Translations under genes and position numbers: made by a program
Source of the DNA: a virus
Lineage: Duplodnaviria; Heunggongvirae; Uroviricota; Caudoviricetes
Length of the DNA stretch: 10,588 bases
Strand: one strand, 5' to 3'
IMG/VR virus record: IMGVR_UViG_2690316175_000006
Part shown: piece after piece, positions 1 to 10,588 of the stretch
Position numbering within the stretch: position 1 is the first letter of the stretch
How the letters are laid out: each line of letters begins with the position of its first letter
The notes under the pieces: generated by a model
The model's input: only the letters and a program-made list of their open reading frames with translations
Told to the model about the DNA's origin: nothing
Database searches by the model: none

Positions 1-47
1 TTAAAAAAAGAACAAATGGTAGTGTCCGCTATTGCCAGTACACCTCA
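1..47 (+). mobile_element. Terminal 47 bp (orfB stop codon plus right inverted repeat) of an IS3-family insertion sequence whose body lies left of the window
   Basis: Positions 1-47 are the exact reverse complement of 8520-8566, the orfB-proximal end of the internal IS copy; ends ...CACCTCA. Confidence 0.7.
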
Positions 48-48
48 T

Positions 49-246
49 CCATCACCGAAAAAAATTGGCTTTTACACCATTGGCGATAAAAGCATTTACC
101 TGTATGACCTACGCCGCATGGATGAAATCATGGAGGCTCTTGATAATCGTTCGTCGATGGATTGGTGTGTTGCTGTTCATGATATGAATGCAGGGTTTGA
201 TGAAAAGATTTTGTTCCCCTCATCAGTTGAAAGCACTGCGGGTTAA
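49..246 (+). CDS. 3' fragment of a gene interrupted by the IS; hypothetical protein
   Basis: Frame is open from the IS junction to TAA at 244-246 with no credible upstream start or RBS; stop is followed by AGGAG for the next gene. Confidence 0.3.
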   Translation, partial: PSPKKIGFYTIGDKSIYLYDLRRMDEIMEALDNRSSMDWCVAVHDMNAGFDEKILFPSSVESTAG

Positions 247-256
247 GGAGTAACAC

Positions 257-424
257 ATGACCACTATTACCAAAGAACGTATTGAATTGTTCATTAAAAA
301 CCCGCTTGAAAACGGGCTTACCCGTGGTGAACAAATGGAACTGGCACGGATTGCGCTGGCATCGCTGGAAGCAGAGCCGGTTGTGTTCTGGTTTGAAAAA
401 TATCAAGAAGGGGCTACGGCATGA
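257..424 (+). CDS. Hypothetical 55-aa protein, apparently chimeric
   Basis: ATG 6 nt after AGGAG; N-terminus MTTITKER...ALASLEAEP matches the 1540 gene, C-terminus [15 protein letters not shown] matches the 1433 ORF; stop overlaps next start (ATGA). Confidence 0.5.
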
Positions 425-765
425 CGACTTTTACCAGAGAGCAGTTAATAGCTCACGCAGAGGAGACTATTGAAGCACAGAGACTGTGCATACCGGGCAC
501 AATCGACCATGACATCATCCGCACATATAAGATGGATATTGCTGTTCTGGAAATCGCACTGGTATCGCTGGCAGCAGAGCCAGCCGGTAAATTGCATGAA
601 TACAAACCAGTGGGATATCAGCGTCTGGTCGATGAGTTAACCATGCTGGTAAAGCAGTTAACCTGGCAACTGAGGAAAGCGAAGCCAGACTGCAAATTAC
701 CGGATAAGGCGATGAGTTATCTGGAGCGGAACGGACTGATAAGCGTGGAGGATATTTTACGATGA
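421..765 (+). CDS. Hypothetical lambdoid-prophage accessory protein (114 aa)
   Basis: ATG-initiated ORF with ATGA overlaps to the genes on both sides; N-terminal motif shared with the 257 and 1540 ORFs. Confidence 0.6.
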
Positions 766-845
766 CCTGGCCTGAAGCATTAACAACGGTAGGAATTGCG
801 ATGGCGGTGGCGCTGGTGGTGTATTCGATTTGCCGCTGGGGATAA
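762..845 (+). CDS. 27-aa hydrophobic peptide with one predicted transmembrane helix ([27 protein letters not shown])
   Basis: ATGA overlap with upstream gene; near-identical copy at 2567-2650 with only a few nucleotide changes. Confidence 0.45.
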
Positions 846-898
846 AAACGGTTTGCGGGAAAAGGAGAGTTAAGTAGAATTGCAGCGGGTGCTTGAGG

Positions 899-935
899 CT
901 ATCTGTCTCAGGCATGAACACCAAAAGGCAGATAG
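899..935 (+). promoter_or_regulatory. hok leader stem-loop (10-bp stem, 17-nt loop), copy 1
   Basis: ctatctgtct pairs with aggcagatag (one G-U); the paralogous stem at 2868-2903 differs at two positions that both preserve pairing. Confidence 0.45.
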
Positions 936-999
936 AGAAAAGCCCCAGTTAACATTACGCGTCCGGCAAGACGCTTAACATTAATCTGAGGCTCAATCT

Positions 1000-1212
1000 A
1001 TGAACGGCAAATCTAGGTTAGCCTCTTACGTGCCGAAAGGCAAGGAGAAGCAGGCTATGAAGCAGCAAAAGGCGATGTTAATCGCCCTGATCGTCATCTG
1101 TTTAACCGTCATAGTGACGGCACTGGTAACGAGGAAAGACCTCTGCGAGGTACGAATTCGAACCGGCCAGACGGAGGTCGCTGTCTTCACAGCTTACGAA
1201 CCTGAGGAGTAA
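1000..1212 (+). CDS. mok: Mok-like leader ORF in frame with and containing hok (70 aa), copy 1
   Basis: Upstream in-frame ATG giving an N-terminally extended Hok, as recalled for chromosomal mok/hok loci. Confidence 0.45.
   Translation: MNGKSRLASYVPKGKEKQAMKQQKAMLIALIVICLTVIVTALVTRKDLCEVRIRTGQTEVAVFTAYEPEE
1057..1212 (+). CDS. hok: Hok/Gef-family type I toxin, 51 aa, HokD/RelF-like, copy 1
   Basis: MKQQKAMLIALIVICLTVIVTALVTRKDLCEVRIRTGQTEVAVFTAYEPEE: single TM helix plus conserved RKDLCEV...TEVAVFTAYE core; AGGAG 9 nt upstream. Confidence 0.85.
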   Translation: MKQQKAMLIALIVICLTVIVTALVTRKDLCEVRIRTGQTEVAVFTAYEPEE

Positions 1213-1280
1213 GAGACCAGGCGGGGGAGAAATCCCTCGCCACCTCTGATGGGTCAGGCATCCTCAATGCACCCACACTT

Positions 1281-1307
1281 AACCCGCTTCGGCGGGTTTT
1301 TGTTTTT
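1281..1307 (+). terminator. Rho-independent terminator of hok copy 1
   Basis: aacccgc-ttcg-gcgggtt hairpin followed by a T-run. Confidence 0.7.
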
Positions 1308-1320
1308 ATTTTCAACGCGT

Positions 1321-1350
1321 TTGAAGTTTTAGATGGTGCCGGAATAGAAT
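1321..1350 (+). promoter_or_regulatory. Candidate sigma70 promoter downstream of hok copy 1
   Basis: TTGAAG-18 nt-TAGAAT; the -35 lies within inverted half-sites TTCAA/TTGAA; identical copy at 3289-3318. Confidence 0.4.
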
Positions 1351-1432
1351 CAAAAATACTTAAGTAGCGCGCAGGGAGAAGAGGGATGGACCCCGAACAG
1401 GGGAGTGCTATTTATCTGGAAGGATTCTGTTG

Positions 1433-1543
1433 ATNCTTGCGTCCGGGAAAGGCAAAGCGCTGGTTCGTATGGGATTGGTTGAAATGAAATCTGACCCGGT
1501 TGTGTTCTGGTTTGAAAAATATCAAGAAGGGGCTACGGCATGA
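1433..1543 (+). CDS. 36-aa ORF, valid only if the ambiguous base at 1435 is G
   Basis: ATN after GGAAGG RBS; the paralogous position 3401-3403 is ATG; ends ...[15 protein letters not shown] with ATGA overlap to the 1540 gene. Confidence 0.3.
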   Translation, partial: XLASGKGKALVRMGLVEMKSDPVVFWFEKYQEGATA

Positions 1544-2205
1544 CCACTATTACCAAAGAGCGACTGCAATGGCTGGCTAACATTTCTGGCCGCGATGATA
1601 TTGACGATATAGACGGCGGTGAAATTCGTGAACTGGCGCTTATCGCTCTGGCATCACTGGAAGCAGAGCCTGTAGCGGAATGCATTGTTGAAGATGGGGG
1701 CATGTGTATTGACGGGTTCGGTGAGTATGTGGGTCACTCGCTGCCTGATGGAATGCATGAGCTTTATGCTGCCCCGCGAATGCGACAACCTGATGGATGG
1801 AAAGCCGTAGCTGTAGCGTGGAAGGTGACGTTTACTCAAGTTGACCAGGAATCTAATACGTTCACTGCTATATATTTTGACAAAGCGGAAGTTGAGTGTT
1901 GGGTACGACTGCATAAAGCATGTGATTTTCGGGCAGATATAACACCGCTTTACGCAGCGCCGGCAGTGCCGGTTGCAGTAAACGACGACATGGCTTACGC
2001 ATTCCATCACGCACTGTCAGATTCATCGCTTGGCTCTGATGAAATCGAAGAAATTAAAACCGGTTTGCGTGCTGCCTTTGCCAACGTCACTATCCAACCA
2101 GAGCCGATAGTGCCGGATGAAATCGGGCCAAACGATAGTAATACGTTTGATTATGTTGATGGCTGGAACGCCTGCCGCGCTGCCATGCTTAAGGGAGATA
2201 AATAA
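1540..2205 (+). CDS. Hypothetical lambdoid-prophage accessory protein (221 aa)
   Basis: ATG-initiated ORF, coupled at both ends (ATGA upstream, TAATG downstream). Confidence 0.65.
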   Translation: MTTITKERLQWLANISGRDDIDDIDGGEIRELALIALASLEAEPVAECIVEDGGMCIDGFGEYVGHSLPDGMHELYAAPRMRQPDGWKAVAVAWKVTFTQVDQESNTFTAIYFDKAEVECWVRLHKACDFRADITPLYAAPAVPVAVNDDMAYAFHHALSDSSLGSDEIEEIKTGLRAAFANVTIQPEPIVPDEIGPNDSNTFDYVDGWNACRAAMLKGDK

Positions 2206-2570
2206 TGATTAATCGAACCAAACTGGAGCACATTCTCGAATATGCCAGGCAGCAGAAATGTATTGGGCAACTTTGTAAAATTCCACCAGGAGATATGGTT
2301 GAAATCGTGGAAATGGCCATGCGTAAGGCTGGCAACTCTCCGGTAGCTCCGGCTGGCTGGATAAGCTGTAGTGATGCAGTTCCTGCTGAATATTGCGATG
2401 TGATTCTTCTCGATGATCTCGGGAATGTATTCCCCGGTTCCTGGGATAAGGTTTTTTGCCCCACTCGTGGCGGGAATAAGATGGCTTTTGTGGACAAAGA
2501 CGGCGTTGAAGTAGAGAGCTCAACTCACTGGATGCCGCTACCGGAACCACCGCAGGAGGTGAATCAATGA
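2205..2570 (+). CDS. Hypothetical phage protein (121 aa), DUF551-like
   Basis: GGGAG RBS; C-terminal ...STHWMPLPEPP resembles the DUF551 phage family from memory, not verified. Confidence 0.55.
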   Translation: MINRTKLEHILEYARQQKCIGQLCKIPPGDMVEIVEMAMRKAGNSPVAPAGWISCSDAVPAEYCDVILLDDLGNVFPGSWDKVFCPTRGGNKMAFVDKDGVEVESSTHWMPLPEPPQEVNQ

Positions 2571-2650
2571 CCTGGCCTGAGGCATTCACCACGGTAGGAA
2601 TTGCGATGGCGGTGGCGCTGGTGGTGTATTCGATTTGCCGTTGGGGTTAA
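2567..2650 (+). CDS. 27-aa hydrophobic peptide, second copy ([27 protein letters not shown])
   Basis: ATGA overlap with the upstream gene; paralog of 762-845. Confidence 0.45.
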   Translation: MTWPEAFTTVGIAMAVALVVYSICRWG

Positions 2651-2655
2651 CAAAC

Positions 2656-2688
2656 AAAAACCCCGGATTGATGGTCCGGGGTTTTTGA
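2656..2688. terminator. Bidirectional rho-independent terminator
   Basis: A-run, ccccgga-ttgatgg-tccgggg hairpin, T-run. Confidence 0.65.
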
Positions 2689-2867
2689 AGGAAACAAAAC
2701 AGAAACAGCAATTGCCGTTACCTGTTGTTACCATGGCAAGTAAACGTATCTCAGGCGAGCGCATTGCGCCGTTCTGACGCAGATAAACTAGCCTGGATAG
2801 ATGGTGCTGGCAATAAAAAATAGCGTTTTCTTATCGGTGTCGGTAAGATTGCTGCGGGTGCTTGAGG

Positions 2868-2903
2868 CTGTCTGCCTCGGGTATGTCACTGTAAGGCAGA
2901 CAG
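2868..2903 (+). promoter_or_regulatory. hok leader stem-loop (perfect 10-bp stem), copy 2
   Basis: ctgtctgcct pairs with aggcagacag; covaries with the copy 1 stem. Confidence 0.45.
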
Positions 2904-2967
2904 AGAAAAGCCCCAGTTAACATTACGCGTCCTGCAAGACGCTTAACATTAATCTGAGGCCCAATCT

Positions 2968-3180
2968 ATGTCTCACAAATGTAGGTTAGCCTCTTACGTG
3001 CCGAAAGGCAAGGAGAAGCAGGCTATGAAGCAGCAAAAGGCGATGTTAATCGCCCTGATCGTCATCTGTTTAACCGTCATAGTGACGGCACTGGTAACGA
3101 GGAAAGACCTCTGCGAGGTACGAATTCGAACCGGCCAGACGGAGGTCGCTGTCTTCACAGCTTACGAACCTGAGGAGTAA
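2968..3180 (+). CDS. mok: Mok-like leader ORF in frame with hok (70 aa), copy 2
   Basis: Same architecture as 1000-1212; codons 2-5 differ (SHKC vs NGKS). Confidence 0.45.
   Translation: MSHKCRLASYVPKGKEKQAMKQQKAMLIALIVICLTVIVTALVTRKDLCEVRIRTGQTEVAVFTAYEPEE
3025..3180 (+). CDS. hok: Hok/Gef-family type I toxin, 51 aa, copy 2
   Basis: ORF identical to 1057-1212. Confidence 0.85.
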   Translation: MKQQKAMLIALIVICLTVIVTALVTRKDLCEVRIRTGQTEVAVFTAYEPEE

Positions 3181-3248
3181 GAGACCAGGCGGGGGAGAAA
3201 TCCCTCGCCACCTCTGATGGGTCAGGCATCCTCAATGCACCCACACTT

Positions 3249-3275
3249 AACCCGCTTCGGCGGGTTTTTGTTTTT
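3249..3275 (+). terminator. Rho-independent terminator of hok copy 2
   Basis: Identical hairpin and T-run to 1281-1307. Confidence 0.7.
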
Positions 3276-3288
3276 ATTTTCAACGCGT

Positions 3289-3318
3289 TTGAAGTTTTAG
3301 ATGGTGCCGGAATAGAAT
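3289..3318 (+). promoter_or_regulatory. Candidate sigma70 promoter downstream of hok copy 2
   Basis: TTGAAG-18 nt-TAGAAT, identical to 1321-1350. Confidence 0.4.
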
Positions 3319-3400
3319 CAAAAATACTTAAGTAGCGCGCAGGGAGAAGAGGGATGGACCCCGAACAGGGGAGTGCTATTTATCTGGAAGGATTCTGTTG

Positions 3401-3756
3401 ATGAAAATCGAAGAATTACGTGAAATTTTTAGTGAAGATGGCCTCTATACTGTGCGCGTTGAGAATGGCGCTATTGTCAGCCACTGCCTTCCAGACTACA
3501 CAATTCTGATAATTCAGCCGTCTTTGCCAGCAGGCACGGGCGGCGCTCTCACGCATTTAAATCTGATTGGTACCAGCATCCCCCATGCACTGAAGAACAG
3601 GCCGAATGGCTCATTCAGTGTTACCGCAGGCGCGGATGCGAGGTTAAAAAAGCCCTTAGCCTCGACTACCGTCACTGGATAATCTCCGTCAGGCTCCCTT
3701 ACTCCGAACGGCCAACGCGTCCGTCCCGCACATTCCAGCAACGGATCTGGAGGTAA
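3401..3756 (+). CDS. Hypothetical protein whose full length (about 118 aa) needs a -1 frameshift at 3646-3652; the 0-frame product ends at 3682
   Basis: ATG after GGAAGG RBS; A_AAA_AAG heptamer in the 0 frame; the -1 frame has no start codon, is open to TAA 3754-3756 and that stop is coupled to the next gene. Confidence 0.45.
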
Positions 3757-3757
3757 T

Positions 3758-4816
3758 GTGCGGGTATTACTTCGACCTGTTCTGGTACCGGAACTCGGTC
3801 TGGTTATCGTTAAGCCAGGCCGTGAATCAATGTCAGCATTCCATAACGGCAGAATACTGGTGGAGCCGGAACCAAAAAGCATGCGTAATCTGCCGTCCGG
3901 GGTCGTTCCTGCCGCTCGCCAGCCGCTGGTGGAAGACAAAACATTGCTGCCGTTTTTCAGTAACGCACGGGTGATTCGTGCTGCTGGTGGTGCTGGTGCA
4001 TTGTCTGACTGGCTGTTGCGCCATATTAAATCCTGCCAGTGGCCACACGGCGATTATCATCACAGCGAAACCGTCATTCACCGTTATGGTACCGGCGCAA
4101 TGGTGTTGTGCTGGCACTGCGACAACCAGCTGCGTGACCAGACATCCGAATCACTCGAGCAACTTGCTCATCAAAACCTGTCAGCATGGATGATTGACGT
4201 CATCGGTCACGCAATAAGCGGTACGCAGGAGCGTGAATTATCTCTGGCTGAATTATCCTGGTGGGCGGTCCGCAATCAGGTGGCGGACGCGCTACCGGAA
4301 GCGGTATTACGTCGTTCGCTGGGGTTGCGTGCGGAAAAAATTCGCTCTGTGTACAGTGAAAGCGACATCATACCGGGAGAGCAGACAGCCACCAGCATAC
4401 TGAAGCAGCGCACAAAAAATATTGCGTTACTGCCTCACGTCCACCAGCAACAGAACCCACCACAGGAAAAGACGGTGGTCAGCATTGCCGTTGATCCGGA
4501 GTCACCGGCTCAGTATCTCCAGCGCCAGAAATCACAACGGGAAGAGATGCCTGTATACACGCGCTGGGTAAAAACGCAGAAATGCATGACGTGTGGCAAT
4601 CAGGCAGATGATCCGCATCACATCATTGGTCATGGACTGGGAGGGATGGGAACAAAGGCTGATGATTTGTTTGTTATTCCGTTATGCCGTAAATGCCGTA
4701 ACGAACTACATGCCGGAGTAAAAGATTTTGAAGAGAAACACGGCAGTCAGCTGTTGTTGCTGATTCGTTTTTTAATGCACGCGAGAAATTCGGGTGTTCT
4801 GAAGTGGAAAGCATAA
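3758..4816 (+). CDS. DUF968-like prophage protein with a C-terminal HNH/zinc-ribbon-like motif (YdfU-like)
   Basis: GTG start 5 nt after GGAGG; C-terminus CMTCGNQADDPHHIIGHG...LCRKCRNELH; sits just upstream of rusA and Q as in lambdoid prophages. Confidence 0.6.
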   Translation: MRVLLRPVLVPELGLVIVKPGRESMSAFHNGRILVEPEPKSMRNLPSGVVPAARQPLVEDKTLLPFFSNARVIRAAGGAGALSDWLLRHIKSCQWPHGDYHHSETVIHRYGTGAMVLCWHCDNQLRDQTSESLEQLAHQNLSAWMIDVIGHAISGTQERELSLAELSWWAVRNQVADALPEAVLRRSLGLRAEKIRSVYSESDIIPGEQTATSILKQRTKNIALLPHVHQQQNPPQEKTVVSIAVDPESPAQYLQRQKSQREEMPVYTRWVKTQKCMTCGNQADDPHHIIGHGLGGMGTKADDLFVIPLCRKCRNELHAGVKDFEEKHGSQLLLLIRFLMHARNSGVLKWKA

Positions 4817-5197
4817 ATGACCGAGCGCATAGAATTTGTTTTACCTTACCCGCCGACGGTGAACACTTACTGGCGTCGTCGTGGCAGCACATATTTTGTA
4901 TCAAAAGCCGGGGAGCGTTATCGCCGGGCAGTGGCGCTTATTGTTCGCCAGCAGCGGCTGAAATTAAGCCTGTCCGGAAGGTTGGCAATAAAAATTATTG
5001 CAGAACCACCGGATAAGCGCCGCCGTGACCTGGACAATATTCTGAAAGCGCCGCTGGATGCGCTGACGCATGCGGGGTTGCTAATGGACGATGAGCAGTT
5101 TGATGAAATCAATATCGTTCGTGGTCAGCCAGTATCTGGTGGACGTCTGGGGGTGAAGATTTATCCCATAATGCTTGAAGGGCAGGTCAAAAAATGA
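4817..5197 (+). CDS. rusA: Crossover junction endodeoxyribonuclease RusA (Holliday junction resolvase)
   Basis: 126 aa with YPPTVNTYW and PDKRRRDLDN motifs matching the RusA catalytic region; stop overlaps the next start (ATGA). Confidence 0.85.
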   Translation: MTERIEFVLPYPPTVNTYWRRRGSTYFVSKAGERYRRAVALIVRQQRLKLSLSGRLAIKIIAEPPDKRRRDLDNILKAPLDALTHAGLLMDDEQFDEINIVRGQPVSGGRLGVKIYPIMLEGQVKK

Positions 5198-6015
5198 AAC
5201 TGGAAGATTTACCGAAATACTACTCCCCAAAATCCCCCGGCCTGACTGATGCATCGGCCTCAACGTCGAAAGATGCGCTGAGTATCACTGATGTGATGGC
5301 CGCGCAGGGCATGACACAGAATCGGGCTGAGATGGGGGTTTCTGCGTTCCTTGGGAAAATGGGCATTAGTATGAATGACAGAGAGCGGGCAACAGAATTG
5401 CTGACAGAATATGCACTCAGTCGGTGTGATCGCGTGGCGGCGTTAAGAAAACTCCCGGCAGAAATAAAACCGGCAGTGATGCGTATTATGGCTTCGTATG
5501 CGTTTGAAGATTATGCCCGTAGCGCGGCGAGCAAAAAACAGTGCCCCTGCTGTCACGGAAAAAAATTTATTGAAAGCGAGGTTTTTACAAACAAGATCCA
5601 GTATCCGGATGGTAAGCCGCCGGTATGGGCAAAGTGTACGAAAGGTGTGTATCCGTCTTACTGGGAAGAATGGAAAAAAGTCAGGGAGGTGGTAAAAGTT
5701 GCCTGTCCGGAGTGTGGCGGAAAGGGTGAGGTTTCCACCGCCTGTAAGGATTGCCGTGGGCGTGGTGTCGCCATTCATCGTGAAGAGTCGGTAAAACGTG
5801 GTATGCCTGTTATCAGAGACTGCCAGCGTTGTGGTGGTCGTGGCTATGAAAGACTACCATCAACGGAGGCATTTAATGCTATATGCGAGGTGACAAACCA
5901 GATAACACGCGCGTCATGGGAAAAAACAGTTAAGAAATTTTATGATGCGCTGGTGACCCGGTTTGATATTGAAGAAGCATGGGCTGAGCGGCAGTTAAAA
6001 AAGGTAACTAGGTAA
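5194..6015 (+). CDS. Late-gene antiterminator Q-like protein (QuuQ-like) with four CxxCxGxG zinc-finger repeats
   Basis: Position directly after rusA and directly before a promoter-terminator pair; CPCCHGKK, CPECGGKG, CKDCRGRG, CQRCGGRG motifs. Confidence 0.55.
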   Translation: MKLEDLPKYYSPKSPGLTDASASTSKDALSITDVMAAQGMTQNRAEMGVSAFLGKMGISMNDRERATELLTEYALSRCDRVAALRKLPAEIKPAVMRIMASYAFEDYARSAASKKQCPCCHGKKFIESEVFTNKIQYPDGKPPVWAKCTKGVYPSYWEEWKKVREVVKVACPECGGKGEVSTACKDCRGRGVAIHREESVKRGMPVIRDCQRCGGRGYERLPSTEAFNAICEVTNQITRASWEKTVKKFYDALVTRFDIEEAWAERQLKKVTR

Positions 6016-6020
6016 CAAGG

Positions 6021-6048
6021 TTGATTTTTCCGGAATCTGTGGTAAATT
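6021..6048 (+). promoter_or_regulatory. PR'-like late promoter
   Basis: TTGATT-16 nt-TAAATT, 6 bp after the Q-like stop; GGTAAATT resembles the lambda PR' -10 region as recalled. Confidence 0.5.
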
Positions 6049-6054
6049 CGTCAT

Positions 6055-6120
6055 AACTATGGGCGTTTTATGCCTGACGTTAGAAGAGTTTCTACAACCC
6101 GCCGCCGAGCGGGTTTTTTA
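6055..6120 (+). ncRNA. Short PR'-to-tR' transcript (about 66 nt), candidate small RNA
   Basis: Inferred from the promoter at 6021-6048 and terminator at 6097-6120; analogous to lambda 6S-type RNA. Confidence 0.35.
6097..6120 (+). terminator. tR'-like rho-independent terminator
   Basis: acccgc-cgccga-gcgggt hairpin followed by a T-run. Confidence 0.65.
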
Positions 6121-6239
6121 TGACTGAAATCGCGTCAGTACAGTAAACGCGCTGGTGGCGGTGAATACCTGTCTTTCAGCTTGCTGGCTTTTTCGACAAG
6201 AGTTATTGGTGTGTCACGTTAACCGGAAAAGGAAAAGAC

Positions 6240-6437
6240 ATGCTAAAACAGCAGGATATGACAGAAACCGCCAGAGTGGTGTTTAATGAATTAAGCGTTA
6301 CCGAACCGGCGACAGTCGGGGAGATAGCGCAGAATACTTACCTTTCACGCGAACGCTGCCAGTTAATACTGACCCAGCTGGTTATGGCGGGTCTGGCAGA
6401 CTATCAGTTCGGTTGTTACAGACGCCTTCCGCAGTGA
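6240..6437 (+). CDS. Small (65 aa) putative helix-turn-helix DNA-binding protein
   Basis: AAGGA RBS 7 nt upstream; segment ATVGEIAQNTYLSRERCQLILTQLVMAGLA looks like a winged-helix HTH. Confidence 0.45.
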   Translation: MLKQQDMTETARVVFNELSVTEPATVGEIAQNTYLSRERCQLILTQLVMAGLADYQFGCYRRLPQ

Positions 6438-6447
6438 AGGCTTTTTT
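6424..6447 (+). terminator. Rho-independent terminator overlapping the stop of the 6240 ORF
   Basis: gccttc-cgcagt-gaaggc hairpin followed by TTTTTT. Confidence 0.5.
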
Positions 6448-6464
6448 ATTTGTGGTAAATGGGC

Positions 6465-6495
6465 GGCTGGTGGGTGTTAGGGGCACCCACCAGCC
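6465..6495. promoter_or_regulatory. 12-bp stem-loop (7-nt loop) between the HTH ORF and the methyltransferase
   Basis: ggctggtgggtg pairs with cacccaccagcc; no T-run follows, so not an obvious terminator. Confidence 0.35.
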
Positions 6496-6587
6496 ATCTG
6501 CTCATGCGTTGGGTTCACAAGCAAACCTCAGGCCCACTGCTTTGCGCAAAAGCAGAATGAGCCTATCAGAGACAGGCTTAATGATCC

Positions 6588-10588: not shown

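Follow-up and report, generated by a model that had tools for sequence, protein, structure and literature searches.

Two short open reading frames (ORFs) of 27 codons, nearly identical to each other, lie in the nin-like early region of a lambdoid E. coli prophage, analyzed here as a window of 10,588 nt. Are these ORFs genes and, if so, what could their product do? The original prediction was that they encode a selected small membrane protein, shorter than the usual length cutoffs of gene callers, closing each of two accessory operons directly in front of a hok locus.

The two copies in the window

Both copies were recovered as predicted, on the same strand and with the start codon of each overlapping the stop codon of the preceding gene in an ATGA (Table 1). 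They differ in only five of 84 bases, four of the substitutions being synonymous and the fifth resulting in L7F. Together, they form a direct repeat of 87 nt (762-848 and 2567-2653, 93% identity), whose first bases are the ATG and which extends 3 nt past the stop codon; the flanks are unrelated on both sides. With these boundaries, the small ORF is a discrete mosaic module.

Table 1. Features surrounding the two small ORFs (positions in the window)
Feature	Position	Strand	Remarks
Upstream gene 1	421-765	+	114 aa, no Pfam family; last codons (..VEDILR*) contain the Shine-Dalgarno sequence of copy 1
Shine-Dalgarno GGAGGA, copy 1	747-752	+	9 nt upstream of the ATG, read from the sequence
Small ORF, copy 1	762-845	+	27 codons; ATGA overlap with the stop of 421-765
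hok/sok regulatory region, hok unit 1	887-1062	+	Rfam sok RF01794, 112 bits
mok, unit 1	1000-1212	+	70 aa; nested hok at 1057-1212, 51 aa
Terminator-like hairpin, hok unit 1	1281-1298		
Upstream gene 2	2205-2570	+	121 aa, DUF551 domain at residues 51-117; tail ..PEPPQEVNQ* contains the Shine-Dalgarno sequence of copy 2
Shine-Dalgarno GGAGG, copy 2	2555-2559	+	7 nt upstream of the ATG, read from the sequence
Small ORF, copy 2	2567-2650	+	27 codons; ATGA overlap with the stop of 2205-2570
G+C-rich hairpin, 13 bp	2655-2687	.	Between runs of A and T, resembling a bidirectional terminator; 4 nt past the stop of copy 2
hok/sok regulatory region, hok unit 2	2856-3030	+	Rfam sok, 118 bits; mok 2968-3180, hok 3025-3180

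Within the window, both ORFs indeed precede a hok locus, at 41 nt (copy 1) and 205 nt (copy 2) from the sok match, the second gap including the G+C-rich hairpin. In matching genomes, the counterpart of the first hok unit bears the name Hok/Gef or HokD. This arrangement is not a general one, however: only 56 of 128 IMG/VR loci (44%) have hok downstream. A functional tie to hok was rejected, given its absence from the other 56%. Likewise, the small ORF is often the last one of its operon, as in the window, but at many loci the next gene starts 2-4 nt past its stop codon; closing the operon is hence not a constant feature.

An ambiguous base (N) lies at position 1435, exactly at the end of the first hok unit, and the junction at this point is spanned by no complete E. 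coli genome nor by any of the other fetched loci. For these reasons, the tandem order of the two hok-bearing units may result from an assembly join, by which neither ORF is affected.

Translation signals and selection

The coupled start is shared by most relatives: among the 128 IMG/VR loci, 97 show the ATGA overlap and 23 a one-base overlap (TGATG). The upstream genes of these loci fall into 41 distinct clusters, with only short C-terminal modules in common. One of them, KPDCKLP.KAM..EDxLR, present in upstream gene 1, precedes the small ORF in 120 IMG/VR loci. In enteric phages, the coupled gene in front is always a mosaic gene of the Ead/Ea22, DUF551 or phrog_660 type. A Shine-Dalgarno core was found in all 35 unique upstream contexts, versus 19% of control ATGs, and the unrelated C-termini QEVNQ, VEDILR, QEVNR, VEVK and LEVR all encode GGAGG or GAGGT. 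As this signal lies inside the last codons of the preceding gene and the start and stop codons overlap, translational coupling is predicted.

The peptide sequence is under purifying selection. On codons 12-27, the part left free by the search pattern, pN/pS amounts to 0.44, against 0.93 for a column-shuffle null, and an equally low value occurred in three of 1000 shuffles. A low ratio was only encountered in the frame of the small ORF and in the antisense frame that shares its wobble positions (0.38); the other two sense frames are interrupted by stops in all 46 variants. A second sample, independent of the ORF, was composed of loci picked by the upstream KPDCKLP module alone. Here, 107 of 119 loci carry an intact ORF (90%), ~5% are frameshifted or truncated, and ~4% lack the ORF. 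Frameshifts or stops in related phages had been proposed as grounds for discarding the gene, but damage at this level is to be expected of decaying prophages and does not refute it. The same sample contains 22 synonymous and 27 nonsynonymous changes, where 27% would be expected to be synonymous (p = 0.005), although many of the copies are close relatives and the counts are not independent events. With an omega of about 0.45, the selection is no more than moderate, and the N-terminal motif is not inviolable, as ~10 of the 107 copies carry W3R.

Judged by these signatures, each ORF is a genuine protein-coding gene in a mobile, gene-sized module. Its start, frame and length are kept behind some 41 different upstream genes, and the gene is left unannotated by PGAP, which bears out the idea of a selected gene that escapes gene callers. 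Hence, what would characterize a generic coupled gene for a small membrane protein is found here: an own ribosome binding site with an overlapping start, a frame maintained under purifying selection and, as a prediction, one hydrophobic helix of membrane-spanning length.

The predicted peptide and its relatives

The mean Kyte-Doolittle hydropathy of residues 7-24 is 2.1-2.2, which is transmembrane-like and agrees with the single helix originally proposed. For a 30-aa relative, modeled with the family alignment, AlphaFold2 predicted a single helix covering residues 3-29 (pLDDT 92). Two further properties, neither of them imposed by the search pattern, were recognized among the relatives. Small residues occupy positions 13, 15 and 17 in 79, 93 and 64% of the sequences, versus 11, 21 and 4% at positions 12, 14 and 16, and a K or R is located near the C-terminus in 25 of 28, with none in the first 11 residues. 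The product is thus probably a 27-residue single-pass peptide of the inner membrane. Its acidic Trp/Pro cap (M-x-W-P-E-A-F) would be periplasmic and the basic R25 cytoplasmic, an N-out/C-in orientation like that of the Pf3 coat protein, and its helix would offer two packing faces, with small residues at 11/15 and 13/17.

Of 5426 complete E. coli genomes, 1631 contain the 84-nt sequence, at 3105 places in all and as many as seven times in a single genome. By tblastn, 91 phage records and 181 plasmids were matched, among them 933W, VT1/VT2-Sakai and IncY P1-like plasmids, and the 128 IMG/VR matches represent 34 peptide variants, almost all of 27 aa. No K-12 homologue was found in Rac, e14, the fetched part of Qin or CPS-53. 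More distant relatives were gathered with degenerate DNA patterns and with an alignment led by a relative of 65 aa. Those of 21-35 aa have in common the motif M-x-WPEAF-x-x-VG, an A-x-A-x-A stripe and a C-terminal basic residue. Distant members of 21-31 aa were located in phage or metagenome contigs with 51-71% GC, and one resides in a Sphingobium prophage, adjoining a YqaJ exonuclease and RecT. An exhaustive HMMER search yielded 189 clusters at 50% identity, nearly all of 25-80 aa and with the match at the N-terminus. Members are found inside arrays of early genes overlapping by 4 nt, beside genes for exonucleases, RuvC-like resolvases, Lar, ProQ-like proteins and RNase_T; in non-enteric phages, the gene directly upstream is that of an exonuclease or of a RuvC-like resolvase, or else an unrelated small ORF. 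The predicted peptide is, by these matches, a member of a large family in the early operons of temperate phages, including those of unrelated GC-rich bacteria.

Existing databases hardly cover this family. NCBI has the exact peptide under no other name than "prophage protein" or hypothetical protein, and no Pfam, NCBIfam or PADLOC family matched it above threshold. The PHROG matches are weak and unannotated: phrog_4612 aligns through positions 33-54 of its 57 with an E-value of 0.011 and 17 bits, too weak for membership, and divergent family members match other PHROGs or none. KdpF (TIGR02115) reached E 0.12 and 12.5 bits, below its cutoff of 26.85, and the DUF883_C glycine zipper (PF19029) 14.5 bits with a cutoff of 27. 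PADLOC gave no family at E ≤ 1 for the peptide or for either upstream gene, and a chance-level match to JetA (E 0.062, 9.9 bits) for the protein encoded at 1540-2205. No description of an MTWPEA or WPEAF peptide was found by full-text searches of the literature, nor any mention of it in the papers on exo-xis and Ea22, and the peptide is absent from the supplements of the Sakai Ribo-seq paper, which applied a minimum of 30 aa, and of "The Cryptic Bacterial Microproteome". The full-text searches and these supplements likewise yielded no Ribo-seq, tagging or proteomics record of the peptide.

Proposed role in the inner membrane

Taken as a whole, the best explanation, to which a probability of about 0.6 is given, is a coding module for an N-out/C-in peptide that would act by the packing of its helix within the inner membrane. 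Early in lytic growth, the peptide would attach through such packing to an inner-membrane protein, most likely one of the host, and modulate it, acting neither as an enzyme nor as a bulk membrane poison. This docking step is speculative, and the odds are somewhat against it. Its candidate effects are a block on the entry of superinfecting DNA or an altered transport, division or lysis-lysogeny decision. As no partner is conserved beside the peptide across taxa, any target is a guess. A rather doubtful extension is that the whole WPEAF family, by means of the conserved cap at the membrane interface and the two helix faces of small residues, targets one universally conserved inner-membrane machine, for instance YidC/Sec, FtsH/HflKC, a component of the divisome or a PTS/Man-type DNA-entry channel. 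If so, WPEAF peptides would represent a generic early phage switch across many bacterial groups, controlling exclusion, the arrest of division or the choice between lysis and lysogeny.

Small regulatory inner-membrane proteins of E. coli, such as AcrZ, MgtS, KdpF and CydX, have fewer than 50 aa and one helix. Like the peptide, they are missed by gene callers and often operon-coupled, and they act by packing on a larger membrane protein. There is no sequence relationship, however; the peptide is phage-borne and has no conserved partner gene as a neighbor, and its WPEAF cap is specific to the family. The major coat protein of phage Pf3 shares the acidic N-terminal tail, the hydrophobic helix and the basic residues behind it, from which an N-out/C-in orientation with YidC-type insertion is predicted. 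This is an analogy of topology and not a homology, as the peptide belongs neither to a filamentous phage nor to a virion gene cluster. T4 Imm and HK97 gp15, small phage proteins by which superinfection is blocked, are embedded in the membrane and directed at the host, as is proposed for the peptide, but they exceed it in size, show no sequence relationship to it and occupy other genomic positions.

Alternatively, the peptide could assemble with itself into a small pore or otherwise perturb the inner membrane, like a viroporin, pinholin or type I toxin, thereby lowering the proton-motive force early or killing the host. Such a role is unlikely, even if the peptide is as short and hydrophobic as DinQ, ShoB and TisB. 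Its small residues on two opposite faces (G11/A15 and A13/A17) are what ring packing with two neighbors would need, and the alternating pattern would equally fit self-association. Moreover, in one GC-rich relative, 50 aa long and encoded after tail genes, two hydrophobic segments are present, and hok adjoins at the fraction of loci given above. Hok/Gef proteins are also small hydrophobic prophage products of the inner membrane, but Hok is longer (51 aa), its C-terminal part is periplasmic, and it is under the control of mok, the Sok antisense RNA and mRNA folding. The peptide contains no Hok-family Pfam domain, Rfam detected sok only in the two regions of Table 1, and no Rfam family covers the small ORF. 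Neither a known small RNA nor a sequestered Shine-Dalgarno sequence, the mark of type I toxins, was thus recognized; a consensus Shine-Dalgarno sequence and a coupled start are present everywhere, contrary to the way in which toxic peptides are silenced. Genomes tolerate as many as seven copies, and depolarization from an early operon would harm the replication of the phage itself. The place of a holin or pinholin beside the endolysin is not occupied either, since the small ORF lies between the replication/accessory genes and the Q antiterminator; in a matching prophage, a lambda-family holin and a GH104 endolysin are encoded ~4 kb downstream.

It is improbable that the peptide serves the upstream Ea22/DUF551-type protein as a subunit or a detachable membrane anchor, with coupled translation providing matched amounts. 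The invariable association with such genes in enteric phages would fit this role, and in two cluster representatives, the peptide is fused in frame to an Ead/Ea22-like protein (P0147, 206 aa; P0151, 143 aa). The diversity of the 41 upstream clusters, alike only in short C-terminal modules, and the different upstream genes of non-enteric phages speak against it. Natural fusions were rejected as evidence for a complex: they are mostly plain frameshift accidents (L011, P0065), and the two Ea22 fusions are a weak hint.

Very little credence is left for the explanation that the act of translation alone matters, with ribosomes shielding the end of the operon from Rho or RNases or setting downstream expression. 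The small ORF is often the last one before a terminator or hok locus, as in the window, and the 15 bases after the ATG are nearly invariant among enteric copies. Across genomes of 51-71% GC, however, the codons differ while the amino acid motif and the helix pattern are retained, the frame of the ORF has a pN/pS below 1, and the gene is frequently internal, a further gene being coupled to its stop. Lambdoid mosaics contain conserved junction sequences, but to regard the 84 nt as such a recombination joint, or the antisense frames (757-924 and 2586-2711, minus strand) as the real genes, is barely credible. When a hydrophobic sense ORF shares its third positions with an antisense frame, the latter is expected to be open, as here in 44 of 46 variants, and to show a low pN/pS. 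The antisense ORFs, rejected as genes, use different TTG starts within spacers that are not homologous. In the sense frame, the ATG, Shine-Dalgarno sequence, stop and length are fixed, and the protein remains conserved between copies with diverged DNA.

An inner-membrane peptide encoded by a coupled module would concern about a third of the complete E. coli genomes, which carry at least one copy, O157:H7 and other Shiga-toxin strains included. Its gene is neither called by PGAP nor covered by any curated family. The effect of the exo-xis and nin accessory regions on the induction of Stx prophages and on the lysis-lysogeny decision is under study gene by gene, leaving out this small ORF. The N-terminal motif is unusually sharp for so tiny a peptide, and a family extending well beyond enteric phages provides a tractable entry to the action of phage micropeptides in the host membrane. 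Some GenBank fragments are, finally, mislabeled as "DUF551 domain-containing protein, partial". The DUF551 domain is absent from the peptide, which is read in a different frame from the upstream protein that contains it; these records are out-of-frame read-ins such as GGESMTWPEAF...

An early-operon module in two copies

The window represents the early-right, nin-like region of an E. coli prophage of the lambdoid, Stx-phage-like kind. Gene order runs from accessory genes of the Ea22/DUF551 type through hok, DUF968, RusA and a Q-type antiterminator to a DNA methyltransferase, tRNAs, IraM and a SASA esterase. The two 27-codon reading frames of the original prediction (hereafter small ORF) were recovered exactly where it had placed them, and the ATGA overlap with the preceding gene that it described is seen at both. 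A GGAGG-type Shine-Dalgarno (SD) sequence lies 7-9 nt before each ATG, within the final codons of the upstream gene. The copies differ by five bases, four of the differences being synonymous. The segment common to both in the repeat finder (762-848 / 2567-2653) runs from the ATG to three bases past the stop, and the DNA on either side is unrelated; hence, the small ORF is a gene-sized mosaic module, and its being a piece of a larger duplication is ruled out.

Features of the small ORF loci in the window
Feature	Position	Strand	Remarks
Upstream gene 1	421-765	+	114 aa, no Pfam family
Small ORF copy 1	762-845	+	ATGA with stop of 421-765; 27 codons
hok unit 1	sok 887-1062; mok/hok 1000-1212	+	Rfam sok; ORFs
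Upstream gene 2	2205-2570	+	121 aa, DUF551 at residues 51-117
Small ORF copy 2	2567-2650	+	ATGA with stop of 2205-2570; 27 codons
hok unit 2	sok 2856-3030; mok/hok 2968-3180	+	Rfam sok; ORFs

The hok/sok loci after both copies are genuine. The 205-nt gap between copy 2 and its hok locus holds a strong hairpin (2655-2687), a 13-bp G+C-rich stem between an A run and a T run, 4 nt past the stop, which looks like a bidirectional intrinsic terminator; no such hairpin follows copy 1. The small ORF had been thought to close each accessory operon directly before hok. This is true in the window but not generally: hok lies downstream (within 1.5 kb) in only 56 of the 128 small ORF loci, and in many others the next gene begins 2-4 nt past the stop, such as a 77-aa gene (MGKITFVVEF..) in P1-like plasmids or an 80-aa gene (MFALIQRGQIY..) ahead of xis/int.

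A single N stands at 1435, exactly where hok unit 1 ends and ceases to match hok unit 2; to its right lies the 3' part of an HNH-endonuclease gene (ORF 1430-1543). This junction is spanned by no complete E. coli genome and no other fetched locus, genome matches beginning at 1436, and in 17 other loci the hok unit runs on as in copy 2. The side-by-side repetition of accessory genes, small ORF and hok may therefore be an artificial scaffold join or a rare rearrangement. Further undetermined bases are an N run at 7943-7989 and an N at 9658.

Short direct repeats join the accessory genes (257-424; 366-442 / 1485-1561; 338-381 / 541-584 / 1630-1673), including one shared junction and one repeated peptide segment, and illustrate how domains have been shuffled among genes of the Ea22/phrog_60 type. 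Downstream of the Q/methyltransferase region are two STnc100-family sRNAs (124 and 82 bits), which with four tRNA genes (Met-CAT, Arg-TCG and two Arg-TCT) occupy 7687-8075, 8152-8341 and 9621-9809. The first tRNA (Met-CAT) is annotated as Ile in the matching genome, which fits a lysidine-modified CAT anticodon.

Coding potential and selection

The analysis shows the small ORF to be a conserved, translated-looking gene under purifying selection that phages carry as a module in their early operons. Scanning IMG/VR with a degenerate pattern yielded 120 loci; with those already collected, there were 128 matches, which reduce to 34 different peptides and 46 different 84-nt sequences. Entropy at third-codon positions is twice that at first and second positions. 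As the search pattern constrained codons 1-11, pN/pS was scored on codons 12-27 alone: it is 0.44 in the small ORF frame, and the other sense frames, interrupted by stops in each of the 46 variants, give 0.95 and 1.67. Column shuffling gave a mean of 0.93, and only 3 of 1000 shuffles were as low as 0.44. The wobble-sharing antisense frame is also open with a low ratio, a side effect to be expected when the sense ORF is hydrophobic; in the window, antisense ORFs begin at different TTG codons inside non-homologous spacers.

To remove ascertainment bias, an ORF-independent sample was gathered by way of the C-terminal module (K-P-D-C-K-L-P..K-A-M) of upstream gene 1. An intact, ATGA-coupled 27-codon ORF is present in 107 of its 119 evaluable loci; the others comprise one lost stop, five frameshifted or truncated copies, one GTG start and five loci with the ORF absent or a deletion. 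Frameshifts and stops in relatives, named beforehand as evidence against the gene, affect only a few per cent, as expected of decaying prophages. Distinct substitutions in the intact copies are 22 synonymous to 27 non-synonymous, with 27% synonymous expected (p = 0.005), and 10:39 in shifted frames.

The SD core stands at the right distance in 35 of 35 distinct upstream contexts versus 19% of control ATGs, and the genes upstream fall into 41 full-length clusters. Together with the pN/pS and the substitution counts, this bears out the proposal of a selected gene behind differing upstream genes. When upstream C-termini were compared (window 745-765 and 2550-2570, loci L008-L127), the otherwise unrelated tails ..QEVNQ, ..VEDILR, ..QEVNR, ..VEVK and ..LEVR were all found to encode GGAGG/GAGGT, which suggests that the ribosome-binding site of the small ORF constrains the C-terminal residues of whichever gene precedes it.

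The DNA of the DUF551 tail (..WMPLPEPPQEV; window 2535-2570) is reused in two collected loci, L004 (933W L0139) and L012, where its reading in a different frame (..LDAATRTAAGGE-M) makes up the beginning of Ea22-like genes. This joint, a start region for different downstream modules, resembles mosaic boundary sequence.

Distribution and family

Of 5426 complete E. coli genomes, 1631 carry the 84-nt sequence, at 3105 places in all and as many as seven times in a single genome, and PGAP left it unannotated in every matching genome inspected, as the suspicion that gene callers miss it implied. By tblastn, the peptide was detected in 91 phage records, among them 933W, VT2-Sakai, VT1-Sakai and one filed under Vequintavirinae, and in 181 plasmids, mostly ~95-kb IncY P1-like phage-plasmids of E. 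coli and Salmonella. It stands directly ahead of sokW/hokW in 933W, and ahead of an 80-aa gene, xis and int in VT1-Sakai. Every locus examined has an unannotated small ORF with an ATGA or TGATG start and 27 codons despite diverged DNA (for example, MNWPEAFTAVGVAIAVAFILYSLFRWG in VT1-Sakai and MSWPEAFTTVGIVMAAALGLYSICRWW in pSJ_98). Exact peptides in NCBI are named only "hypothetical", "bacteriophage" or "prophage" protein, and out-of-frame fragments carry the wrong label "DUF551 domain-containing protein, partial".

The IMG/VR-type pattern also matched a Pseudobdellovibrionaceae MAG and a Sphingobium jiangsuense prophage, whose 27-aa MGWPEAFAAVGICACVAATLIVFARSL is coupled at either end and closely followed by genes for a YqaJ-type exonuclease and RecT. 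A second version, biased to G/C third positions, matched 3 viral and 11 metagenomic contigs of 51-71% GC (two metagenomic being the same contigs as two viral), with ~0.1 chance matches expected in the viral collection. In 13 of these 14, the encoded peptide is 21-31 aa long, opens with the same motif and has a hydrophobic stretch and, close to its end, a basic residue. The remaining one (L139, an IMG/VR contig of 71% GC; 5175-5327 in reverse-complement orientation, 2245-2397 in + coordinates) encodes 50 aa with two hydrophobic segments. It starts MTWPEAFTTVG as in the family and follows tail-fibre-like genes beside other membrane proteins, possibly a lysis cassette, a context unlike that of all other members.

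A profile search of 5.8 billion proteins returned 107 entries, none with a functional name or informative Pfam domain. Exhaustive HMMER searching of 1.84 billion cluster representatives gave 189 clusters at E <= 1e-3, a lower bound since most gene callers omit ORFs below 30 aa; almost all are 25-80 aa and match at the N-terminus. The consensus is M-x-W-P-[ED]-A-F-A-x-V-G-[VI]-A-F-A-x-A ... W-A ... [RK]. Three features lie outside the search-pattern constraints: small residues at positions 13, 15 and 17 (79, 93 and 64%) interspersed with large ones at 12, 14 and 16 (11, 21 and 4% small), K or R after the helix in 25 of 28 divergent members, and no basic residue in the first eleven positions of these 28. 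Where context is available, the gene lies within long arrays of small genes with 4-nt overlaps, near exonucleases, a RuvC-like resolvase, a transcriptional regulator, Lar, a ProQ-like protein and RNase_T, an early accessory/DNA-metabolism setting of the same kind as in the nin and exo-xis regions of lambdoid phages. In about 10 of the 107 otherwise intact enteric copies, the conserved cap carries W3R (MTRPEAF..); these may be alleles inactivated as their prophages decay, or the change may be tolerated.

No curated family fits the peptide: the best matches were DUF883_C in Pfam (14.5 bits, cutoff 27), KdpF in NCBIfam (12.5 bits, cutoff 26.85) and phrog_4612 in PHROGs (E 0.011; other weak PHROGs for divergent members), with none in PADLOC. 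It was excluded from the Hok-family toxins and, by position, from the holins, and an assignment to DUF551 was rejected. No publication mentioning it was found. In kind, it resembles E. coli's small regulatory membrane proteins, and its predicted topology is like that of the Pf3 coat protein. The earlier observation is confirmed and its interpretation supported: this is a genuine, widespread, unannotated micropeptide gene family, sizeable and new within the already known phage-encoded small membrane proteins. Small proteins are known to be under-annotated, so the finding is unsurprising in kind; what recommends it for experiments is how common it is in pathogenic E. coli prophages, how broadly it is spread and how sharply its motif is conserved.

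Predicted membrane peptide and possible roles

The product is probably a single-pass inner-membrane peptide. The single transmembrane helix proposed at the outset stands as a prediction, by hydropathy (2.1-2.2 over residues 7-24) and by AlphaFold2 on a 30-aa relative with the family alignment (one helix, residues 3-29, pLDDT 92). An N-out/C-in topology is predicted from the charges: acidic E5, no N-terminal base, and R/K after the helix. Small-xxx-small stripes, the usual signature of tight helix-helix packing, run along two helix faces (G11/A15 and A13/A17).

The preferred mechanism, given a probability of about one in three, is that the peptide would dock onto an inner-membrane protein, probably of the host, and modulate it during early lytic growth. 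The main rival, a pore formed by self-assembly or some other activity that perturbs the membrane, is rather unlikely; the exposed SD, coupled start, absence of antisense control and early-operon position disfavour a strongly toxic peptide. That the peptide anchors the Ea22/DUF551 protein encoded before it, or forms a subunit of it, is doubtful: two in-frame Ea22 fusions (P0147 and P0151) faintly hint at it, but the upstream genes are diverse, above all outside enterics. The frame, selection, SD and TTG starts make three further readings unlikely: translation with a purely regulatory role, a recombination joint and a gene on the antisense strand.

Six relatives of window 795-812 (P0093, P0096, P0097, P0109, P0110 and P0114) represent E. 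coli copies with in-frame GCGATG / GCGGTG hexamer expansions inside the helix, reading ..IAMAMAMAMAVAL.. or ..AVAVAL... The expansions add 2-8 residues to the transmembrane segment through frame-preserving hexanucleotide slippage.

Follow-up and report, generated by a model that had tools for sequence, protein, structure and literature searches.

Two hok/sok cassettes stand side by side in the window, i.e., the whole stretch of viral DNA that was analysed (IMGVR_UViG_2690316175_000006, 10,588 nucleotides). It is likely that they are the cassettes of two separate loci, here termed X and Y, which were spliced by a draft short-read scaffold, and that the differences between their leaders are real alleles. 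The tandem layout and the identity of the two toxins are, as judged by comparison with finished genomes, very probably artefacts of assembly. That the scaffold is chimeric, and the mechanism by which it was assembled, we infer from the finished genomes of other strains.

Both cassettes belong to the well-known hok/sok type I toxin-antitoxin family, more precisely to its prophage hokW/sokW (HokD-like) group, and as such are already known and ordinary. The Rfam model RF01794 (gathering score 59) has full-length matches on the hok-sense strand at 887-1062 (112.4 bits) and 2856-3030 (118.1 bits). Precomputed tables record PF01848 (Pfam HOK_GEF) for the 70-aa Mok/Hok products encoded at 1000-1212 and 2968-3180, matched exactly, and likewise for the product of the real Y cassette. 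With a close relationship to the validated hokW-sokW system (PMC8621323), the assignment as hok/sok-type cassettes, already made in a sequence-only reading of the window, is well founded. The exact Mok/Hok protein of cassette X is present in 18190 blocks of public assemblies. In both open reading frames hok is contained in the same frame, starting at 1057 and 3025, respectively. The elements of the cassettes, for which we infer transcript ends and promoters, are:

875-880, plus strand: putative -10 box (TAGAAT) of the hok promoter of X, read from the sequence
887-1305, plus strand: full-length hok mRNA of cassette X (MFE fold, terminator scan, RF01794 match at 887-1062), with tac at 887-898, ucb at 940-946, mok SD at 988-991, dcb at 1021-1025, fbi at 1262-1274 and a terminator at 1281-1298 plus T run
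889-915, plus strand: metastable 5' hairpin of the nascent transcript (889-899 with 905-915, predicted fold)
899-935, plus strand: stable hairpin within the tac/ucb stem (899-908 with 926-935, predicted fold), the site of compensatory changes
1000-1212, plus strand: mok of cassette X, 70 codons (ORF list), whose frame also contains the 51 codons of hok at 1057-1212
2856-3080, plus strand: 5' part of the cassette Y hok mRNA, genuine Y sequence (RF01794; 100% identical to complete genomes), with a -10 box TAAGAT at 2844-2849, mok start at 2968 and hok start at 3025

G887 is taken to be the transcript start of cassette X; the Rfam model also begins at 887. The terminator scan found a hairpin at the 3' end of the hok mRNA of X. 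A consensus promoter scan flagged neither the hok nor the sok promoter; its sole match, TTGAAG-18-TAGAAT, is situated downstream of hok, and the overall number of matches was at chance level.

A local alignment of the two copies (879-1434 and 2848-3402) yields 19 differences, 18 substitutions and one 1-nt indel, where about 20 had been claimed. Every one of them is located within 884-1013 (2853-2981), and none in the 421 bp of 1014-1434 versus 2982-3402. That the 19 differences cluster by chance in the first 135 of 556 aligned positions has a probability of about 1e-12. One of them, at 884, is upstream of the presumed transcript start. Codons 2-5 of mok differ as had been noticed, Mok beginning with MNGKS in copy 1 but with MSHKC in copy 2. 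The two stem changes which were said to preserve pairing are present, too: from copy 1 to copy 2, pair 901/933 changes from A-U to G-C and pair 906/928 from U-G to C-G, both inside the 10-bp helix 899-908/926-935. Comparison with the finished loci at sequence level shows that these 19 differences are real and separate the leader allele of locus X from that of locus Y.

In finished Shigella sonnei chromosomes each locus has one cassette, and X and Y are 120-150 kb apart. Both are found in the same chromosome, e.g., at 1.858 Mb and 1.981 Mb in CP104423.1 and at 2.49 Mb and 2.37 Mb in LR213449.1; CP019689 (S. sonnei 75/02) carries locus Y. By these comparisons X and Y are the loci of two decayed lambdoid prophages in S. 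sonnei and not neighbours. Locus X consists of window 1-1434 joined straight to 3403 onward, 100% identical and with one cassette. Window 1-1434 equals positions 2712-4145 of the X locus L131 at 100%, and position 4146 of the latter is window 3403; the same is true for L020. Locus Y, when aligned with window 1436-3080, has 0 mismatches in 1645 bp (L114 and L122). Past 3080 a base-by-base comparison with these two loci reveals 23 differences in the 3' half of hok. A third Y locus, L113, has 22 of these 23 differences and one leader change, and five further chromosomes give the same BLAST pattern as L114 and L122. The claim of side-by-side cassettes with an identical toxin is therefore not supported: finished S. 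sonnei has one cassette per locus, and the real second toxin ends in ...IGQTEVAVFVDYESRE and not in ...TGQTEVAVFTAYEPEE as in the window. The identity of 1014-1434 and 2982-3402 holds in the window; for the genome it is not confirmed. Because the finished hok 3' halves differ at 23 positions, the identical 421 bp are most likely one stretch of DNA written twice.

The joins of the scaffold can be located as follows:

1435, no strand: a single N, join of the X contig end to a Y fragment that starts inside an HNH endonuclease gene (alignment)
1436-3080, plus strand: locus Y fragment (0 mismatches versus L114 and L122), comprising the last 110 bp of the HNH gene, a 221-aa ORF, DUF551, a 27-aa membrane ORF, a spacer, the hok/sok Y leader and the first 56 nt of hok
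2982-3080, plus strand: 99-bp stretch shared by real X and Y (equal to 1014-1112), the switch from Y to X being inside
3081-3402, plus strand: second copy of X sequence (equal to 1113-1434), not the real Y 3' half (23 differences from Y)

These 99 bp are the longest exact stretch common to real X and Y. The last Y-specific base is 2981, the first X-specific base 3081, and the variants at 3126, 3220, 3236 and 3243 in 3081-3402 are common only to X of the same lineage. A short-read scaffold would have spliced 1.6 kb of Y into X, with the N as the left join and the 99-bp exact repeat as the right join. After the repeat the X sequence would have been written again, and the same toxin, terminator and downstream promoter would have been used twice.

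One may ask whether the tandem is real in the source strain, which we consider distinctly improbable. The Y fragment, from mid-HNH to leader 2, would then have been placed behind X by an illegitimate join 1434/1436 and by homologous exchange in the 99 bp; the prophage would hold two cassettes with one toxin sequence and two leaders. The N at 1435 is positioned exactly where identity stops and coincides with the only non-homologous junction in the window, which argues against a real tandem, even though the window is continuous apart from this one N. None of 5426 complete E. coli genomes has this junction; a short query matched only 1436-1545 in them, the 3' end of the HNH gene, and the pattern of the junction occurs 0 times in the GTDB species representatives. 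With 700-3500 as a query against the same 5426 genomes and against the phage collection, no single record contained both cassettes; the best match had 84% coverage and a single cassette. Further, the ten finished-size X loci listed and L020 each have one hok gene, and base-level alignment of five X loci shows the direct continuation from 1434 to 3403. The 221-aa gene of Y is mostly found on contigs of 2-5 kb across assemblies, rarely of 10-20 kb. The same scaffold has another duplication across a gap: two near-identical tRNA-Arg genes flank a 47-N gap, and both align to a single site in the finished X loci. In favour of a real tandem, homologous recombination would equally switch in a 99-bp exact repeat, and X and Y are co-oriented in records with neither locus reversed, so that an unequal exchange could make the junction of leader 2 with the X tail. 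Also in its favour, no repeat edge that would explain a contig break at 1436, i.e., the start of the Y fragment in mid-HNH, was present among the loci compared; a repeat boundary explaining why the first X copy ends exactly at 1434 was not found either. The sequence GAATTC is located immediately before the breakpoint of the Y fragment.

With respect to draft assemblies, a 99-bp exact repeat in hok would here have sufficed to fake a duplication of the toxin in which the leaders are swapped. Comparison with finished genomes is advisable before patterns of this kind are interpreted.

The leaders as such merit attention. The two real loci illustrate variation of a hok leader with three mutually exclusive folds retained. 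In the MFE fold of cassette X the 5' end (887-898) pairs with 1262-1274, and 941-944 pairs with the mok SD region. Nt 1-12 pair with a CCUCAA(U/C)GCACCC box in the MFE fold of 887-1303 and likewise in that of real Y (L114 4817-5236). The metastable hairpin, the tac/ucb stem and the tac-fbi and ucb-SD pairings are predicted for X, for Y as given in the window and for real Y; the predicted energy of the metastable hairpin is -17.1 kcal/mol in X and -16.8 kcal/mol in Y. Across 55 distinct leaders 605 of 605 cells of the metastable helix are standard pairs, and its variable positions (906, 910, 913 and 915) undergo only G-C/G-U or U-A/U-G switches. Pair 901/933 is AU in 44 of these leaders, GC in 8, GU in 1 and other in 2; for pair 906/928 the count is 34 CG and 21 UG. 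Double changes are seen in 17 cells versus 2.1 expected. The compensatory changes are real, then, and recurrent across the hok/sok leader family. According to the modelled structures, differences in the region of the 5' hairpin either keep pairing in both alternative folds, metastable and tac-stem, or are located in the hairpin loop. Covariation in the stem of the Sok-target hairpin was dropped as an argument because a fixed-register model (91% of cells paired) accommodates the family only in part, the register being shifted in other alleles.

Sok and its promoter were placed by alignment, using homology to sokW of phage 933W:

938-1008, minus strand: predicted Sok RNA of cassette X, 71 nt, folding into a long hairpin with a free 5' tail of 14 nt and a U tail (transferred from the 933W sokW misc_RNA)
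2906-2976, minus strand: predicted Sok RNA of cassette Y (transferred from the sokW annotation of phage 933W)
1015-1043, minus strand: putative Sok promoter with -35 TTGCCT (1043-1038), a 17-nt spacer and -10 TAACCT (1020-1015), read from the sequence
995-1019, plus strand: predicted Sok-target (sokT) hairpin around the mok start codon, with a hypervariable loop at 1003-1013

Sok would thus be a short cis-encoded antisense RNA with its own promoter which represses mok/hok. The putative promoter has the same sequence in both cassettes. The annotated 5' end of sokW is 7 nt downstream of the -10 box, and a -10 mutation in sokW abolishes antitoxin activity (PMC8621323). The predicted fold of Sok X has an energy of -29.9 kcal/mol and leaves the 14-nt tail unpaired. 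The mok ATG is inside the predicted target hairpin. The proposal that the diverged leader holds the antisense target is sustained by this placement: 7 of the 19 leader differences are inside predicted Sok, and 1013 is just upstream of its start. The differences between Sok X and Sok Y are at nt 2-6 (tail), nt 16 (stem, A-U in X and G-U in Y) and nt 44 (loop). Of note, five consecutive leader differences coincide with the target loop and with nt 2-6 of the predicted unpaired Sok 5' tail.

The target loop, which together with the Sok tail is the one place that the alternative folds leave unconstrained, is the diversity peak of the hok/sok family. Among 77 cassettes sharing an identical Hok there are 14 target-loop alleles, and pi is 0.35 at 1003-1013, 0.26 at 993-1002 and 0.012 at hok third-codon positions. 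Target loops are associated with a YUNR (U-turn) motif in the literature on R1. By eye this motif is present in Y (CUCA) and in several other alleles, yet neither X nor the commonest allele shows it clearly, and for this reason it was set aside as an argument.

Each cassette would produce a weakly transcribed, very stable hok mRNA. Translation of the mok leader ORF would be needed for translation of hok, and Hok would be a 51-aa membrane toxin. Sok would be a short, unstable RNA from the opposite strand over the mok start region. During transcription the metastable hairpin 889-915 would hold the 5' end of the mRNA, and in the completed mRNA tac at the 5' end would pair with fbi at the 3' end. 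Trimming at the 3' end would then cause refolding, by which the mok ribosome site and the target hairpin would be exposed; the free 5' tail of Sok would attack this hairpin, with duplex formation and decay to follow.

The reference for such a system is hokW-sokW of the Stx2 phage 933W/Sakai prophage Sp5 (AF125520; Takada et al. 2021, PMC8621323). It is an experimentally demonstrated type I system in which toxicity of Hok and rescue by Sok were shown and in which the sokW promoter is in the same place (PMC8621323). X and Y share with it the architecture and the order of elements, the Sok promoter hexamers, the N-terminal 44 residues of Hok and the location, i.e., the lambdoid prophage nin region; outside variable patches the sequences are near-identical all the way from the -10 box to the hok 3' UTR. 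Compared to sokW, predicted Sok differs by 6 nt in X and by 7 nt in Y. The block in target loop and Sok tail is CTGAA in 933W, AACGG in X and TCTCA in Y, and the Hok C-terminus is VDYESEK in 933W versus TAYEPEE in X and VDYESRE in real Y. Further, hokW helps phage release after induction; X and Y sit in defective prophages.

[quoted passage not shown] The predicted folds of X and Y match the regulatory scheme of R1 as summarised in PMC9841398, and HokW and R1 Hok are only 44% identical (PMC8621323). Unlike in the plasmid-borne R1 system, in X and Y mok is an in-frame N-terminal extension of hok, and the location is in a prophage. As to hokD (relF) of the E. coli K-12 Qin prophage, RefSeq calls many matching genes 'type I toxin-antitoxin system toxin HokD'. 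The K-12 hokD locus is not known to have an upstream mok/sok regulatory part, unlike both cassettes of the window, which have a complete leader.

OrzO/OrzP (zorO/zorP) and Sib/Ibs are near-identical loci in one genome in which a few unpaired nucleotides decide which mRNA is repressed (PMC3919570, PMC2943612). By analogy, the 5-nt block of the Sok tail would have the role of the Orz/Sib recognition region. The toxin families are unrelated to hok, and there discrimination was proved by experiment. In addition, Orz RNAs are encoded in trans and pair over only 18 nt, as against full complementarity over 71 nt for Sok. A tandem arrangement like that of zor-orz was discarded for X and Y: they are 120-150 kb apart in complete S. 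sonnei chromosomes, and adjacency in the window hangs on the N.

Do the two Sok RNAs distinguish between the two mRNAs? The predicted tail duplexes have energies of -23.0 and -21.8 kcal/mol for the cognate and of -7.7 and -8.9 kcal/mol for the non-cognate combinations. Going by these energies, reduced cross-recognition between Sok X and Sok Y is plausible. The 5-nt block, which rewrites Sok tail and target loop, probably lowers recognition of the non-cognate mRNA and may not abolish it. We tentatively propose, as a possibility for which we would not claim an even chance, that the target loop and the Sok 5' tail (1003-1013) are a specificity cassette which is kept diverse by selection and insulates co-resident prophage hok/sok modules such as X and Y. 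If so, loss of a prophage would still trigger its own toxin despite a near-identical Sok made elsewhere in the cell. Should loop diversity set antisense specificity, this would account for the coexistence of up to a dozen hok/sok copies per enterobacterium without mutual neutralisation, a question which was raised and left open in reviews (PMC4147584).

Neutrality of the leader differences is a serious contender, although we would put it at somewhat below one half. Mutations in a cis-antisense region change both RNAs complementarily, unpaired sites would drift, and either Sok would silence both hok mRNAs. In non-cognate pairs 64 of 71 nt are still complementary, among them all of the hairpin and an unbroken run of 9 tail nt (7-15), and the full duplex has -113 to -118 kcal/mol, which speaks against specificity. 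Single genomes carry the same target-loop allele twice (L013/L014, L031/L032 and L058/L081); because identical alleles co-reside, divergence of the loop is unnecessary for coexistence. Only two same-genome cassette pairs are unbiased, one with the same loop allele and one with different ones; the remaining same-allele pairs were found by an exact-protein search and hence are biased. The Mok N-terminus, for its part, is without known importance (PMC9841398). Against neutrality, diversity in the loop exceeds that at hok third-codon positions about 30-fold across these 77 cassettes. Alleles differ in blocks of 3-5 adjacent bases instead of by single changes, and loop alleles are shuffled with respect to 5'-hairpin alleles. 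Taken together, these three observations fit old maintained alleles or diversifying selection better than drift. Further, 3 nt suffice for discrimination in OrzO/OrzP (PMC3919570), short recognition domains do so in Sib/Ibs (PMC2943612), and R1 hok is not silenced by the five chromosomal Sok RNAs of K-12 (PMC9841398).

One or both cassettes might be decayed remnants which no longer kill or are no longer regulated, a fate described for many chromosomal hok loci, with leader differences of no present function; we regard this as unlikely. Both loci are situated in IS-riddled defective prophages, and degenerate chromosomal hok copies are noted in reviews (PMC4147584). In real Y an IS1 follows just after a terminator that is weakened to a 4-bp stem. 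Both features count against activity of Y, and the real Y cassette may not be fully functional. Decay is at odds with mok-hok frames that are intact in both cassettes and with regulatory helices that are without exception intact and form in the predicted folds. Functional cassettes of the hokW/sokW type have the same Sok promoter hexamers, and the Mok/Hok proteins recur unchanged in thousands of assemblies.

A local alignment of both regions pairs copy 1 of the cassette (879-1434) with copy 2 (2848-3402). The copies differ at 19 positions, i.e., 18 substitutions and one single-base indel, all of which lie within 884-1013 (= 2853-2981). Over the subsequent 421 bp (1014-1434 and 2982-3402) there is no difference. 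Were 19 differences placed randomly on 556 positions, all would fall into the first 135 with a chance of about 1e-12. The sequence-only reading had described just this, identical regions behind roughly 20 diverged leader positions. It had also seen two pair-keeping changes in a 10-bp stem, which are 901/933 (A-U to G-C) and 906/928 (U-G to C-G) in the helix 899-908/926-935, and a differing N-terminus of Mok, the leader ORF product (MNGKS in copy 1, MSHKC in copy 2). The observation is present in the window, yet most likely it is in part an artefact. The window contains Ns at 1435, 7943-7989 and 9658, hence its source is a draft scaffold. The single N at 1435 coincides with the exact end of the identity between the copies.

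The assignment to the hok/sok family is borne out. The Rfam model RF01794 matches full-length on the + strand at 887-1062 (112 bits) and 2856-3030 (118 bits; gathering score 59), the mok-hok products match Pfam HOK_GEF, and the cassettes align nearly base-for-base with hokW/sokW of the Stx2 phage 933W. The latter is a working type I toxin-antitoxin system in which the antitoxin needs a promoter inside mok (PMC8621323). RF01794 is labelled 'sok antitoxin'. It spans 157 model positions on the hok-sense strand, not the antisense RNA of about 70 nt; thus, the model in effect recognises the hok mRNA leader. The alignment with 933W placed the antisense antitoxin Sok, and its putative promoter was read off the sequence:

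1000-1212, + strand: mok-hok in-frame product, 70 aa, Pfam HOK_GEF
2968-3180, + strand: mok-hok in-frame product, 70 aa, Pfam HOK_GEF
938-1008, - strand: predicted Sok, transferred from the 933W sokW annotation
2906-2976, - strand: predicted Sok, transferred from the 933W sokW annotation
1043-1015, - strand: putative Sok promoter TTGCCT-17-TAACCT, with the Sok start 7 nt downstream of the -10 box

The transferred Sok covers seven of the differences, i.e., the diverged leader does hold the antisense target. In the predicted fold, both Sok RNAs have a long hairpin between a free 5' tail of 14 nt and a U tail. The surroundings in the window are those of a lambdoid prophage nin region with DUF551 genes, hok, a DUF968 (NinG-like) gene, RusA, Q, a DNA methylase, tRNAs and IS600. 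Both cassettes are alleles of the prophage hokW/sokW group (RefSeq 'HokD'). The exact Mok/Hok proteins occur in 18190 (copy 1) and 4898 (copy 2) blocks of public assemblies. A search of 5426 complete E. coli genomes yielded a median of 2 and a maximum of 12 hok/sok places per genome, and up to 12 copies are cited in reviews (PMC4147584). Since the proteins are widespread and multi-copy hok/sok is well known, the cassettes as such are already known.

A different picture emerges from finished genomes. Searching with the exact proteins of the window turned up complete chromosomes, 4.8-4.9 Mb in size and with many IS1 and IS600 elements; one of these is CP019689, Shigella sonnei 75/02 (PMC5447701). 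These chromosomes carry two separate prophage loci, X and Y, at a distance of 120-150 kb (X at 1.858 Mb and Y at 1.981 Mb in CP104423.1; 2.49 and 2.37 Mb, respectively, in LR213449.1). Locus X consists of IS600, three small ORFs, the cassette with leader 1, Rem, DUF968, RusA, Q, methylase, tRNAs and IS600. In the X locus L131, positions 2712-4145 equal window 1-1434 at 100.000% identity and 4146 onward continues with the window from 3403; L020, another X locus, has the same direct continuation. Thus, X has one cassette. Locus Y comprises DUF4014, an intact HNH gene, a 221-aa ORF, DUF551, a 27-aa ORF, the cassette with leader 2, and IS1, which interrupts Y directly after its terminator. Over the 1645 bp of window 1436-3080 there is no mismatch to Y, yet 3081-3269 differs from it at 23 positions. 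The toxin of the real Y ends in ...RIRIGQTEVAVFVDYESRE, the second copy in the window instead in ...RIRTGQTEVAVFTAYEPEE. This copy carries the rare variants 3126, 3220, 3236 and 3243 which, among the alleles compared, only X of the same lineage possesses. The longest exact stretch common to the real X and Y is 99 bp (1014-1112 = 2982-3080), and the switch from Y to X falls within this repeat. Matched to the finished genomes, the window therefore reads as X, N, 1.6 kb of Y and, starting within the 99-bp repeat, X once more. The tandem arrangement with identical toxins does not survive this comparison, as there is one cassette per locus and the 3' parts of hok differ.

Most likely, then, the tandem of two cassettes with the same toxin but swapped leaders would not be a real feature of the genome, and an assembly error is the simplest account of the layout. 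The 99-bp repeat would be beyond the resolution of short reads. The true 3' piece of Y, only about 190 bp ahead of the high-copy IS1, would easily be lost on account of this position. The Y contig would then have been extended into X sequence, and the scaffolder would have set it behind the X contig, joined by a single N. In public assemblies, the contigs with the 221-aa gene of Y nearly all measure at most 5 kb. An actual strain-specific rearrangement appears unlikely. It would have to explain why finished X loci run straight from 1434 to 3403, and neither the junction at 1435 nor the tandem layout was found in the 5426 complete E. coli genomes, nor the junction in GTDB representatives. In its favor, an assembly error gives no reason for the Y piece to start in mid-HNH or for the first X copy to stop at 1434. 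In finished genomes the base directly before the start of the Y fragment at 1436 is the final C of a GAATTC (EcoRI) site (3357-3396 in the Y locus L114, with intact HNH), which may be a coincidence.

The other Ns speak for an assembly error, too. Two tRNA-Arg(tct) genes with 1 mismatch (7860-7936 and 7999-8075) flank the 47-N gap at 7943-7989, and both align to one site in finished X loci. Probably, overlapping contig ends were joined here across a gap, and no fourth tRNA exists beyond the usual Met/Ile(cat), Arg(tcg) and Arg(tct). The N at 9658 is positioned exactly at the end of IS600; here, too, the scaffold was probably joined, this time to a second prophage. Behind this N, the sequence agrees at 99.5% with another prophage context (L015) and at only 98% with the copy upstream of the IS. 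STnc100 (RF02076) matches of 123.6 and 81.6 bits (8152-8341 and 9621-9809) are located on either side of a complete IS600-like element (8520-9657).

The leaders are real alleles, and their differences are best viewed in the folded RNA. Folds predicted with ViennaRNA reproduce for both cassettes the scheme of R1 hok mRNA (summarised in PMC9841398). The nascent RNA forms a metastable hairpin, 889-899 with 905-915, of -17.1 and -16.8 kcal/mol in the two cassettes. A predicted tac/ucb stem, 887-894 with 940-946, surrounds the hairpin 899-935. For the full-length RNA, pairing is predicted between the 5' end (887-898) and the fbi box at 1262-1274, and between ucb and the mok SD. The real Y mRNA from a finished genome has the same predicted pairings. 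The differences are distributed as follows:

884: upstream of the presumed transcript start
901 and 933: compensatory pair
906: metastable hairpin, 3' arm; G-U to G-C, pairing also kept in the stable hairpin
910: metastable hairpin, 3' arm; U-A to U-G, pair kept
913: metastable hairpin, 3' arm; G-C to G-U, pair kept
917, 918, 922-924: loop of the stable hairpin
965: loop of the Sok hairpin
993: Sok stem; A-U to G-U
1003-1007: loop of the target hairpin, corresponding to nt 2-6 of the Sok tail
1013: target stem, 5 nt upstream of the Sok start

The initial reading was right on family, structure and target but, most likely, not on the duplication and the identical toxin. The metastable helix is completely paired in all of 55 distinct leaders of the family, its 4 variable positions swapping only between standard pairs. 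The pair 901/933 is A-U in 44, G-C in 8, G-U in 1 and non-standard in 2 leaders. Double-sided pair changes occupy 17 cells compared to 2.1 expected from shuffles. Thus, the compensatory changes are real and recurrent, as required by the known multi-state structure. In 1997, Gultyaev, Franch and Gerdes reportedly described coupled covariation in the hok family.

Because S. sonnei has both cassettes in one cell, cross-talk between Sok X and Sok Y remains a meaningful question. The predicted Sok RNAs differ in 7 of 71 nt, and five of these form an uninterrupted block in the free tail (nt 2-6). For the 14-nt tail and its target, the predicted pairing energy is -23.0 and -21.8 kcal/mol in cognate and only -7.7 and -8.9 in non-cognate combinations. 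In other type I families, OrzO/OrzP (PMC3919570) and Sib/Ibs (PMC2943612), a few unpaired nucleotides suffice for discrimination. Chromosomal Sok RNAs of K-12 fail to silence R1 hok (PMC9841398), yet these are far more diverged homologues than X and Y. Meaningful insulation between X and Y would have an even chance at best, possibly a somewhat smaller one. That either Sok acts on both mRNAs, the loop positions being free to vary, is about as credible. Non-cognate pairs retain 64 of 71 complementary nt (predicted duplexes of -113 to -118 kcal/mol), and some genomes have two cassettes with one and the same loop allele; by the allele frequencies of the sample, sharing would be expected at 0.13. 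Further, a cis-antisense pair keeps complementarity automatically, so unconstrained loop positions may drift. Besides the weak non-cognate tail pairing, the diversity of the target speaks against this. In 80 viral contigs picked only by an identical Hok protein, 77 of which have a homologous leader, pi peaks sharply at the target hairpin (0.35 in 1003-1013, 0.26 in 993-1002) compared to 0.03-0.1 in other leader regions, 0 in tac and 0.012 at third-codon positions of hok. There are 14 target-loop alleles, differing by blocks of adjacent bases and shuffled against the 5'-hairpin alleles; e.g., contig L023 combines the hairpin of X with the loop of Y. This would be better explained by selection, either maintaining old alleles or diversifying the recognition site, than by drift. 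The hypervariable patch of Sok tail and target loop goes beyond the cassette pair as a family-level observation, though only a suggestive one, and the literature searched held no explicit description of it for prophage hok/sok loci. A sub-group of cassettes with the same Hok (viral contigs L050, L063, L091) represents a second, more radical Sok variant. Their Sok-hairpin region (window 947-990) is 21 nt shorter and largely different in sequence, with matching changes in the hok-SD hairpin (GGACC...GGTC in place of GTGCC...GGC).

Several elements around the cassettes deserve mention. In L114 the IS1 is located immediately behind the terminator T run of Y hok (5232-5249), the alignment ends alike in the Y loci L113 and L122, and IS1 genes are right behind hok in several other Y loci. 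The stem of the real Y terminator has only 4 bp, reduced relative to X. Just past the hok terminator, a promoter-like TTGAAG-18-TAGAAT (1321-1350 and 3289-3318) faces the downstream Rem-like ORF; in a promoter scan it was the only consensus match near the cassettes, with the overall count at chance level. A strong 13-bp terminator-like hairpin with T runs on both sides (2655-2687, - strand), which may be bidirectional, is located between the 27-aa ORF and leader 2 and has no counterpart upstream of cassette X. A hydrophobic ORF of 27 codons (MTWPEA[L/F]...) precedes each cassette (762-845 and 2567-2650), with a start codon that overlaps the stop codon of the gene before it (ATGA). 933W has this ORF upstream of hokW as well, the alignment starting at 762. 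The 5 base differences between the two copies in the window are all in third-codon positions with one amino-acid change, and the ORF looks like an unannotated small membrane protein under purifying selection.

Follow-up and report, generated by a model that had tools for sequence, protein, structure and literature searches.

The closest described relative of the locus analyzed here lies in the Qin prophage of Escherichia coli K-12, in which hokD, rem, ydfU, and ydfT (Q) follow one another. Rem is an antirepressor of DicA and relieves DicA-type repression in K-12 (Ragunathan and Vanderpool 2023, PMC10448788). In this sole functional paper on Rem, the gene was expressed from foreign promoters, the inducing signal was stated to be unknown, and the native rem promoter and leader were not analyzed. 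The start sites of rem are already in public tables, where they have gone unnoticed. A second comparison is offered by the LexA-controlled antirepressors of the Salmonella Gifsy prophages and the isrK-orf45-anrP genes of Gifsy-1 (PMC4825925), where a small antirepressor is likewise expressed from a promoter of its own that lies near Q and outside the immunity region. The antirepressor mRNA of Gifsy-1 is made but remains translationally silent behind an upstream open reading frame (ORF) (PMC4825925). The third relative is the hok/sok system of plasmid R1, with its Hok ORF, overlapping mok, sok-target leader, 5′–3′ (tac–fbi) pairing, and terminator. Lambdoid phages as a group have mosaic module boundaries.

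The window, meaning the whole stretch of DNA that was analyzed (10,588 nucleotides of the IMG/VR virus record IMGVR_UViG_2690316175_000006), carries two hok/sok cassettes, each followed by the same block of 126 nt. It shares with Qin the gene order, the –35, the –10, and the leader, and DNA identity is 91% over the hok 3′ UTR, the block, and the rem start (the block plus the first 66–88 nt of the ORF, compared with K-12 hokD-rem). In K-12, however, relBE replaces the hok leader and sok, rem is intact, and rusA is absent, whereas in the window the hok/sok cassettes are complete, rem is broken by a 250-bp deletion, and part of the scaffold is apparently duplicated.

The reading favored here, at a probability of roughly 0.78, is that the block is the promoter and leader of rem, lying outside hok/sok, and that copy 1 is the same locus appearing twice through scaffold reuse of a collapsed repeat. 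It draws on repeat anatomy, homology, absence of the copy-1 junction elsewhere, start sites at homologous loci, and promoter conservation. The block would thus comprise a sigma-70 promoter and the 75-nt leader of rem, with no part in hok/sok, and Rem, a small antirepressor, would inactivate the DicA-type repressor of Qin-like lambdoid prophages. In the native and widespread order, hok/sok is followed by the rem promoter (P_rem) and leader, rem, an ORF of 92 amino acids (aa), DUF968 (ydfU), sometimes rusA, and Q; copy 2 has this layout, except that its rem has been destroyed by the deletion. For copy 1, the scaffolder would have used a collapsed 421-bp stretch twice and set between the two uses a contig that stems from a different prophage and carries HNH′, a 221-aa ORF, DUF551, and the left end of a hok cassette; a single N at 1435 would mark the contig join. 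Since the block would belong to rem and the copy-1 fusion most likely reflects joined contigs, the finding is for the most part ordinary.

The two cassettes have the following parts:

874–1308, plus strand: hok/sok copy 1 (Rfam sok match, terminator scan, alignment to copy 2)
875–880, plus strand: –10 of the hok mRNA promoter, copy 1; mRNA from about 887
1000–1212, plus strand: mok, copy 1
1057–1212, plus strand: hok coding sequence, copy 1
about 1260–1273, plus strand: fbi, copy 1
1281–1298, plus strand: terminator hairpin, copy 1
2843–3276, plus strand: hok/sok copy 2 (Rfam sok, HOK_GEF PF01848, mRNA fold)
2856 to about 3276, plus strand: hok mRNA, copy 2
2968–3180, plus strand: mok, copy 2
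3025–3180, plus strand: hok coding sequence, copy 2
about 3228–3241, plus strand: fbi, copy 2
3249–3266, plus strand: terminator, copy 2

Both match the Rfam sok family RF01794 far above its gathering score of 59 (112.4 bits at 887–1062 and 118.1 bits at 2856–3030), and the Hok ORF at 3025–3180 matches Pfam PF01848 HOK_GEF with E = 1.2e-23; in relatives, these genes are annotated hokD. The hok mRNA folds closed by itself: in the folded copy-2 mRNA (2856–3276), nucleotides 1–12 pair with the fbi element, next to the terminator hairpin (z = –6.55). The features named above for the R1 system are shared by the cassettes, but the block lies outside the cassette, past the terminator, and is co-inherited with rem rather than hok. 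A relation of the hok 3′ UTR (3189–3270) to IsrK was considered and rejected, as the match to RF01394 reaches 25.7 bits, below the gathering score of 50, and consists mostly of the terminator.

The block and its surroundings can be laid out as follows:

1309–1434, plus strand: block copy 1, rem promoter and leader to the AT of the start codon (identical to 3277–3402)
1321–1326, plus strand: –35, copy 1
1345–1350, plus strand: –10, copy 1
1358, plus strand: start-site equivalent, copy 1
3289–3318, plus strand: rem promoter, –35 TTGAAG at 3289–3294, 18-nt spacer, –10 TAGAAT at 3313–3318 (consensus scan and conservation)
3326–3400, plus strand: rem 5′ leader from A3326 (homologous start sites and leader conservation)
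within the leader, plus strand: invariant CTTAAGTAGCGCGCAGGGAGAAGAGGGATGG
3354, plus strand: ATG of a short upstream ORF
3359–3362 and 3368–3371, plus strand: CCCC and GGGG of a hairpin
3386–3391, plus strand: ribosome-binding site (RBS) GGAAGG
3401–3682, plus strand: truncated rem, Rem codons 1–29 and then fused out of frame to the next gene (alignment and BLAST coordinates)

The sigma-70 promoter in the block is real. Its TTGAAG-18-TAGAAT agrees with the consensus at 9 of 12 positions, and the pattern by itself is not above chance (three sites found, 3.6 expected in shuffles), so its weight comes from conservation and mapped start sites. These start sites come from homologous loci of two other strains, EDL933 and K-12. 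In E. coli O157:H7 EDL933, Cappable-seq places a 5′-triphosphate start at 1854800 (position 5801 of locus L242), equivalent to A3326 of the window, although EDL933 has several similar blocks, so its reads may be multi-mapped. EDL933 and the window do not differ from the –10 through the ATG; in the promoter spacer they differ at five positions. In K-12, RegulonDB lists rem start sites 70 and 73 nt upstream of the gene, at most 2 nt from the EDL933 equivalent; the Romero 2014 table lists only a ydfU-rem intergenic transcript for the region. As for conservation, 151 loci have the conserved leader core, and 150 of them keep TAGAAT; in the exception (L151), an IS1 end falls within the –10. The –35 comes from about eight different upstream contexts, as TTGAAG, TTGAGC, TTGATT, TTGATA, TTGAGG, or TTAACT at 16 or 18 nt, and some loci with the invariant TAGAAT have no adjoining hok cassette. 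The sequence-only reading had proposed this promoter with a start near 3325, and on this point it holds up well.

One could argue instead that the block is mere transcribed spacer, its hexamers due to chance, and that rem and Q depend wholly on read-through of upstream transcripts (from pR or hok). The chance-level hexamer score agrees with this, as does the classical picture in which transcription of the lambdoid nin region starts at pR. But Cappable-seq enriches 5′-triphosphate ends and puts a start 8 nt past TAGAAT in six of eight conditions, with K-12 in agreement; a strong terminator from the terminator scan sits immediately upstream of the promoter; and the –10 has been retained while the DNA upstream of it was swapped. 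The spacer explanation is thus very improbable. No better is the proposal of the sequence-only reading that the block belongs to hok/sok and moves with it, bringing an outward promoter that makes hok cassettes portable expression units. The promoter is indeed real, and among 189 hok 3′ ends the block directly follows the terminator in 95. In 88 of them, however, neither the block (3277–3402) nor rem is present, so that co-inheritance with the cassette does not hold; homology of the cassette stops at the terminator (e.g., at 1.90 Mb of EDL933 and in FDAARGOS_944), and at least 15 other sequences are found downstream of hok cassettes. Conversely, rem with TAGAAT and the leader is also found behind unrelated, non-hok sequence. 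In the sampled loci, the ORF directly behind an intact block is always rem or a small ORF resembling it (a 55-aa form is weakly similar); the sole sampled exception, L120, is a deletion that removed rem and most of the leader. In independent genomes, no intact block was found before unrelated genes, the only instance being the N-bearing junction of copy 1.

The copy-1 junction bears on the second half of the favored reading and needs these features:

1435, no strand: single N, probable scaffold join (matches break at 1434 and 1436)
1436–1543, plus strand: 3′ fragment of an HNH endonuclease gene, codon 87 to stop, equal to the 36-aa ORF (100% match to L001 3001–3108)
1436–2981, plus strand: extra piece between the two uses of the repeat (98.6% and collinear with L001 3001–4838, an FDAARGOS_944 prophage)
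1540–2205, plus strand: 221-aa ORF
2205–2570, plus strand: DUF551 (Pfam)
2567–2650, plus strand: 27-aa membrane ORF, followed within the extra piece by the 5′ part of hok copy 2

As the sequence-only reading had noted, the same block with TTGAAG-18-TAGAAT follows each hok and ends at GGAAGG-9 nt-ATG; alignment and consensus scan confirm this. Alignment of the copies gives an exact repeat of 421 bp (1014–1434 and 2982–3402, 100% identical), with the promoter hexamers at 1321–1350 and 3289–3318, inverted half-sites in copy 1 (TTCAA at 1311–1315, TTGAA at 1321–1325), and, in copy 2, GGAAGG at 3386–3391 followed by 9 nt and the ATG at 3401–3403. Identity ends after GTTGAT, just past GGAAGG-9 nt-AT; beyond it, copy 1 continues as the N at 1435 and CTTGCG, and copy 2 as GAAAATCG. 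The 36-aa ORF of copy 1 requires the N to be G. Its match in L001 lies within a 121-aa HNH gene (2743–3108), the full form of which matches Pfam HNH PF01844. On the favored reading, the 36-aa ORF is no more than the 3′ end of an HNH endonuclease gene.

The copy-1 fusion is most likely a scaffold mis-join, which the N would mark. The alternative is that the tandem arrangement is real: insertion or duplication brought the segment from HNH′ to the left part of hok next to the hok-rem junction, so that P_rem with its leader and ATG became fused to the final 35 HNH codons, and the N is a low-quality base. The HNH fragment is indeed in frame with the rem ATG, as a real gene fusion would be, while an accidental join has a 1-in-3 chance of looking the same. 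Lambdoid prophages are mosaic, recombination is promoted by short repeats (for example LASLEAEP, in repeat families D5 and D6), and the equally odd-looking 250-bp deletion in rem proved to be real in relatives. Nevertheless, the 1434/1436 junction is spanned by none of 5,426 complete E. coli genomes, and its pattern is absent from IMG/VR, the GTDB representatives, and metagenomes. The closest relatives (L011 and L032, 99.7–99.9% identical and sharing the same rare rem deletion) have one hok and lack the extra piece, position 1434 continuing directly into 3403. The N falls exactly on the junction, and the other single N of the window (9658) also lies on a junction found nowhere else, where the interior of IS600 meets a duplicated repeat; L032 is without that piece. 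Finally, 100% identity over the flanking 421 bp is expected if one contig was used twice. A real fusion is accordingly unlikely, if less so than the two explanations weighed before it, and the claim that the module is fused to unrelated genes would lose its only example. A scaffold in which a collapsed repeat was used twice can give such an appearance, and a single N at a homology break is a warning sign.

Under the reading of the block as promoter and leader of rem, the sharp homology breaks at the hok terminator, in the promoter spacer, and after the leader hairpin are shared with the mosaic boundaries of lambdoid phages, whereas the copy-1 boundary at the ATG would be an assembly join and not a natural one. 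The ATG after the block is the conserved rem start. In relatives, similarity extends about 70–90 nt or more past it, into rem, contrary to the suggestion that the block ends at the ATG, an outcome that the sequence-only reading had itself named as refuting its idea; in some alleles, similarity ends inside the leader instead. The arrangement is common: hok-rem-orf92-ydfU is collinear over 927 nt in 93 of 123 hok loci from IMG/VR, and at least 80% of window positions 3181–3700 is covered in 1,147 of the 5,426 complete E. coli genomes.

The TTCAA/TTGAA half-sites were considered as an operator and rejected: they are absent from the alternative upstream contexts, so the promoter does not require them. 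A LexA-controlled promoter was rejected as well, since the SOS box (CTG-N10-CAG) has no match in 700–3900 and its five matches in the window all lie elsewhere. The lack of an SOS box at the rem promoter is one difference from Gifsy; another is that Gifsy-1 antQ is located upstream, not downstream, of isrK. Compared with Gifsy-1, rem has a promoter with activity in most conditions, and its leader has a conserved RBS and AUG that open a short upstream ORF.

This upstream ORF has 15 codons in the window, with its stop overlapping the rem ATG, 3 codons in K-12, and 8–11 in other alleles. As its length is not conserved, a conserved peptide was rejected. So was a conserved RNA structure, because the leader offers just the 4-bp CCCC/GGGG hairpin with zero covariation, and its single-sequence fold is no better than shuffles (z = –1.2). 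The first part of the leader is kept before divergent small Rem-type ORFs and behind interchangeable –35 modules. With the promoter firing in a lysogen under most growth conditions, Rem synthesis would need to be held off post-transcriptionally. A tentative and rather unlikely idea is that the invariant first 45 or so nucleotides of the leader (the invariant stretch, the CCCC-loop-GGGG hairpin, and the upstream RBS and AUG) may be a translational control element, resembling orf45 and IsrK for the Gifsy-1 antirepressor. If true, Rem-dependent induction of Qin-type prophages would have its missing input in the leader, and transcripts from P_rem could also extend to Q. With lysogen activity, a modular –35, and an unusually conserved leader, P_rem is a place to seek the induction signal of these prophages. 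Qin-type prophages are common in pathogenic E. coli, and the rem promoter and leader are a modest lead, not a surprise.

Three further genes follow rem and the 92-aa ORF:

3758–4816, plus strand: DUF968/ydfU (Pfam DUF968)
4817–5197, plus strand: rusA (Pfam RusA)
5194–6015, plus strand: antiterminator Q (Pfam Antiterm)

Alignment to K-12 Qin and two other genomes places the deletion that destroys the window's rem at 3488/3489, a junction shared by L011 and L032; the gene fused to the remnant encodes the 92-aa hypothetical protein. Pfam has no family for Rem or for the 92-aa, 221-aa, and 36-aa ORFs. The window ORF lacks full-length homology to K-12 Rem, keeping just the first 29 codons, so antirepressor function does not apply to this copy; the intact Rem of relatives is 59–73% identical to K-12 Rem, up to 73% over the full length. 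No strong intrinsic terminator was found by the scan between 3326 and 6015, the strong ones being at 6096–6115 and 6424–6441, and transcripts from P_rem may read through to Q.

The block that follows each hok gene is the promoter and leader of rem, the antirepressor gene of Qin-type prophages, already mapped though undiscussed, and the gene order around it is widespread and known. The window represents the nin-to-Q region of an E. coli lambdoid prophage. Its scaffold is flanked by IS3-family ends (1-47, 8520 onward and 10558-10588) and carries an N-run at 7943-7989, with single Ns at 1435 and 9658 only. From left to right, the window holds:

Small nin-region ORFs, the leftmost genes
hok/sok cassette (copy 1), after the nin-region ORFs
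HNH endonuclease gene fragment, 221-aa ORF and DUF551 gene, between both hok/sok cassettes
hok/sok cassette (copy 2), right of the DUF551 gene
94-aa ORF, DUF968, rusA and antiterminator Q, right of copy 2
DNA methylase, tRNAs and IS600, at the right end of the gene series

Both cassettes match the Rfam sok family (RF01794) at 112 and 118 bits, compared to a gathering score of 59, and each encodes a HOK_GEF protein. Their left sides are 84-97% identical, followed by exact identity over 421 bp (1014-1434 = 2982-3402) that spans the hok terminator (1281-1298; 3249-3266) and the 126 nt past it and breaks directly after ...GTTGAT. The sequence-only reading was thus right that a repeated block follows each hok, with a candidate promoter (TTGAAG-18-TAGAAT at 1321-1350 and 3289-3318) and GGAAGG-9 nt-ATG, although the hexamer match alone is not above chance (3 sites in the region vs 3.6 expected). 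In the fold of the hok RNA (2856-3276; z = -6.55), the 5' end pairs with the fbi element and the terminator hairpin forms the 3' end; the cassette is complete without the block. Upstream of both cassettes lies a conserved 27-aa hydrophobic ORF, MTWPEA(L/F)... (762-845 and 2567-2650; 93% identical DNA), which overlaps the stop codon of the gene before it.

Copy 2 shows the ordinary order of hok and rem. The stretch 3181-3468 is 91% identical to the Qin prophage of K-12, from the hokD 3' UTR through the intergenic block to 66 nt into rem. The canonical order (hokD, rem, a 92-aa ORF, DUF968 or ydfU, sometimes rusA, and Q) is found in 1,147 of 5,426 complete E. coli genomes, at a coverage of at least 80% of 3181-3700, as well as in temperate phages such as mEp460_ev081 and PhiR42_1. 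Among 123 IMG/VR loci retrieved via the hok terminator, 93 show this order, collinear throughout the 927 nt examined; in nearly all of the others, similarity extends 70-90 nt past the ATG before the rem alleles diverge. The block had been thought to end exactly at the ATG, but the identity in relatives runs well past it, an outcome that the sequence-only reading had itself named as speaking against its proposal.

The window's own rem is disrupted: at 3488/3489, a deletion of 250 bp puts the following gene (92-aa, upstream of DUF968) out of frame behind Rem codon 29, so that the antirepressor is inactivated. This deletion is genuine, and a lineage marker, because the same junction is present in two IMG/VR contigs, L011 and L032. 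Between rem and ydfU of K-12, a 123-nt intergenic transcript, “IGRSTe ydfU-rem,” has been reported at 1642532-1642655 of U00096.2 (PMC4681348 supplement); it overlaps the 92-aa gene of newer annotations and the hairpin GCAGGGCTGAACCCCTGC.

The promoter is well conserved. From TAGAAT to the ATG, the canonical locus of EDL933, an E. coli O157:H7 (EHEC) strain (hokD 1854499-1854654, rem homologue RS09645), has the window's sequence; its only differences are five spacer positions. A Cappable-seq table gives a start site for the rem homologue at 1854800 (+), detected during exponential growth in LB and M9 and in each of the four stationary-phase conditions, 6/8 in total (PMC10469882). It is the A of TAGAATCAAAAAT[A]C, 8 nt past the -10, and is equivalent to 3326 in the window (1358 in copy 1), compared to the ~3325 that had been predicted, so the candidate promoter is real. 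The start site lies 75 nt from the start codon in EHEC vs 70 and 73 nt for the K-12 rem sites in RegulonDB (PMC10469882, sheet 3). A second start site assigned to the homologue, 1854667 (5668 in our EDL933 locus L242), falls in the hairpin right after the hok stop codon and appears only in three stationary-phase conditions; at a separate EDL933 locus (1.90 Mb), the hok start site 1901548 is seen in 8/8 conditions.

TAGAAT is kept in 150 of the 151 loci with a conserved leader core, the sole exception having IS1 inserted in the -10. In that IMG/VR locus (L151), the IS1 end (...GTCATTACC / GAATCAAAAATAC) is ~70-75 nt upstream of a K-12-type rem start codon, and the match to a complete genome (H36) begins at this point too; this may be a sign of selection against the expression of rem. 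Upstream of the -10, about eight classes of DNA can be told apart, each with TTGAAG, TTGAGC, TTGATT, TTGATA, TTGAGG or TTAACT at 16 or 18 nt. No SOS box was found at the rem promoter, unlike the LexA-controlled Gifsy antirepressors.

The view of hok cassettes as portable expression units does not hold up. In a pool of 189 hok 3' ends from three IMG/VR scans, which is not free of bias, 95 are followed by the block and rem and 88 by neither. Six are ambiguous by exact-string matching: three have single-base or small-indel leader variants with rem still next, and three have the block before a 55-aa ORF weakly similar to a short Rem allele. At the 88 block-less loci, homology stops at the terminator and at least 15 different sequences come next, among them a YgiW-family gene in EDL933 (1.90 Mb). 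Rem and its leader also occur where the preceding sequence is unrelated to the window's, in some cases at least 1 kb downstream of a hok cassette. The ORFs directly behind an intact block are all small (83-86-aa and 57-aa forms with a common N-terminus, or the 55-aa form). Since hok ends occur without the block, the rem leader without an adjoining hok, and only small ORFs behind the block, the block is, by this comparison, part of rem and not of hok. In another IMG/VR locus, L120, a deletion running from just past the -10 (TAGAATCAAAAAT joined to CTTGCGCGGGG) to the hairpin between rem and orf92 takes out rem and most of the leader, leaving the rem promoter directly upstream of orf92-ydfU.

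The most likely explanation for the unrelated gene fused to copy 1 is an assembly artefact, a scaffold join. Right of N1435, the sequence is an exact match to codons 87-121 of an HNH endonuclease gene (121 aa) found in a complete genome (FDAARGOS_944 prophage, L001 3001-3108), and the 36-aa ORF said to begin at the copy 1 ATG is the tail of that gene. None of the 5,426 complete genomes spans the 1434/1436 junction, though 4,066 match one side or the other, and the pattern was not found in IMG/VR, the GTDB species representatives or 241 million metagenome records. L011 and L032, which have the rare rem deletion in common with the window and are 99.7-99.9% identical to 1-1434 and 3403 onward, carry a single hok, and in them 1434 continues straight into 3403. 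The stretch 1436-3273 runs collinear, at 98.6%, with another type of prophage, one with a full HNH gene. At N9658, internal sequence of a truncated, minus-strand IS600 (8520-9657) meets the second copy of a 126-bp repeat (8191-8316 and 9659-9784, inside an STnc100-like element); this junction is in none of the complete E. coli genomes, and the inserted piece is missing from L032. Both Ns follow the pattern of repeat, extra contig, N and repeat again, and N9658 looks like the same kind of artefact. A real, strain-specific rearrangement at the copy 1 junction is improbable; the HNH tail, the absent junction, the continuity in L011 and L032, the collinearity elsewhere and the parallel at N9658 all argue for the scaffold join.

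As to the suggestion that Q may be driven from the block, the broken rem, DUF968, rusA and Q are closely packed on one strand, no strong intrinsic terminator was found between 3326 and 6015, and the EDL933 table lists no other upstream start site until the methylase gene, so read-through from the rem promoter to Q would be possible.

The first ~45 nt of the rem leader hardly vary, also in loci with a different ribosome-binding region and ORF. The leaders have just one structure in common, a 4-bp CCCC/GGGG hairpin that shows no covariation. A conserved ribosome-binding site and AUG (3354) open an upstream ORF, which encodes no conserved peptide since its length varies from 3 to 15 codons. [quoted passage not shown] Because the promoter fires under most conditions in lysogens, control of rem after transcription would be a reasonable idea, echoing the Gifsy-1 isrK-orf45-anrP system, in which the antirepressor mRNA is made and not translated. 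The hok 3' UTR and terminator (3189-3270 and 1221-1302) give a weak match to Rfam isrK (RF01394), which at 25.7 bits vs a gathering score of 50 is below threshold, chiefly covers the terminator and is taken as a lead only. In Salmonella Gifsy-1, IsrK precedes the antirepressor gene, and the window's layout is reminiscent of this.

Some minor features were seen elsewhere in the window. The 55-aa ORF at 257-424 is chimera-like, its N-terminus being of the 221-aa ORF type (MTTITKER...LASLEAEP) and its tail that of the HNH gene. The recurring stretch that codes for LASLEAEP may be a hot spot for recombination here; the positions concerned are 257-424, 1485-1561 and 338-381/541-584/1630-1673. The form CTG-N10-CAG of the SOS/LexA box is matched by CTGTAAAAATATCCAG (6598-6613), located 10 nt into the DNA methylase gene (6588-7646). 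A four-tRNA cluster (7687-8072), split by the N-run, lies downstream of Q and the methylase, and IS600 comes after it, at the place where Stx phages have tRNAs and toxin genes. Two STnc100-like sRNA matches lie at 8152-8341 and 9621-9809 (123.6 and 81.6 bits).

Follow-up and report, generated by a model that had tools for sequence, protein, structure and literature searches.

Gene content of the window

The stretch of DNA analysed here (10,588 nt of IMG/VR record IMGVR_UViG_2690316175_000006; termed the window) comes from an E. coli lambdoid prophage and represents its late-regulatory region. Its 5′ part carries two hok/sok modules, genes for DUF551, DUF968 and RusA proteins, a Q-like gene, and the promoter–terminator site that is the subject of this report. 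After the site come an ORF of 65 amino acids, a gene for an N6/N4 DNA methyltransferase, four tRNA genes, and two STnc100 elements flanking an IS3-family transposase. The late genes themselves lie beyond the end of the window. In a 99.3% identical locus of strain TOE17, holin and lysozyme genes are located downstream on the same strand, and the lysis genes of phage SfV are likewise downstream on the same strand. A consensus scan identified further plus-strand terminators in the window at 6424, 8090, 8312 and 9779.

Several other features of the window were recorded. The two hok/sok toxin–antitoxin copies (887–1298 and 2856–3266) match the Rfam sok family with 112 and 118 bits, and each includes a 70-amino-acid Hok/Gef ORF. 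They are followed by identical terminators (1281–1298 and 3249–3266) and by identical promoter-like sites (1321 and 3289), and the repeat is a direct duplication of approximately 2 kb inside a nin-like region. The four tRNA genes (7687–8075) comprise one of Met/Ile2 type with a CAT anticodon, one Arg(TCG) and a pair of Arg(TCT) genes. Three tRNAs are present in Sakai Sp12 and in the TOE17 locus, which is 99% identical to the window; the window's additional copy is the second Arg(TCT). The STnc100 sRNA elements (8152–8341 and 9621–9809) score 123.6 and 81.6 bits, and the transposase ORF between them (8563–9381, minus strand, with rve and HTH_21 domains) occupies a 'moron' position 3′ of the tRNAs. 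The IS3 element may have inserted into this part of the late operon, or have duplicated it.

The gene upstream of the site encodes a lambda-family Q protein

The gene directly upstream of the site, on the same strand (5194–6015, plus strand), encodes a protein of 273 amino acids that the original prediction had described as Q-like. The protein matches Pfam PF03589 with an E-value of 1.6e-53 (179 bits), and a phmmer search of solved structures aligns it with lambda Q (PDB 7UBM, E=3.5e-41), which places it in the lambda-Q family of antiterminators. PF03589 corresponds to this family in the three-family classification of Q proteins (PMC9388147). The ORF is complete and is 94–100% identical to many other copies.

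Residues 1–113 and 182–273 align by phmmer to residues 1–113 and 116–207 of lambda Q, and the intervening approximately 68 residues (114–181) form an insertion at the junction of the 'body' and the zinc-ribbon 'arm'. The insertion contributes two extra CxxC pairs, giving four CxxC motifs in the whole protein, and there is a sub-threshold match to the Pfam family DnaJ_CXXCXGXG. Q proteins of the type found in SfV and in the K-12 prophage Qin (250 amino acids) have a shorter insertion. The 68-residue insertion may go together with the differing promoter spacer described below, which is 16 nt long and unrelated in sequence.

Promoter, predicted start site and putative pause element

A promoter of the form TTGATT-16-TAAATT had been proposed directly after the Q gene, and both hexamers, with this spacing, are present there on the plus strand. 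The Q stop codon occupies 6013–6015, and the −35 element TTGATT (6021–6026), read from the sequence, begins six bases past it, in the position equivalent to TTGACT of lambda PR′; it is invariant in 81 close relatives. The 16 nt spacer TTTCCGGAATCTGTGG (6027–6042), a putative Q-binding element, is nearly invariant in the same 81 sequences. An extended −10 element, TGg-TAAATT, follows (6040–6048, with TGg at 6040–6042 and the hexamer at 6043–6048), whose hexamer is the same as the −10 of lambda PR′. After a gap of 6 nt (CGTCAT) comes the predicted transcription start, an A at 6055, and the gap has the same length in lambda and SfV. A start near 6055 had been anticipated, and this is exactly the position homologous to lambda +1, giving 65 nt to the end of the U-tract.

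In lambda, the sequence AACGAT at +1 to +6 resembles a −10 element and is re-bound by σ70; it is followed by GGG, which is 'discriminator-like', and AACGAT-GGG causes the +16 pause that Q requires (PMC4005639). The window carries a lambda-like putative σ70-dependent pause element, AACTATGGG, that starts exactly 6 nt past the −10 hexamer and consists of AACTAT at +1 to +6 and a discriminator-like GGG at +7 to +9 (6055–6063, plus strand). A2, A5, T6 and the GGG are key positions for recognition of a −10 element by σ region 2. The pause at +16 in lambda (PMC4005639) predicts, by analogy, that the polymerase would pause here at +16 to +18 (6070–6072). A further 32 bases separate the pause element from the terminator.

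The promoter hexamers match the consensus at only 8 of 12 positions, and the site is not listed by the promoter scan, whose cut-off was 9. Sites matching at 9 of 12 positions show no excess in the window (9 found versus 11.9 expected from shuffled sequences), and the hexamers by themselves are a chance-level match. A search for the composite pattern TTG-N19-TANNNT-N6-AANNATGGG gives a single hit in the window (6021–6063) and none in 200 shuffled versions; the pattern consists of the bases common to the cassettes and was chosen post hoc, once the site had been seen. The pause-element context and the conservation in related loci, neither of them part of the original prediction, lift the promoter above chance. 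As far as sequence can indicate, a σ70 promoter and a σ-dependent pause element are located between Q and the late genes.

The spacer of the window has no alignable similarity to that of lambda except for TGG beside the −10 element. Spacers are strongly conserved inside the Q clade and differ between clades, a pattern that would be expected of a Q-specific site; binding of Q to this element is putative. An 8 bp perfect palindrome, TTCCGGAA, is present within the spacer (6029–6036). We considered it as a site for dimeric Q and rejected it, as it is broken to TTCCCGAA in variants from O157:H7 and E. albertii, and it is probably incidental.

The terminator and the predicted short RNA

An intrinsic terminator had been expected at 6097–6120, and the consensus scan finds it, as a tR′ hairpin and tail spanning 6096–6121 on the plus strand. 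Its sequence, AACCCGC-CGCCGA-GCGGGTT followed by TTTTAT, forms a stem of 7 bp (6096–6102 paired with 6109–6115), including five G–C pairs, with a 6 nt loop (6103–6108) and a U-tract at 6114–6119. The predicted free energy of folding is −11.2 kcal/mol (z = −2.6), a value equalled by three of 200 shuffled sequences, and the terminator is above chance. It lies 3′ of the pause element and 5′ of the late genes.

The predicted start and the terminator would together define a PR′ RNA of about 65 nt (65–67 nt; 6055–6119, plus strand). As a whole this RNA is unremarkable beyond the terminator, with a predicted minimum free energy of −19 kcal/mol (z = −1.6). RNAalifold also predicts a hairpin at the 5′ end, in which the RNA of the pause element (+1 to +9) pairs with +19 to +27 (6055–6081). 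Equivalent hairpins are predicted in the lambda sequence (L003, 788–812; −9.1 kcal/mol, z = −2.5) and in the SfV sequence (L001, 2501–2527; −7.7 kcal/mol), and also in most relatives; that of the window is weaker (−6.3 kcal/mol). Among 17 sequences the hairpin is 97% paired. Selection on the 5′ hairpin is nevertheless not established, because the only changes are one-sided (G–C to G–U and U–A to U–G), the fold in the window is weaker, and the +3/+4 variants of the window's own clade would break its outer pairs.

The layout recurs 3′ of Q genes in about nine genera

We scanned one genome per species and recovered 16 loci with Q homologues, at 39–97% identity. In 15 of these, from about nine enterobacterial genera, the Q gene is followed by the promoter, pause element and terminator in the same layout: a −35 element, a spacer of 16–17 nt, a TAnnnT −10 element, 6 nt, AAC/TGAT-G/AGG and a terminator, which ends 54–71 nt past the predicted start. 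The genera with such a cassette include Escherichia (with E. albertii), Mangrovibacter, Atlantibacter, Scandinavium, Phytobacter, Kosakonia, Buttiauxella and Entomohabitans. IMG/VR contributed 80 additional copies with at least 95% Q identity. The pattern was present in 94 of the 95 loci examined, which represent 49 distinct sequences. In an alignment of 17 diverse sequences, AACGATGGG is found in 14; across genera T15 and T17 are at least 90% conserved, and the T17–G18 step is conserved.

The terminator is maintained as a structure in these 17 sequences. Its stem is paired in 95.7% of the alignment cells, and one A–U pair is replaced by C–G in four sequences, a compensatory change; when the partner columns are slid against each other, pairing falls to 30–54%. 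Across genera the arms AACCCGC/GCGGGTT become ACCTCGC/GCGGGGT and GACCTCGCC/GGCGGGGTC.

Nucleotide diversity (π) was calculated by segment for the close clade of 81 sequences. The region from the −35 through the −10 element, including the spacer, has a π of 0.0095, about five times lower than that of third codon positions of Q (0.0535) and compared with 0.016 at second codon positions. Diversity is 0.142 in the 6 nt gap between −10 and +1 and 0.156 in the terminator loop; the terminator arms have values of 0.018–0.036, and the RNA stretch from +27 to +41 has 0.029. Within the pause hexamer only +3 and +4 vary, and A2, A5, T6 and GGG are constant. AACGAT is the majority form, and AATGAT, AATAAT, AAAGAT, AACAAT and AACTAT also occur. 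The window's AACTAT is a minority form that recurs at no fewer than six further loci: three share the L021 sequence, two that of L062, and a sixth is reported at 100% Q identity (L021, L022). Such a distribution of diversity would be expected if promoter, Q site, pause element and terminator are all functional, and not for neutral intergenic DNA.

Between Q clades, the transcribed part can be aligned from +1 onwards while the spacers differ; the match to SfV, for example, begins at 6055. When a 281 nt query was compared by BLAST with 5,426 complete E. coli genomes, at least 80% of its length was found in 1,409. The Q and cassette of the window are also present in the O157:H7 prophage Sakai Sp6, downstream of ECs_1524 (L103, 170–275; NC_002695.2, about 1,554,170–1,554,274), and in K-12 Qin an SfV-type cassette lies downstream of ydfT (L105, 4450–4358, minus strand; K-12 positions about 1,642,421 to 1,642,360).

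A module boundary at the end of the terminator

BLAST searches of phage and E. coli genome collections revealed that matches linked to Q end at 6121, and that matches linked to the downstream ORF start at 6096. Alignment of the 81 relatives likewise places a mosaic joint at 6121/6122, where the Q-linked module ends and alternative downstream modules begin. From 6122, just after the U-tract, two unrelated continuations are found: 66 of the 81 sequences proceed with ATTGCGGAATTAA and tRNAs, and about 15 with ATGACTGAAATCG, as in the window, which leads to the 65-amino-acid ORF and the methylase gene. Because the BLAST matches end here and the continuation switches at 6122, Q, the promoter with its spacer, the pause element and the terminator are inherited as one unit in phage mosaics. 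Joint inheritance fits a protein that must recognize its own promoter.

A nearly identical terminator core, AACCCGCC...GCGGGTTTTTT, was also observed 3′ of Q genes of unrelated families in Sakai Sp12 (L101, downstream of ECs_2267) and Sp15 (L106, downstream of ECs_2975). This suggests that the terminator hairpin is a common site at which Q modules and late modules are joined by recombination.

A probable Q-dependent late-gene switch

Taken together, these data make it very probable that the site switches on the late genes of a lambdoid prophage and represents a lambda-Q-family member of the Q-dependent regulatory cassettes defined in PMC9388147. A lambdoid PR′-qut-tR′ arrangement was the core of the original prediction, and it is borne out by the homology of Q, the lambda-like spacing and pause element, and the covarying terminator. 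The sequence comparisons themselves show that the upstream gene encodes Q, which elements are present and at what distances, how they are conserved and covary, and where the module ends. For the start site, the pause, the binding of Q to the spacer and read-through, we infer from lambda the following course of events.

RNA polymerase carrying σ70 would start constitutively at PR′, using the −35 element at 6021 and the extended −10 at 6040–6048, and would initiate at A6055. With σ still held, its region 2 would re-bind AACTAT-GGG within the first nine transcribed bases, and the polymerase would pause around +16 to +18. Without Q, the enzyme would escape slowly and terminate at the hairpin and U-tract (6096–6119), ending at 6117–6121 and leaving an RNA of about 65 nt and silent downstream genes. 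After induction, accumulating Q would bind its site in the spacer and load onto the paused complex with NusA, as described for lambda Q (PMC9388147). The modified polymerase would then resist tR′ as well as the plus-strand terminators at 6424, 8090, 8312 and 9779, and read-through would permit expression of the methylase gene, the tRNAs and the lysis genes past the end of the window.

Read in this way, the locus allows the start site, pause element, terminator and module boundary of the late switch to be annotated to the base for a widespread type of Q. At least 1,409 of 5,426 complete E. coli genomes carry this type, and it occurs in O157:H7 prophages such as Sakai Sp6. In O157:H7 prophages, late transcription drives lysis together with the genes that ride along. 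Natural variation has in effect already mutagenized a lambda-family pause element and a putative Q-specific spacer: the hexamer changes only at +3 and +4, the spacer is nearly invariant, and the RNAs would measure 54–71 nt.

Alternative interpretations

Compatible with a Q-dependent switch is the proposal that the RNA of about 65 nt also acts in trans as an Hfq-dependent sRNA made constitutively in lysogens. Such a role is a possibility by analogy, and the RNA is a candidate member of the expanding group of sRNAs that arise from antitermination switches. The original prediction had stated that terminated RNAs of this kind serve as regulators in Stx phages, and this is correct: the RNA is StxS, an Hfq-binding regulator of rpoS and stx1B that derives from PR′–tR′ (PMC7547250). 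Lambda 6S RNA is also bound by Hfq, with a few RIL-seq partners (bioRxiv 10.1101/2024.10.31.621285). The window RNA is built like sRNAs in general, with a terminator hairpin at its 3′ end, a U6 tail and an unpaired A/G-rich stretch at +27 to +41 that is moderately conserved in the clade, with the π of 0.029 given above versus 0.0535 at Q third codon positions. However, between genera this stretch varies in both sequence and length and shrinks to 5–9 nt in three loci (L007, L018 and L019), the best duplex of +1 to +41 with other RNAs of the window does not surpass those formed by shuffled sequences, and the RNA matches no Rfam family and lacks similarity to StxS. The Sakai Sp6 equivalent is absent from the orphan Hfq peaks (Tree et al., 2014, Table S2), but that list leaves out any peak lying 100 nt or less from a gene (PMC7547250), so its absence is uninformative. 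Overall we regard a trans-acting function as possible but rather unlikely. Slightly less likely still is the fuller proposal, made by analogy, that the RNA of this Q clade would be expressed constitutively in lysogens, associate with Hfq and act in trans as an sRNA with no sequence relation to StxS, lambda 6S RNA or HnrS; its conserved 5′ hairpin, found also in lambda and SfV, would aid stability or loading of Q. Well over a thousand sequenced E. coli genomes, O157:H7 (Sakai Sp6) among them, would then encode such an sRNA.

A different concern is that the cassette is a fossil, in which the promoter, the AACTAT pause element or Q is dead and regulated read-through has ceased. The IS3-family transposase downstream, between the STnc100 copies, suggests that the prophage may be defective, as does the nearly identical TOE17 locus, which has a truncated early region and pseudogenes beside its integrase; AACTAT is, moreover, a minority variant. 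Against this, the Q ORF is full length and closely matched by many copies, all critical positions of the −35, −10, pause element and terminator are intact, and AACTAT retains A2, A5 and T6 and recurs elsewhere. We judge a dead cassette to be improbable. As the prophage may be defective, an intact switch may still never be thrown in this particular host.

More doubtful still is the view that the hairpin is a mere terminator of the early or Q transcript, with the promoter a chance match and no separate short RNA. The below-threshold hexamers would permit it, but a chance match would not be expected to stay invariant in 81 relatives amid varying neighbouring bases, nor to hold an exact 6 nt gap to AAC(G/T)ATGGG in about nine genera and lambda. 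Finally, a leader-peptide attenuator, in which translation of a 22-codon ORF (6059–6127) controls the terminator, can practically be dismissed because the ORF is not conserved (7 codons in L010, with another frame and end in SfV and L018): its ATG is ever-present as part of AACGATGGG, and it crosses the terminator to a TGA past the predicted RNA end, but it lacks a Shine–Dalgarno sequence, no alternative antiterminator pairing is predicted, and the weak Rfam Trp_leader match (21.8 bits, gathering threshold 41) covers the terminator hairpin only.

Comparison with known systems

When the whole window was searched at Rfam gathering thresholds and the site at E≤10, no family covered the site. The sub-threshold matches there, to Trp_leader, isrK (15 bits), STnc and P9, are all driven by the terminator. 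Membership in the IsrK family (RF01394) was rejected, as the score of 15 bits compares with a threshold of 50 and the alignment rests on the terminator.

HnrS of EHEC (EcOnc10-12; PMC13502914), published in 2026, resembles the predicted RNA in being 66 nt long, multicopy and prophage-encoded, with an intrinsic terminator at its end. Identity with HnrS was rejected: placed by the EcOnc10-12 coordinates (Tree et al., 2014, Table S2), HnrS in Sakai Sp12 lies about 7 kb from Q, where it neighbours Rz and the terminase genes and runs in the opposite direction to the late operon, and the two RNAs share no sequence similarity.

The resemblance to StxS of Stx1 and Stx2a phages (PMC7547250) is one of arrangement, with a constitutive late promoter, terminated just 3′ of Q, that yields a short RNA in lysogens. 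The Q protein is of another family there (160 amino acids in Sp15), and the primary transcript of 258 nt is processed to 74 nt. A blastn-short comparison with the Sakai Sp15 Q–stx1A intergenic region matches only a 24 nt terminator-like hairpin, and we rejected the idea that the window RNA is StxS itself. The function of StxS has been demonstrated, whereas that of the window RNA is a candidate only.

The cassettes of Shigella phage SfV and of the cryptic K-12 prophage Qin (ydfT/quuQ) have a Q of the same family, the same pause element and terminated units of about 62–65 nt. From +1 on, SfV can be aligned to the window at 80% identity, and the downstream module with the 65-amino-acid ORF is common to both. 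SfV has the layout TTGCAT-17-TAAGAT-6-AACGATGGG, with a hairpin that carries a terminator annotation. The annotations of SfV and Qin list no RNA at these loci, and a literature search found no sRNA for ydfT/quuQ. The SfV/Qin type differs from the window in its Q, which has 250 amino acids and is only about 40% identical, and in its promoter and spacer (TTGCAT-17-TAAGAT with an A-rich spacer).

Lambda PR′ (NC_001416) reads TTGACT, 17 nt, TAAATT, TGACTC and AACGAT-GGG. Lambda and the window share a homologous Q, an identical −10 hexamer (TAAATT), the same 6 nt gap to +1, the pause element AAC(G/T)AT-GGG at +1 to +9, an intrinsic terminator before the late genes, and a 5′-proximal hairpin that involves the pause-element RNA. 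They differ in the spacer, which in lambda has 17 nt and in the window 16 nt with a TGn extended −10, the two sequences being unrelated; in the distance from the Q stop codon to the −35 element (43 nt versus 6 nt); and in the 68-residue insertion with a second pair of CxxC motifs in the window's Q. The 65-amino-acid ORF downstream has no homology to lambda orf-64, and the terminated RNA, 193–194 nt in lambda (6S), would be only about 65 nt in the window. The cassette is a compact and very widespread version of an ordinary, well-understood element and is not new in kind.

Follow-up and report, generated by a model that had tools for sequence, protein, structure and literature searches.

Whether the progeny DNA of a phage withstands restriction in the next host depends on orphan methyltransferases of the phage, which can also reprogramme host gene expression. 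How the expression of a phage methylase is held back is, to our knowledge, understood in detail for Mu mom only. In the com–mom system, a late DNA-modification gene is under post-transcriptional control, with an RNA structure at the translation start and a small regulatory gene directly upstream. The C proteins of restriction–modification systems (C.PvuII and C.AhdI type) offer a second precedent: a small gene of the helix–turn–helix (HTH) type immediately precedes the modification gene, and a palindrome is nearby. In phages N15 and phiKO2, the gp51–gp52 region carries a methylase gene. Two further models concern the transcript itself, namely the short RNA that runs from pR′ to tR′ in lambda and Stx phages (6S RNA, StxS), and the RNase III hairpins of T7 and lambda, which are intercistronic duplexes in phage polycistronic RNA, ~ 20 bp long and interrupted by an asymmetric internal bulge.

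The window analysed here, a stretch of 10,588 nucleotides, comprises the late-regulatory region of a lambdoid Escherichia coli prophage, as judged by its gene content. The Q antiterminator gene (5194–6015, PF03589) is followed by a pR′-like promoter, a tR′-like terminator, an ORF of 65 codons, a methyltransferase gene and four tRNA genes. Identical gene order is found in Stx2 phages, in phiP27 and in thousands of E. coli chromosomes, and in many Stx2 phages the cassette adjoins stx on its upstream side. A 581-nt query made of pR′, tR′, the ORF and the sequence up to the methylase (the leader discussed below) has matches in more than half of the complete E. coli genomes (3109/5426), with at least 80% of the query matched in 1760 of the 5426. 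A search of the literature that covered phiP27 L23, the late promoter and methylase of N15 and phiKO2, and prophage methylomes found no functional study of the ORF–methylase gene pair, and what exists is a descriptive mention (PMC8456039).

The pR′-like late promoter (6021–6048, plus strand) was read from the sequence just after Q as TTGATT, a 16-nt spacer with TG, and TAAATT. With 8/12 matches it was not called by the consensus scan; its position makes it the probable pR′. Bases 6020–6121 are 97% identical to unannotated DNA of mEp460-like phages. The tR′-like intrinsic terminator (6096–6121, plus strand) consists of a stem at 6096–6115 followed by TTTTTT. The sequence from exactly 6096 onward is common to phages with unrelated Q genes, which indicates that a mosaic module starts at tR′. 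Terminator-like sites are dense in this region, with four between 5900 and 6700 versus 1.0 ± 1.0 in shuffled sequences. Further downstream, an element of the form CTTGCTG-N13-CAGAGTTAYNTGT (6180–6217, plus strand) lies upstream of the ORF and shows conservation across 47 representatives, which range from Escherichia to Plesiomonas; it does not match the sigma-70 consensus. As in the lambda and Stx phages, the cassette starts after Q, a pR′-like promoter and a tR′-like terminator, and this is where morons have been described to insert in Stx phages (PMC7547250, PMC4104026). Unlike their short transcript, the leader lies downstream of tR′ and is neither the terminated transcript nor a qut site.

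All the features that the initial annotation had listed are present, in place or displaced by 1–2 nt. The ORF (6240–6437, plus strand) begins with an ATG at 6240, and the ribosome-binding site proposed for it can be read as AGGA at 6230–6233, 6 nt ahead of this codon. Its product matches phrog_331 over residues 1–64 (E 1.4e-37), a family of unknown function, and is a distant relative of N15 gp51. There are 334 close homologues, but the family is narrow, with 85 cluster representatives among 1.84 billion proteins. In species-representative genomes, 34 loci carry the ORF, from Escherichia to Proteus, Providencia and Plesiomonas, with identity down to 41%. The segment RCQLILTQL-MAGL (helix 3) is invariant while the remainder of the protein diverges, and the leucines of RCQLILTQL are encoded by 5–6 different synonymous codons. 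Against Salmonella, dN is 0.09 and dS is saturated, a saturation that makes dN/dS unusable for distant pairs. Taken together, the invariant segment with its varied leucine codons and the low dN point to selection on the protein. On this sequence evidence, the ORF is a real gene, and its conservation extends from Escherichia as far as Plesiomonas.

An HTH-like segment had been suspected in the 65-aa protein, and sub-threshold profile matches and modelling are in line with it. The AlphaFold2 model (pLDDT 87.4) places helices at residues 4–17, 26–33 and 37–49 and strands at 53–56 and 59–62, that is, three helices H1–H2–H3 followed by a beta-hairpin wing, as in the winged-helix domains of the MarR, TrmB and IclR type. 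Foldseek retrieves winged-helix domains of IclR, MarR, SelB and O-methyltransferases, with TM-scores up to 0.82 to IclR N-terminal domains. As modelled, the protein is a member of the winged-helix fold class. The Pfam matches (TrmB, MarR_2, DprA_WH and HTH_24) are all sub-threshold; TrmB (PF01978) reaches 18.0 bits versus a cut-off of 25.6, and the best NCBIfam match 12.4 bits versus 90. Current annotations in E. coli and phages read ‘hypothetical protein’ or ‘TrmB family transcriptional regulator’, the latter name originating from PGAP. With all scores below threshold, ‘TrmB family’ is a fold-level label and not a statement of membership. A sequence search of the PDB gave no meaningful match, and no operator for sequence-specific DNA binding by the protein could be assigned. 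An operator common to the region upstream of the ORF and to the P3 hairpin (see below) was considered and dropped, as the CTGS...SCAGAGT words are spaced 14 versus 17 nt.

The ORF had been described as flanked by tR′ on one side and by its own terminator on the other. This holds in the window, where an intrinsic terminator (6424–6447, plus strand) overlaps the ORF stop codon. Its stem region (6424–6441) forms 6 bp, four of them GC pairs, and is followed by TTTTTT at 6442–6447 (TTTTTTAT). The stem covaries inside the Enterobacteriaceae. Across 47 representatives, the site is terminator-like with a U-rich tail in 17, a hairpin with a poor tail in 13 and devoid of a hairpin in another 17. The terminator thus appears to be real but lineage-specific. 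In the Morganellaceae, which lack the terminator hairpin, the ORF stop codon is located only 0–9 nt from the first helix of the leader (P0), so that a terminating ribosome could open P0.

The gene that follows encodes an orphan beta-class DNA methyltransferase of the N6-adenine type (6588–7646, plus strand; PF01555, E 7.9e-42) with a DPPY motif; TDPPY is read from the sequence at ~ 6689–6703. PADLOC assigns the enzyme to MTase_II (540 bits) and makes no other defence-system assignment, and its relatives in the PDB are M.RsrI and CcrM. Downstream of the methylase there are tRNA genes and no nuclease. The methylase family is also found in mEp460, SfV, N15, phiKO2, VHML and in Vibrio and Aeromonas phages. 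The AUG of the methylase is not preceded by a Shine–Dalgarno sequence. The distance from the ORF stop codon to this AUG is tightly constrained: among 346 loci found via the ORF, it amounts to 131–156 nt in 323 and to exactly 150 nt in 220, and the exceptions to the 131–156 nt range are mostly contig ends. Furthermore, conservation is higher in this spacer than in the proteins on either side, whose identities fall to 41% and 59%.

The spacer folds into an element which we call the methylase leader RNA (6449–6590, plus strand, ~ 140 nt) and which ends at the methylase AUG. In the favoured structure, 40 pairs are distributed over four helices (P0, P1, P5 and P3x/P3) in two domains. The first domain is an interrupted hairpin of ~ 19 bp (6459–6505, plus strand), in which P0 (6459–6464 with 6500–6505) is separated from P1 (6465–6476 with 6484–6495) by the 3′ bulge CAUC (6496–6499). 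In the second, the long-range helix P5 (6512–6587, plus strand; 6512–6522 with 6576–6587) encloses the P3x/P3 hairpin (6531–6563, plus strand; P3x 6531–6537 with 6557–6563, P3 6537–6543 with 6549–6555). P5 joins a segment ~ 65 nt upstream to the 12 nt that immediately precede the methylase AUG, and it stops 1 nt before the ATG. This long-range helix had been missed earlier, and two other parts of the leader had been taken as separate elements. The 12-bp stem without a T-run that had been claimed at 6465–6495 is a perfect inverted repeat with a 7-nt loop, but it is the upper part of P0/P1 and does not stand alone. Likewise, the near-palindrome placed at 6538–6556 exists, with the arms of P3, as the tip of P3x/P3. 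Every lineage has a palindrome at its centre (AGCGCT, TGCGCA, GTGCAC or ACGCGT), and the spacing of its arms differs by 1 nt between lineages.

Several measures set this region apart from chance. Perfect 12-bp inverted repeats with loops of 3–10 nt occur at three loci in the window and in none of 200 mononucleotide shuffles. The 186-nt RNA from 6415 to 6600 folds at −72.7 kcal/mol (z = −3.9 versus dinucleotide shuffles). Covariance models R1 and R2 score 132.0 and 132.4 bits on the window and find a single copy of the leader in it. In the fold of the window itself, the inner pairs of P5 have probabilities of 0.76–0.89 and the minimum-free-energy structure pairs the methylase AUG; the outer part of P5 contains a U-U mismatch and has low pair probabilities (0.01–0.3). 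Of 68 leaders, 50 adopt the P0/P1 conformer as their minimum-free-energy fold. A search of 6122–6590 against Rfam 15 returned no family at the gathering thresholds, and at E values up to 10 it returned chance hairpin matches only, for instance P26 on the minus strand with 24 bits versus 36. Judged by Rfam and by the literature that can be searched, the leader has not been described before.

The helices are maintained by covariation. In a narrow alignment, 68 leaders were realigned to R1, a model from which P5, P3x and P0 are absent, and explicit structures were then tested. The structure pairs in 90.0% of cells, compared to 31–46% when the partners are slid, and its covariation score of 0.220 exceeds the slid controls (at most 0.102) and is reached by none of 500 shuffles. 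A broad alignment (A7) of 74 distinct leaders includes N15-like, VHML-like and Vibrio phages; here 86.5% of cells pair versus 33–42%, the score is 0.439 versus at most 0.104, and compensatory pairs number 32/40 overall (P1 11/12, P5 10/10, P3 6/6), counts that are inflated by the fitting of A7 to the tested structure and only partly corrected by the slid controls. Since a large share of the differences is between a small number of clades, the independent compensatory events are also fewer than the cell counts suggest. An all-against-all analysis of column covariation on another alignment (A3) was set aside as not interpretable, clade differences dominating it.

Each helix contributes in its own way. 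P1 occurs in 44 distinct variants, all of which fold, such as GACUGUAAAAGUG/CACCUUUACAGUC in Proteus, and 8 of its 12 pairs are compensatory in the narrow set. P0 is paired in 98.8% of cells and changes through G-U wobbles only. P5 is paired in 89.3%, with the clade variants AAGC:GCUU, GGAC:GUUC and GGGC:GCCC. P3x/P3 is paired in 86.8%; the outer pair changes from G-C to A-U and the outermost P3 pair from U-A to C-G. The G-U and U-G intermediates in these stems are acceptable on the plus strand only. The structure, its compensatory changes, their restriction to the coding strand and the fixed position at the start codon together mark the spacer as a probable structured cis-regulatory leader. 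The ORF is conserved in related phages and the hairpins, kept by covariation, are by the same comparative evidence parts of one conserved plus-strand leader of ~ 140 nt.

What might this leader do? The methylase has no Shine–Dalgarno sequence and its AUG stands at the foot of P5, and the leader therefore most likely gates the translation start of the next ORF. We consider it probable (roughly 60%) that the leader acts in cis on translation initiation through P5, on a transcript which reaches the methylase only by Q antitermination. We infer the gating of translation from geometry, and the dependence on Q and any trans-acting factor are inferences as well. The region would then form the front of a conserved phage late-methylase cassette. 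Transcripts that are not antiterminated would be kept out by tR′ and, in the E. coli lineage, also by the terminator at 6424–6447. The leader would set or gate initiation at the following ORF, which is the methylase here and a Com-like gene in Vibrio phages, and synthesis of the methylase would require late transcription modified by Q and would be limited to what the leader permits. Such late-only expression would suit an enzyme that marks progeny DNA late and is possibly harmful earlier. The initial annotation had left the choice between control of late read-through and control of methylase expression. A conserved, covarying RNA whose last helix abuts the methylase start makes the second the most reasonable reading. 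Nothing points to read-through control, as no lineage has a U-run after the 12-bp stem and the element has a start codon at its end in every case.

The same data bear on another account, in which the prophage expresses the ORF as a moron in its own right, with a promoter and a terminator of its own, and the structure behind it is an incidental 5′ untranslated region or a promoter or operator acting at the DNA level. In E. coli the ORF does have tR′ before it and its own terminator behind it, and the conserved element lies upstream of it. In addition, TGTGGTAAAT is present both in the −10 region of pR′ and at 6451–6460, and TGTGAAAAT, a weak extended −10-like motif, is found just 5′ of the leader in many lineages. 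However, the scan detected no sigma-70-like promoter between 5900 and 6700, and a promoter inside the spacer at TGTGAAAAT or TGTGGTAAAT was accordingly rejected, the commonest E. coli variant (GGTAAT) also lacking the critical −11 A. The terminator is missing in a third of the lineages, and the one-strand G-U intermediates and the covariation show selection at the RNA level across the whole spacer. We regard this account as highly improbable, while the TGTGAAAAT part just 5′ of the leader may have a role at the DNA level.

The shape of the first domain suggests RNase III. P0/P1 would then be a processing or stability site, at which the upstream mRNA is cut from the methylase mRNA and the start region is remodelled. 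The duplex with its bulge may resemble the R-sites of T7 and the site in the lambda N leader. It is long and nearly perfect, its length is conserved (11–14 bp in P1, 6–7 bp in P0), the 4-nt asymmetric 3′ bulge is invariant as CAUY, all changes in the lower stem preserve pairing, and the element lies between two cistrons of a phage late transcript. On the other hand, the hairpin is kept where no cistron is close upstream, as in the Q–leader–methylase and N15 arrangements. Unlike the T7 and lambda hairpins, the leader also has a second domain beyond the duplex, which extends to the start codon, and processing leaves this P5 and P3 domain unexplained. Cleavage at P0/P1 is compatible with gating through P5, but as the explanation of the element it seems unlikely.

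The fold of the leader may not be unique, since the 5′ arm of P0 (the a-arm) can also pair with GCCCA at 6532–6536. RNAalifold proposed a three-way junction made of this a:d pairing (6460–6464 with 6532–6536) and a second pairing, b:c, and R1 was built on that junction. The a:d pairing is 100% compatible and almost invariant; b:c is paired in 72% only. The junction is less well supported than the favoured structure and is retained as a possible alternative conformer only. Two other pairings were rejected. P4b (AUCAG/CUGAU) is 81% paired and overlaps the better-supported P5. P4a (AGCCU/AGGCU, 6560–6578), which the scan had called as a minus-strand terminator, is partly conserved and has a probability of 0.11 in the window, where it is a local hairpin competing with P5.

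An arm with two partners invites the idea of a riboswitch-like sensor, in which SAM, SAH or another metabolite would shift the partner of the a-arm and thereby open or close P5. The leader precedes a SAM-dependent enzyme, is ~ 140 nt long with multiple helices, and its joining segments are nearly invariant across bacterial orders. Moreover, the UGGGC arm has two mutually exclusive partners which are both ~ 100% compatible, and no gene for a trans-acting factor is universally linked to the leader. Yet none of the known classes for SAM or SAH gives a match, even with E values up to 10 allowed, and the switch requires the poorly paired b:c helix. The sole double change in a:d (locus L033) is explained equally well by P0 and P3x, and phage late genes are usually timed by transcription rather than by metabolites. 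A metabolite sensor is therefore quite improbable in our judgement.

The genomic company of the leader is informative. In every locus found, it is on the plus strand and ends at a start codon. The covariance model places it directly 5′ of the methylase in mEp460, N15, phiKO2 and VHML, and directly 5′ of a gene in Vibrio ST2-1pr; it was recovered in 53 of 58 IMG/VR loci fetched with the N15 methylase and in 49 of 75 fetched with the VHML methylase, and the model has no match in phiO18P or in Mu com–mom. N15 and phiKO2 share with the window the methylase family (56–60% identity), the leader (38–54 bits) and, upstream of it, gp51, a distant homologue of the 65-aa protein (hhalign probability 87.5% for N15 gp51 versus the family). 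They differ in that gp51 is separated from the leader by the late promoter and a terminator, which in the window are upstream of both the winged-helix gene and the leader, and their P1, completely different in sequence, still pairs. At least seven Q–leader–methylase loci have no winged-helix ORF, with leaders scoring 94–112 bits. The winged-helix gene is hence a frequent companion and not an obligate one, and the tie between ORF and structure implied by the initial annotation is loosened to this extent.

The Vibrio-type loci are arranged differently. In 10 of 10, the AUG at the end of the leader starts a Com-like zinc-ribbon ORF of 36–48 aa (PF10122, 26.2 bits versus a cut-off of 22.9; 47% identical to the N-terminus of Mu Com), which is followed by a Shine–Dalgarno sequence and the methylase. 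The ORF upstream of the leader encodes an unrelated protein of 82 aa, for which hhalign finds no relationship to the 65-aa family. This distribution of companions identifies the leader as a cis element of the methylase (or com–methylase) unit.

It also bears on the possibility that the winged-helix protein is itself the trans-acting switch of the methylase and binds either the leader RNA or the palindromic P3 DNA, the latter as a C-protein-like operator. RNA recognition has precedents, as Mu Com binds mom mRNA and SelB winged helices bind SECIS; SelB domains are among the Foldseek matches of the 65-aa protein. The fixed spacing of the two genes in 323 of 346 loci, the invariance of helix 3 amid divergence, the gp51 homologue ahead of the same leader in N15 and phiKO2 and the palindromic centre of P3 in each lineage are in keeping with such a role. 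So is locus L260, in which a membrane-like ORF replaces the methylase and the ORF is kept together with the 5′ half of the leader. Against it stand the loci with high-scoring leaders and no winged-helix ORF, the unrelated 82-aa ORF in Vibrio and the sub-threshold Pfam matches. With a median net charge of −1 and a pI of 5.6, the family is also weakly acidic, which is unusual for a nucleic-acid binder of 65 aa, and the 1-nt change in P3 spacing is better tolerated by an RNA hairpin than by a dimer operator. We find it doubtful that this protein is the switch.

Similarities to controller proteins are likewise limited. The small HTH-type gene immediately upstream of a modification gene and the nearby palindrome recall the C.PvuII and C.AhdI systems. 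In those, the HTH is of the Xre type (PF01381/HTH_3), for which the 65-aa protein gives no match; here, moreover, there is no restriction gene and tRNAs follow the methylase, the spacer is a covarying RNA and not a C-box, and the small gene is dispensable in some relatives.

A further comparison is with Mu. A late DNA-modification gene with RNA structure at a translation start and a small gene directly upstream are common to both, and the Vibrio relatives have a true Com-like zinc-ribbon ORF between leader and methylase. In contrast, a search of the window for small ORFs of the Com type found none, and the 65-aa protein is a winged helix with only two cysteines, one of them not conserved, and without the Cys4 site of PF10122. 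The enzyme here is a PF01555 methyltransferase and not Mom, and the leader lies upstream of the Com-like gene and is not the known target hairpin of Com. By analogy, the element may be regarded as a structured leader before a phage DNA-modification gene, with com–mom as the paradigm to which the Com-like gene of the Vibrio versions ties the cassette.

A bolder extension of gating through P5 is more tentative and, in our estimate, falls somewhat short of even odds. The segment 6449–6590 would be the founding example of an undescribed and widespread class of cis-regulatory RNA, a translational gate that opens in response to a specific signal. In temperate phages of Enterobacterales, Vibrionales and Aeromonadales, this class would control the orphan methyltransferases or Com–methyltransferase pairs that head the late operon. 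Candidates for the signal are a protein, such as the linked winged-helix or Com-like factor, a ribosome terminating upstream, RNase III and a small ligand.

Being a defined RNA element whose helices are clear, the leader offers a testable handle on the timing of methylase expression. The leader model also helps to annotate loci in which the ORF is named ‘TrmB family regulator’ on a sub-threshold match. The VHML enzyme, a member of the same methylase family, has been linked to Vibrio virulence (PMC5454434). Lastly, junctions fall inside the leader itself, at 6511 in phiSTEC1575-Stx2k and at 6477 in PhiR5_1.

The methylase gene (PF01555, 6588-7646) carries a short invariant motif close to its start. 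The pentamer ACTGT at 6597-6601 occupies codons 4-5 and, in 46 diverse sequences, ACUGU is invariant at the synonymous positions of these codons. This invariance suggests a constraint at the RNA or DNA level just inside the methylase coding region. In the predicted fold of the window, ACUGU is paired with 6449-6457, in a helix containing many G-U pairs.

The AUG which terminates the structured leader RNA (6449-6590) is not always that of the methylase. In Vibrio phages, it opens an ORF of 36-48 amino acids encoding a zinc-ribbon protein similar to Com, the regulator of mom in phage Mu; this ORF is followed by AGGAGG and then by the methylase. It lies at 1328-1438 in locus L354 and at about 1317-1463 in loci L358-L366 and L372, and in phage ST2-1pr it carries no annotation. 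In N15 (locus L349), the annotated start of gene 52 is at locus position 1735. Both methylase homology and the leader AUG indicate a start at 1501, and the deposited coding sequence therefore appears to be truncated by 78 codons.

Just 5′ of the leader, the 10-mer TGTGGTAAAT (6451-6460) repeats a sequence found at 6038-6047, in the extended -10 region of the late promoter pR′. Two copies were obtained in none of 200 shuffled sequences. In other lineages, the site equivalent to 6451-6460 reads TGTGAAAAT. The second TGTGGTAAAT site could act as a promoter or pause-like element, or it could be part of the RNA. Besides the inverted repeat of the leader, two others with perfectly matched 12-bp arms around a short loop are found at 2655-2690 and 9832-9865.

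Between the terminator tR′ and the small winged-helix gene (6240-6437), there is an element of the form CTTGCTG-N13-CAGAGTTAYNTGT (~6180-6217) whose conservation extends from Escherichia to Plesiomonas and which matches no sigma-70 consensus. A small CUGN/N′CAG hairpin lies within it, and some of the changes in this hairpin are compensatory.

The 5′ foot of tR′ (6096) is a sharp mosaic joint. Phages with different Q antiterminator genes (phiP27, Stx2a and Stx2d phages) have sequence in common with the window only from 6096 onward, and mEp460-like phages share only 6020-6121. Behind the small gene, the cargo is replaced at three loci: by a 136-aa membrane-like ORF in L260 (locus positions 2510-3243), by a 237-aa HTH protein in phiSTEC1575-Stx2k (locus positions 2982-3695), with a junction corresponding to window 6511, and in PhiR5_1, with a junction at window 6477, within the 12-bp leader stem P1.

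After the methylase, four tRNA genes (7687-8075) carry the anticodons CAT, TCG, TCT and TCT; a masked run of 47 N (7943-7989) separates the two tRNA-Arg(TCT) copies, and single N are found at 1435 and 9658. Further downstream, the prophage sRNA family STnc100 (RF02076) is represented twice, at 8152-8341 (123.6 bits) and 9621-9809 (81.6 bits), in what corresponds to the moron/convergent-sRNA zone of EHEC prophages (PMC4104026). The window also contains two hok/sok-like toxin-antitoxin loci spaced by about 2 kb. The sok matches (RF01794, Rfam) at 887-1062 (112 bits) and 2856-3030 (118 bits) each overlap one copy of a duplicated 70-aa ORF, at 1000-1212 and 2968-3180, respectively.
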